Positions 1-43,824 of a stretch of 43,824 nucleotides of DNA are shown one piece after another. Below the pieces are notes generated by a model. That model was not told the origin of the DNA and ran no database searches. It was given only the letters and a program-made list of their open reading frames with translations. The translations under genes were made by a program, and so were the position numbers. Source of the DNA: Fimbriimonadaceae bacterium (GTDB taxonomy: Bacteria; Armatimonadota; Fimbriimonadia; Fimbriimonadales; Fimbriimonadaceae); the NCBI GenBank assembly GCA_046719655.1, contig JBDNCL010000001.1, forward strand, positions 1 to 43,824, given 5' to 3'. Each line of letters begins with the position of its first letter. Within the stretch, counting starts at the first letter, position 1.

Positions 1-203
1 TGGGCCGAGCGGACGACCGACACCTCGAAGCCGTTCTGAGCGAGGAGCTCGGCGAAGGCGCGAAGTCCGCTCGGGGCGAACGAGTCCGAAACGGGCCGGG
101 TGGTCGATTCCCGTTGGCCGAGGCCCACCAGACCGGCGGCGATGGCCAGCAAGGCGACGAAGACCCACACGAAACGCGGGAGACCGCGGGATTCCCCCCT
201 CAT
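1..203 (-). CDS. DUF4350-like protein, N-terminal part only (gene runs off the left edge)
   Basis: Minus-strand ATG at 203-201 overlaps the TGA of the upstream gene (ATGA). Hand translation: MRGESRGLPRFVWVFVALLAIAAGLVGLGQRESTTRPVSDSFAPSGLRAFAELLAQNGFEVSVVRSA. This is a TM anchor followed by the SxxxxGxxAxxxLL-type stretch I associate with DUF4350 proteins, which commonly follow DUF4129 genes. Confidence 0.5.
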   Translation of the reverse strand, partial: MRGESRGLPRFVWVFVALLAIAAGLVGLGQRESTTRPVSDSFAPSGLRAFAELLAQNGFEVSVVRSA

Positions 204-1138
204 GCCGCCTGCTTCTCCAAGCGGGTGACCGCTTCGTACACCGAACGCATCCTGTCGACGTCCTCGGCGCCGCGGACCCGGCCGCCGTACCACACGAGGT
301 CGAAGTGCCGGGTGGGCTCGACGAAGTCCAGGTCGGCCGGCCGCTTGGGACTGGCCTGGATCCGTCGAAGGTGCTCCCAGTTCGTTTCGCCGCGGTCGAA
401 GCGGGCGATTCCCTGCTCGTCGAATCGCAGCAGGCACGCGAGGTAGAGGCAGCGGACCGCTTCCCGGTGTCGCCCCTGAGCGGCCAGCCTGTCGGCCTGC
501 ACCAGCCATTCGTCGACCGTCCGTTCCGGCTCGTCCTCGTCCAGAAGCGCCATCGCCTTGCGGCGAAGGGTCCGCTTCCAAGAAAAGTGGCGGAAGGCGA
601 ACGCGAGCAGGCCGACGACCAGGAGTCCCAGCAGAACCCACATGATGCCGATCAGCCAACGGTCGAGATGGGTGACGTTGGGCACGGGTGGAGCGTCGAT
701 CTCCGGTGCTTCCGGTCGCCGGATCCTCAGATTTCGGAGACGTTCGAAAGCCCGTTGAATCCAGTTGGCCTGGTCTTCTGCTCCGGCGTCGGCGAAGAGC
801 GGATTCCGTTTGATGGCCTTCGCCCGTTCGGAGGCGTTTGCGAATTCGGCCGTCCGGTCGGCGGGCAACAGCTCGGCCCGGGTCGCGAGCGCCTCGCCGA
901 GTTCCGGCTCTCGCGCCGTCTTTCCGTTGGCGACCTCTTCCGCCAAGGCCTGCAGCGGTTGGTCCAGACCCTCGACCGACAAGACCTGTCGGGCGACTTT
1001 CTGCCGGTCTCGAGAGGTCTCCGCCTCGGCGTATCGGGACGCGAGCTCTTCGAAGGTGGTGGCGGCTACCGCGCCGGTCCAGACGAGAAGCGCCAGGCTA
1101 AAGCTCGAAGCGGCTTTCCCGATCCGAACTCCAAACAT
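200..1138 (-). CDS. DUF4129 domain-containing membrane protein
   Basis: ORF 200..1189. The C-terminal part (DEWLVQADRLAAQGRHREAVRCLYLACLLRFDEQGIARFDRGETNWEHLR) matches the DUF4129 pattern, and there is a central TM helix. I prefer the start at M18 (MFGVRIGKAASSFSLALLVW, signal-like). The longest ORF would start at 1189. Confidence 0.75.
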   Translation of the reverse strand: MFGVRIGKAASSFSLALLVWTGAVAATTFEELASRYAEAETSRDRQKVARQVLSVEGLDQPLQALAEEVANGKTAREPELGEALATRAELLPADRTAEFANASERAKAIKRNPLFADAGAEDQANWIQRAFERLRNLRIRRPEAPEIDAPPVPNVTHLDRWLIGIMWVLLGLLVVGLLAFAFRHFSWKRTLRRKAMALLDEDEPERTVDEWLVQADRLAAQGRHREAVRCLYLACLLRFDEQGIARFDRGETNWEHLRRIQASPKRPADLDFVEPTRHFDLVWYGGRVRGAEDVDRMRSVYEAVTRLEKQAA

Positions 1139-2141
1139 CGCGGGCGAGGGCTTCGATGTCATAGCCTTCGAGTCTGATACGACGCTCATAGTACAGGATG
1201 GTGATGGTCGTGCACCATATCGGGACGGTGAGCCAGACCCCGATATACCACGGGAGCAGAGAAACGGCCCTCTCGACCAGCGCGCCCCAAGGTCCGATCT
1301 GACCGAGCGCCGCCGTGACGCGGTCGATCTGGAGCAGGCTCATGGCCGTCACCCCCGACAGCCACAGAGCCAGAGCGACGAATCCGACGACCAGGAACAG
1401 CTGCCCGATCGCACCGTACCCGGACGGGTGGACCGCGTCCCCTCGGAGCAGGGCGATGCTCCTCCGGATCGCGGGCAACGTCGGCAGACCGTCGAGAACC
1501 ACGACCGGGGCGCCGAGGGCGTGCCGGCCGAGAACGAAGGGCAGCCAGCAGAACCCGAGCACGATCAGCACGATGCTGAAACTGGCCAAAACGCCGGGCA
1601 GGGCGCTCTCCTCCGGCGTCGTCGCCGCCAGCAACCCGCTGACCAGCAGGAGCCCGACGCTGAGGAGCACCCCACCCCAAGCCACGAACAGCTCGTAGAC
1701 GTTCAGCCAGAACATTCGGGCGAGAGTCTTCCGCCCCGTTCGCATCGCCCCTTCCATGTCGGGCTGATTGCCCAGAATGTAGTCCGAAACGAGATGGATG
1801 ATCGCTCCCGAACTGTAGCTGAGACCGGCGAGGAAGAGCGGCCCGGCCACGGCCACCGCCATCGTCAGGGTGAGCAGCGTCTCGCCGACTTGACCGGCGA
1901 TCGTTTCCGGTTGGGAGGTGTAGCCCAGGCTGGGCACCAGGTAGAAGAGGACGAAGGCGATCGATGCCGTACACAGGGCCGTCGGGAGCGCGGTCAACCG
2001 AAGGATCGGAAGCCCCATCGTCTGGTAGATGCGGATCGAAAGGTCGAGGATCTCGCCCGCCGTCATCACGCGCAGACGGGAACGCCGCTCGAGCCGCGAC
2101 GAGCGGCGAAGGAGGTATCGGCCCATCGGGTCCGGCATCAT
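1098..2141 (-). CDS. Uncharacterised multi-pass membrane protein
   Basis: The C-terminal 322-347 aa of ORF 1098..2852 is hydrophobic, with 6-7 predicted TM helices (LPILRLTALPTALCTASIAFVLFYLV..., ...WYIGVWLTVPIWCTTITILYYERRIRLEGYD). The upstream part of the ORF is Arg/Pro-rich shadow. Start is ATGATG at 2141; the alternative is ATG at 2066 (MTAGEILDL). Confidence 0.7.
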   Translation of the reverse strand: MMPDPMGRYLLRRSSRLERRSRLRVMTAGEILDLSIRIYQTMGLPILRLTALPTALCTASIAFVLFYLVPSLGYTSQPETIAGQVGETLLTLTMAVAVAGPLFLAGLSYSSGAIIHLVSDYILGNQPDMEGAMRTGRKTLARMFWLNVYELFVAWGGVLLSVGLLLVSGLLAATTPEESALPGVLASFSIVLIVLGFCWLPFVLGRHALGAPVVVLDGLPTLPAIRRSIALLRGDAVHPSGYGAIGQLFLVVGFVALALWLSGVTAMSLLQIDRVTAALGQIGPWGALVERAVSLLPWYIGVWLTVPIWCTTITILYYERRIRLEGYDIEALARDVWSSDRESRFEL

Positions 2142-2324
2142 CGATACGCATTGTAGCGTTCGAGCCGTCGCGGGGGAAGGTCCGGGGCACGCTCCGCGCC
2201 GGTGGGCGATGGTTCGGGGGCGGGACCAGCGTCCCGATGGCGGAACTCGGCCGGACCGTGGGGCAGACTCGGACGTCCTTATGGGTGGAAGGCGGCGGGA
2301 CCCGCCGTCCGAGGTTTGATCGAG

Positions 2325-3086
2325 ATGACCCACCTGATTGCCGCTGCCACACTCGCGATGGCGTCGCCATCCGTCGTCGACGTCGGCCCAGCCGCCAGTC
2401 TTCTCGCGCTCGCCGGCCAGGCGACGGCGGCCGACATCGTCCAGCGGAACTTCCGGGACGCGTCGATGCAGGCGAGGATCGTCCAAACGGACTTCCGCGA
2501 GCTGCGGGAGATCAGCAGCGATTTTGGCAACCAGTACCGTTTCCGATCGATCCGCATCTGGGTCGCCGAGCCGATGAGGCTCCGCCTGGAGGCTCAGGTC
2601 GAGGACACGAACGTCACGTATATCCTGAACGGATTCCGCCAGTCGGCCCGGATTCCTCGTTTGGGCATCAATTCCCGCCAAGACCTCAGCCGGTCTCCGG
2701 GGCGCCTTCAGACCGTCTTCGACTTCGGGATTCTCACGCCGTCCCTGCTGGAGAATCTTTTCGACGCCGAGTTTGTCCGCAACGATCGGGCGACCGGCAA
2801 TCTGGTCTTCGACATCCGCTACAAGCCCGAGCTGAACGATTCCTCGAGGCACCGCATCTGGGTCGATCCCGAACGGCGAATCGTCACCCGACGCGAATGG
2901 TACGGACAGGGCAGTCGGCCGCGCCTGCGGGCCATCTTCCTGTATCAGAACCCGGTCCTGGCGGGCGGGATCTGGCTTCCCACTCGGGTCGAGGTCCGCA
3001 GCGCGAACAACCGGGTGGCCGGCATCACGGAGTACATCGACTACCGCGTGAACCAGGGAATTCCCGAAGAGCGCTTCCGCCTCTGA
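2325..3086 (+). CDS. LolA-like / outer-membrane lipoprotein-sorting family protein (secreted)
   Basis: Start at the internal ATG 2325 of ORF 2202..3086 (MTHLIAAATLAMASPS, signal-like). GAGG lies 10 nt upstream. Length and beta-rich composition fit LolA-fold sorting proteins. The family call is from pattern memory only. Confidence 0.6.
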   Translation: MTHLIAAATLAMASPSVVDVGPAASLLALAGQATAADIVQRNFRDASMQARIVQTDFRELREISSDFGNQYRFRSIRIWVAEPMRLRLEAQVEDTNVTYILNGFRQSARIPRLGINSRQDLSRSPGRLQTVFDFGILTPSLLENLFDAEFVRNDRATGNLVFDIRYKPELNDSSRHRIWVDPERRIVTRREWYGQGSRPRLRAIFLYQNPVLAGGIWLPTRVEVRSANNRVAGITEYIDYRVNQGIPEERFRL

Positions 3087-3096
3087 CGTCGGCGGG

Positions 3097-3861
3097 CTAG
3101 ACGGCGGCGCCGAGATAGGCTTCGATGACCTTCGGATTGTTCCGGACCGCCTCGGGCGGTCCGGACGCGATCTCTTCGCCGTGGTCGAGGACCACGATCT
3201 TTTCGCACAGGTTCATGACGAACTTCATGTCGTGCTCGATGAGCAGGACGGTCTTTCCGTAGTCGTCTCTCAGGCGGCGCACGGTGCGCATCAGGTCGGC
3301 GGACTCTTGGGGGTTCATGCCGGCCGCCGGCTCGTCGAGCAGGAGCAGGCGGGGGTTGGTGGCCATGGCGCGCGCGATCTCCAGGCGCCGCTGCTTTCCG
3401 TACGGAAGCTCGTTGGATCGGATATGGGCCACGTCCTCCAGATCGAGAATGTAGAGGAGCTCCCAAGCCGCCCGTTCGAGGGCCTCGTTCTCTTTGACGA
3501 CGGACGGGAGGTAGGCCAGCGCGCTGAAGAGCGAGGTCCGGTGGCGCAGGAACCCGCCCACGACCACGTTTTCCAGCGTGGTCAGCGAGGGGAACAGCCG
3601 GATGTTCTGAAAGGTGCGGGCGATGCCGAGCTTGGCGATCTTGTTCGGGGCGGTGCCGTTGATGATCTGGCCGTCGAAGACGATGTTGCCGGCGGTCGGC
3701 TTGTAGACCCCCGTGATCAGGTTGAAGCAGGTTGTCTTGCCGGCCCCGTTCGGCCCGATGAGTCCGAACAGATCGCCGGCTTCGATCGCGAAGCTGACTT
3801 CGTTGACCGCCACCAGGCCTCCGAACCTCACGGTCGCCTTCTCGAGTTTCAGCAGACTCAT
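3097..3861 (-). CDS. livG: Branched-chain amino acid ABC transporter ATP-binding protein LivG
   Basis: [24 protein letters not shown]...GPNGAGKTT (Walker A), [13 protein letters not shown] (signature region), [10 protein letters not shown] (Walker B). The C-terminal KVIEAYLG is typical of LivG. The ATG overlaps the livM stop (ATGA). Confidence 0.93.
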
Positions 3862-5327
3862 ACCACCCTCCCTTCGGCCCGAATGCGGCCCGTGAACAGT
3901 CGTTGCAGGAAGGCCCAGCTCAGCTCGTGGTGACCGAGAACCCCCTGCGGTCTCAGGAGCATCGTCAGGATCAGGGCCAGCGCGAATACGGCCCATCGGA
4001 TGTCGCTCGGCATGTAGGTGGTGCGGCCGATCAGCTCTTGGATCGGTCCGATCGATCCGATGAACGAGCTCAACGGACCCGCCATCTGGGTCGCGGAAAA
4101 GACCAACGCCCCGAGCAGCCCCAGACGGGGCAGTCCGGTCCGACGGGCCGGCGTGGCCAAAAGGGCGATCAAGATCAACGCGGCGAGTGCGGCTCCGACC
4201 CCTTTGAAGATGATGGACAGCTCGGCTCGGACGAGCAGCCAGGCGAGATAGGCGACCCCGGCGCAGCCGAGTCCCCCGAGGAAGGTCAGAGGAACGCGCA
4301 GCTTGCCGTCGATGTCGAGCCAGCCTCTCTTCTTGACCACACCGTAGGCCGCGAAAACCAGAACGCCGGCGATGATCAACGCGAAGAGATCGATGGCCGG
4401 GATCGGCTTGAGCCGCCGCAGAGACTCTTCCAGGAGCTTCAGACAGATTCCCGCAAGCGCGGCCCCCGTGATGCTGCCCGTGCCGCCGATGACGACCATC
4501 GCCACGAGCATGAAGCTCACATCCATGCGGAAGTCGTCGGGCGACACGGAGCCGTTGTAGTGGGCGAAAAGGGCGCCCGCCATTCCCGCGATCGCCGCGC
4601 CGAGGACAAAGGCGGTGACCTTGATCTTCGTCGTGTTCACGCCGGTAGCGTCGGCGGCCAGCTCGTCTTCGCGCACGGACAGGAACGCCAGTCCGTGGGA
4701 GGTTTTGAGCAGGTTGCGGGCGACGGCGAGGGTGAAGGCGAGGAGGAGAACGATGTGCCAGGTCTGGGTCATGCGCGGCACCTGGGTCAACCCGAAGTTG
4801 CCGCCCAGGTCGAGACCTCCGATCGACGTCGCGCCTCCATCCTGGTTCCTCAAGAAGACGTTGATGATCTCGCCAAAACCGAGGGTCGCGACGGCCAGGT
4901 AGTCGCCCCGCAACCGCAGGGTGGGCAACCCGATGAGAAAACCGGCGATTCCGGCCAGGACGGCCCCCAGGACGACCATCATCAAGAGCCAAAGCGGTTG
5001 GGGGATCGACTCCGGCTGGTAGTAGTTCCGGGTCGCGAAAGCGGTCCCGATGGCGCCGATCAAATAGAACGCGGCATGCCCGATCGAGAACTGCCCGGTG
5101 ATGCCGTTGATCAGGTTGAGGCTCACGGCCAAAGTCGCAAACAGGAGGCTGAGGGTGATGAGGCGGACGTCGTAGATCCCCAGCTGCGGAGCCAAGGCCG
5201 TGTGCACCACGAAGAGGAGCAACCCGAGGAGGAGCAGGCTCAGCCCGCGGACGAGCCAGAACTGCCCGGCGCGATACGGGGGTCGAGTCAGGAGCGACGT
5301 GACTTCGCGCGGTTGGACGGTCGCCAT
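3858..5327 (-). CDS. livM: Branched-chain amino acid ABC transporter permease LivM (long form, 489 aa)
   Basis: Internal start MATVQPREV at 5327, overlapping the livH stop by 1 nt. Motifs seen: [51 protein letters not shown], terminal LLRPQGVLG. There are extra TM helices inserted before the last helix. Confidence 0.9.
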
Positions 5328-6163
5328 CAGACTTTCTCCATGGTGCTGCCGAACAAGCCACCCGGGCGGAAAAGCAGGATGATGATGAGAACCAGGAACG
5401 CGACCGCGTCCTGGTACCCCGCGTATCCCGACCACACGACCAGGGCCTCGAGAAGGCCGATGATGAGGCCGCCCACCACCGCGCCCGGGATGTTCCCGAT
5501 CCCGCCGAGAACGGCGGCCGTAAACGCCTTCACGCCCGGCAAGAGGCCGTAGAACGTGTTCAGCGGCGTCCCCAGGGCGGTGGCGTTGAGCATCCCTCCC
5601 GCGCCGGCCAGCGCTGACCCGATCAGGAACGTCACGACCACGATCCGGTTGACGTTCACCCCCATGAGGGACGCGGTGTCGAAATCGTGGGAGACGGCCC
5701 GCATGGCCCGGCCCGTCTGGGTCTTGGTCACCACGTACCACAACAGCACCATCAGCACGAGGGTGACCACGAGCACGGTGAGGCGGCTCATGTCGAGCAC
5801 GACGCCCGCGACGTTGAACGTGCGGCCGGAGAGCGGGTTGATGTCCTCGACGATCGACGGTTGGGGCGACGTCCGAAAAAACAGGCGCCCGGCGTACTGA
5901 ATGAACAGCGACACGCCGATCGCCGTGATCAGGAGCGAGATTCTCGGCGCCGAGCGGAGAGGGCGGTAGGCGAACCTTTCGATGGCGATGCCGAGGAGGG
6001 CGCAACCCGTCATCGCGAAGAGAAGCATGAGGGTCAGCACGACCCACGGGTTCATGGCTTCGTGGTTGAGCCAGACCATCCCGGTGTAGTAGGCGAGATA
6101 GGCCCCGACCATGTAGACCTCGCCGTGCGCGAAGTTGATGAGGCGCAGAACGCCGTAGACCAT
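5327..6163 (-). CDS. livH: Branched-chain amino acid ABC transporter permease LivH (coordinates are the ATG-bounded ORF; the true N-terminus probably lies upstream, see findings)
   Basis: MVYGVLRLINFAHGEVYMVGAY... is the conserved LivH core. LivH-like sequence (FAALPQNIVIGVQTGAIYALIALGYT) continues in frame upstream of 6163. Confidence 0.9.
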   Translation of the reverse strand: MVYGVLRLINFAHGEVYMVGAYLAYYTGMVWLNHEAMNPWVVLTLMLLFAMTGCALLGIAIERFAYRPLRSAPRISLLITAIGVSLFIQYAGRLFFRTSPQPSIVEDINPLSGRTFNVAGVVLDMSRLTVLVVTLVLMVLLWYVVTKTQTGRAMRAVSHDFDTASLMGVNVNRIVVVTFLIGSALAGAGGMLNATALGTPLNTFYGLLPGVKAFTAAVLGGIGNIPGAVVGGLIIGLLEALVVWSGYAGYQDAVAFLVLIIILLFRPGGLFGSTMEKV

Positions 6164-6289
6164 CGTGTAGCCGAGGGCGATCAGGGCATAGATGGCACCG
6201 GTCTGGACGCCGATGACGATGTTTTGGGGTAGGGCGGCAAAGTCCAGTTCGACGCTTCCTCCGACACTCGAATATTCGATAGACGCAAG

Positions 6290-6321
6290 CCGACCCCGAC
6301 GACGATGCGGGTCGGGGTCGG
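6290..6321 (-). other. Intercistronic stem-loop between livK and livH
   Basis: CGACCCCGAC (6291-6300) and GTCGGGGTCG (6311-6320) are exact reverse complements. One more C-G pair at 6290/6321 gives an 11-bp stem with a 10-nt loop. Confidence 0.6.
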
Positions 6322-6351
6322 AAAGCGGGGCTTGGGCCCCGCGAGATCAGT

Positions 6352-7569
6352 TTAGGGGTTGGTTCTGGGGAACTCGAACCACTCGATCTGCTTGACCGGC
6401 ACGAAGCCGTCCCGCCGGACTTCCAGCACGAGGGCCGGCTTTTGGGCGTTGCCGTCGGGGCCGATCGTGATGCTGCCCGAAACGCCTTCGAGACCCTGGG
6501 TCGCGGCGATCGCGTCCCGAACCGCCTGCGGGGTGAGCTCGGTCGCCCGCTTCAGGGCATGGAGAACGACCATCGTCGCGTCGTATCCGAGGGCGCCCAT
6601 GGCGGTTGCCGGGGGAGCGCCGTACTTGGCCTGGAACTTCTGAACGAAGTTCTGGACGGCCGGTCGCTGCTCCGAGTTGTGGTAGTGGTTGAGGAAGAAC
6701 CCGCCGATGATCCCCTCGCCGCCAGCGTCGATCAGCTTCGTGCTGTCCCAGCCGTCGCCGCCGAGCATCTTCACGTTGAGTCCGACCGTCAAACGCTGAC
6801 GGGCGATGGGCCCGACTTCGGTGAAGTATCCGGAACAGAACAGCCCGTCGGGGTTCATCCCCTTGATGCGGGTGAGCTGGGCCATAAAGTCGACCTTGCC
6901 GCTCTCGTAGAACTCCTCGCCGACAATCGTCCCGCCGAGGGCGGTGAACACTTCCTTGAAGCGGTTGGACAGCCCGGTCGAGTAGGGAAGCCGACGGTCG
7001 GTCATGACGGCCACGCGCCGAAGACCGAGGTCCTCGTAGGCATACTTGGCGAGCGCCGCTCCCTGAAAGTCGTCGGTGAAGCAGGCCCGGAAGACGAATC
7101 TCTTGCCCTCGGTGAGGTCGGTTCGGGTGGCCCCGACCGCCACCAGGGGGACGCCCTGCGATTCGGCCACGTCGGCGGCCTGGATCGTGATGCCGCTCGC
7201 GACCTCGCCGATGACGGCGATGACCCGGTCTTCGCCGATCAGCTTCTCGGTCGCCGACTTTCCGCCCTCGGGTCGCGAGTTCGTGTCTTCGACGATCAGT
7301 TCGACCGGTCGACCGTTGATGCCGCCGGCGGCGTTGATCTCTTCCACGGCGAGCATCGCGCCGCGGTGCGAATCGACGCCCCAGGGTTGTTGATCGCCGT
7401 TCAGGCTTGCGATCATCCCGATGCGGATGGGCTGGCCGGAAGCACCGGCACCGCCCTTGGCTGCCCCGCCGCCTTCGCCTCCGGAGGGCGAGCATCCCGC
7501 CATCCAGACGGTCATCCCGAAGACCGCGGCTGCAACCGCTCCAAATGCGCGCAGTTTTTTCATGGTCAT
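6352..7569 (-). CDS. livK: ABC transporter substrate-binding lipoprotein, Leu/Ile/Val-binding (LivK/LivJ) family
   Basis: Start MTMKKLRAFGAVAAAVFGMTVWMAGC, with lipobox MAGC. Followed by IRIGMIASLNGDQQPWGVDSHRGAMLAVEEINAAGGINGRPVELIVEDT, which is typical of type-I periplasmic binding proteins of the LIV family. Confidence 0.9.
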   Translation of the reverse strand: MTMKKLRAFGAVAAAVFGMTVWMAGCSPSGGEGGGAAKGGAGASGQPIRIGMIASLNGDQQPWGVDSHRGAMLAVEEINAAGGINGRPVELIVEDTNSRPEGGKSATEKLIGEDRVIAVIGEVASGITIQAADVAESQGVPLVAVGATRTDLTEGKRFVFRACFTDDFQGAALAKYAYEDLGLRRVAVMTDRRLPYSTGLSNRFKEVFTALGGTIVGEEFYESGKVDFMAQLTRIKGMNPDGLFCSGYFTEVGPIARQRLTVGLNVKMLGGDGWDSTKLIDAGGEGIIGGFFLNHYHNSEQRPAVQNFVQKFQAKYGAPPATAMGALGYDATMVVLHALKRATELTPQAVRDAIAATQGLEGVSGSITIGPDGNAQKPALVLEVRRDGFVPVKQIEWFEFPRTNP

Positions 7570-7713
7570 GTCTCGTTTTGGCCGGCGGCCGGATCGTGTC
7601 CGACCGGCCGCGAACGCCCAGTATACAGAACAGGTCCGCCGTTCGAACTCATTCCGGGTGGGAACTTGTCCTTCTCGGCCCACGGCACCGGCATTTCTGT
7701 CTGGAGTTCATCC

Positions 7714-7719
7714 TATAAT
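7714..7719 (+). promoter_or_regulatory. Perfect -10 hexamer TATAAT upstream of the TPR gene
   Basis: TATAAT at 7714-7719 in the livK/TPR divergent region, 52 nt upstream of the TTG start at 7771. No good -35 seen. Confidence 0.4.
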
Positions 7720-7770
7720 CAGCCCGGGGCACGCGGGAAGTGGGCGCCTTCGAATCCCCGGGAGGAAAGT

Positions 7771-8778
7771 TTGTCTCAAGAACAGGCCAAGCAGTTCGTC
7801 GACCAAGCCGTTCAGTCCATCCAGGGTGGGCAGTTCGCTCAAGCCCTCGAACTGTTGAACCAGGCCGTCGAGCTTCATCCGGAAAATTCGGACGCGCATG
7901 TCCTCAAAGGCGTGGCCCTTTCTCAGTTGAAGCAGCCCGACGCGGCCGTCGAAGCCTTCCGGAAGGCGATCATGCTGAGCCCATACAACGTGAAGGCCTA
8001 CTTCAACCTCGCGGTGCACTACTACGGCGTCGGCGAGAAGCTCCGAGCCGAGGAGATGGCGCGAGAGGCGGTTCGCGTCGATCCGCGGCACGCAGGCGCG
8101 AGAGATCTCCTGAATCGAATCGAGTCCGAACGCACCCCGACCGAAGTCGGCGTCCGCACGACCGAGCCCGACCCGCAGCATCCGTCCGATCCGGCGGTGA
8201 CGCCGCCGCCCGGGACCGAGTACCCGCCCAAAGCGGAAGTCCCGCGGCCGACGGAGACCCCCTCGCCGTCCGCCCCTCCGTCGATGGGCGCGCCCCCGCT
8301 CGGAACGGGAATGGCGCCTCCCCCCGGCAGCGCCGGATCTTCGCCGGGCGGATATGTGCCTCCGGCCGGGACCGCTCCGGGCGGCTACTACCGGCCAGGC
8401 TACGAGCACCCGCAGGTGCACAGCCTGAACTTTGTCGAGAACATGGGGGCGGGTTGGACCAAGGCGGGATGGGGACTCGCGATCGTCGGCACGATCATCT
8501 TCGTGATCAGCTTCATCATGACGATCGCGATGTGGGGCACGATCATGTCCTCCGCGAACCAACCGCCCGACTTCTCAAGCATGTTCGGCGGCAACGCGCT
8601 CACGATGGTGCTGAGCCTTGTCGGCTGGCTCGTCCAGATCGCAACCCTGGTCTGGATGGTCCTCGAGTTGGCCGACCGCCGCGGCAACTGGATGTGGATG
8701 TTGCCGTTCACGCTTTGCTGCTGTTGCGGCCTCCAGGGGCCGGTCGTCATGATCTATCTCTTGAAGGGAAGAGAGTAG
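7771..8778 (+). CDS. TPR-repeat protein with a proline-rich linker and a C-terminal 3-TM domain containing a CCCC motif
   Basis: TTG start at 7771, preceded by GGAGGA (7761-7766). About three TPRs (FAQALELLNQAVELHPENSDAHVLKGVALSQLKQPDAAVEAFRKAIMLSPYNVKAYFNLAVHYY...), then a P/G/S-rich stretch, then hydrophobic helices ending in LPFTLCCCCGLQGPVVMIYLLKGRE. Confidence 0.75.
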   Translation: MSQEQAKQFVDQAVQSIQGGQFAQALELLNQAVELHPENSDAHVLKGVALSQLKQPDAAVEAFRKAIMLSPYNVKAYFNLAVHYYGVGEKLRAEEMAREAVRVDPRHAGARDLLNRIESERTPTEVGVRTTEPDPQHPSDPAVTPPPGTEYPPKAEVPRPTETPSPSAPPSMGAPPLGTGMAPPPGSAGSSPGGYVPPAGTAPGGYYRPGYEHPQVHSLNFVENMGAGWTKAGWGLAIVGTIIFVISFIMTIAMWGTIMSSANQPPDFSSMFGGNALTMVLSLVGWLVQIATLVWMVLELADRRGNWMWMLPFTLCCCCGLQGPVVMIYLLKGRE

Positions 8779-8864
8779 ATGCCGACGAACAAACAAGGGA
8801 GACTCGCCGGGAACGTTAGGGGCGGAACCGGCGTTGACCCACTCGAGGAGCCGATCGAGGGCTA

Positions 8865-9266
8865 ATGAGAATCGTCGCTTTGCTGACCATGTTGCTTTTC
8901 GGCGGAGTATTTGTCTCCGCCGAGAGCGCATGTCCGCACACCGATTGTCCAGCCTGCCACCCGTCTACCGTTCCGCCGGTTGAGTCTTGCTGCTCGACAT
9001 CGATCGACATCGAGGCCGTCTGCACAGCGGCCGACGCTGGCGCAGCGTGCCCTTGCTCGGTATCGCCCGGAACGTCGGCAGAATGGCCAGACAGTTTTGC
9101 CGTCTTGCCGGCACCGGCTCCCGAGGTTCACTTTGAGCGACTCGTCTGCCTGCCGGGTCGGCCTTCTGACGACCTCGGTTCGGCCAAACCTGCCGAGAGC
9201 GACCGGCGGCCCCGAGGGCCCCCCGGTTCGGGACCCGGCTCTCCTCGTGCTCCTCCGATGGTCTGA
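8865..9266 (+). CDS. Secreted cysteine-rich hypothetical protein (10 Cys, one CXXCH motif)
   Basis: ATG preceded by GAGGG. Signal peptide MRIVALLTMLLFGGVFVSAES, then ACPHTDCPACHPSTVPPVESCCSTSIDIEAVCTAADAGAACPCS. Third-position GC is lower than in neighbouring genes and the tail is Pro/Gly-rich, so confidence is moderate. Confidence 0.45.
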   Translation: MRIVALLTMLLFGGVFVSAESACPHTDCPACHPSTVPPVESCCSTSIDIEAVCTAADAGAACPCSVSPGTSAEWPDSFAVLPAPAPEVHFERLVCLPGRPSDDLGSAKPAESDRRPRGPPGSGPGSPRAPPMV

Positions 9267-9338
9267 CGTAACGTTCTGCCGCATCGCGGCTTAGGTTCGT
9301 CAGTTCGGCATTTTGCCCAAGACCATCGGAGTTATCCC

Positions 9339-9698
9339 ATGAAGTCCATCTTCGTAGCGATCGCCCTTGTTGCGATTCTCGCCGTCGTCGCTTTTGCGAC
9401 CCAGACCAAGAGCCCGTCGACCGTCGCGGCCGCCGCCGAAACCGCATGCGCGGCTTGTTGCGGCGACAACTGCGCCGCCTGTTGCGGCGTCAGCTGCGAC
9501 ACTTGTTGCGGCGAAAAGGCCGAAGGCGCGACCTGTTGCGCCACCGCCTGCACGGACTGCACCGAAAAGGGTTGCGCCACGTGCTGCGCCGGCAACTGTG
9601 GAGCCTGCTGTGGAGAAGCGGTGGAGGCCAACGCCAAGACCGAAGCCGAAGCCAACCACGGATGTGGCGGGTGCCCGGCAGATGCGGCCAAGGCCTGA
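9339..9698 (+). CDS. Secreted or anchored cysteine-rich repeat protein (21 Cys; C-x-x-C-C-G-x-x octapeptide repeats), metallothionein-like composition
   Basis: GGAG lies 7 nt upstream of the ATG. Signal/anchor MKSIFVAIALVAILAVVAFA with an AFA-TQ cleavage-like site. Mature part: CAACCGDN CAACCGVS CDTCCGEK ... CATCCAGN CGACCGEA ... HGCGGC. Third-position GC is high. Confidence 0.6.
   Translation: MKSIFVAIALVAILAVVAFATQTKSPSTVAAAAETACAACCGDNCAACCGVSCDTCCGEKAEGATCCATACTDCTEKGCATCCAGNCGACCGEAVEANAKTEAEANHGCGGCPADAAKA
9447..9518 (+). repeat. Three tandem 24-nt (octapeptide) coding repeats inside the Cys-rich gene
   Basis: tgcgcggcttgttgcggcgacaac / tgcgccgcctgttgcggcgtcagc / tgcgacacttgttgcggcgaaaag. 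Each unit encodes CxxCCGxx. Confidence 0.85.
9573..9620 (+). repeat. Two more tandem 24-nt octapeptide repeats (CATCCAGN, CGACCGEA)
   Basis: tgcgccacgtgctgcgccggcaac / tgtggagcctgctgtggagaagcg, in frame with 9339. Confidence 0.8.
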
Positions 9699-9722
9699 CG
9701 CCCCCTAGGCAGATCGGAACCG

Positions 9723-9749
9723 CGGCCCCACCGGCGACCGGTGGGGCCG
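9723..9749. terminator. GC-rich hairpin between convergent genes (no U-tract)
   Basis: CGGCCCCACCGG cga CCGGTGGGGCCG: a 12-bp perfect stem with a 3-nt loop, lying between the stop at 9698 (+) and the stop at 9756 (-). Confidence 0.55.
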
Positions 9750-9755
9750 TCGCAT

Positions 9756-11384
9756 TCAGGATGTCGGTGAGTCGGAATCGGGGCCGTGCGGGGGCGCCAG
9801 GTGGACGGTGTGGGTCGGGAAGGCGAACTCGACGCCGATCTCGTCGGCGATCCGCCACACGTCGAGCAGCAGCCGCTCCCGCAGAGCCAGTTCGTGCGCC
9901 CAATCGTCGGCATCGAAGAAGACCTGGATCAGCACGTTCAGGGAGCTGGGTGCGTACTCGAAGAAGCGCACGACGCTTCGCTCTTGGACGACGTTCGGGT
10001 GCTCGTCCAGAATCTGTCGGATCCGGCCGACGAACTCAGTCACCTTCTCCGGCGGCGTCGAGTACACCAACGAGACAAAGGTGCGCAGGCGCCGGGCGCG
10101 ACGACGCCCCATGTTCTCGATGTTCGAGGTGACGAGCCTCGAGTTGGGGACGGTGACGAGAGAGTCGTTGAAGGTGCGGATCCGGGTGCTTCTCATCGTG
10201 ATGTCTTCGACCACCCCCTCCACGTCGCCGACGATCACCCAGTCCCCGATCTGATAGGGCGACTCGAACAAAACGGTCAGCGAACCCAGGATGTTCTCCA
10301 CGCTGTCTTTGGCCGCCAGCGCGAGGATGGCGCCGCCGATCCCGAGACCGGCGACCAGTCCCACCACGTTGACCCCGAGAGCCGCCAGCATCCAGATCAC
10401 CACGCCGACGCCGAGGAAAACCCGGCCCAGGTTGCGGGCGATCGGAAGGATGAGGCGTTCGCTCCGGTCGGAGACTTGCCCGGCCCGCCGCCCCAAACCG
10501 GCGATCGCCAACTCCCACACGGCAAAGAGGAGCCAAAGCCACGCCGCCGCGTACAGGAGAATGAGGGCGATTCGCAGAGGGCCGCTGACCGAAACGGGCA
10601 GGCCGAGGAAGACCAGCCCCCTCGAGAGCAGAAAGACGTTGACCACGAAGCTGAGGGCCCGAAGGGCCGAACGCACCTTCTTGCCTTCGACAACTCTCTC
10701 GAGGGCCCTCAGACGGGTCCGCATCAACAGTCCGGTGATGAGTCGAACCAGCAACCCGGCCAGCCACGCGAGCGCGACGAGTCCGGCGAGACTCAGCCAC
10801 TGCCACTGCTCCAAGCCTCCGACCGAGTTGTGCAGCGACGTCGGGAACTGGCCGCGGAGCCACTCGTCGGGAGGCAGGGCCGTGGCGGGGTTGTCCGCCA
10901 ACTCGGGCACGACGGGGCGGTCCCGCACCAGGTTCCAGATCTCGTCCACTTCGGCCAGGGTATCGGTCGTGAATCGCCAGGCACCCGTCGGATCGCGGGC
11001 GATGACGATTCGGCCGACCTCGTTTCCCAAAGGGTCGCGGTAGATGTGGAACACGAACGGCTCGCCGTCGCGATCGTTCGGGATCCGGTCCAGCCTCACA
11101 TAGACCGTTCGGTTGAGAATGGCCCAAAGACGGTAGGCCAGTTGCGATCCGCGCTCTCCCCTCACGACCGCGGGGTAGGTGGACAGGTCGAGCGTGGTCA
11201 CGGCGCGGCTGAGGTCGCTGCCGTTCATCGCCTCCAGGAAGGTCTGCATCGTGGCCCGCGGCGACCTCAGGTCGTTCGGCACCCCGACGGCCGCCGTTCC
11301 CGGCGCGTCGCCGGTCGGACCGGGCGTCTGGCTGAAGGCTCCCAAGGAAACGAGGCAGAGGACGAGCGCAAGAGTGCCGCGCAT
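9756..11384 (-). CDS. Mechanosensitive ion channel (MscS) family protein with an N-terminal periplasmic domain
   Basis: Signal peptide MRGTLALVLCLVSLGAFSQ and several TM helices. MscS core: AAKDSVENILGSLTVLFESPYQIGDWVIVGDVEGVVEDITMRSTRIRTFNDSLVTVPNSRL. Confidence 0.9.
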   Translation of the reverse strand: MRGTLALVLCLVSLGAFSQTPGPTGDAPGTAAVGVPNDLRSPRATMQTFLEAMNGSDLSRAVTTLDLSTYPAVVRGERGSQLAYRLWAILNRTVYVRLDRIPNDRDGEPFVFHIYRDPLGNEVGRIVIARDPTGAWRFTTDTLAEVDEIWNLVRDRPVVPELADNPATALPPDEWLRGQFPTSLHNSVGGLEQWQWLSLAGLVALAWLAGLLVRLITGLLMRTRLRALERVVEGKKVRSALRALSFVVNVFLLSRGLVFLGLPVSVSGPLRIALILLYAAAWLWLLFAVWELAIAGLGRRAGQVSDRSERLILPIARNLGRVFLGVGVVIWMLAALGVNVVGLVAGLGIGGAILALAAKDSVENILGSLTVLFESPYQIGDWVIVGDVEGVVEDITMRSTRIRTFNDSLVTVPNSRLVTSNIENMGRRRARRLRTFVSLVYSTPPEKVTEFVGRIRQILDEHPNVVQERSVVRFFEYAPSSLNVLIQVFFDADDWAHELALRERLLLDVWRIADEIGVEFAFPTHTVHLAPPHGPDSDSPTS

Positions 11385-11433
11385 TCCGGCAAGGTACCTC
11401 AGGCCCTGCGGGCGGCCAGGAATTCCCGGACGC

Positions 11434-12033
11434 CTAGTTCAAACCGTTGAGAAACAGCCGGACGACCTCTTCCGCTCCCCAGTTCAGGTACTGCCGGGGG
11501 TCGTCGCTGGTTCCGAGCACGCCCTGAACCAGGTCTCGGAAGCTGGCCATATTGTCCAAAAGGCAGAAAAAGCCGCACGCGAGGAGGGTGTCTCGCTTGG
11601 GGTCGGACCGGCCTCGAATGCGGGAGATCTGGCGGGCGACGTACCGGTAACCGGGCATCCAATACCCGACCACCATCTGGCTTCTCGACTTGGACCGCAG
11701 GAGCTCGTTCGCGATCAGCCGGAACCGCCACCCGTCGCCGTTCGCCATGCCGCACTGAGAGGCGACCGCGTGGGCGACCGTGCGGAGGTTTTCGACCGGA
11801 TCCCCTTCGTCCGGATCGCCGCTGGCGATCGCCTGAAGCCGCGGGGAACTGGCGACCGTCTTCAAGATCTCGTCGTACAAACCGGATTTCGACCCGAACA
11901 GCCGCCGAATCTCGTCCACGTCGACGTGCACCTCGGCCGCGATCTCGCGGATGGAGACCGCCTCATAACCCAAGTCGGCAATCATAGCGCCGGCGGTTTC
12001 GATGATTTTCTGGCGGCTTTCGACGGCTTCCAT
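11434..12033 (-). CDS. TetR/AcrR family transcriptional regulator
   Basis: N-terminal HTH: RQKIIETAGAMIADLGYEAVSIREIAAEVHVDVDEIRRLFGSKSGLYDEIL. Confidence 0.9.
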   Translation of the reverse strand: MEAVESRQKIIETAGAMIADLGYEAVSIREIAAEVHVDVDEIRRLFGSKSGLYDEILKTVASSPRLQAIASGDPDEGDPVENLRTVAHAVASQCGMANGDGWRFRLIANELLRSKSRSQMVVGYWMPGYRYVARQISRIRGRSDPKRDTLLACGFFCLLDNMASFRDLVQGVLGTSDDPRQYLNWGAEEVVRLFLNGLN

Positions 12034-12042
12034 ATCGGTGAT

Positions 12043-12065
12043 CTCTGATGCCCGAACATTCAGAG
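12043..12065 (-). promoter_or_regulatory. Palindromic operator candidate upstream of the TetR gene
   Basis: CTCTGA (12043-12048) and TCAGAG (12060-12065) are inverted repeats separated by 11 nt. They lie 10-32 nt upstream of the TetR ATG. Confidence 0.4.
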
Positions 12066-12158
12066 TTTAACGGACGCGGACGCGAACCGTCGACGCGAGG
12101 GTCCCGCTTTCGCCTTTCGCCCCACGCGTCGCCGGGGGGAGAAGGGAGCAGTCGGCGG

Positions 12159-14516
12159 TCAGCCGAACCGGATTTCGGCCACGCCGTCGGTCAGCCCCGG
12201 CGACCGAGCGACGACCCGAACCGTTCCGGAGCGGATCGGCCGGACCGCGGCCAGCGCATGCCCGTCGAAGGTGCGGTGACGAGAGTCGGTAACGGAGTCG
12301 ACGTCGGTCGGATCGGCGTTGCCGAATCCCACCAGCTCGCCCGGACCGTCGATTTCGATTTCAACGGGGACCTGGCAATGGGGAACCGGCACCCCCGCGC
12401 CGTCGACCACGGAGAGCATGACGTACCCGAGGGCCCCGAAACGCAGGGGAACCTCGGACGGCTGAGGGACCCCCGCGATCCGGGACGGCGGACCGGCGGT
12501 GCGCAGTCCGTGCATGGCGAATCCATCGTCGGGTCCGTTCCCGCGGACGAGAAGGGTCCCCGGCTCGTAGGGGACTTTGAAACGAAAACGGTTTCGGTCT
12601 TGCTTGGTCATGCGGTGGCTGCCCAACGGACGGCCGTTCAGACTCCATTCGATCTCTTCGCAAGACGTGTAGACTTCGACCTCCAGAGGGAAGCCCGCCT
12701 CCACGCCCCAGTTCCAGTGGGCCTCGACCTCGTCCCAGCCCCACAGCCGGTGCCAGCCGGTTTCCAGTTTTGGGCTCGCGAGATGGGCCGGGACATGCAC
12801 GACGGCGTAGACGAGGCCCTCGCGCCACAGACACTCCCGATAGTGCGATCGCGGCTTCCGAAGTCCGATCAGATCGAGATCCCCGCAGACCGCGAGGTGA
12901 AAGGGGAAGCGGCCTTCCGTTGGAAAACCCTCCGGCGCAAAGCTCTGCCCGATCCCCGATTCGCCGATGTAGTCCTGACCGGTCCACACGAAGTCGCCCA
13001 GATTCCACGGGCACTCCACCACAGACTGCCACGAGTCGTAAGCCGCGGAAGCGTAGGTTTCGGTCTGCACGACGACGCGGTCCGGATGGCGTTCGTGGTC
13101 GGATCGCACCGTCTCCCAGAGGTAGTTCATCCCGCCGATGTCGAGGTGGGCGAATCCGGAATCGCTGCTCGTTTGCCAGTCGACCCATCTCTCGGTCGGC
13201 CACCAAGGACGACAGAGCGCGGCCGAGATCGGGCGCGAGGGATCGGCCTCCAGAACCGCCTGCCGCAACCGCAACGCCAGGTCGGGACGGTCGAAACTGT
13301 CGGGAATCTCGTTGCCGATCGACCAGCACCACACGCTCGGATGGTTCCGGTCCCGCCGCACCATCGCCCCGGCGTCCGCAATTCCGAATTCGGAAAAAAA
13401 CCGGTGATAGCCGTCCGGGGTTTTGGCCGTCTCCCACTCGTCGTGCACTTCGTCGATCACGAGGAATCCCATTCGGTCGCAGACGTCGAGGAAGGCCGAA
13501 CTCGGAGGGTTGTGGGAGGTTCGGATCGCGTTGAATCCCGCGTCTCGGAGGAGCCGCACCTTCCGCTCTTCGGCGTCCTCGTAGGCCGCCGCTCCGATGA
13601 TCCCGTGATCGTGGTGGACGCACGCCCCTTTGAGCCAGATTCGGGCTCCGTTGACCCGAAGACCGCGTCGGGCGTCGAACTCGACGGTTCGCAAACCGAA
13701 CCGAACCGCGACGACGTGCTCGGGCGACGCCTTCGTCGTCGCCACCAGGCGGTAGAGAGGCTGGTCGCCCGGGCGCCAGCGGGGAGAGCCCATCGGGTGC
13801 CAGAGTAGGGGTTTCGGAATCGTCAACCGAGCCGTCGCGAGCGTGCTCGAGGACTCGACCAACACGGGCGCTCCCACCGCGTGCCCCTCCGGATCGATCA
13901 GGAGAAACTCGACAACCGCGTCTCGGTCCAGCTCGGCGACGACTTCGACCGCGGCTTGGTCGGATTCCAGCTCGATCGTACGGACCGCGACGCCGAAAGG
14001 GGCAAACGACACCGCTCCGAGGGGCTCGAGAACGACGGGCCGGTAGAGGCCGGAACCGGAGTACCACCGGGAGTTGGACCCCCAGTTCCGGACCCTGACC
14101 GTCACGTGAGCCTGATCGCGGCCGGGCGGAACCTCGACCGCGAAGGCGGTGTAGCCGTAGCGATGGGTCGCGAGGTGGACTCGGTCGACCCAAACGTCGG
14201 TCGTGCCGTAGACGCCGTCGAAAACGAGTCGGTGCGGCCGGTCGGATTCGAGAGGCAACAGAGTCTGGTACCAGCCCTCTCCGCCCACCGCGTACCCCGT
14301 GGCCGGGCCGCCCGCACTCAGGGTTTCCGAAAACGGGCTCGAGGTGCCGGGCACGTCTTCGATCGACCAGTCGTGAGGCACCCGGACGGGACGCCACGAC
14401 TCCGACGAAGGCAGATCGGCGGGCTCGAGCCCGGATTCGCCAGGCGCAACCCGAAAGAAGTGCCAATTCTCGATTCGACGGAGATTGCTCATGTTGGTGG
14501 AAACGGGCCGTTCCAT
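12159..14516 (-). CDS. Glycoside hydrolase family 2 protein (beta-galactosidase / beta-glucuronidase-like)
   Basis: 785 aa. N-terminal sugar-binding region with WRPVRVPHDWSIED. TIM-barrel region: FNAIRTSHNPPSSAFLDVCDRMGFLVIDEV ... NHPSVWCWSIGNEIP. An alternative ATG is at 14492. Confidence 0.88.
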   Translation of the reverse strand: MERPVSTNMSNLRRIENWHFFRVAPGESGLEPADLPSSESWRPVRVPHDWSIEDVPGTSSPFSETLSAGGPATGYAVGGEGWYQTLLPLESDRPHRLVFDGVYGTTDVWVDRVHLATHRYGYTAFAVEVPPGRDQAHVTVRVRNWGSNSRWYSGSGLYRPVVLEPLGAVSFAPFGVAVRTIELESDQAAVEVVAELDRDAVVEFLLIDPEGHAVGAPVLVESSSTLATARLTIPKPLLWHPMGSPRWRPGDQPLYRLVATTKASPEHVVAVRFGLRTVEFDARRGLRVNGARIWLKGACVHHDHGIIGAAAYEDAEERKVRLLRDAGFNAIRTSHNPPSSAFLDVCDRMGFLVIDEVHDEWETAKTPDGYHRFFSEFGIADAGAMVRRDRNHPSVWCWSIGNEIPDSFDRPDLALRLRQAVLEADPSRPISAALCRPWWPTERWVDWQTSSDSGFAHLDIGGMNYLWETVRSDHERHPDRVVVQTETYASAAYDSWQSVVECPWNLGDFVWTGQDYIGESGIGQSFAPEGFPTEGRFPFHLAVCGDLDLIGLRKPRSHYRECLWREGLVYAVVHVPAHLASPKLETGWHRLWGWDEVEAHWNWGVEAGFPLEVEVYTSCEEIEWSLNGRPLGSHRMTKQDRNRFRFKVPYEPGTLLVRGNGPDDGFAMHGLRTAGPPSRIAGVPQPSEVPLRFGALGYVMLSVVDGAGVPVPHCQVPVEIEIDGPGELVGFGNADPTDVDSVTDSRHRTFDGHALAAVRPIRSGTVRVVARSPGLTDGVAEIRFG

Positions 14517-14629
14517 GTTCCGACGCCCGGCCAGAGTCTAGCTTCAAACGCCTGGCTTGGACCGGTCGCCGATCCCCGCGCGATCTTCGCGAAAAACAAG
14601 GCTTCTGACGGGTTTTCGACCCTAGCGGA

Positions 14630-16135
14630 ATGGTCCGTACGCCCGATCATCTTGTACTGAGGAGAGCCTTGTTCGGCCTTGCCGAACGGGGAGCGATATC
14701 GGATTTGGATTGGTTCACGGACACGGACGAAGAAGAGACAACCGGCGGCGAGAAGATTGCCGTCGTCGTCCATGGCTTTTCCGATGAGATGGTCGGCTGG
14801 TTGCGGCACGCTCTCAGCCGAAAGGACGTGCATCTCTCGAGCACTTCGGACGGCGTCGATCTGAAGTCGGCCGTCGCGTCTCAGGGAGCCCAAGTCGTGG
14901 CCGCGCTCTTTGACGAGGTCGGCGAGCCGGAACTGGCCGAAGTCGCGTCGCTTCGGCACGACTACCCGACCTGCTGTTTTCTCGCCGTTCTCGGAGAACC
15001 GCGTTCCAGCGCCGTCCACGACCTCGCCTACGCGACCGGAATCGACGAGTTTGTGCCGGCGCCGTTCCACCCGTTCGAGGTCCTCGCCAAGATTCGGACC
15101 GGCGTCCGGGTGGCCGGCCTGGAAGCCTCGTTGCGCGACCTGGAGCGGCAGCACGAACGAGCGCGGGAGGATTGGGAAAAACGGGAGAAGGTCTTCCGAA
15201 CCGCCTCAAACCGGTTCGAAGAGCTGTTCCACGGTCTGCCCGTCGCCTGCTTCACGCTCGACCAGTTCGGCAAGATCCAGGAGTGGAATGCCCTGTCGGT
15301 CGCCCTCTTTCAGATCGACTCGTTTCTGGCTTTCGACCATTCTCCGTCGGAGATTTTCGGGCAGGGAACCGACTTCTGGACGGACGAGAGGCTGGAGTTC
15401 GTCCTTGCCGGCGGTCGCCTGATCGAGGAGCAGTGGACCTTCACTCCTCGCTCGGGAGAGACGCAGTACCTCGTCTCCAACGTCCTCCCGTTGACGGGAC
15501 CGTCGGGAAGCACGGTCGGATCGATCGTCGCCACGGTAGACGTCACCGACCGCACGCTCGCCGAACAGCGGATCGCCGAGCAGAAGAGAGAGCTGGAGGC
15601 CCTCAACAACCGGCTCGAGCGTCTCGCTCTGACCGACGGCCTGACCGGACTGTTCAACCACCGGCGGTTTCAGGAGCTCTTGGAGATCACCCTCGAGACG
15701 TCCGACAAGCAGGTATCGCTGATTCTGATCGATGTCGACCACTTCAAGATGTTCAACGACACCTACGGGCACCAGGAGGGGGACCAGGTTCTCCGCACGG
15801 TGGCCCGGCTGATCGAATCCGCGACGCCGGAAAACGGGGCGGCAGCCCGCTACGGGGGCGAAGAGTTTGCCGTCATCTTGGACGGCGCCGGCAAGCAGAA
15901 GGCCATGCGGGTGGCCGAGCAGATTCGGGCAAAGATCCAAGGATACGGCTGGCAACGACGCCCGGTGACGGTGAGCGTCGGCGTCAGCACGACCGGCAGG
16001 GTGCCGATCTCCAGCAGCGAGCTGGTATCGGGAGCCGACCAGGCTCTCTACGCCTCCAAGCACGCCGGTCGAAACCGGGTCACCCACTTCCGCGATCTGC
16101 TCGCACCCGAAACCCCGTCCCGAGCGGCGGCGTAG
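14630..16135 (+). CDS. Diguanylate cyclase: degenerate receiver-like domain, coiled coil, PAS and GGDEF (GGEEF)
   Basis: C-terminus: DGLTGLFNHRRFQELL...LILIDVDHFKMFNDTYGHQEGDQVLR...RYGGEEFAVIL...SVGVST...DQALYASKHAGRNRV. PAS-like part: FEELFHGLPVACFTLDQFGKIQEWNA. Confidence 0.9.
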   Translation: MVRTPDHLVLRRALFGLAERGAISDLDWFTDTDEEETTGGEKIAVVVHGFSDEMVGWLRHALSRKDVHLSSTSDGVDLKSAVASQGAQVVAALFDEVGEPELAEVASLRHDYPTCCFLAVLGEPRSSAVHDLAYATGIDEFVPAPFHPFEVLAKIRTGVRVAGLEASLRDLERQHERAREDWEKREKVFRTASNRFEELFHGLPVACFTLDQFGKIQEWNALSVALFQIDSFLAFDHSPSEIFGQGTDFWTDERLEFVLAGGRLIEEQWTFTPRSGETQYLVSNVLPLTGPSGSTVGSIVATVDVTDRTLAEQRIAEQKRELEALNNRLERLALTDGLTGLFNHRRFQELLEITLETSDKQVSLILIDVDHFKMFNDTYGHQEGDQVLRTVARLIESATPENGAAARYGGEEFAVILDGAGKQKAMRVAEQIRAKIQGYGWQRRPVTVSVGVSTTGRVPISSSELVSGADQALYASKHAGRNRVTHFRDLLAPETPSRAAA

Positions 16136-16192
16136 CCGGTCTGGTTCCGACTCGGATCCATCCGGCCGCGCGTGCCGTGTAAGATAGACCCC

Positions 16193-16519
16193 ATGGCAAA
16201 GCATCGTGTGACGGTCAACGGGTTCAAATCTTTCGATGTCGAGGAGGGAACCAAGCTGGCCTACGCCATCGAGAAGGCAGGATACGACATCAGCCATCGG
16301 TGCGGAGGCAACGCCCGCTGCACGACGTGCCGGGTGACGTTCGCGACGCCGGAACCGGAGATGGGCGACGACGAGCGCAACTGTCTCGAAGAAGACGGCG
16401 TGCTCGGGCAGTTCCGTCTCGCCTGCCAGATTCGGGTCGACCGCGACATGACGGTCGACGTGCTGATGCCGGTGCACAAGGCCACCTGGAACAATCCAGG
16501 CGCCAAACTGGAGCCATAG
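16193..16519 (+). CDS. 2Fe-2S ferredoxin (adrenodoxin/putidaredoxin-like Cys spacing)
   Basis: MAKHRVTVNGFKSFDVEEGTKLAYAIEKAGYDISHRCGGNARCTTCRV...FRLACQIRV, i.e. C-x5-C-x2-C ... C. The ORF could also start at GTG 16172. Confidence 0.85.
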   Translation: MAKHRVTVNGFKSFDVEEGTKLAYAIEKAGYDISHRCGGNARCTTCRVTFATPEPEMGDDERNCLEEDGVLGQFRLACQIRVDRDMTVDVLMPVHKATWNNPGAKLEP

Positions 16520-16521
16520 GC

Positions 16522-17082
16522 ATGCTGCGTCTCGCCTGGATCCTCGTCCTGCTTCTGGCGGCGGGTCTCGTCGCGGCGATCGTGGTTTTCAACCGACTCG
16601 TTCGTCTGCGGCAGATGGTGCGGGGGGCCTGGTCCGACGTCGACGTGTATCTCAAGCGGCGCGCCGAGTTGATCCCCAACCTCGTGGCCAGCGTTCAGGC
16701 TTTCGCCGGGCACGAGCAGGCCGTCCTCACCGCGGTCGCCGAAGCTCGGGCCCACGCTTTGTCCGTGCGCGGCGGGATGACGGACCGGGCCAACGCCGAG
16801 TCCGAGGTTGGGCAAGCCGTGGTCCGGGTCATCGGGCTGGCCGAAGCGTATCCGGAACTCGCGTCCAGTGAAAACTTCCGTCGACTTCAGCAGGAGTTGA
16901 GCGACACGGAGAAGGCCATCGCCAACGCGCGGCAGTACTACAACGCGTGCGTCCGCGACTACAACACGAAGATCGAGTCGTTTCCGAGCAACCTGGTCGC
17001 GAGCGCGGCCGGCTTTCGGTCGGCGGACTTCTTCGAGATCGAAGACGCCTCGCAGAGGCTGGCGCCCCGCATCGGTCGATGA
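16522..17082 (+). CDS. LemA family protein
   Basis: Internal ATG at 16522, 2 nt after the ferredoxin stop. N-terminal TM helix, then FNRLVRLRQMVRGAWSDVDVYLKRRAELIPNLV...YPELASSENFRRLQQELSDTEKAIANARQYYNACVRDYNTKIESFPSNLVA, which is the classic LemA pattern. Confidence 0.9.
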   Translation: MLRLAWILVLLLAAGLVAAIVVFNRLVRLRQMVRGAWSDVDVYLKRRAELIPNLVASVQAFAGHEQAVLTAVAEARAHALSVRGGMTDRANAESEVGQAVVRVIGLAEAYPELASSENFRRLQQELSDTEKAIANARQYYNACVRDYNTKIESFPSNLVASAAGFRSADFFEIEDASQRLAPRIGR

Positions 17083-17091
17083 GACGCCGAT

Positions 17092-17125
17092 CGGCCCGGG
17101 CGCCCGCGTCGGGACGCCCGGGCCG
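17092..17125. terminator. GC-rich hairpin between convergent genes (no U-tract)
   Basis: CGGCCCGGGCG (17092-17102) and CGCCCGGGCCG (17115-17125) form an 11-bp perfect stem with a 12-nt loop. Confidence 0.5.
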
Positions 17126-17134
17126 CCGCTCCGA

Positions 17135-17659
17135 TCAGAGTCGGATTCCGACCATCACGGCGAAGCCGTTCAGACGGTCGTTGTTGTTGCCGAAGTACGC
17201 CCCTTCGACGAACAGGGGGGTCCGGCGATGCTGGAAGTCGTACCCGAGCCGCAGGGCATAGGCGAAGCGGGACGTGTTGCGCGTCTCTCTCTCGTCGGCC
17301 CGGATGCTGTAGTCCCGGTTGAACGAGATGCCGACGCCCGCCATGTAGTACCACTCGTTCGTCCGCCCGACGTAGTTGATGAGAACGGGCGTGGCTCCCA
17401 TGTCCCCCTTCTGGAAGAAGTCCGCCGTTGCCGAAAGGTGGGCGGTGTAGGACGGGTTCGTCGCGCTCACGCGGAGATCCTGAATCCGGTACTCGACGCC
17501 GGCGATGAACCACTGGCTGCCCTCGTCTCGCGCGGCGCGGTGGCTCGGCTGCATCAAGCCGGCCTTGACGGACAGGCCGATCGGTTTGGACTCCTGGGCG
17601 ACTACCGGTACGGCCAGCGCCGCGACTCCGAGAGCGATTGCGATGTTTCGAAACTGCAT
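17135..17659 (-). CDS. Small outer-membrane beta-barrel protein (OmpW/OmpA-like barrel)
   Basis: Signal peptide MQFRNIAIALGVAALAVPVVAQE, alternating beta-strand pattern, and a C-terminal aromatic-rich end (NGFAVMVGIRL). Confidence 0.7.
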   Translation of the reverse strand: MQFRNIAIALGVAALAVPVVAQESKPIGLSVKAGLMQPSHRAARDEGSQWFIAGVEYRIQDLRVSATNPSYTAHLSATADFFQKGDMGATPVLINYVGRTNEWYYMAGVGISFNRDYSIRADERETRNTSRFAYALRLGYDFQHRRTPLFVEGAYFGNNNDRLNGFAVMVGIRL

Positions 17660-17777
17660 GCTTGTCTCCTTCGAGGGACCGCAAACTCGGGCTTCCGTGC
17701 CGCTCGTCGGCGGGTCCGCTATCCTACGGGACGTCGCAAACGCGGGTTTCGCGTCAAAACGCCCGCCGATCGGACCC

Positions 17778-18902
17778 CTAGCGCCCGGCGGCCACGCGGA
17801 TGATTTCGAGCGCCAGGCGGGCCGTGTCGACCAAGTCCTTACGGGAGACGTTCTCGTTGTGGGTGTGGATCTCCTTCATGCCGGTGGCCAAGACGATCGA
17901 CGGGACGCCCTTCGCGTTGAAAATGTTCGCGTCCGATCCGCCGAGCGTGGTCCGCAGTTCGGGCTCCATCCCGAGCCTCCGACTCGCCTCGACGCCGACC
18001 CGGACGACCCGGTGATCGGGATCGATGCTGTAGTTGCGGTAGTGCCGGTCGTGTTCGACCTCGACCGTCGCCCCGAACCGCTCGGCCGCCGCTTCGAAGC
18101 ACTGGATCATGTGGTCGATCTGGGCGTCGAGTTCGTCGACGCTCGTGCTGCGGGCCTCGCATCGGACGACACACTCGGCGGGCACGACGTTGGTGGCCGT
18201 CCCGCCCTGAATGGTGCCGACGTTGGCCACCGTCTCCGGCCCGATCCGCCCGATCTTCATCTGCGCGATCGCGGCGGCGGCGACTTCGATCGCGTTCACG
18301 CCTTTCTCCGGCTCTTTGCCGGCGTGGGCGGGTCGGCCGACCACCTTGAAGTCGAGTCTGTCGTGGGTCGCCGTCCGGGTGACGTACGTTCCGACCGGCG
18401 GGCCCGTATCGAGAACGTAGCCGAAGTCGAGCCCGAGGGTCTCCACGTCCATGGCCGCCGCTCCGAGCAACCCGATCTCTTCGGCGCAGGTGAGGAGGAG
18501 ATAGACGTCTCCGTGGGCTTCGCCCGACTCCTTGATCGCGTGCACGGCCTCGATCGCCGGTGCCATTCCCGCCTTGTCGTCCGCCCCCAGGATCGTGTCC
18601 GAGGCGCTGTAGAACACCCCGTCGCGCTCTTCGATCTTCAAGCCGGCCGTGGGTTCCACCGTATCGAAGTGGGCGGAGAAGAAGATGGCGGGGGCTTCGG
18701 GCTCGTTGCCAGGAAGTCGGGCGACGAGGTTGTTGGCGTTCCCCCCGATCCGACAGGCGGCGTCGTCTTCCCAGACTTCCAGCCCGACCGTGTCGGTCAG
18801 ATACTTGCGCGTGTAAGCCACGCTGTCCCGTTCCTGCCGGGGCGGAGCGTTGATCCGGCACAAGTCGAGGAAGAGCCGGACGAGACGTTCTTCGTTGATC
18901 AT
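17778..18902 (-). CDS. M20/M25/M40 family metallopeptidase (peptidase T-like)
   Basis: FFSAHFDTVEP, ILGADDKAGMAPAIEA, LLLTCAEEIGLLGA, GGTATNVVP, GGSDANIF. Confidence 0.88.
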   Translation of the reverse strand: MINEERLVRLFLDLCRINAPPRQERDSVAYTRKYLTDTVGLEVWEDDAACRIGGNANNLVARLPGNEPEAPAIFFSAHFDTVEPTAGLKIEERDGVFYSASDTILGADDKAGMAPAIEAVHAIKESGEAHGDVYLLLTCAEEIGLLGAAAMDVETLGLDFGYVLDTGPPVGTYVTRTATHDRLDFKVVGRPAHAGKEPEKGVNAIEVAAAAIAQMKIGRIGPETVANVGTIQGGTATNVVPAECVVRCEARSTSVDELDAQIDHMIQCFEAAAERFGATVEVEHDRHYRNYSIDPDHRVVRVGVEASRRLGMEPELRTTLGGSDANIFNAKGVPSIVLATGMKEIHTHNENVSRKDLVDTARLALEIIRVAAGR

Positions 18903-18930
18903 CGCCGAGGTTTTACCCGGGAGACCGAAC

Positions 18931-19767
18931 TCATCCTTTGGCGAACCAAAAGCCGGTGTAGACCGACTCGGCCGGCCCGGTCATCCGAACGTTTCCCGAC
19001 TCCAGGTATTCGATCTCCAAATCCCCGCCGGGAAGCGACACGGTCGCTTGCCGGGGTCCCCTTTCGGTCCGAAAGGCGGCGACGGCGGCGGCGCAGGCGC
19101 CTGTCCCGCAGGCCAGCGTCGCCCCGGCTCCCCGCTCCCACGTCCGCTGGCGCAGACGCCCGCGACCGAGAACTTCGACGAAGTGCACGTTCACGCGGTT
19201 TGGGAAGAGCGGGTGACGCTCGAGTTCGGGACCCCAAACCTCGAGCGGAACGGCTCCGGCGTCGGGAACAAAGACGACGAGATGAGGGTTCCCCATCGAA
19301 ACGGCCGTCCCGGCGATGGCCGGTTCGAAGCCCGGCACCGGCTGTTCGACGAACGTTTCCTCGGGAGGGCCCTCCATTCCGATCTCGCCCCGGGTGAGGC
19401 GGGCCGGGCCCATGTCGACCCGCACCCGTCCGTCGGGAAGAAGCTCCAGCACGAGCGTGCCGGCCCCGGTCTCCACCGGGATGGGTCCCGGCTTGGCGTG
19501 CCCGTGGTCGGCCAGAAAGCGGGCCAGGCACCGGATGCCGTTGCCGCACATTTCGCTCTCCGAACCGTCGGGGTTCAGCATGCGCATCGCAAACGGAGCC
19601 GACCTTCCGGGCAGAGCGAAGATCAGGCCGTCGGCCCCGACTCCGAACCGACGGTCGCACATCCGGCGCGCCAATTCGGGAAGCCGGTCGGGCAGACGCC
19701 CCGTCCGAATCGCATCGACGACCACGAAGTCGTTGCCGATGCCGTGCATCTTCGTGAAGGCAATCAC
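18931..19767 (-). CDS. dapF: Diaminopimelate epimerase
   Basis: [45 protein letters not shown]. The start overlaps the hfq stop by 4 nt. Confidence 0.95.
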
Positions 19768-20030
19768 TCGACCTGCTCGTGATCGGCCGGGCCCGGTTCG
19801 GCGTGGCTGCGGTAGGTGCTGATCTGCCGGGCCGGTACGATGCTGGCGACCGCGTGCTTGTAGACCAGCTGCGTGGGCTTGCCGGGCGAATCCAAAAGCA
19901 CCGTAAAGGCATCAAAACCGCGGACCTGACCGCGCAGTTGGACGCTGTTCGTGAGGTAGACGGTGACCCCGATGCCTTCCTTGCGCACCTGGTTCAAGAA
20001 CATGTCCTGAAGGTTGATCGACTTACCCAT
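19764..20030 (-). CDS. hfq: RNA chaperone Hfq
   Basis: [60 protein letters not shown] (Sm1/Sm2 motifs). Confidence 0.95.
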
Positions 20031-20943
20031 GGTTCTTCCGTAGTGAGTTGTTCATCCAATCGAGCGTCTGCTCAAGGGCAGGCGACTCGTCTCCAAAATG
20101 AGAGAGGACGGTCAGCCGGGGCTCCGAGCGCAACCACGTCATCTGCCGCTTGGCGTACTGTCGGGTCTCCGTTGCGATTTGAAGCCTGATTTCCCGCGAA
20201 GAAGATACCCCGACAACCTCATCGAACAGGGCCCGATAGCCGATCGCGCGCATGGCCGGACAGTCGCGGGTCACCCCCCTCGCCGCCAGATCGCGCACTT
20301 CTTCCCGCCAACCCGACGCGAGCATGGCATCCACGCGCCTGGAGATCCGCTCCGCGAGGGCGGCGACGTCCGGAACGATGCCGACCTTCAGGACGCGGAA
20401 CGGGGGAAGATCGAACCGGATCGGCGGTCTCGGATCGAGTCGTCTCTCGAGGGCCCGCCGGACTCGAACCGGGTTGGACAAGTCCACTCTGGTGCCGGGG
20501 TCCAAAGCCAGAAGGCGGGCGACCAGAGCGGGGAGTCCTTCGCGCCTTTCGAATTCGGCCACCTCGCGGCGCACCCTCGGGTCCGGCGCCGGACGCATGT
20601 CCCGGTACGATTCGAGCAGGGCGCGGACGTAAAGTCCGGTTCCGCCCACGACGACCGCCGACCGCCCCTGCTCCCAGATCGATCCCAGCTCCGCGGACGC
20701 CCGCACCACCCATTCGCCGACGCCGAACGACTCGCTCGGTTCGACGATGTCGAGGAGTCGGTATCGCTCCCTTGCCGCAGGCTTGCCGGTTCCGATGTCG
20801 AGTCCGCGGTAGACCTGAAAGGCGTCGGCATTGACGAGTACGGCTCCGATCCGGCCCGCCAAGGCTTCGGCCAAGGCCGTCTTGCCAGAAGCGGTCGGAC
20901 CCATCACGGCCACGAGGAACCGAGTCTCGTCGCGAACGGTCAT
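20023..20943 (-). CDS. miaA: tRNA dimethylallyltransferase
   Basis: [19 protein letters not shown]...[19 protein letters not shown]...VVGGTGLY...[10 protein letters not shown]. Confidence 0.95.
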
Positions 20944-20975
20944 GGGGCCGGTTCGGGCGGCGCTTCGGCCCTCGC

Positions 20976-21410
20976 CTACGGAACGATCTTCACGCCGAAG
21001 GGCTTGCCTTCGACGGCCGAGGCGTCGACTTCGTCCTTCACCGTGAAGTCCCGCATCTTCTTCTCCTGGCGGTAGGTGCCGGTCACGACGACCCTCTTGC
21101 CGTTGGCGAGGCCCTCGGGAGCTGTACCTTGGGAATAGATGTTGAGAAAGACCCGGTTCTCCGTCGCGGTTTCCGGCTTGGTCTGGAGGCGGAACGTGAA
21201 GTACGCGTTGCCGATCCGGGACGTTCGCTGACGGAATCCCACGACATGCCCGGCGACCTCGACGACTTTGTTGTCGTGCTCGGCCCGCTTGGCCAAGACC
21301 TGCTCGACCGTTGTCTTGATCGGCGTCGACTCCTCCACCTTCGGGTCGGCGTACGCAAAGACGGACAGCAGGAGCGAGAGGATGACGGTGGTTCGGAAAA
21401 GGTTCTTCAT
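20976..21410 (-). CDS. Secreted hypothetical protein, possibly a periplasmic OB-fold (BOF/YgiW-like)
   Basis: Signal peptide MKNLFRTTVILSLLLSVFAYA. The mature part is about 120 aa with VVEVAGHVVGFR...YFTFRL...RVVVTGTY. The OB-fold assignment is a guess from size and pattern. Confidence 0.55.
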   Translation of the reverse strand: MKNLFRTTVILSLLLSVFAYADPKVEESTPIKTTVEQVLAKRAEHDNKVVEVAGHVVGFRQRTSRIGNAYFTFRLQTKPETATENRVFLNIYSQGTAPEGLANGKRVVVTGTYRQEKKMRDFTVKDEVDASAVEGKPFGVKIVP

Positions 21411-21441
21411 CGGTTCTCCGTTCGGCCGGATCGACGACCGC

Positions 21442-21960
21442 TCAGTACGCGATCAGGGTGTGGATCGGATAGCCCCTCAGGTTGGACCGGCCCTGGAGAA
21501 AGGTCAGTTCGATCATGAAGCCGAATCCGACGACCGTCCCGTTCAGACGCTCGATGAGGCGCCCGGCCGCGGCGGCGGTACCCCCCGTGGCGAGAAGATC
21601 GTCGACCACATAGGCTCGCTGGCCCGGCTGGATCGCATCGACGTGCATCTCGATCGAGTTTGTTCCGTACTCGAGGGCGTACTCTTCCGTGAGGCGGTGG
21701 TAAGGCAACTTGCCCAGCTTGCGGGCGGGGACAAACGGCAGACCCAGGTTCAGGGCCACCGGAACGCCAAAGACGAAACCGCGGCTCTCGATCCCCACGA
21801 CGACGTCCGCCCCCTTGTCGCGGGCGTCGTCCCGCAGAGACTCGATCACCTCGCCGAAGGCCGCCGGATGCTGCAGGACCGGGGTGATGTCCTTAAAGAC
21901 GATTCCAGGCTTCGGGAAGTCGGGGACGTCGCGGATCATGGATTCGGCGAGGTACGGCAT
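21442..21960 (-). CDS. apt: Adenine phosphoribosyltransferase
   Basis: Internal start MPYLAES at 21960. IRDVPDFPKPGIVFKDITPVL...VVGIESRGFVFG...YVVDDLLATGGTA (PRPP motif). Confidence 0.93.
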   Translation of the reverse strand: MPYLAESMIRDVPDFPKPGIVFKDITPVLQHPAAFGEVIESLRDDARDKGADVVVGIESRGFVFGVPVALNLGLPFVPARKLGKLPYHRLTEEYALEYGTNSIEMHVDAIQPGQRAYVVDDLLATGGTAAAAGRLIERLNGTVVGFGFMIELTFLQGRSNLRGYPIHTLIAY

Positions 21961-22064
21961 GGACGCTCCGAATATACCTGTCTCCCCGGCAGGGACCAGA
22001 ATCGGGCACAAGGCGTCTTCCGGTGAACTTCCGAACGTTTCCGGCGTCCAATCCGACTGGAACG

Positions 22065-22679
22065 ATGGAGTTATGTCTGTCCATGCGATGGAAGGCGAGC
22101 GCAAATCTCGAACAGTCGTCGGAACTTGCGCTCGTTGAACGTTGCCGCAAGAACGACGTGGAGGCATTCGGTAGGATCGTCGATCTCTATCAGTCCCGCG
22201 TCTTCGGATTCGTGCGCCGGATGTGCCCCGATCCCGAAGAAGCGGCCGACATCGCTCAGGAAACGTTCATCCGGGCGTTTCAGGGACTCCACCGGTTCGA
22301 CGGGCGGGCGTCTTTCCGAACCTGGCTGTTCCGAATCGCCTACAACCTGTGCGTCGACCGGGCGCGTCGGGCTCAGAGGCGTCCGGACGAGATGCGCCTG
22401 GACCATCCTCACGACGCCGACGAGCCGATCGAACTGCCGGACACCCGATGGGATCCGGCAACCCAGGTTCTCGACGACGAGCTTCAGGAAGTGGTTCGAT
22501 CGGCGGTCGACCGGATGAGCGACAAGCTCCGAGCCGTGCTTTTGCTGCACGACAGCGAGAACATGGCCTACGACGAGATCGCAGCCGCGCTGAACATTCC
22601 GATAGGGACTGTGAAAAGTCGGCTGTTCTTGGCTCGGGCTCACCTCCAGCAGGCGGTGACCGGGTATTGGAATGAGTAA
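22065..22679 (+). CDS. ECF-type RNA polymerase sigma-70 family factor
   Basis: Region 2: FGRIVDLYQSRVFGFVRRMCPDPEEAADIAQETFIRAFQGLHRFDGRASFRTWLFRIAYNLCVD. Region 4: LLLHDSENMAYDEIAAALNIPIGTVKSRLFLAR. The start is uncertain (22023 GTG, 22065 ATG or 22083 ATG). Confidence 0.9.
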   Translation: MELCLSMRWKASANLEQSSELALVERCRKNDVEAFGRIVDLYQSRVFGFVRRMCPDPEEAADIAQETFIRAFQGLHRFDGRASFRTWLFRIAYNLCVDRARRAQRRPDEMRLDHPHDADEPIELPDTRWDPATQVLDDELQEVVRSAVDRMSDKLRAVLLLHDSENMAYDEIAAALNIPIGTVKSRLFLARAHLQQAVTGYWNE

Positions 22680-23157
22680 AAGCGAAATGAATCGCGATCT
22701 ACTGAAGAAGCTCCAGAACGAAGTGCCGCTGAATCCCGAGGAGGAGCGCCTCCTCGAAGCCGGGTTGGCGTCCGAAGCGCAGCAGAAAGTCGCGCAGATG
22801 GTCGGGCGGTTGCCGGACGAGGGCGTCAGTCTGGCCTGGCGTTCGAGTCTGAACGAGAAGCTGCTCGCGCAGCAGTCGAAGCGGCAGCGCCGGGAACGGG
22901 TCTTCTGGGTCCTGCGTCCCGCGTCGGCGCTGGCCATCGCGGCGACGGTTTGGGGCGTGTATCTGGCGGGGAACCCGCGACCGGTTGCGACCGTCGAACG
23001 TCCCAACATCGAGATTTCCATGATCGAAGCTCACAAGCAGACGGAGACGGTGTCCTTCGTGTCCGCAACGGGCATGGGTGCCTTCGACGTGCCTCGGAAC
23101 GGCGTGTCGAATTCCATGACGATCGAGTGGGAGGAGGTCGATCTAGGGGCGCTCTGA
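22672..23157 (+). CDS. Putative anti-sigma factor (single-pass membrane protein, no zinc-binding motif)
   Basis: Overlaps the sigma gene by 8 nt. Has one TM helix (VFWVLRPASALAIAATVWGVYLAG). The position is classic for a cognate anti-sigma factor. No HxxxCxxC motif. Confidence 0.6.
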   Translation: MSKSEMNRDLLKKLQNEVPLNPEEERLLEAGLASEAQQKVAQMVGRLPDEGVSLAWRSSLNEKLLAQQSKRQRRERVFWVLRPASALAIAATVWGVYLAGNPRPVATVERPNIEISMIEAHKQTETVSFVSATGMGAFDVPRNGVSNSMTIEWEEVDLGAL

Positions 23158-24197
23158 TGTTCGACTTCCGCCGACTGTCGAGATGCCTGGCCTTGGGTGG
23201 TGCCGTCTCCGCGCTCCTGCTCGGTACGCACGGGTCGGCGTTCGCCCAGAGAGGCGGATCGCCGCGGACGATGGCCCCCTTGGTCTCCCCCGAAGAGCGG
23301 GACCGTATCCTGTCCGGTTTGCCGCCGCTCGTGCGGCGCATGATCAACGAAGCGTCGAGAACCCGGATGTCGGGAGAGCGGGTCGTCGAGTTCCGAGCCC
23401 GGGGGGAACGCCGCCGCCACCGCGAGTTCATCTGGAAGGACGGCGTGCGTCAGCGCATCGAGTTTTCGGACGACTCGCCGTTCGCCGGCCAGGTGATCGT
23501 CGAAACGGCGAACGAGCGCCAACACTTCTTCCCAGACCGCAACACCATCGTCGTCGGCACGCCCCGACGCGAGGAGATCCTCGGCCGGATGATGGGCATC
23601 TTCCGGCGGGTCGGGACGGACGGGTTCCGGGTCGAGAGGGAAGGAGACGGGATCGTCGCCGGGATTCGGTGCGAGCAGTTCGCGATCCGCGACCGAGACG
23701 GGAACGTCCTGCAGCGTCTCTGGATCGAGCCGCGTTCGGCCGCCCTGCTCAAGCGCGAACTTTTCGACGCCACCGGTTCGAGAGTCGGGCTGACGGAGTG
23801 GGTCCGCGTGGATTTCTCCCCCCGATTTCGGGACGACGACTTCGTGATCCGCCGGGCCGGGGCTCGAATCGAGACTCCGCAAAGCCGGGCCCGAGAGGAG
23901 ATGCGCCGTCGGGGCTTCCTGGAAGTGTTCCTGCCGGCCGATCTTGGGTTCAAGTTCATCGGCGGCCGGGTTCTTTCGGGGCCGAATATGCCCGACATCT
24001 ACATGCAGGTGTACATGAGCGACAGCAGCCAGCTGTCGTTCTTTCAGGTGCGGGGGGACCTCGACGTGAGGCGAATGCGCGAGCAGGCAGGCCCGAACAT
24101 GAGGGTGCACTCGTGGACGCGAGCCGACCGGACCTGGGCTCTTCTGGGAAACATCCCCCAAGCCGAGATGGAGCGCATCAGCCGCCGGGTCCCCTAG
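23157..24197 (+). CDS. Secreted RseB/MucB-like or LolA-fold protein, third gene of the ECF module
   Basis: The ATG at 23157 shares its A with the anti-sigma TGA (TGATG). Signal peptide MFDFRRLSRCLALGGAVSALLLGTHGSAFAQ. The family call comes from context and size and is not verified. Confidence 0.5.
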   Translation: MFDFRRLSRCLALGGAVSALLLGTHGSAFAQRGGSPRTMAPLVSPEERDRILSGLPPLVRRMINEASRTRMSGERVVEFRARGERRRHREFIWKDGVRQRIEFSDDSPFAGQVIVETANERQHFFPDRNTIVVGTPRREEILGRMMGIFRRVGTDGFRVEREGDGIVAGIRCEQFAIRDRDGNVLQRLWIEPRSAALLKRELFDATGSRVGLTEWVRVDFSPRFRDDDFVIRRAGARIETPQSRAREEMRRRGFLEVFLPADLGFKFIGGRVLSGPNMPDIYMQVYMSDSSQLSFFQVRGDLDVRRMREQAGPNMRVHSWTRADRTWALLGNIPQAEMERISRRVP

Positions 24198-24258
24198 CGT
24201 CGGCGACGGTTGATCCGAAGGCCCATGCTCTCGGACCGGAGCCGCGCGGACGTGGAGG

Positions 24259-24264
24259 TATAAT
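24259..24264 (+). promoter_or_regulatory. Perfect -10 hexamer TATAAT, 9 nt upstream of the L31 start codon
   Basis: ggaggTATAATgcgcgaacaATG. No Shine-Dalgarno at usable spacing. This implies a leaderless or near-leaderless transcript. Confidence 0.5.
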
Positions 24265-24273
24265 GCGCGAACA

Positions 24274-24537
24274 ATGAAGGCAGAAGGTCATCCCCGCCTG
24301 TACCCGGTTTTGTTCGTCGACGGCGAGCACGAGTGGACCGGGGTCTCCACGAGCAAGACGTCGACCACGCGCGTGATCGACGGCATCGAACACTACGTCG
24401 TCAACGTCGAAATCTCCGCCTTCAGCCACCCGTTCTACACCGGCCAGAAGAAGTTGGTCGACACGGCGGGCCGCGTCGAAAAGTTCATGCGGCGCTACGG
24501 TCAGCAGTTGGCCAACCAGGGACGCTCGGGCAAATAA
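24274..24537 (+). CDS. rpmE: 50S ribosomal protein L31, type B (no zinc-binding cysteines)
   Basis: [16 protein letters not shown]...[25 protein letters not shown]. There is no Cys in the protein. Confidence 0.93.
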
Positions 24538-24559
24538 GCCGGCTCCGAAGGGCGACCGG

Positions 24560-24594
24560 ACCCCTCGCTCGGCGTCGAGCGGGGGGTCTTTTTT
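24560..24594 (+). terminator. Rho-independent terminator after rpmE
   Basis: ACCCCTCGCTC ggcgtc GAGCGGGGGGT (one G-U pair) followed by TCTTTTTT (T-tract 24589-24594). Confidence 0.75.
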
Positions 24595-24611
24595 GTCGAC
24601 CGAGTCCGAAC

Positions 24612-25679
24612 TCAGCCCGTCATCTCGCGGGAAACTCTGGCGAACGCCTCGGCCGCCTTCGCCACCATCCCGTCGTCGATGTCGGCGTGCAGGACGAGCC
24701 GGAGCCGGTCGGGCCCGGGGGGCAACGCCAGGACCCCCTCCCGTCGGAGAGCGCTCTGCCACTCCGCGGCCGACCCACGAACGTAGACCAACACCATGTT
24801 GGTCTGCACCCGCTCCCAGTCGATGCAGACGCCGGGGACGTTTTCGATGGCCGCCGCCAGTTCCCGGGCCCGGCGATGATCGTCGGCCAGCCGGTCCACC
24901 ATCGTTCGCAGGCTGACCAGGCCGCAGGCGGCCAGGACGCCCGCTTGCCGCATGCCGCCCCCCAGCCGCTTTCGCCACTGACGGGCCTTGTCGACGAGGG
25001 CGGCGTCTCCGCAGAGGACGGAACCGACGGGCGAGCCGAGACCCTTGCTGAGACAGATCGAGATGGAGTCGAACGGCTCGGCGACCTTCTGGATCGATAC
25101 CCCCAGAGCCACGGCCGCGTTGAACGCCCGAGCCCCGTCCAGGTGCATGCGCAGACCGTGCCGGTCGGCGATGGCTCGGTACGCCTGCAGAAAATCGAGA
25201 GGCACGATGGTGCCGCCGGCCCGGTTGTGGGTGTTTTCCACGCACAGAAGAACCGTACCGGGCGAGTGGATCGATCTCTTCACGATCCTCCTTTCGACGT
25301 CGTCGGGATCCATGGCCCCCAACTTCGACGGCAAGGTCCAGGTGACGACCTGCGCGATCACCCCCGGCCCGCCCGACTCATAGTAGAGAATGTGGGCCTC
25401 CTCTTCCGCCAAGATCGCGTCGCCCCGCTCCGTGTGGGCGGCGATCGCCACCTGGTTGCACATCGTGCCGCTGGGCATGTACACCGCGCCCGCCTTGCCC
25501 GTCATCTCCGACGCCAGGGCCTCCAGTTCTTCGACGGTCGGGTCGTCGCCGAGGACGTCGTCGCCGAGAGGCGCGTTCGCCATCGCCTCCACCATCGCCG
25601 GCGTCGGCCGGGTGACCGTGTCGCTGCGGAGGTCGACCAGATCGCGCCGATCAATGGGAACGTTTTGTACGGTAGCCAT
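24612..25679 (-). CDS. ltaE: Low-specificity L-threonine aldolase
   Basis: Internal start MATVQNVPID. DLRSDTVTRPTPAM, LGDDVLGDDPTV, PSGTMCNQVA, CLSKGLGSPVGS (PLP lysine region). Confidence 0.9.
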   Translation of the reverse strand: MATVQNVPIDRRDLVDLRSDTVTRPTPAMVEAMANAPLGDDVLGDDPTVEELEALASEMTGKAGAVYMPSGTMCNQVAIAAHTERGDAILAEEEAHILYYESGGPGVIAQVVTWTLPSKLGAMDPDDVERRIVKRSIHSPGTVLLCVENTHNRAGGTIVPLDFLQAYRAIADRHGLRMHLDGARAFNAAVALGVSIQKVAEPFDSISICLSKGLGSPVGSVLCGDAALVDKARQWRKRLGGGMRQAGVLAACGLVSLRTMVDRLADDHRRARELAAAIENVPGVCIDWERVQTNMVLVYVRGSAAEWQSALRREGVLALPPGPDRLRLVLHADIDDGMVAKAAEAFARVSREMTG

Positions 25680-26463
25680 GTCGCAGGTTCTTCTCCAGGA
25701 AGTTCGTGGACCAGCGCTGGATCTCAAGCCAGGCCGGATAGCCGAACGCATGCCCCTCGCCTTCCAACTCGTGGTACTCGACGGCGACGCCCGCCTGTTC
25801 CAACGCCTTCACGAAGGCGCGGCTCTGCTCGACCGGAACGATGTCGTCGGCGCTGCCGTGCACGACGAGGAAGGGAGCGGCCTCGGCATCGACGTGGGCC
25901 AGCGGACTCGCTTCGCGCCAAGTCGATTCGAAGCCCTCGAATTCCGACCCGAGAAACTGGGTCAGGAAAGCCATGCTGATCGGGAAGTGTCGCTCGCCCG
26001 GCTCGGTGAGGTCGAAAATGCCGCAAAGCGAGACGACCGCGTCGACCCGACCCGAAGGACCCCCGTTCGCTTCGGACGGCGGGTGGTCGAGAAGTCCGGT
26101 CATGGCGGCCAAGTGCCCCCCGGCGCTGTTTCCGAACGACCCGATGCGGTCGGGATCGATCTTCCACTCCTCGGCCTGGGTCCGGCAGAAACGAACGAAG
26201 GACAGGACGTCGTCCACCGCGGCCGGGTAGGGGAACAAGGGCGCGAGACGGTACTGAGGACAAGCGGCGGCGAAGCCGGACTCGGCGAACATCCGAGCGA
26301 CCTCGCCCATGTCCCCTTTGTCTCCCGAAATCCACCCTCCTCCGTGTATGCAGACCACCAGCGGGAGGGTTTCGTCGATCGTCGGTCGGAAAAAGTCGTA
26401 TCGGAGGGGCTTGCCGCCCACAGTCGGGTAGGGCTGGTCCAACCGAACGATCATGGCCGTCAT
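25651..26463 (-). CDS. Alpha/beta hydrolase (esterase/lipase, HGGG type)
   Basis: Internal start MTAMIVRLDQ. VVCIHGGGWISGDK (oxyanion HGGG), GNSAGGHLA (nucleophile elbow GxSxG), VVHGSADDIVP, GEGHAF. Confidence 0.85.
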   Translation of the reverse strand: MTAMIVRLDQPYPTVGGKPLRYDFFRPTIDETLPLVVCIHGGGWISGDKGDMGEVARMFAESGFAAACPQYRLAPLFPYPAAVDDVLSFVRFCRTQAEEWKIDPDRIGSFGNSAGGHLAAMTGLLDHPPSEANGGPSGRVDAVVSLCGIFDLTEPGERHFPISMAFLTQFLGSEFEGFESTWREASPLAHVDAEAAPFLVVHGSADDIVPVEQSRAFVKALEQAGVAVEYHELEGEGHAFGYPAWLEIQRWSTNFLEKNLRHGYRTKRSH

Positions 26464-26507
26464 TTTAGCCGAGGCGGGCGAAGGCTGCCGCGGCCGGGGC
26501 GTTCGGA

Positions 26508-27527
26508 TCAGCCCAATTCCCGCTTCGCCTGCTCCCACAGCGCGTCCCACGCTTCCGGGGACAGTTCCTTCAAGGGGCGGTCGGCGAGGACCTCCATTCG
26601 CATGAATCGGTCCGTGAACCGGTTGAGCATCTTCCGGAGGGCTTCTTCGGGCTCGATGCCGGCCCACCGCGCGACGTTGACGACCGTGAAGAGCAGGTCG
26701 CCGATCTCGGACTCGATTCTCGCCGGGTCCCCTTGGCCGAGCGCTTCGCGAAGCTCGGCCTCCTCTTCCCGCATCTTCTCGAAGACGGCCTCGAAGTTCG
26801 GCCATTCGAACCCGCACCTCGCCGCCCTCTTGCTGATCTCGTAGGCCCGCAGAAGCGACGCCATGCCGCGCGGTACCCCCGCCAAGATCGAACGGGCCCC
26901 GTCCCCCTTCTCGAGCTGCTTGATGCGGTCCCAGTTTCGGAGAACCTCGTCGGGCCCCGACACTTCGACCTGCCCGAACACGTGCGGGTGTCGGTGAACC
27001 AGCTTGCGGCGGATGCGGCGCGCGACGTCGGCGATGTCGAAGTTTCCGGCCAGCCGCTCCATCTGGGCGTGCATGATCGGTTGGAGCAGAAGGTCGCCCA
27101 ACTCCTCCGCCAGCGTGTCCGGGTTGCCGGAGTCGATGGCGTCCAACACCTCGTACGCCTCTTCGAGAAGGTGCCGCTTGAGGGTCTCGTGCGTCTGCTC
27201 CTGGTCCCAAGGGCAGCCGCCCGGACCCAGGAGACGGTCGACCACCTGCACGAGGGCCTCGAGAGACTCCCGGCGGTCCTCTCGTTCGGCCGCCGACGCG
27301 GCGTCGTCCAAGTCCAGAGGAACGGCGATGACCCCGGCCTGGATGCCCTGTCGGGGCAGCGGTCGACACGGGACGCCGCATTCGGCCAGCCAGGAGAAGG
27401 ACGGATGTCCCGGCGAGGCGTGAAACCTCTGCTCGGGGTCGGTCTGCCTCAGGGTGGCCAGGGAAGCGGCGGAACAACTCTCGATCCCACCGCTTCCGAC
27501 TGCGACGACACGGACCATCCCGGCCAA
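26508..27527 (-). CDS. mazG: Nucleoside triphosphate pyrophosphohydrolase MazG with an ~80-aa N-terminal extension
   Basis: Tandem MazG domains: CPWDQEQTHETLKRHLLEEAYEVLDAI...ELGDLLLQ...RHPHVF and EKMREEEAELREAL...EIGDLLFTVVNVARW. The N-terminus is MAGMVRVVAVGSGG.... Confidence 0.9.
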   Translation of the reverse strand: MAGMVRVVAVGSGGIESCSAASLATLRQTDPEQRFHASPGHPSFSWLAECGVPCRPLPRQGIQAGVIAVPLDLDDAASAAEREDRRESLEALVQVVDRLLGPGGCPWDQEQTHETLKRHLLEEAYEVLDAIDSGNPDTLAEELGDLLLQPIMHAQMERLAGNFDIADVARRIRRKLVHRHPHVFGQVEVSGPDEVLRNWDRIKQLEKGDGARSILAGVPRGMASLLRAYEISKRAARCGFEWPNFEAVFEKMREEEAELREALGQGDPARIESEIGDLLFTVVNVARWAGIEPEEALRKMLNRFTDRFMRMEVLADRPLKELSPEAWDALWEQAKRELG

Positions 27528-27552
27528 TTATGGCCGGTCTCCGGCCTCCGCT

Positions 27553-28575
27553 TCAGCGTCCGGTGTTGGACGGCGGCGCGGACGGCGTGGCGCCCGTCTG
27601 CCCGGCTGGGGGGCTCCCCGCATCGCCGCCTTCCAGCGCCTGTCGGACCAGCTGCTGGTACAGCCGCGCGAACTCCGGCTGGCGGATGTCGACCGTGGCG
27701 CGCCGCCTCAACTCCATCAGATCGCGCTGCCAATTGTTGCGGACCGTTCCCCGATCGATCATCATTCGGCGTCGGATCGCGCGCCGCAGCTGGTCGTCGA
27801 GCGGCTTGACCTCCTCCGGCAGGATGTCCTCCACCAAAAACTTCATGTAGGTGGAGCCCGCCGTCACCCACGCGGTCGTTTGTCCGATCCGGACGGCCGT
27901 GATCGCGTTCCGCATCGGTTCGGTCAGGGCGTTCAGGGCCACTTGGCCGAATTCGCCGCCGACGGCCCGGCTGACGTCCTCGCTGTGCTCCCGGGCCACG
28001 TCGGCAAACGGACGCCCGCTGGCCAACGCCTGATCCACGACTTCGCGCTTGGCCGCATCGCGGGTCGCGATCACGCGGAGCTTCGCCCGCCGGGGGGACG
28101 TGAAGAGAGACCGGTTCTGGTTGTAGAACGTCTCCACCTCCTGGTCGGTGACGTTGATCCCGGCCGTCTGCAGTTTGAACTGCGCCACCTGGACCCGGAA
28201 CAGGTACTGCAGTTCGGCCTGATTGCGCCCGGAGTCGAGCCAGCTCTGCAGGAGGTTCGGCTGCTCGGACATGGCGAACTGAATCTCTTGCTGCACCTCG
28301 GCGTCGGTCGGCGCGACCCCCTTTTCGCGGGCCAGCTGAAGGATCAGGCGCTCCGTGACGAGTTGCTCGATCGTCAGCAGACCGGGCGGGTATTCGAAGA
28401 TCTGATTGCCGACCCGACGCCCGACGGCGGGCAGGAACTCCATGCGTCGGTAATACTCGGCACCGCGGATCTCCTCGCCGTTGACGACGGCGACGACGCG
28501 GTTGTTGTCGACCTGCCCGAACGCCGGAAGGGAGGCCGACAAAGCCAGCCCCAAAACCCAAACTCGAATACTCAT
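27553..28575 (-). CDS. Secreted peptidyl-prolyl isomerase, SurA/PrsA (parvulin) family
   Basis: Internal start MSIRVWVLGLALSASLPAFGQ, with GGAGGA upstream. SurA-N-like: VVAVVNGEEIRGAEYY. Parvulin-like: PFADVAREHSEDVSRAVGGEFGQV. Confidence 0.8.
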   Translation of the reverse strand: MSIRVWVLGLALSASLPAFGQVDNNRVVAVVNGEEIRGAEYYRRMEFLPAVGRRVGNQIFEYPPGLLTIEQLVTERLILQLAREKGVAPTDAEVQQEIQFAMSEQPNLLQSWLDSGRNQAELQYLFRVQVAQFKLQTAGINVTDQEVETFYNQNRSLFTSPRRAKLRVIATRDAAKREVVDQALASGRPFADVAREHSEDVSRAVGGEFGQVALNALTEPMRNAITAVRIGQTTAWVTAGSTYMKFLVEDILPEEVKPLDDQLRRAIRRRMMIDRGTVRNNWQRDLMELRRRATVDIRQPEFARLYQQLVRQALEGGDAGSPPAGQTGATPSAPPSNTGR

Positions 28576-28697
28576 CCCATCCTCCGAAGGAGCGGCGCAC
28601 CGCCGGCCCATTGGTTTAACGACGGAGCACGGACCCCGTCTTGTCGCAAAGCCCCGAAAGACCCAAGAGAGCCCGGGTCGCGGGGACGGTCCCGAAG

Positions 28698-29591
28698 CTA
28701 CTTCCTCAACCGTTCGAGCAGTTCGGGGATGGCGTGGAACAGGTCCGCCACCAACCCTAGATCGGCAAACTCGAAGATCGGCGCATCCGGGTCCTTGTTG
28801 ATGGCGACGATCGTCTTGCTGTCCTTGATTCCGGCCATGTGTTGGGTCGAGCCCGAGATTCCGGCCGCGATGTAGAGGTTCGGCGCGACGACCTTCCCGG
28901 TCTGGCCCACTTGAAGCTCGTTCGGGGCGATGCCGCTGTCGACGGCGGCTCGCGTGGCCCCGGCCGCGCCTCCCAACGCGTCGGCCAGACCCCCGATCAG
29001 GCGCTCGTACGTCTCTGCATCTCCGAGAGGGCGACCGCCGCTGACGACGACCTGGGCTTGGGCGAGATCGGGCCGCGCTCCCGCCTGCTGGTGAACCTCG
29101 ACGCGCCGCGCCGAGCCGGAAACGGCCAGATCGAGCGCCTCCACGCGGGAGGCGGTCAGGCCGTCCGGAACCGGGAACCCGGCGGGCCGAAAGGTTAGAA
29201 CCACCGGGGTCTCGAGGACTTCGACGGTGGCGAGGAGAGAACCGGCGACGATGGGACGCTGAAACTGGGTCGGGGAACACGCGGCCACAACGTCGGTCAA
29301 CGCCGCAGCGTCGAGGACACCGGCGACCCGGGCCATCAGGTCTTTGCTGGCCATGGAGGACACGGCGGCGATGTGGGTGTAGCCGGCGCACAGACCGGAT
29401 ACAGCCGGCGCGAGACCGTCGGCCGGCGGCACTTCGCTCCATCCGGTCGCTCGGACGACGTCGGCCCCGCAGGCACCGTCGGGTGAACCCGACAAGAGGA
29501 CGGCGTCGTACGCCGCCGAAAGGGCCTTGGCCAAACCCGCCCCGGCGGCCAGATCGGACGGTTGAAACGCGATCAAGAGCAGGCGGCTCAC
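28698..29591 (-). CDS. etfA: Electron transfer flavoprotein subunit alpha
   Basis: GTG start overlapping the etfB stop (GTGA). C-terminal FAD motif: ELQVGQTGKVVAPNLYIAAGISGSTQHMAGIKDSKTIVAINKDPDAPIF. Confidence 0.93.
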   Translation of the reverse strand: MSRLLLIAFQPSDLAAGAGLAKALSAAYDAVLLSGSPDGACGADVVRATGWSEVPPADGLAPAVSGLCAGYTHIAAVSSMASKDLMARVAGVLDAAALTDVVAACSPTQFQRPIVAGSLLATVEVLETPVVLTFRPAGFPVPDGLTASRVEALDLAVSGSARRVEVHQQAGARPDLAQAQVVVSGGRPLGDAETYERLIGGLADALGGAAGATRAAVDSGIAPNELQVGQTGKVVAPNLYIAAGISGSTQHMAGIKDSKTIVAINKDPDAPIFEFADLGLVADLFHAIPELLERLRK

Positions 29592-30328
29592 GCGAGCACC
29601 CCCTTGGATCGGAGTTCGGAGACCAGGTCGTCGACCGAGGCGACCCGCTTTCCGGCCCCTCTCGCGGGCGGCGCGGCCACCCCGACGACGCGCGTCTTGA
29701 GCCGCCAGGTCGTCAGCGGGGCTCTCCTTTCCAGAGGTTTGGTACGAGCCTTGATGATGCCGGGCAGAGCGACATAGCGCGGTTCATTGAGTCGGAGGTC
29801 GGTCGTGACCACGCCCGGCAGTTCGAACTCGAGCGTCTCCGTTCCCTTGTCGGTTTCCCGGGTCACCCGCGCCTTGCCCTCCGCCAGTTCGATTTTGCAG
29901 GCGAACGTGGCTTGCGGCCGTCCCAGTTTCGCGGAGAGCATCTGGCCCGCCTGATTGCAGTCGTCGTCGGTGGCCTGTTTGCCCATGATCACCAGGTCCG
30001 GGTTCAGCTCGCGCACCCAGGCCGCCAACTCTCCCGCCACTCCCGGCGGGTCGATCGGGGCCGTCGTCTCCACGAGGATCGCCTTGTCGGCGCCGATGGC
30101 GAGGGCTTTGCGCAGCTGCTCCTCGCACTCGGGTCCGCCGATGCTGATGGCGATCAGCTCGGTCTCTGGGCTCCGCTCCTTGATCCGGACCGCCTCCTCG
30201 AGGGCGATCTCGTCGAAAGGATTGATTTCAAATTTCGCGCCGGTGAAGTCGATGCCGCTGCCGTCGGGAAGGGGCTTGACCTTCGCATAGGGATCGATCA
30301 CGCGCTTGACAGGGACAAGAATCCTCAT
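29588..30328 (-). CDS. etfB: Electron transfer flavoprotein subunit beta
   Basis: Internal start MRILVPVKRVIDPYAKVK...FEINPFDEIALEEAVRIKE...DLVIMGKQATDDDCNQAGQMLA. Confidence 0.93.
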   Translation of the reverse strand: MRILVPVKRVIDPYAKVKPLPDGSGIDFTGAKFEINPFDEIALEEAVRIKERSPETELIAISIGGPECEEQLRKALAIGADKAILVETTAPIDPPGVAGELAAWVRELNPDLVIMGKQATDDDCNQAGQMLSAKLGRPQATFACKIELAEGKARVTRETDKGTETLEFELPGVVTTDLRLNEPRYVALPGIIKARTKPLERRAPLTTWRLKTRVVGVAAPPARGAGKRVASVDDLVSELRSKGVLA

Positions 30329-30563
30329 ATCGGTCTCACGTCGGTGTGGGCCGCAGGGTCGGACGCCGCTCCTTCCCTTCGGACGCACAAGAGGATACTT
30401 CACGTCCGAGGTCGGCATCCTCCGCGGCAGGCGCATCCACCCGTCTCCGATCGGACGTCGACGTTTGGAAAAGGCAAGCATCCGTCCAGAAAAGGCCCTA
30501 ACTGCGGCGTAGAACTGCGAAAACCAAAAGTGGAGTTCAGTTTTATGCGGTATCGTTGGTTCG

Positions 30564-30971
30564 ATGAGCCACGACAAGCTGCACGACATCCCGGCTAGAG
30601 ACCCCGTCAGCGGCAAGGAGTTCATCGTCACCGAGCTCTTCTGCGAGGAAAGTGGCGTGACCGTCCGCGGGAGGTTTGCCGTTCCCCGGTACGCGAAACT
30701 CGACCCGGAGCAGGCAAAGTTCCTGGAAGCCTTTCTGCGCTGTCGGGGCATGCTGAACAGCGTCGAACGCGAACTGGGAATCAGCTACCCCACCGTCCGT
30801 TCACGTCTCGACGCTCTCCTCCAGGCTCTCGATCTCACGCCGGTCAGGGACGACTCCGCCCGGAGAGAGAAGAACGCCGAACGCCGCCGGAAGATCCTCG
30901 AGCAACTCGAGGCCGGCGAAATCACCCCCGAAGAAGCCAAGAAGCGAATCAAAGAGGAAGCCAACCGATGA
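30564..30971 (+). CDS. DUF2089 domain protein (HTH) with a SHOCT-like C-terminal tail
   Basis: CPVSG-type N-terminus is degenerate here (DPVSGKEFIVTELFCEESGVTVRGRF). FLEAFLRCRGMLNSVERELGISYPTVRSRLDALL matches DUF2089. The tail is ILEQLEAGEITPEEAKKRIKE. Confidence 0.8.
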   Translation: MSHDKLHDIPARDPVSGKEFIVTELFCEESGVTVRGRFAVPRYAKLDPEQAKFLEAFLRCRGMLNSVERELGISYPTVRSRLDALLQALDLTPVRDDSARREKNAERRRKILEQLEAGEITPEEAKKRIKEEANR

Positions 30972-32197
30972 AAGACGAGATCCGCCGCATCATGAACATG
31001 GTCAAAGAAGGGCGTCTCAGCCCCGAGGACGCGGCCGAACTCATCGACGCGATCACCGCCAACGAGGACGCCGACAACGGGGCGAAAGCGTCGGGCCCCG
31101 AATCGGGAACTTCCGGCGATGACGCGAAAGGGGAACGGACCGGACCGGAACAGAAGAAGGATCCGGTCAAGTCCTTCGTCGACTTCGTCGAGAGTCTCGG
31201 AAAGGAAGTCACCCACAACGTCGACTGGCCCGAGGTCGCCCGGCAGATTCGCGAGGGTGCGAAGCGGGGGGCCGAGGGGCTGAGGCAGGGCCTGGAGCAG
31301 GTGTCGAAGGGGAAATGGACATGGAGCTGGTCCAGGGCCACCGAAGAGAAGGTCGTGACGCTGCCCCTCGGAAGGATCGAGGGCAAGCTTCTGAAGATCG
31401 AGAACTCCTGCGGCGACGTCAAGGTTGTCGGCAACGCCGACCGGGGCGAAGTCGTCGCGACCGCCCGAATCCGAGGGGTCGACGAAGCCGACGCCAAAGC
31501 CAAGGCCGATTCCTACACCCTCATGGTCGAGGAGTCGGAACACGAGGTTCTCATCAAGCAGCCGGATGTCAGCGGACTGACGGTCGACCTGTCGATCAAG
31601 ATCGCCGGCACCGGGAACGTCGAGATCCGGAGCAACTCCGGCGACATCGACGTACAAAACACCGGCGGGTCGTGCCGAATCCACACTCACTCCGGCGACA
31701 TCCAGATGAGGGGGCTGAACGGCCCCGTCGAGGCCCATGTCCAGTCCGGCGATCTGCGCCTCGAGAACACCTCGTCGCCGTCCGTCAGCGTGGAGAGCGC
31801 CTCCGGCGATCTGGTCCTGAACAACGTGTCGGGCAACATTCGGCTCAGGAGCGCGAGCGGCGATCTGATCGTCCGCGACTGTTCCGGCAAGACGGTCTCG
31901 ATCGAGACGGTTTCGGGGGACACGGTCGTGGACCTCGTCGAGCCCGTGTCCGGAACCGTGAACATCCGCTCGGTCAACGGAAACTCGATTCTGTCGATCG
32001 TGGACGGATCGGACTGCCGAGTCTCCCTGTCGACCCTCCGCGGCGAGGTGTTCTGCTCCGTTCCCCTGGCCGACGAGCACCGGAGCGAGGCCGTCGTATC
32101 GGGTCGGATGGGGGACGGGCTGGGATCGATCGACGTGAGCGCGATCAACGGCGACGTCCATCTCAAACTCCGGGATCATTCCGAGCCGGCGTCCTGA
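30968..32197 (+). CDS. DUF4097 family beta-strand repeat protein with an N-terminal SHOCT-like segment
   Basis: Overlaps the upstream stop (ATGA). N-terminus IMNMVKEGRLSPEDAAELIDAI. Then reiterated SGD(I/L)xV units (SGDIDVQNTGGSCRIHTHSGDIQMRGL...SGDLRLEN...SGDLVLNNVSGNIRLRSASGDLIVRD...) that are typical of DUF4097. Confidence 0.85.
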   Translation: MKDEIRRIMNMVKEGRLSPEDAAELIDAITANEDADNGAKASGPESGTSGDDAKGERTGPEQKKDPVKSFVDFVESLGKEVTHNVDWPEVARQIREGAKRGAEGLRQGLEQVSKGKWTWSWSRATEEKVVTLPLGRIEGKLLKIENSCGDVKVVGNADRGEVVATARIRGVDEADAKAKADSYTLMVEESEHEVLIKQPDVSGLTVDLSIKIAGTGNVEIRSNSGDIDVQNTGGSCRIHTHSGDIQMRGLNGPVEAHVQSGDLRLENTSSPSVSVESASGDLVLNNVSGNIRLRSASGDLIVRDCSGKTVSIETVSGDTVVDLVEPVSGTVNIRSVNGNSILSIVDGSDCRVSLSTLRGEVFCSVPLADEHRSEAVVSGRMGDGLGSIDVSAINGDVHLKLRDHSEPAS

Positions 32198-32293
32198 CAT
32201 CGGCCGACCCCGACGAGGCGGAGGGCGGCTGCCTCGACCGCAGCCTCCCTCGGCCGGGTTCGAACTCGGTTCCCAACCGGGGGTCCCGCGTCC

Positions 32294-32299
32294 CATAAT
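32294..32299 (+). promoter_or_regulatory. -10-like hexamer CATAAT, 7 nt upstream of the EVE gene ATG
   Basis: tccCATAATcgggtccATG. No Shine-Dalgarno. Confidence 0.4.
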
Positions 32300-32306
32300 C
32301 GGGTCC

Positions 32307-32771
32307 ATGGCTTACTGGCTGATGAAGTCGGAACCCGACGTCTACAGCATCGACGACCTGGTCCGCGAAGGAACCGGAATGTGGGAGGGATGCCGAAACT
32401 ACACCGTCCGGAACTTCATCCGCGACGCCATGTCCCCGGGAGACCTCGCCTTCTTCTACCACTCGAACGCCGACCCCTCCGGCATCGCGGGAGAGATGGA
32501 GATCGTCGGTCCCGCGTATCCCGACCCGACCCAGTTCGATCCGTCGAGCGAATATTACGACCCCAAGTCGGACCCGGCGAACCCGCGTTGGCTTGTCCGC
32601 GACGTGCGCTTCGTGCGGAAGTACCCGCGCGTGATCGGTCTGTCCGAGCTGCGCTCGACGCCCGGTCTCGAGGAGATGCTGGTCCTCCGGCGCGGCCAAC
32701 GCCTGAGCATCATGCCCGTCACACCCGAAGAGTGGCGCATCGTCCGGCGATTGGCGGAAACGACCGGCTAG
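32307..32771 (+). CDS. EVE (PUA-like, DUF55) domain protein
   Basis: MAYWLMKSEPDVYSIDDL...GMWEGCRNYTVRNFIRDAMSPGDLAFFYHSN...GIAGEMEIV...NPRWLVRDVRF... Confidence 0.9.
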   Translation: MAYWLMKSEPDVYSIDDLVREGTGMWEGCRNYTVRNFIRDAMSPGDLAFFYHSNADPSGIAGEMEIVGPAYPDPTQFDPSSEYYDPKSDPANPRWLVRDVRFVRKYPRVIGLSELRSTPGLEEMLVLRRGQRLSIMPVTPEEWRIVRRLAETTG

Positions 32772-33149
32772 CCGGGCGCCGTCTTCGACCGCATGCGCCC
32801 GACGGGCGCAACCGCGGGCGGGGCGGCCTGTCGCCGAGGACGGAACCCCGGCGACCGGTTCCGACCGCGAGTCTCGGGCCGAGGATCGCGACGAACGCCG
32901 AAACCGGCCGAATCCGGACGCGGTCTGTAACCGGGGTCGAACGTCCGCCGGATCGGGCGACTCGCGCCGCCTCCGCCGCGGCGAGAAAGGGAAGAGGCGC
33001 CGATTCGGGTTCAGGCGGCTTTACGAACCCTGTTGGCGCCGAATGGGTTATTCCCGCTGCCGCGTTCGGGCACCCCGGGTGTCCTACCAGGTTGCCGCCG
33101 TCCGAATGTATAGAAAAATTTAGGCATGAGTCCAACTCAAATATGGAAC

Positions 33150-33176
33150 TTGATAGCTGCAGACTCATGTTAGAAT
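33150..33176 (+). promoter_or_regulatory. Sigma-70-type promoter for hsp20 (TTGATA, 15-nt spacer, TGtTAGAAT)
   Basis: -35 TTGATA at 33150-33155. TG at 33168-33169. -10 TAGAAT at 33171-33176. It sits in the only AT-rich island of the window, about 43 nt upstream of the ATG. Confidence 0.5.
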
Positions 33177-33218
33177 AGAGTGCAGATGTCAAGTGCAAAC
33201 CCAATCAGGAGGATGAAC

Positions 33219-33671
33219 ATGAACAACATCGTCACTTGGAACCCGATTCGAGACATTCGACGCATGGAGGAGATGTTCGACCGGCTGTTCGAGGGCACGG
33301 TCCTGGGCCGAACTCCGAATGTGGCCGCCCTCCCGATCGACGTGTTCGAGCGAGACGGGAAGCTCTTTGTCAAGGCGGCCGTTCCGGGTGTGTGCCCCGA
33401 AGATCTCGACATCACGGTCGAAGAGAACGTTCTCACGATCCGGGGCGAGACGAAGGCGGAGGAGACCACCGAGGACATGAAGGTGTACCGCCGGGAGGTC
33501 GCCTACGGGACGTTCAGCCGCTCGGTCAGGCTGCCGGAGAACCTGAACTTCGAGCAGATCGATGCCGAGTTCCGAAACGGATTCGTCACCGTTTCCATCC
33601 CCTACCTGCCCGAAGAGAAGCCGAAGACGGTCAAGGTGAACGTCCGCAACACCGAGAGCCCAAAGGCCTGA
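33219..33671 (+). CDS. Hsp20 / alpha-crystallin family small heat-shock protein
   Basis: AGGAGG at 33207-33212 lies 6 nt before ATG 33219. PIDVFERDGKLFVKAAVPGVCPEDLDITVEENVLTIRGE...GTFSRSVRLPENLNFEQIDAEFRNGFVTVSIP. Confidence 0.92.
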   Translation: MNNIVTWNPIRDIRRMEEMFDRLFEGTVLGRTPNVAALPIDVFERDGKLFVKAAVPGVCPEDLDITVEENVLTIRGETKAEETTEDMKVYRREVAYGTFSRSVRLPENLNFEQIDAEFRNGFVTVSIPYLPEEKPKTVKVNVRNTESPKA

Positions 33672-33693
33672 CCTTCGCCGGCCCGGAATGAGC

Positions 33694-33724
33694 GCGGGGT
33701 GCTCCGGAAACCGGAGCACCCCGC
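33694..33724. terminator. Perfect 14-bp GC hairpin between convergent genes (no U-tract)
   Basis: GCGGGGTGCTCCGG aaa CCGGAGCACCCCGC. Confidence 0.6.
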
Positions 33725-33750
33725 ACGATTGAGTCGTCAACCGGAGGAGA

Positions 33751-34648
33751 TTACTCCGGCCAGGTCCGCGCCCAACCGCGGTTCATCTGAGGACCGTCGG
33801 CCACCGAACCGCGCCAAGCGTTGTTGTTGCTGCGGTAGCGGTCGCTCCAAAGGGTGGCGTTGCGTCGGATCTTGGCGTGGCTGTCGGCGTACATGACGTA
33901 GGCGTCGCCCCCGACGTAGAGCCGGATCCGGGCGTTGAGGTTGATCGCGTTCGCGGCGAGACCGTGGTTGTCCCGAGTTGCCGAACACGCCGACGCCCCA
34001 ACCGGCGTTGCCGTTGTTGGCGACCGCGTACTGGGGAGCGCGGATGAACTGCTCGCCCGTGGTCAGGACGATCGTTTCGGACGGGGACTGGAGAGACGTC
34101 TGGCTGGCCGGCCGGTTGTACTCGGTGGAGGCGAAGTCCCCCCAGGTTCCGACCGCCCGGGCCGTGCAGATGGCCGCCTGGTTGCGGGCCGGGTCCTGGC
34201 TGAGACAGCCGAACGAGAAGCCGCCGAGGCCGTAGATGTTGTAGCCGAACGTGTTCCGAATGGAGTTGTCCTGAGACAGGAGCGGCTTCGTGATCGGGTC
34301 CGCCCAGATCTGGTTGACCTCGTTCGTCGTGGTGTTCAGACCGTTTCGAATGTACGGGTTGACGAGACCCACGAACGTGTTCGCGTTGGCGAACGCGCCG
34401 CCCGGCCGCAGGTTGTCGGCGTCTCCGGTGGCCGGCGGGAAGACATCGTCGTAGTCGACCAGATACATCTGGAACGCCGTCCCGATCTGCTTGATGTTGC
34501 TGAGGGTCTGCGTCTTCTTGGCCGCCAGCTTGGCCTGGGCGAAGACCGGGAACAGGATCGCGGCGAGAATCGCGATGATCGCGATGACCACGAGAAGTTC
34601 GATGAGGGTGAAAGCTTTCCGCCCCTTCGCGGGAATGGAACGAGTCAT
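33751..34648 (-). pseudogene. Prepilin-type N-terminal cleavage/methylation domain protein (DUF1559-like), interrupted by a 1-nt frameshift near 33972-33974
   Basis: N-terminus KAFTLIELLVVIAIIAILAAILFPVFAQAK. The tracked ORF (33737..34648) becomes Arg-rich with low third-position GC after ...GVFGNSG. The +1 frame continues as DNHGLAANAINLNARIRLYVGGDAYVMYADSHAKIRRNATLWSDRYRSNNNAWRGSVADGPQMNRGWARTWPE and reaches TAA at 33751-33753, with high third-position GC. Confidence 0.8.
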
Positions 34649-34652
34649 ATAA

Positions 34653-36224
<1,572 letters not shown>

Positions 36225-36257
36225 CCCTCGGATCTCGGGCGTTGGAGATCGAAACCA

Positions 36258-36289
36258 GGGGGCAGGCGTCTCGTCGGACGCCGGCCCCC
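36258..36289. terminator. GC-rich hairpin between convergent metY and pstB
   Basis: GGGGGCAGGCGTC tcgtcg GACGCCGGCCCCC: a 13-position stem with one mismatch and no clear U-tract. Confidence 0.45.
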
Positions 36290-36374
36290 AATTCGATGTC
36301 CATCGCCGAGCAGCTTGTCTGCGGGCGTCGCGCGGGAAAGGTTGCCATCCGGACGGGCTCGTCGGCCGGCCGGA

Positions 36375-37199
36375 TCATCCGAACCGACCGGAGATGTAGT
36401 CTTCGGTCTGTTTGAGCGACGGGTAGAGAAACAGATTCTGGGTCGTATTGAACTCGATCAGTTCGCCCAACATGAAGAACCCGGTAAAGTCGCTCGCCCG
36501 CTGAGCCTGCTGCATGTTGTGGGTCACGATCACGATCGTGTACTGCGACTTGAGTTCGAAGATGAGGTCCTCGATCCTCGACGTCGCGATGGGGTCCAGG
36601 GCCGAGCAGGGCTCGTCCATCAGGATGATCTCCGGATTCACCGAAAGCGTGCGGGCGATGCACAGCCGCTGCTGCTGACCCCCGGACAGGGCCAACGCGT
36701 TCTGGTGCAGTTTGTCGCGCACTTCCTCCCAGAGAGCCGCCTTTTTCAGGCACGTCTCGACGATTCCGTCCAAATCCGACTTGCCGCGGACCCCGTGGAT
36801 CTTCGGTCCGTAGGCGATGTTCTCGTAGATCGACTTGGGGAACGGGTTCGGTTTCTGGAAGACCATCCCGACGTTGCGGCGCAGCTCGACCGGATCGACC
36901 GATGGGCCGTAGATGTCCTGGTCGTCGATCAGAATCTCGCCCTCGATCCGGGTCCCGTCGATGAAGTCGTTCATGCGGTTGAGACACCGCAGAAAGGTCG
37001 ACTTTCCGCAACCCGAAGGCCCGATCAGAGCCGTGACCTGGCGGTCGGGGATGCTCAGGCTGACCTTCTTCAGCGCGTGGAAGGCTCCGTAATAGAAGTC
37101 GACGTCGCGCGCCTGAATCTTCGGCGCCCCGAGCGTTGGGGTGATCTCTTGGACTTGCACGGTGGACACGGTGTCTTCGCTGGTTGAGGTTCCAGCCAT
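36375..37199 (-). CDS. pstB: Phosphate ABC transporter ATP-binding protein PstB
   Basis: [101 protein letters not shown]. Confidence 0.93.
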
Positions 37200-37266
37200 C
37201 GACTTATCTTGGACTCCGATTGTTAAGACCGAGTCAAAGTGTCGGCAGGAGTTTACACTCGGCCAA

Positions 37267-38349
37267 CTACCCGCACAAGGCTCTTTGTCGCAGGGCGTGG
37301 TCCACGAGCACGAGGGCGACCATCGCCTCGACCATGGGCACGGCCCGCGGCAGCACGCACGGGTCGTGGCGGCCGCGACCGGTAAGGGTCGTCGGTTCGA
37401 GTTCGGTGGTGATCGTGTTCTGAGGCCGAAGCACGGTCGCCGTCGGCTTGAAGGCGCACCGGATCAGGATCGGCATCCCGTTCGAGATGCCGCCTTGAAT
37501 GCCTCCCGAATGGTTCGACCCCGTGGTCACCTTCTTCTCGTCGTCGACGAAGAATTCGTCGTTGTGCTGGAGTCCGGTCAGGTCGGTTCCGGCAAAACCG
37601 CTCCCCACCTCGAACGCCTTGCAGGCCGGCAGGGACATGACCGCTTTGGCGAGGTCGGCCTCCAGTTTGTCGAAGACCGGCTCGCCCCAACCGCTGGGGA
37701 CCCCGCGGGCGACGCACCGGATACAACCTCCGACCGAGTTGCCCTCCTTGCGGATCGATTCGATGTGGGCGATCATCTCGGCCGCCGCCGTCGGGTCGGG
37801 ACAGCGCACCGGGTTCGACTCCACGTCCCGCAGCGTGACGGTCGAAGGATCGACTTCGGCGACCAGGTGGTGGACCTTCTCGACCCAAGCCAAGATCTCG
37901 ACGCCGAACTGGTCCCGCAACACCCGCTTGGCGATCGCACCGGCCGCGACCCGCCCGATCGTCTCGCGCGCCGAGGCCCTCCCGCCTCCCGCCCAAGCCC
38001 GGATCCCGTACTTCTGGTCGTAGGCGTAGTCGGCGTGCGAGGGGCGGTACTTCGTCCGCATCTCGTCGTAATCGCGGCTCCGGGCGTCCTGGTTGCGGAC
38101 CAGCAGGGCAATCGGCGTGCCGAGGGACAGTCCGTCCACGACGCCGCTGAGGATCTCGACCGCGTCGGACTCCTTCCGTTGGGTGACGATCGCGCTTTGA
38201 CCAGGCCGGCGGCGGTCCAGCTCGGCCTGGATCTCCTCGAGCACGATCGGAACTCGGGGCGGACAACCGTCGACGACGACCCCAACCGCTCCGCCGTGCG
38301 ACTCCCCCCAAGTGCTGATGCGGAAAATCGTGCCGAAGGAACTGCTCAC
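37267..38349 (-). CDS. aroC: Chorismate synthase
   Basis: GTG start. [81 protein letters not shown]. Confidence 0.95.
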
Positions 38350-38904
38350 AGGATACGGAGTCTACCTTCGAGCTTCCGGGTCGCCTGAAGGCGCGTGCGA
38401 CCGGCGACGGACGGAAGATCGGACCGCCTCGGTCGAGTCTGACGTCCGGCCGAACCAGACGTTCGAAAGTTCGGCGGCGAACCAGGCCCGAGGCTCGAAT
38501 CTGGGGCAGGGGAAGGCTAGTCGGTCGAAACCCCACCCGCGGGCCGAATCCGGGCCGGGCGGTCGCGGCGGCCCGGTCGGCTTTCTTCCCGGCACCTCGC
38601 TGGGACCGGACCGACCTCCGCCTTCGCGCTCCCCGCCGCCCATCTCAAGATCGAGGCGGGCCCGAGAGCCGGCCCGAAAGTCCCCGCCATCCGACGGGGC
38701 GGCGTCCGGGCGACTCGAGCCGACCCGGAGTCGGCCGTGCCGGTCTGCGGCCGCGTCCGGCGTTCGCGAAGGCCGGTCGGTCGATCGGAGGAGCCGTTGC
38801 GGGAGGGCGGGCCTCAGGAAGTCTTGTGCCCGTCGGTCGCCGGACGGATCGCCCGCACGCCGCCCCGTCGGAAATCCCCGTGGGAGCCCTCGTGGCCGCC
38901 GGGA

Positions 38905-38910
38905 CATAAT
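38905..38910 (+). promoter_or_regulatory. -10-like hexamer CATAAT, 9 nt upstream of the deacetylase GTG start
   Basis: gggaCATAATcatccgagaGTG. No Shine-Dalgarno. Confidence 0.35.
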
Positions 38911-38919
38911 CATCCGAGA

Positions 38920-40005
38920 GTGCTTCCAAACTTCTTCTACCATCCGCGAATCCTCGACTACGACTTCGGGCCGAAGCACCCGCTGAAACCGGAGCGGCTC
39001 CGGCGCACGATCCGTCTCCTCGAGGCCCTGGGGCAGTCGGAAATCCTGGACCCTGGCCCGGGAAGGCGCCAAGACGCCGAGAGGATGCACTCTGCCGACT
39101 ACGTGTCTACGGTCGAGCATATTTCCTGCGGGTTCCCGATCCCCCAGGGCATGCACATCCGGCACGGTATCGGGACGCTCGACAACCCGGCCTTCGACGG
39201 CATGTACGAGGCTTCGCTGGCATACCTGGCGGCGACGGTTCGGGCGGCGGAGGCCGTTCGCGACGGAGCCCGGCTCGCCTTTTCGATCGGCGGCGGTCTC
39301 CATCACGCGCAGAGAGACCGCGCCTCGGGATTCTGCATCTTCAACGACCCCGCCATCGCGCTCCAGGTTCTGCGCGAGCGGTTCGACCGCGTCGCCTACG
39401 TCGACATCGACGTTCACCATGGCGACGGGGTGCAGGCCCTCTGGTACGACGACCCGAGCGTCATGACGTGCAGCATCCACCAGGACGGGCGGACCCTCTA
39501 CCCCGGCACCGGCCACGTCCACGAAGTGGGCGCCGCCTTCACGAGCGTCAACGTTCCCCTGATGCCGAAGACGACGGGAGACGTCTGGATGTGGTCGTTC
39601 GACTACGGCATCCTCCCGGCGCTCGAGGCGTTCCAACCGGAGGCGATCGTGCTCCAGCTCGGAACCGATTCCCACCTGCTGGACCCCCTCGCCCACCTGC
39701 GCGTGTCCGCCCAGGAGTGGCTTCACGCGGTTCGTCGCGTTCGCGATTTCGGAGTCCCGATCGTCGCCACCGGTGGAGGCGGTTACAACCTCGCGACCGT
39801 TCCGAGGATGTGGGCCGCCGCCTGCCTGACGCTGGCCGGTCGCGAGGTGCCCGACGCCCTGCCCCCCGATCTGGCCGAGGAGTGGCAGATGCCGCGTTTC
39901 TTCGACGACGAAATTCCCGGCCCGGCCGGATCTGGGATGGACGAAGCTCGGGCTGCCGTCACCTGGCTGAGCGAGAATCTCGTCCCCAACGTCCCGAGAC
40001 CCTAG
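38920..40005 (+). CDS. Histone deacetylase family protein (acetoin utilisation AcuC-like)
   Basis: GTG at 38920 gives (M)LPNFFYHPRILDYDFGPKHPLKPERL, which matches the usual AcuC N-terminus. GGGLHHAQRDRASGFCIFND, YVDIDVHHGDG, QLGTDSH. The ORF part upstream of 38920 is Arg-rich with no codon periodicity. Confidence 0.88.
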   Translation: MLPNFFYHPRILDYDFGPKHPLKPERLRRTIRLLEALGQSEILDPGPGRRQDAERMHSADYVSTVEHISCGFPIPQGMHIRHGIGTLDNPAFDGMYEASLAYLAATVRAAEAVRDGARLAFSIGGGLHHAQRDRASGFCIFNDPAIALQVLRERFDRVAYVDIDVHHGDGVQALWYDDPSVMTCSIHQDGRTLYPGTGHVHEVGAAFTSVNVPLMPKTTGDVWMWSFDYGILPALEAFQPEAIVLQLGTDSHLLDPLAHLRVSAQEWLHAVRRVRDFGVPIVATGGGGYNLATVPRMWAAACLTLAGREVPDALPPDLAEEWQMPRFFDDEIPGPAGSGMDEARAAVTWLSENLVPNVPRP

Positions 40006-40099
40006 CCGACGCGGGGGCCGCGCCGATCGTTGGATATGGGGACCGATCTTCGCCGGTCCGACCCCCGGCATCTTCCCGGGGTGTATCCTTCCCGGAACG

Positions 40100-42931
40100 A
40101 TGCGCAAGACAATCCGCATAGAGCCGGCGGGCGACGCTTCCGCGGAGATCCCGCGCCTCTCCCGAGCCGGGATCGGGTGCCTCGGCATCCTCGTCCTCCT
40201 GGTCGCCGCCGCCGCCGCCGTCGGCCCGTTCACCGAATGGCTGTGGTACGTGCACGACATCCGGGCTCCTCAGGTGCTGACGATCGGTTACCTCACCCGC
40301 GGACTCCTGTTCGTCATCAGCTTCCTCGTGGCCCTGGCCGTGTTCTTGCTGTGCTTCAAGAGGGTTCTCTCGGTTTGGAGCGTCTACTCGCGGATCCCGT
40401 CGAGCCTGGGCGAACAGGTCAGCGGAAATGTCTTGGCATGGCTCCAGACCCGAGGCTGGACGATCGCGAAGGTTCTCAGCGTCGTGCTCGCCGCGATGTT
40501 CGGATCGGGCTTCTCCAACCACTGGCAGACCTACCTGGCCTGGAGGAACGCGGTTCCGTTCGGAAAGACCGACCCCATGTTCGGGCTCGACGTCGGTTTC
40601 TTCGTCTTCACGCTGCCGTGGTACGGGGCTTTGGTCGGCTTCGCGGTCGGATTGTTGCTCATGGCGACCCTGATCTCCGGCGGACTCTACGCCGGCATGG
40701 CCGCCTTGGCCCGGATGGCGGGCGTGCAGATCGGACTCGCGGCTATCCGCGCCCACATCGGGATCCTCCTGGGTCTCGGGTTCTTCGCATTGGCGGCGAG
40801 CGTGTGGCTCTCCCGGTACGGGCTGACGGTGGCCGAAAACCCGCAGTTCACGGGCGCCGGAGCGGCGGCCCAGCATCAGCTGGCGGCTCTGTCGCTTCTC
40901 GCCGTCGTTCTGGCGCTGGGAGGGATCGTCACGTTCGCCAACATCCGGTCCGGCAAGCCGTTCTCGGGGCCCGTCGTCGGGGCCGTCGCATCCGTGGCGG
41001 TCGCGTTCGTCGGCGTCGGGGTATGGCCGTCGATCTTCCAGCGTTTCGTGGTCGAACCAAACCGGATCACGCGCGAGACGCCCTTTGCCCGACGGGCGAT
41101 CGAGATGACCCGTTGGGCCTACGGGCTGGACCAGATCGTCGTCTCCAACAGCCAAGTCCAGGACATGCCGACCCAGAGCGACCTCGACCAGAGCAAGACC
41201 ACGCTCGATCAGGTCCGCCTTTGGGACCCGTCGGTCCTCCAGAGCCACATCGAGGCGACGCAGGCGTTGCGCACCTTCTACACGTTTCACGACGTCGATC
41301 TCGACCGCTACACGATCGACGGACGCCAGCGGCTCGTGATGGTGGCCCCTCGCGACATCCGGATCGAAGGTCTCCAACCCGGGGCCCGAACCTGGGTCAA
41401 CGAGAGGTTGCGGTTCACGCACGGCTTCGGCGTGACCCTCGCTCCCGGGCACCTCGCCGAGGCCGACGGAAAACCCGTCTTCAAGATTCAGGACGTCCCG
41501 CCGACCACGCACCCCGACATCCCCCTCGAACAGCCGCGCATCTATTTCAGCGACTTCCCGAACCGGGCGTTCGATACGCGGGGCAACTACGCGATCGTCA
41601 ACACGAAGACCGACGAGTTCGACTACCTGGCCGAATCGGGGGCGGTCGACTATCGCTGGACGGGGAAGCGCGGCGTTCCCATCGGCGGTCTTCTGACGCG
41701 GGCCGCGCTGAGCATGCGTTTGTCGGACGGAAACCTCCTCGTTTCGCCGAACGTGACGCCGGAGTCGCGGGTGCTCATGCATCGCTCCGTCGTTACCCGG
41801 GCCCGCAAGAAGTTCCCGTTCCTGAAGTTTGACACCGACCCGTACATCGTGGTCTTCCAGGGCCGGCTGGTCTGGATCATCGACGGGTACACGACCACCG
41901 ACCGGATCCCCTACAGCGCCCGGCTCCGCGGGGATGGGATGTCGGTGAACTACATCCGAAACCCGGTCAAGGTCACGGTCGACGCGTACGACGGGGAAGT
42001 CCTCGCGTACGCCATCGACTCGAACGAGCCCCTTCTGCGCACGTTCATGCGCGCCTACCCGAATCTGGTCCGCCCGGCGTCGGAGATCCCGGAAGGGCTC
42101 GAGCGGCACTTCCGCTACCCCGAGGACATGTTCGTGGCTCAGGCGGCGCAGCTGACTCAGTACCACATCGAAAGTCCGCAGGCGTTCCTCAACAACGAAG
42201 ACGCCTGGGACATGCCGGTGGAGCTGGGACGGCGGGGCGGTACCGAGGCGATGCGCCCGTACTACGTCCAGATGCAGCTGCCCGGCAACGCCCGGGACGA
42301 GTTTCTGCTGATCCTCCCGTTCTCGCCTCGGGGTCGACCGACTCTCAGCGGCTGGCTCGCCGCCTCCTGCGACCCCGAAGACTACGGAAGACTCCGTCTC
42401 TACCGGTTCCCGCGCGGCAGCAGCCTGCCCGGCCCGGCCCAGATGGAGGCGAACTTCAACAACGACGCCGAAATCGCCAACATCAACAAGCTGCTCAACA
42501 CCGACACCAGCCGGATTGTGCCGGGCAACATGTTCGTGCTCCCCATCGGGCAGAGCGTCATGTACGTCAAGCCCCTCTTCCTCGAGAGCCGATCGCCCGG
42601 AATGCCCCAGATTCCCGAACTGAGGAAGGTCATCCTCGGCCTGTCGGGTCGGATCGTGGTGGCCGACAGCTACGACGGCGCCCTGCGGCGCCTGCTCGGG
42701 GCCGGGGTGGCGGACCGGGCGGCCCGCACCGTTCCTGCCGAGGCATCGGCCCCGAGCGATCCGGCCGAACCGCGTCCGGACGAAACGGTCGACCGCCAAA
42801 GCGTCCGCGAAGCCCTCGACGTGCTCCAGCGGGCCGAAGAGGCGCTCCGCCAGGGCGACTTTGGCCGATACGGAGAGCTGCTGCGCGACCTGAGGCGACG
42901 CCTGCAGGAGCTGTCGGGAACCGAACGATGA
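40100..42931 (+). CDS. UPF0182 family large membrane protein (943 aa)
   Basis: The N-terminal third has about 7 TM helices (FTEWLWYVHD..., FFVFTLPWY...). This is followed by a large soluble region (RLWDPSVL, YTFHDVDLDRY, VNERLRFTHGFG, YIRNPVKVTVDAYDG, RYPEDMF, YYVQMQLPG, LESRS...PELRKVI) that is characteristic of UPF0182. Confidence 0.88.
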   Translation: MRKTIRIEPAGDASAEIPRLSRAGIGCLGILVLLVAAAAAVGPFTEWLWYVHDIRAPQVLTIGYLTRGLLFVISFLVALAVFLLCFKRVLSVWSVYSRIPSSLGEQVSGNVLAWLQTRGWTIAKVLSVVLAAMFGSGFSNHWQTYLAWRNAVPFGKTDPMFGLDVGFFVFTLPWYGALVGFAVGLLLMATLISGGLYAGMAALARMAGVQIGLAAIRAHIGILLGLGFFALAASVWLSRYGLTVAENPQFTGAGAAAQHQLAALSLLAVVLALGGIVTFANIRSGKPFSGPVVGAVASVAVAFVGVGVWPSIFQRFVVEPNRITRETPFARRAIEMTRWAYGLDQIVVSNSQVQDMPTQSDLDQSKTTLDQVRLWDPSVLQSHIEATQALRTFYTFHDVDLDRYTIDGRQRLVMVAPRDIRIEGLQPGARTWVNERLRFTHGFGVTLAPGHLAEADGKPVFKIQDVPPTTHPDIPLEQPRIYFSDFPNRAFDTRGNYAIVNTKTDEFDYLAESGAVDYRWTGKRGVPIGGLLTRAALSMRLSDGNLLVSPNVTPESRVLMHRSVVTRARKKFPFLKFDTDPYIVVFQGRLVWIIDGYTTTDRIPYSARLRGDGMSVNYIRNPVKVTVDAYDGEVLAYAIDSNEPLLRTFMRAYPNLVRPASEIPEGLERHFRYPEDMFVAQAAQLTQYHIESPQAFLNNEDAWDMPVELGRRGGTEAMRPYYVQMQLPGNARDEFLLILPFSPRGRPTLSGWLAASCDPEDYGRLRLYRFPRGSSLPGPAQMEANFNNDAEIANINKLLNTDTSRIVPGNMFVLPIGQSVMYVKPLFLESRSPGMPQIPELRKVILGLSGRIVVADSYDGALRRLLGAGVADRAARTVPAEASAPSDPAEPRPDETVDRQSVREALDVLQRAEEALRQGDFGRYGELLRDLRRRLQELSGTER

Positions 42932-43770
42932 CGGTCGGAATCGTCGGACTGGGACTGATCGGCACGTCGGTGGGCCTCGCCTTCCGGCGCGCCGATCCCA
43001 ACCTGTTCGTCCTGGGGTTGGACCTCAACCCCGGCAACGCCGAAATCGCCCATCGGCGCGGAGCCGTCCATCTCGTCGCTTCCGACCTCGAAGCGCTCGG
43101 GGCGGCCGAACTCGTCGTGGTTTCCGCAACCCCGAACGCATCGATCGAAATCCTTTCTCGGCTCGAGCAAGTCCGGTCGCCCGAGACCCTCGCGACCGAC
43201 TGCGCCAGCATCAAGGGGCCGATGTGCGACTGGAGGGATGCGGTTCCGAGTCGGTCCCAATGGTTTGTGCCCGGCCATCCGATGGCCGGAAAGGCGGAAG
43301 CCGGCCCGGGTGCGGCCGACGCCTCCCTGTTCGAAGGCGCGGTTTGGGCCCTGTGCGGAGACGAACGGTGTCGGACGGGCGTCGGGCGAGAGATCGAAGC
43401 CCTGATCCGAGTCACCGGCGCCCGACCGGTGTGGACGGACGGGGAAAGCCACGACCGGGCCGTCGCGCTCCGCAGCCACGTTCTCCACATGCTCGCCGGA
43501 GCGCTCGTCGAAATGGCGGCCTCCGACGGACTGCCGCCGCTGTGCGGGCCGGCGTGGCGCGACTTCACCCGGATCGCCGGGAGCCATCCCGGGTTGTGGA
43601 CCGAGATCGTGCTCGGGAACCGAGAGGCGATCGCCGCGACCCTGGCCGAACTCGAAGACCGCACCCGCGAACTTCGGCGGCTGGTCGCCGTCGGCACGCC
43701 CGGCGAAATTTTGGACGCCTTCGAGTCGGCCCGCCGGGCAAAGGACCGCTGCGGAAGCCAGCCGTCCTGA
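42928..43770 (+). CDS. tyrA: Prephenate (or arogenate) dehydrogenase
   Basis: The ATG overlaps the UPF0182 stop (ATGA). MTVGIVGLGLIGTSVGLA (Rossmann), DCASIKG, FVPGHPMAGKAEAGP, ESHDRAVALRSHVLHML, FTRIAGSHPGLWTEI. Confidence 0.88.
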   Translation: MTVGIVGLGLIGTSVGLAFRRADPNLFVLGLDLNPGNAEIAHRRGAVHLVASDLEALGAAELVVVSATPNASIEILSRLEQVRSPETLATDCASIKGPMCDWRDAVPSRSQWFVPGHPMAGKAEAGPGAADASLFEGAVWALCGDERCRTGVGREIEALIRVTGARPVWTDGESHDRAVALRSHVLHMLAGALVEMAASDGLPPLCGPAWRDFTRIAGSHPGLWTEIVLGNREAIAATLAELEDRTRELRRLVAVGTPGEILDAFESARRAKDRCGSQPS

Positions 43771-43824
43771 TGCCGTCTGCCGTCGGGTCGGCCGGCGGGG
43801 AACCGGGCTCCTACAACGCAACCC

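Follow-up and report, generated by a model that had tools for sequence, protein, structure and literature searches.

To our knowledge, periplasmic metal buffers are either folded domains or enzyme-modified peptides. Copper storage proteins of the Csp1 type are exported, lined with cysteines, and serve as extracytoplasmic stores for many Cu(I) ions. Bufferins (BufA1/DUF2282 and BufA2, "Buf_6/12Cys") and oxazolins are periplasmic copper chelators modified by MNIO enzymes. OmcA and OmcB are small, exported, cysteine-rich (lipo)proteins encoded by neighboring genes in a related superphylum; the chlamydial OmcA/OmcB complex is cross-linked by intermolecular disulfides, and cystine- and proline-rich walls have been reported for planctomycetes. 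The known bacterial metallothioneins are described as cytosolic (PMC8790569). We analyzed a 43,824-nucleotide stretch of DNA from a Fimbriimonadaceae bacterium (the window), in which genes for two cysteine-rich proteins, P2 and P3, follow the gene for a membrane protein, P1.

Results

Locus layout and flanking signals

The first-pass annotation of the window had placed three co-directional genes here, separated by 86 and 72 nt, and all three open reading frames (ORFs) were recovered on the plus strand with these gaps. The features of the locus are as follows:

7714..7719, plus strand: TATAAT hexamer 5' of P1, in a divergent region common with a Liv binding-protein gene
7771..8778, plus strand: P1, a 335-aa protein with TPR domains, a Pro-rich linker, and three transmembrane segments (3-TM); strong coding signal
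8716..8727, plus strand: codons for CCCC (residues 316-319), within the last of P1's three transmembrane segments
8865..9266, plus strand: ORF of P2, an unannotated, predicted exported Pro-rich protein of 133 aa with 9 Cys
9296..9318, plus strand: 23-nt block of the P2-P3 spacer, TTCGTCAGTTCGGCATTTTGCCC, identical in the relative L005
9339..9698, plus strand: ORF of P3, an unannotated, predicted exported protein of 119 aa with 21 Cys in CxxCCGxx octads
9447..9514, plus strand: tandem repeat with a 24-nt unit, coding for octads one to three of P3 (TRF)
9723..9749, no strand assigned: GC-rich hairpin separating the P3 gene from the convergent MscS gene

The locus had been described as bracketed by a TATAAT promoter and a strong hairpin. 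Both elements are present; the hexamer is a putative promoter element, and a consensus scan detected no matching -35/-10 pair. The hairpin (folding energy, -35.9 kcal/mol; z = -2.8) is likely a bidirectional terminator. It carries no T tract, and alignment with the window showed that L005 retains the stem with a different loop. The P2-P3 spacer as a whole is 75% identical to that of L005, and its fully identical 23-nt block is possibly P3's own promoter or regulatory site; an Rfam scan of positions 7500 to 9900, this block included, gave no significant match. Neighboring genes in the window encode MscS, TetR, GH2, and Liv transporter proteins, and none among them is a metal-resistance or metal-sensing gene.

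P1 is conserved without P2 and P3

P1 proved to be the TPR/Pro-rich/3-TM protein with CCCC in its last helix that had been described. It starts at a TTG codon (position 7771) preceded by GGAGG, has a strong coding signal in its GC content by codon position (0.64/0.49/0.83), and contains TPR repeats (Pfam, E = 1e-15), 35 Pro, and three hydrophobic segments; the exact protein is present in a public protein collection. Across an 11-sequence alignment, the Cys cluster is embedded in the block W..D..DRRGNW.W..P...CCCCG....YL..GR, in which one Cys is invariant, at least two adjacent Cys occur in all 11 sequences, and CCC or CCCC occurs in 7. The presumed likeness of the C-terminal domain to the PLDc_N type was rejected, since Pfam returned no match for any of 11 members.

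This C-terminal membrane domain, with its CC(C)C motif, is kept in 19 of 41 relatives, and neither P2 nor P3 was found in any of the 19. In those P1-carrying relatives whose flanking genes were inspected, P1 is followed by a protease-like gene. No P1-like gene adjoins any P3-like locus elsewhere. Because P1 is conserved across the family without P2 or P3, the single three-gene module supposed in the first-pass annotation is not supported. The co-occurrence in relatives that had been suggested as a check came out divided: the trio is not conserved, but the P2-P3 pair recurs. We conclude that P1 is a lineage-conserved membrane protein unrelated to the cysteine-rich pair and that the unit consists of two genes, P2 and P3.

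P3 is a cysteine octad protein under purifying selection relative to L005, judging by codon substitutions

The initial reading of P3 as a signal-peptide protein with 21 Cys in CxxCCGxx octads was confirmed. Its N terminus shows a cleavage-type site between AFA and T (judged by eye, not by SignalP), and GGAG sits 7 nt 5' of its ATG. Mature P3 comprises about 99 aa with 21 Cys (21%), 1 His, and no aromatic residues, values that lie within the operational metallothionein composition (low mass, about 15 to 30% Cys, few or no aromatics). Five CxxCC triads are present, and the tandem repeat behind the first octads has a period of 24 nt, 2.8 copies, and 81% matches. The AlphaFold model (pLDDT, 53.6; pTM, 0.28) contains no helix bundle.

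The only close homologue of P3 is P0004 (81% identity). An exhaustive HMMER search also yielded P0005, a 2,156-aa repeat protein that was rejected as a low-complexity chance match, and nothing was found when the P3 alignment guided protein-level scans of contigs from genomes and metagenomes. The codon score of P3 is near zero. The comparison with L005 gave a dN/dS of 0.15, similar to that of the neighboring MscS gene (0.13), with 11, 13, and 42 substitutions at the first, second, and third codon positions. TGC/TGT changes occur, yet every one of the 21 Cys is retained. On this substitution pattern, P3 is clearly under purifying selection relative to its one relative.

P2 is a Pro-rich protein with a weak coding signature

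For P2, the signal-peptide-like N terminus and the CPHTDCPACH stretch of the earlier description were both found, and its count of 10 Cys was corrected to 9. The cleavage-type site, again judged by eye, falls between VSA and E. P2 contains 21 Pro, carries CxxC, CC, and CPC motifs, and ends in a Pro-rich tail; its AlphaFold model shows no confident fold (pLDDT, 54). No homologue was detected among 5.8 billion proteins or in 40 relatives. Assignment of P2 to the c-type cytochromes by way of CPACH was rejected: the His is not kept in positional analogues, which show CGACA, CPACA, or CDACC, and Pfam found no cytochrome c domain.

An alternative explanation, which concerns mainly P2, is that one or both ORFs are chance open frames in 65% GC DNA. 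GC content is flat across the three codon positions of P2 (0.65/0.65/0.65), and its codon score resembles that of non-coding DNA. The exact P2 and P3 sequences are both missing from a public collection of 15 billion proteins, and therefore neither was called as a gene there. The selection comparison with L005 covers only the tail of P2, its last 35 codons; over these, dN/dS was 0.25, with 4, 7, and 16 substitutions by codon position. However, the third-position excess and low dN/dS appear only in the annotated frame and in the wobble-sharing antisense frame, which is closed across the P2 tail. In L005, where the gene is called, P3 retains an intact start, stop, ribosome-binding site, and signal peptide, and partners of P3-like genes recur at the same position in other loci. 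We therefore regard chance frames as very unlikely.

P2 and P3 match no described family and lack a maturation enzyme nearby

The statement that P2 and P3 fall into no named family held up. At E values up to 1, Pfam and NCBIfam searches gave no significant match for P3 and none of any kind for P2, with the same outcome for eight analogues, and PDB sequence searches returned no relatives. By these profile and sequence searches, P2 and P3 are shown to belong to no described family.

Likewise, no maturation enzyme was found nearby: radical-SAM, YcaO, cyclase, and protease genes are absent within about 10 kb of the pair and among the neighbors scanned at other loci, and the adjacent maturase, protease, or dedicated transporter that marks a RiPP cluster is absent within about 10 kb in the window and among those scanned neighbors. 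This result bears on the idea that P3, and perhaps P2, is a bufferin-like Sec ribosomal peptide precursor whose Cys are modified by an enzyme encoded elsewhere. Precursors of the bufferin type, which carry a Sec signal peptide and conserved Cys, are chelators of periplasmic copper; P3 resembles them in its Sec-type signal peptide (by eye) and in the conservation of its Cys in the relative. Stand-alone precursor genes are known, and one putative precursor group associated with MNIO enzymes carries a CxxCC motif (PMC12452194). Nevertheless, the window's genome, which is 94.5% complete, gave no match to the MNIO enzyme (PF05114), for which the Caulobacter positive control scored. P3 has no Pfam match to DUF2282, and 99 mature residues with 21 Cys would be large for such a peptide. 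Because the genome search found no MNIO enzyme, P3 was rejected as a bufferin and the pair as MNIO-type peptide precursors, and modification by an enzyme encoded elsewhere appears very unlikely.

P3-like proteins recur across phyla with an upstream partner

P3 belongs to a wider class of proteins with a signal peptide, CxxCCG(D)x octads, 15 to 25% Cys, and 0 to 2 aromatic residues, a composition common to P3 and 13 other P3-like proteins; because the class was collected by motif pattern, motif sharing is partly by construction. Most pattern matches were simple-sequence repeats, many apparently eukaryotic, and were discarded. Cys counts in the class follow no parity rule, some being odd and others even. 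Members were found in metagenome-assembled genomes (MAGs) labeled Planctomycetaceae, Verrucomicrobiota, Hydrogenedentales, and Methanosarcinales and on unlabeled metagenome contigs. An HMM built from the P3-like proteins of other phyla, run against the window's genome (21,756 ORFs), matched P3 alone (E = 6.3e-10), and BLASTP aligned P3 with the L106 protein at 2e-8.

Among bacterial P3-like loci with enough upstream sequence, about 8 of 10 have a gene for a small, predicted exported Cys protein immediately before the P3-like gene (the window, L106, L274, L081, L070, L257, L208, and L260; L272 probably). Proteins of this kind make up about 1 in 2,145 gene-like ORFs of the window's genome. P3-like relatives in the archaeal MAGs labeled Methanosarcinales occur without a partner. 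In a second lineage, L106 versus L274, the partner gave a dN/dS of 0.28 and the P3-like gene one of 0.33. The partners are alike in position, export signal, and Cys motifs; an HMM of the partners built without P2 did not recover P2, and pairwise z-scores were mostly below 3, with P2 versus L081 alone at about 3.5 (BLAST E = 0.008; common CPCSVS). Statistical support for sequence homology between P2 and the other partners is thus lacking. Together, these comparisons show, at the level of motif and gene order, that both the class and its pairing with an upstream gene occur repeatedly in different phyla, and P2 and P3 have the appearance of a unit that recurs and is under selection.

At most other P3-like loci, the neighboring genes have no connection with metals. 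The P3-like gene of L237 is immediately preceded by genes for a histidine kinase and a sigma-54 response regulator; a sigma-54 promoter for this P3-like gene was rejected, as no GG-N10-GC element was seen by eye. The only direct contextual hint toward metal or redox chemistry comes from one distant analogue, L208, in which the next gene encodes an HMA+MauE fusion. This neighbor is also relevant to a different role, that of a sacrificial or recyclable periplasmic thiol buffer for oxidants or electrophiles or of a sulfane sulfur or polysulfide carrier, with no part for metals. The composition evidence for such a role is identical to that for metal binding, and membrane proteins of the MauE/DoxX type are linked to thiol and oxidative stress handling (DoxX in bufferin clusters is discussed in PMC12452194). 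Yet no reductase, DsbD/CcdA-type, or sulfur-metabolism gene adjoins any examined locus, and CxxCC triad geometry and an aromatic-free make-up are more typical of metal-thiolate sites. We consider a thiol or sulfur role quite unlikely.

Distribution of the pair

None of 40 relatives has the P2-P3 pair, and none of 400 genomes from the phylum of the window has a member of the P3-like class. Codon usage of the pair is atypical, and its distribution is accessory and sporadic. P2-P3 is probably a self-contained two-gene cassette acquired horizontally, which would have come to lie between the family-conserved P1 and the convergent MscS channel gene.

This distribution argues against P2 and P3 as structural proteins, disulfide-cross-linked into the cell envelope or surface layer, because relatives should retain a structural component. 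The case for such a role draws on the Cys richness and predicted export of both proteins, the 21 Pro of P2, and an oxidizing periplasm that favors disulfides. In addition, several analogues come from Planctomycetota and Verrucomicrobiota, that of L070 is a lipoprotein like OmcA, and the MauE family (the L208 neighbor) is tied to disulfide formation. Against it stand the lack of a parity rule in Cys counts and of any Pfam match, whether to the chlamydial OMP3/OMP6 families or elsewhere. A structural role is, on this evidence, unlikely.

Discussion

We tentatively propose, from sequence comparisons, that P2-P3 may be a horizontally acquired, exported, metallothionein-like metal-binding pair, a serious possibility although short of a probable one. 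Both proteins would be exported via Sec signal peptides. P3 would act as an extracytoplasmic metallothionein-like protein without a stable fold of its own, organized as CxxCC(G) triads that each supply three thiolates, and would most likely form metal-thiolate clusters that buffer or sequester periplasmic soft metal(loid) ions, with Cu(I), Zn/Cd, Hg(II), and As(III) as candidates. P2 may be its obligate partner, which loads or unloads metal, senses metal, or keeps the thiols usable.

A more far-reaching version is doubtful, though conceivable: the pair could represent a horizontally mobile system of two genes, as yet undescribed, that handles extracytoplasmic soft metals by means of a "periplasmic metallothionein" of CxxCCG three-thiolate units with a dedicated Cys/Pro-rich partner. 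Such a system would range over the window's lineage and MAGs labeled Planctomycetaceae, Verrucomicrobiota, and Hydrogenedentales, and would be partner-less in Methanosarcinales MAGs.

In the oxidizing periplasm, the 21 thiols of an exported P3 might do no more than pair into disulfides, a point against metal binding.

If the metal-binding proposal is true, an unmodified, Sec-exported thionein with a partner gene would be a new way of buffering metals (copper, zinc, cadmium, mercury, and arsenite) before they reach the cytoplasm, and the pair would lend itself readily to use in bioremediation or metal capture. The absence of P2 and P3 from the 15-billion-protein collection also implies that small Cys-rich genes escape gene callers and profile searches, in which composition corrections suppress genes of this kind.

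Comparison with known systems

Each of the closest described systems shares some properties with the pair. Like OmcA and OmcB, P2 and P3 are encoded by neighboring genes; they differ in having no sequence or Pfam match to those proteins and in forming an accessory, sporadic cassette, not a core envelope component. Csp1 is an exported Cys-rich protein, as P3 is predicted to be. However, Csp proteins are four-helix bundles, whereas P3 has no confident fold and no Pfam match, and the Gly after each CC in P3 argues against long helices.

Bufferins and oxazolins are Sec-exported small Cys proteins thought to handle periplasmic metal, and some bufferins cluster with DoxX/MauE-like membrane proteins (PMC12452194), comparable to the MauE neighbor in L208. 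In contrast to bufferins, the pair has no MNIO or DUF2063 gene adjoining it or anywhere in the genome, and P3, which lacks DUF2282, carries far more Cys per chain, in tandem octads.

The metallothioneins (SmtA/BmtA and MymT; fungal and animal MTs) are small, contain 15 to 25% Cys, and are essentially aromatic-free; P3 shares these traits along with CC/CxxC/CxC spacing and no stable fold predicted without metal. P3 matches no Pfam or NCBIfam metallothionein model, and neither an exported metallothionein nor the CxxCCG motif, with its regular CxxCCGxx octad, was among those described in the literature searched. P3 differs further in its Sec signal peptide, the known bacterial metallothioneins being described as cytosolic (PMC8790569), and in the dedicated upstream partner gene that accompanies it.

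Three open reading frames and their flanking signals

Three plus-strand open reading frames were found exactly where the first-pass annotation had placed them:

7771-8778, plus strand: P1, TTG start with GGAGG ahead of it
8865-9266, plus strand: P2, signal-peptide-like N terminus, 9 Cys including CPHTDCPACH, 21 Pro
9339-9698, plus strand: P3, GGAG ribosome-binding site, AFA↓T cleavage-type N terminus, 21 Cys

In P1, TPR repeats are joined by a linker rich in Pro to three hydrophobic segments, with CCCC at residues 316-319. Its coding signal is typical of this genome of 65% GC, with GC of 0.64/0.49/0.83 over the three codon positions and a codon log-odds of +0.30. P2 had been credited with 10 Cys, one more than we count. 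The description of P3 was borne out: CxxCCGxx octads account for most of its Cys, and the corresponding 24-nt period was confirmed by TRF. The hairpin at 9723-9749 is real and separates P3 from the convergent MscS gene. At 7714, where a TATAAT promoter had been proposed, the hexamer is present but a full promoter was not recognized. Within the P2-P3 spacer, a 23-nt block (9296-9318; TTCGTCAGTTCGGCATTTTGCCC) is identical in L005, a contig of a close relative, against 75% identity across the whole spacer; this block may be a P3 promoter or operator.

Coding status of P2 and P3

The exact P2 and P3 proteins are absent from a 15-billion-protein collection in which P1 is present, and both appear unannotated in the public record. 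The sole close relative of P3 in all public data searched is P0004 (81% identity, same 119 aa), carried on a Logan contig of 1.5 kb, where synteny with the window runs from the tail of P2 into MscS. Codon usage is uninformative for both ORFs; in P3 the predominance of Cys codons brings the log-odds close to zero. Between P3 and P0004, substitutions number 11/13/42 at codon positions 1/2/3 (dN/dS = 0.15; MscS gene in the same comparison, 0.13), and all 21 Cys are retained despite several TGC/TGT changes. Alternative frames over P3 gave dN/dS of 0.9 to 2.3, except the wobble-sharing antisense frame, which runs into the MscS gene without start or signal features. P3 is thus almost certainly a real gene, judging from its pattern of substitution.

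P2 has flat GC over codon positions (0.65/0.65/0.65) and a codon log-odds of −0.35. Its last 35 codons, a quarter of P2 and all that the contig of this one close relative carries, show substitutions of 4/7/16 (dN/dS = 0.25), and no long antisense ORF occupies the wobble-sharing frame of the P2 tail. P2 is probably a real gene; a noncoding artifact, which would concern mainly P2, is quite improbable.

P1 is separate from the P2-P3 unit

The three genes had been proposed as one module. This did not hold: the P1 membrane domain occurs in 19 of 41 genomes (same family and order), whereas P2 and P3 occur in none of these carriers. The domain carries a conserved block (W..D..DRRGNW.W..P...CCCCG....YL..GR), matched no Pfam family, and defines a family that is conserved in the lineage and has no Pfam model. 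An invariant Cys lies inside the CC(C)C run of its last helix (window 8407-8775; relatives' loci L007-L017). Among the relatives read, P1 adjoins a Liv binding-protein gene, as in the window, and is followed after ~30 to 80 nt by a ~389-aa protease-like (retropepsin/PDZ-like) gene. In the source genome that gene is on a different contig; P2-P3 therefore occupy a lineage-specific junction.

A wider class of P3-like proteins

An exhaustive HMMER search of 1.84 billion representatives with P3, a method that serves such composition-biased sequences poorly, returned P0004, one spurious repeat protein, and nothing else. The class described here was seeded by motif search, using the DNA patterns CxxCCGxxCxxCCG (GTDB genomes) and CCGDxCxxCCG (JGI metagenomes), for both of which most matches were simple repeats. 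The proteins retained share features outside the pattern, namely, an N-terminal signal peptide or lipobox, 48 to 167 aa, two octad blocks, 15 to 25% Cys, and 0 to 2 aromatic residues.

P3-like loci and proteins outside the window
L106: Planctomycetaceae MAG; relative, L274/P0007
L081: Hydrogenedentales
L070: Verrucomicrobiota, lipoprotein
L257, L231, L237, L260, L208: metagenome contigs
P0006: protein
L069 (Methanosarcinales), L127, P0008: related archaeal group

Of the 21,756 ORFs in the source genome, P3 alone was matched by a profile from the bacterial members minus P3 and P0004 (E = 6e-10), and P3 matches the L106 protein directly (BLASTP, 2e-8). P3-like proteins matched nothing in Pfam or NCBIfam, and neither their alignment nor P2 has PDB relatives; P2 and P3 had likewise been assigned to no named family at first reading. 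By these sequence comparisons, P3 is a member of a wider, undescribed class. The profile had no match in a sample of 400 genomes, from 208 genera, of the phylum to which the window belongs; this, with the atypical codon usage, points to horizontal acquisition of P2-P3.

Archaeal-type paralogues (L069:6994-7338; L127:1477-1803 and 4087-4392; L271:8001-8480) are exported, 100 to 160 aa long, end in CxxCCGxNCxxCCG, carry extra CTCP/CGxNCGG motifs, and lack an upstream partner.

A recurring gene pair

A partner lies directly upstream on the same strand in the window and at L106, L274, L081, L070, L257, L208, and L260, and probably at L272/L273; at L237 a two-component system (histidine kinase plus sigma-54 response regulator) takes its place, the L231 contig is too short upstream to judge, and archaeal loci have none. 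Partners are small, carry a signal peptide, contain CC, CxxC, and C-x-C motifs, and are Pro rich toward the C terminus. Only 1 of 2,145 gene-like ORFs in the source genome encodes a small exported protein with at least 6 Cys, so the association is not due to chance. Purifying selection acts on both members of the pair in the L106/L274 lineage (dN/dS, 0.28 and 0.33). The sequences do not establish that the partners are homologous: P2 goes undetected by a profile that leaves it out, pairwise z-scores are mostly <3, and P2 links only to the L081 partner (shared CPCSVS; BLAST E = 0.008; z ~3.5).

The window neighbors (Liv transporter, MscS, TetR, GH2, GGDEF protein, LemA) include no genes near P2-P3 that suggest a pathway, and neighbors of other P3-like loci differ from one another, indicating that the pair is self-contained. 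Two contexts hint at function. At L208:448-2434 (minus strand), the genes for the exported Cys partner, a fusion with a P3-like head, and a membrane protein joining a weak HMA domain to MauE follow one another on one strand. At L237:310-3346, 260 nt separate the P3-like gene from the MASE1-type histidine kinase and sigma-54-dependent regulator upstream of it, with no clear −24/−12 element seen; the layout recalls that of stress-induced periplasmic proteins. In the L208 fusion, the P3-like head is joined to an unnamed domain of ~80 aa at the C terminus (KVTGTLVCAACAL...KPTKVDLK).

Candidate function and comparison with bufferins

AlphaFold gave no confident fold for P2 or P3 (pLDDT 54). Cys counts in P3-like proteins are odd as often as even, which is consistent with proteins that need metal in order to fold and argues against an obligatory all-disulfide architecture; disulfide-cross-linked envelope proteins are accordingly a less likely reading. 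A thiol or redox buffer, or a sulfur carrier, is unlikely. As noted at first reading, no maturation enzyme lies near the genes (none within ~10 kb); the source genome has no MNIO enzyme (DUF692, PF05114), and no DUF2282 signature was found, so that a peptide precursor with a remote maturase is highly improbable. P2 is unlikely to be a cytochrome, since its CXXCH is not kept in analogues. Taken together, the lack of a fold, of Cys parity, of these maturation functions, and of CXXCH conservation lead us to favor, tentatively, an unmodified, exported metallothionein-like binder (P3) acting with a partner (P2).

Outside the window, a 52-aa ORF of the source genome (C168:6087-6245, minus strand; MSEEQTTTMNNCPCCADRKCPCPPCQDGICTCPCCANGNCPCPENCPNCDCC) encodes 16 Cys and lacks a signal peptide, with GC3 of 0.79 and GAGGG ahead of its ATG. 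It has no Pfam match and, from its appearance, is a candidate cytosolic metallothionein.

Bufferins, which are Cys peptides exported through Sec, act as copper chelators in the periplasm (PMC12452194). Although they are MNIO modified and the P2-P3 genome has no such machinery, they are the closest functional precedents for P2-P3.

Follow-up and report, generated by a model that had tools for sequence, protein, structure and literature searches.

The reading frame at positions 9339 to 9698 of the DNA analyzed here (the whole stretch of 43,824 nucleotides, hereafter the window) is predicted to encode a small exported protein composed largely of cysteine motifs. This raises the question of whether the frame is a gene at all and, if so, what such a protein could do outside the cytoplasm. 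A sequence-only reading of the window had described a good Shine-Dalgarno (SD) site and start codon, a signal peptide, tandem octapeptide repeats, and a composition resembling that of metallothioneins. The features of the locus are collected in Table 1. Positions 7339 to 9776 of the window also occur, letter for letter, in a contig of assembly GCA_046719155.1.

Table 1. Features of the cysteine-repeat locus and its flanks
Feature	Position	Strand	Basis or remark
Upstream ORF, 133 aa; probable partner gene, first cistron	8865-9266	+	ORF list; uncalled
Leader hairpin (three-way junction)	9253-9331	+	Perfect 12-bp inverted repeat
Shine-Dalgarno GGAG	9328-9331	+	7 nt 5' of ATG; paired inside leader hairpin; conserved in L001
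CDS, 119-aa cysteine-repeat protein, predicted exported	9339-9698	+	ATG to TGA; dN/dS 0.15; gene calls in two independent assemblies
Signal peptide, residues 1-20 (MKSIFVAIALVAILAVVAFA)	9339-9398	+	Predicted cleavage between AFA and TQ, read by eye
Octad repeats 1-3: CAACCGDN, CAACCGVS, CDTCCGEK	9447-9518	+	24-nt / 8-residue units
Irregular Cys segment AEGATCCATACTDCTEKG (CC-x3-C-x2-C)	9519-9572	+	All Cys conserved in P0001
Octad repeats 4-5: CATCCAGN, CGACCGEA	9573-9620	+	24-nt / 8-residue units
C-terminal CGGC (CxxC) motif, residues 108-111	9660-9671	+	Conserved in P0001
Perfect 12-bp GC-rich hairpin (CGGCCCCACCGG / CCGGTGGGGCCG)	9723-9749	.	Between repeat gene and convergent MscS-like gene

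The cysteine-repeat frame is a gene under purifying selection

The closest relative of the frame is a syntenic homolog (locus L001, protein P0001) that is 81% identical, keeps all 21 cysteines, and has no indel. Of the 66 nucleotide differences between the two coding sequences, 42 fall at codon position 3, with a dN/dS of 0.15 at a dS of 0.7. An alternative is that the frame is no gene but a by-product, either of the GC-rich sequence or of a gene on the antisense strand. The region is 65% GC and holds several overlapping ORFs, and the antisense frame is itself open, with a wobble-aligned dN/dS of 0.22 that is nearly as good as that of the sense frame. Since the two values are nearly equal, even though the lower one belongs to the sense strand, we chose the sense frame on other grounds. 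Its SD, ATG, and stop are conserved, it begins with a signal peptide, and it was called as a gene in two independent assemblies. In addition, about 20 independent relatives have the same architecture in genomes of differing GC content. The antisense frame is open as an automatic consequence of a protein without leucine and without TCA serine codons, and the start of an antisense ORF would fall within the convergent MscS gene. We regard the by-product explanation as hardly credible. The frame is a real gene under purifying selection, and the SD and ATG that had been read from the sequence are those of this gene.

Five regular octads and no predicted fold

The N terminus consists of MK and an 18-residue hydrophobic stretch, with an A18-F19-A20 site directly before T21. 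Judged by eye, this is a Sec-type signal peptide with an AxA-type cleavage site, in agreement with the sequence-only reading. Residues 3 to 22 form a helix in the AF2 model. A hydrophobic region of 18 residues could also serve as an uncleaved membrane anchor.

With 21 cysteines, the precursor is 17.6% Cys and its mature part of 99 aa is 21% Cys, which nearly matches the 22% first estimated. The mature protein is acidic (pI 4.3) and contains no Phe, Trp, or Tyr, and P0001 does not retain the single His of the protein. Among the other open frames of 60 codons or more in the window, none has a cysteine share above 11%. Five 8-residue units with the consensus C-x-x-C-C-(G/A)-x-x lie exactly where they had been placed by the sequence-only reading. 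One of the five has CCA rather than CCG, and the homolog P0001 has CCG at that place. TRF reported an array at 9447 to 9514 with a period of 24, 2.8 copies, 81% matches, and a score of 94. When the mature sequence was shuffled 200,000 times, five or more CxxCC motifs occurred in 0.06% of the shuffles, three or more in-register pairs in 0.0005%, and four or more CxxCCG motifs in none. Shuffling thus rejects a chance origin of the octad pattern.

It had also been suggested that the 24-nucleotide units could expand or contract by slippage. Rapid slippage is not supported between close relatives, as there is no indel in the array relative to the 81%-identical homolog despite the dS of 0.7, the units are only 60 to 81% alike at the DNA level, and their number differs only between distant lineages. 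Moreover, the sole indel between moderately related genes measures 27 nucleotides, not 24.

Structure prediction gave a pLDDT of 55.7 from the single sequence and 53.4 with a 14-sequence alignment. The models were unusable. AF2 thus found no stable fold, as is expected for the apo form of a metal-thiolate protein.

An undescribed family of cysteine-repeat proteins with predicted export

When the single sequence was searched against 5.8 and 1.8 billion proteins, the 81%-identical homolog was the sole match. A Pfam scan with E values up to 10 gave only a weak DUF2613 match on the signal peptide, and NCBIfam and PDB sequence searches gave no relevant match. Searches of Pfam, NCBIfam, and PDB with five relatives found nothing, and our literature searches found no description of a CxxCCGxx repeat family or of exported bacterial metallothioneins. 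The earlier statement that this repeat belongs to no described family therefore stands.

Scanning DNA for the pattern and searching with a profile added about 20 more proteins of the C-x-x-CCG(D)-x type, unannotated and predicted to be exported, whose sources are metagenomes and MAGs of Planctomycetota, Verrucomicrobiota, and Hydrogenedentota. Of the 240 hits to the DNA pattern, most came from low-complexity stretches in the wrong frame and were discarded. The profile search contributed 12 proteins (P0002 to P0013), and in each of them CxxCCG(D)x units come after a hydrophobic N-terminal segment. With one close homolog and about 20 distant relatives, the gene is not the orphan ORF that the sequence-only reading had allowed for. 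Pairwise comparison gave an E value of 6e-12 at 42% identity for L187 and of 2e-8 for L077. Homology within the family reaches significance only in pairwise or profile comparisons, and some members may be convergent.

We propose to define the family by two or more CxxCCG units that come after an N-terminal signal peptide or lipobox, in proteins of about 50 to 180 aa with a core that is commonly CCGDNCAxCCG. Proposed members are the window protein, P0001, L187, L077, L052, L041, L178, L227, L168, L132, and P0002 to P0013, of which L227 and L132 have one strict CxxCCG unit each. The number of units among members ranges from 1 to 7, and all relatives have an N-terminal hydrophobic segment with an AxA-like site or a lipobox. 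The family exists and, as judged from these searches, is undescribed and sparsely distributed. Its members seem to come mostly from planctomycete-like bacteria.

This distribution bears on a structural role, in which intermolecular disulfides would cross-link the protein into the cell envelope in the manner of Chlamydia OmcA, a small exported Cys-rich protein of the PVC superphylum. Family members are largely from PVC lineages, such as the Planctomycetaceae MAG of L077 and the Verrucomicrobiota MAG of L041. The L041 protein is a predicted lipoprotein with an OmcA-like lipobox (LVSC). A CCGDCCDDCCGDCCDDCCG segment inserted in L086, a BBP7 outer-membrane beta-barrel protein (PF07585, E = 3e-87), places the module in the envelope. 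Disulfides are favored in the oxidizing periplasm. The number of cysteines after residue 20 is odd in 13 of 20 members, which argues against a fully intramolecular disulfide-bonded fold and is compatible with intermolecular bonds. However, the window protein has no lipobox and no Pfam similarity to the chlamydial OmcA and OmcB families, and OmcA is not known to have regular repeats. Vicinal Cys-Cys pairs are poor disulfide partners, and regular CxxCC triads in a protein with no hydrophobic core and no aromatics are nearer to metal-thiolate proteins than to structural ones. We consider envelope cross-linking unlikely, although it is the main rival to the metal-thiolate reading.

A probable partner gene lies upstream

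Directly upstream is a second frame that was not called by gene finders. It has a signal-peptide-like N terminus (MRIVALLTMLLFGGVFVSAES), nine cysteines (with the motifs CPHTDCPAC, ESCC, and CPC), and a Pro-rich tail that ends in PRAPPMV before the stop, and a GAGGG motif lies 4 nucleotides 5' of its ATG. In L001 this frame is open and its stop is unchanged. Over the last 35 codons, the comparison of the window with L001 gave a dN/dS of 0.25 and codon-position differences of 4/7/16. Same-strand ORFs with a hydrophobic N terminus and Cys motifs are also found upstream in L077, L243, L246, L247, and L252, and those of L077 and L243 have a dN/dS of 0.25 over 130 codons. By the dN/dS of these two pairs, the upstream ORF is probably coding; the GC3 of only 0.61 in its second half counts against this. 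We found no homolog of it in the databases, as would be expected for an ORF that is absent from all gene calls.

The upstream ORFs of different lineages did not form one homologous family, since tblastn joined only L077 with L243 and L244, and the window with L001. We therefore treated them as positional analogs. Short DNA repeats (D2/D3) prompted a comparison of the upstream ORF with the repeat protein as possible paralogs, and this was rejected (BLASTP E = 0.85).

A leader hairpin pairs the upstream stop region with the SD of the repeat gene

The two genes are connected by a leader hairpin. Its 5' arm (CTCCGATGGTCTGACG, 9253 to 9268) comprises the last codons and the stop (9264 to 9266) of the upstream ORF, and its 3' arm (AGACCATCGGAG, 9320 to 9331) contains the SD of the repeat gene. 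The fold has an energy of −43.4 kcal/mol (z = −3.7) in the window and −46.5 kcal/mol (z = −4.2) in L001. Between the two loci, the hairpin arms are 94 to 97% identical, whereas the loop is 63% and the coding sequence 82% identical. At −23.3 kcal/mol, the arm duplex was better than all 937 control windows. The hairpin and its conservation are real, and neither the hairpin nor the upstream ORF had been mentioned in the sequence-only reading.

Pairing between a stop region and an SD was also found in four other lineages, with arms that differ in sequence between lineages. It exceeded every control window in the window, L001, L246, and L247, ranked in the top 1 to 2% in L077 and L243, and was absent in L252. 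The recurrence of the same pairing in four other lineages suggests that the upstream ORF and the repeat gene are translationally coupled. Expression of the repeat gene would then be gated at translation, with its SD locked in a hairpin with the last codons and stop of the upstream ORF. Ribosomes finishing the upstream ORF would open the hairpin, and both proteins would be made together. From this structure, the repeat protein appears to be translated only together with the upstream product, and the window would hold a two-gene cassette for exported cysteine-rich proteins.

The classic cases of coupling through SD-sequestering hairpins are ribosomal-protein operons and RNA phages. As in those cases, the SD of the second cistron pairs with the end of the first and would be unmasked by ribosomes that terminate there. 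The differences are that the coupling predicted here links two exported Cys-rich proteins, that the upstream cistron is unannotated, and that there is no sequence family. Rfam searches of the whole window, and of positions 8800 to 9800 at a permissive E value, gave only sub-threshold noise.

Scans for sigma-70 promoters and U-tract terminators from 8500 to 10000 found nothing, and no GG-N10-GC match for a sigma-54 promoter was seen by eye before the window gene or the L187 gene. The hairpin downstream of the repeat gene has a stem that is conserved in L001 and is likely a bidirectional terminator without a U-tract, which the U-tract scan did not flag. The window also encodes a PF07638-type ECF sigma factor. 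Apart from the relatives of the repeat protein, this is the only hint that the window stems from a planctomycete-like bacterium, and tblastn against plasmids gave no information on its origin.

Neighboring genes and the predicted function

No metal-resistance, metal-sensor, or metal-efflux gene is present in the 43.8-kb window, and about 10 related loci have no neighboring gene in common. In an all-against-all comparison of the neighbors, the shared genes were limited to generic two-component systems and TPR proteins. In L187, a histidine kinase and a sigma-54 NtrC-type regulator precede the family gene, and such a two-component link is generic. In L246, a gene that begins 63 nucleotides beyond the family gene, on the same strand, encodes an exported protein in which two metal-binding domains of the YHS/TRASH type were recognized (YHS E = 2.3e-12; 47 bits, cutoff 30.3 bits). 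This neighbor points to metals, and hence away from envelope cross-linking, through a link that is confined to this single locus.

We favor the view, at a probability of roughly 40%, that the repeat protein is a periplasmic, metallothionein-like thiolate protein. Both export and metal binding are predicted from sequence. The protein would be exported by Sec as a mature chain of about 99 aa made almost wholly of C-x-x-C-C-G-x-x modules. Its 21 thiols would be supplied as CxxCC triads, with three metal ligands per triad, and as a terminal CxxC. In the periplasm or on the outer face of the membrane, it could act as a thiolate sponge that folds around soft metal ions, e.g., Cu(I), Cd, Zn, or thiophiles of the Hg/As type. 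Counting against this, the periplasm is oxidizing, and free thiolates there would need protection; the periplasmic metal proteins known so far mostly use Met and His.

The composition of the protein is metallothionein-like, as had been noted from the sequence, and counts for the metal-thiolate reading. By the operational measures for metallothioneins, its mass is low (99 aa), its Cys content is 21%, and it has no aromatics. It also shares CxxC and CC motifs, modular repeats, and the lack of a predicted metal-free fold with BmtA/SmtA (PF02069) and the repeat-built eukaryotic metallothioneins. However, it matches neither PF02069 nor any other metallothionein family, the octad CxxCCGxx is no described metallothionein motif, and the gene lies behind a predicted coupled partner ORF. 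Bacterial metallothioneins are cytoplasmic and have no signal peptide, whereas this protein has an N-terminal signal sequence, and it has no conserved His for a Cys and His zinc-finger-like site of the BmtA/SmtA type.

Csp1, the copper storage protein of methanotrophs, is a Tat-exported, Cys-lined four-helix bundle. Like Csp1, the repeat protein is predicted to be exported and to hold metal outside the cytoplasm with many Cys thiolates. Unlike Csp1, it has no twin-arginine motif, carries Gly in every unit, has no Pfam or PDB match, and yields no confident helical bundle (AF2 pLDDT of 53 to 56). The HdrB-type CCG domain (PF02754; CXnCCGXmCXXC, cytoplasmic Fe-S) was rejected as a candidate, with no Pfam match to a protein that is predicted to be exported.

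Metal could instead be handled by modified cysteines. The repeat protein would then be a precursor of the bufferin or oxazolin kind, and a maturase from another part of the genome, such as an MNIO/DUF2063 pair, would convert its cysteines (e.g., to thiooxazoles). Bufferins and oxazolins, the MNIO-modified and Sec-exported RiPP metallophores (DUF2282, BUF_6/12Cys, and Buf_EGKCG), are likewise periplasmic, with a Sec signal, a Cys-rich and sometimes repetitive core, and a proposed role in metal buffering. Bufferin-type precursors bind copper, have many Cys, and can be both long and repetitive, and some of their genes stand alone (PMC11626156; PMC12452194). The characteristic setting is a precursor gene next to MNIO (DUF692) and DUF2063 partner genes, often with DoxX. 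MNIO enzymes are present in Planctomycetes, Verrucomicrobia, and Chlamydia, and the relative L052 contains an exact EGKCG motif. Against this, neither the scanned ORFs of the 43.8-kb window nor the flanks of about 10 related loci include a gene of the DUF692/MNIO, DUF2063, DoxX, or radical-SAM type. The window protein has no DUF2282 profile match and no EGKCG motif, and it is built from an 8-residue CxxCCGxx unit, not from the 17-residue bufferin repeat with its two EGKCG motifs. The “adjamnio-IV” CxxCC group has no signal peptides and is encoded beside an MNIO gene. Such a precursor is quite improbable.

We give about as little credence to a periplasmic thiol/redox or sulfur handler that binds no metal, such as a sacrificial thiol buffer or a carrier of polysulfide or persulfide. 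The thiol density is high, CxxC is typical of redox proteins, and metal genes are absent nearby. However, the protein has no thioredoxin-like or rhodanese-like domain, neither the window nor the relatives have Dsb or sulfur-metabolism neighbors, and low-complexity repeats without a fold are atypical of redox enzymes.

Meaning for the family

Taken together with the partner gene, the metallothionein-like reading extends to a broader proposal, which we hold tentatively and with some doubt. This would be the first Sec-exported, unmodified bacterial family of metallothionein type (CxxCC triads), encoded in a hidden coupled two-gene cassette with an unannotated, exported Cys/Pro-rich partner. In PVC-type bacteria it may serve to buffer metals in the periplasm, or as a thiol system of the envelope, and both annotation pipelines and profile databases would have overlooked it altogether.

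If the metal reading is true, a plain Sec-exported protein with 21% Cys would be a different solution from Met and His ligands or from the modified cysteines of bufferins. One would then ask how its thiols stay reduced or become metal loaded. The composition of the family defeats standard homology statistics, to the point that 5.8 and 1.8 billion sequences yielded one relative. The family and its uncalled probable partner gene are an example of the unrecorded small-protein content of environmental bacteria, and the conserved stop-SD pairing offers a testable case of obligatory cotranslation of two exported proteins.

Conservation of the repeat gene and its octads

The gene under study, hereafter the repeat gene, has GGAG as its Shine-Dalgarno (SD) sequence 7 nt 5' of the ATG. 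The sequence-only reading had described this ORF with its SD and ATG and five 24-nt units encoding C-x-x-C-C-G-x-x octads, and all of these were found where it had placed them. The product (the window protein) begins with MK, 18 hydrophobic residues, and AFA/TQ, which by eye is a signal peptide and suggests that the protein is exported. Beside that judgment by eye, the approximately 22 percent Cys claimed for the exported protein agrees with our count of 21 Cys in 99 post-signal residues (21%). These residues include no Phe, Trp, or Tyr and only one His, and the pI is about 4.3.

In one of the five units, CCA replaces CCG. Tandem Repeats Finder gave a period of 24 with 2.8 copies (81% matches, score 94), while a looser search gave six in-register units of 60 to 73% identity. 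When the mature sequence was shuffled 200,000 times, 0.06% of the shuffled versions had five CxxCC motifs and 0.0005% had three in-register pairs; none had four CxxCCG motifs. Thus, the CxxCC repeat pattern is not due to composition.

A search of 5.8 billion proteins returned a sole homologue, P0001; when 1.84 billion cluster representatives were searched exhaustively with HMMER, it was again the only match. P0001 has 119 residues, is 81% identical to the window protein, and is encoded on a 1.5-kb contig (L001) that is syntenic with the window, the repeat gene being convergent with an MscS-like gene in both. All 21 Cys are kept, with no indels. Forty-two of the 66 nucleotide differences fall at codon position 3 (dN/dS of 0.15, dS of 0.70). 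In antisense, the frame with coinciding wobble positions is open too (dN/dS of 0.22), but automatically so, since the window protein lacks residues whose codons are antisense stops. We prefer the sense frame because its SD, ATG, and stop are conserved, a signal peptide is present, a conserved 12-bp hairpin lies 3' of the stop, the gene was called in two assemblies, and relatives of the same build occur in genomes of differing GC content. Assembly GCA_046719155.1 has a contig that matches window positions 7339 to 9776 exactly. The repeat gene is conserved and under selection. A spurious ORF at this position was considered and rejected, given the selected sense frame, its signals, and its relatives.

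Features of the cassette and members of the CxxCCG family
Feature	Source	Position	Strand	Description
ORF1	Window	8865-9266	+	133 aa, unannotated, inside the 560-nt gap 5' of the repeat gene
SD-sequestering hairpin	Window	9253-9331	+	Joins ORF1 stop region to repeat-gene SD; conserved in L001
Repeat gene	Window	9339-9698	+	119 aa, ATG to TGA
Units 1-3	Window	9447-9518	+	CAACCGDN, CAACCGVS, CDTCCGEK; 24-nt repeats
Units 4-5	Window	9573-9620	+	CATCCAGN, CGACCGEA; 24-nt repeats
Perfect 12-bp GC hairpin	Window	9723-9749		CGGCCCCACCGG...CCGGTGGGGCCG; between convergent repeat gene and MscS-like gene; conserved in L001
L077	Planctomycetaceae MAG			102 aa, 22 Cys, five CxxCCGDx units, own SD and terminator
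L052	Hydrogenedentales MAG			167 aa, 35 Cys after signal peptide
L041	Verrucomicrobiota MAG			48 aa, lipobox and three units
L187, L178, L227, L168, L132	Metagenomes			73-130 aa

Relatives in other lineages

The window protein matched nothing in Pfam, NCBIfam, or PDB sequences, and we found no literature description of an exported CxxCCG-repeat family, in keeping with the earlier view that no family with this repeat had been described. Because HMMER penalizes such composition, we back-translated the repeat and scanned DNA collections for the resulting patterns, with 240 matches. These were mostly low-complexity DNA in the wrong frame; a minority were well-formed small genes for proteins that carry CxxCCG units behind a signal peptide. 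Pairwise, L187 is 42% identical to the window protein over 95 residues (E = 6e-12), and L077 matches with E = 2e-8. A profile search, which had been proposed as a check, was run with seven family sequences and recovered P0001 and 12 more proteins of 77 to 178 residues (P0002 to P0013). Every one of the 12 has a hydrophobic N terminus and repeats, frequently with the core CCGDNCAxCCG; no Pfam domain was found in any of them. Their sources label three simply as "hypothetical protein" and leave the rest without a name. With P0001 and these distant relatives, the concern that this was an orphan ORF is removed. Six relatives tested against Pfam and NCBIfam gave no match except L086 (1-1152, +), a BBP7-family outer-membrane beta-barrel protein/porin (PF07585, E = 3e-87) into which a PCCGDCCDDCCGDCCDDCCGESC segment is inserted; thus, an envelope protein also carries the CCGD module in inserted form. 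Judged from sequence, the exported-looking CxxCCG proteins are an undescribed, rare family.

Strict CxxCCG units number from 1 to 7 per member, and the L243 protein has a 9-residue insertion relative to that of L077. Thus, copy number varies across the family but is unchanged between the window and P0001. The suggested expansion and contraction by slippage is unsupported at short range, since that pair is indel-free despite a dS of 0.7 and the 24-nt units are only 60 to 81% alike in DNA.

Other CCG-rich proteins also surfaced. Exported proteins of roughly 100 residues that end in CKACCGPNCxxCCGK make up a distinct family, found in L040 (6994-7338, +; Methanosarcinales MAG) and, as tandem paralogues, in L098 (1477-1803 and 4087-4392, both −). 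The 264-residue product of L228 (530-1324, −) combines a signal peptide and long (S)C(H/S)GCCGG repeats with a beta-rich domain at its C terminus; this domain may resemble the planctomycete TIGR03000 domain.

An upstream ORF and a hairpin over the SD

Gene finders left 260 to 1,000 nt empty 5' of family genes. In the window, this gap holds ORF1, whose product starts with what resembles a signal peptide, contains 9 Cys, and ends in a Pro-rich tail. Over the last 35 codons, all that L001 covers, the two loci share frame and stop, codon positions 1, 2, and 3 differ at 4, 7, and 16 sites, and dN/dS is 0.25. Five other loci (L077, L243, L246, L247, and L252) have ORFs encoding 117 to 150 residues at the same position and strand, with hydrophobic N termini and Cys motifs; those of L077 and L243 are 51% identical (dN/dS of 0.25). 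Between lineages we detected no homology, and Pfam gave no match, so we call these ORFs positional analogues. Within ORF1, positions 8994 to 9013 are an exact tandem duplication, TCGACATCGA TCGACATCGA, that is also palindromic.

The ORF1 stop (9264-9266) sits within the 5' arm, CTCCGATGGTCTGACG, of a hairpin whose 3' arm, AGACCATCGGAG (9320-9331), holds the repeat-gene SD. The arms pair perfectly over 12 bp and the stem has an inner extension; fold energies are −43.4 kcal/mol (z = −3.7) in the window and −46.5 kcal/mol (z = −4.2) in L001. Between these two, the arms are 94 to 97% identical, compared with 63% for the loop and 82% for the CDS. The stop region also pairs with the downstream SD in four other lineages, with differing sequences: CUCCUGUCG with CGAUAGGAG in L246, GAUUCUCC(C) with (G)GGAGAAUC in L077 and L243, and a further pair in L247. 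Pairing beats all 433 to 945 control windows in the window, L001, L246, and L247, and ranks 8/683 in L077 and 15/936 in L243; it is absent in L252. Rfam had no matching family. Taken together, these results show a conserved hairpin that sequesters the repeat-gene SD and is linked to a coding ORF on its 5' side. Translational coupling would account for it most simply: ribosomes terminating ORF1 would melt the 5' arm and expose that SD. The hairpin 3' of the repeat gene was not flagged by a terminator scan because it lacks a U-tract.

Neighborhood and possible function

The window is ordinary chromosome, with a Liv-type ABC transporter, TPR/membrane protein, MscS, TetR, GH2 glycosidase, GGDEF protein, miaA-hfq-dapF, and aromatic amino-acid genes. 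The TPR gene (7771-8778, +) shares the strand of the cassette and lies directly 5' of it; its product combines a long linker rich in Pro and Gly with membrane segments at the C-terminal end, and a CCCC run (FTLCCCCGLQG) falls in the last of these. No neighbor gene is common to about 10 related loci. Two loci offer hints. In L246, the gene for family member P0013 is followed after 63 nt, in the same orientation, by a gene (2043-2639, +) whose exported product has two metal-binding domains of the YHS/TRASH type (C...YPMCCASC and C...YVCCSGC). In L187, whose family member is the nearest of the distant homologues of the window protein, the family gene has directly 5' of it, and co-oriented, genes for a histidine kinase and for an NtrC-type response regulator dependent on sigma-54 (310-2708, +), with no convincing −24/−12 promoter by eye.

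The metallothionein-like composition and the CxxCC triads, which suit three-coordinate soft metals, suggest that the window protein probably binds metal. In part, this also draws on the YHS neighbor at the single locus L246 and on a predicted structure with no stable fold (pLDDT of 53 to 56). Cys parity is indifferent (odd in 13 of 20 family members). The PVC lineage of the relatives, the L041 lipobox, and the L086 porin insert would instead fit a disulfide-cross-linked envelope protein, which we consider rather unlikely. A bufferin-like modified precursor would share the signal peptide and Cys of the window protein, but the defining MNIO/DUF2063 linkage was looked for and not found locally, with no MNIO/DUF692, DUF2063, DoxX, radical-SAM, or metal-resistance genes seen among the ORFs scanned in the window; such a precursor with an unlinked maturase is improbable. 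We also regard a thiol or sulfur buffer as a long shot. The repeat protein is thus best filed as a real and undescribed variant of the exported cysteine-rich, probably metal-binding small proteins, and its most testable new elements are the hidden partner ORF1 and the coupling hairpin.
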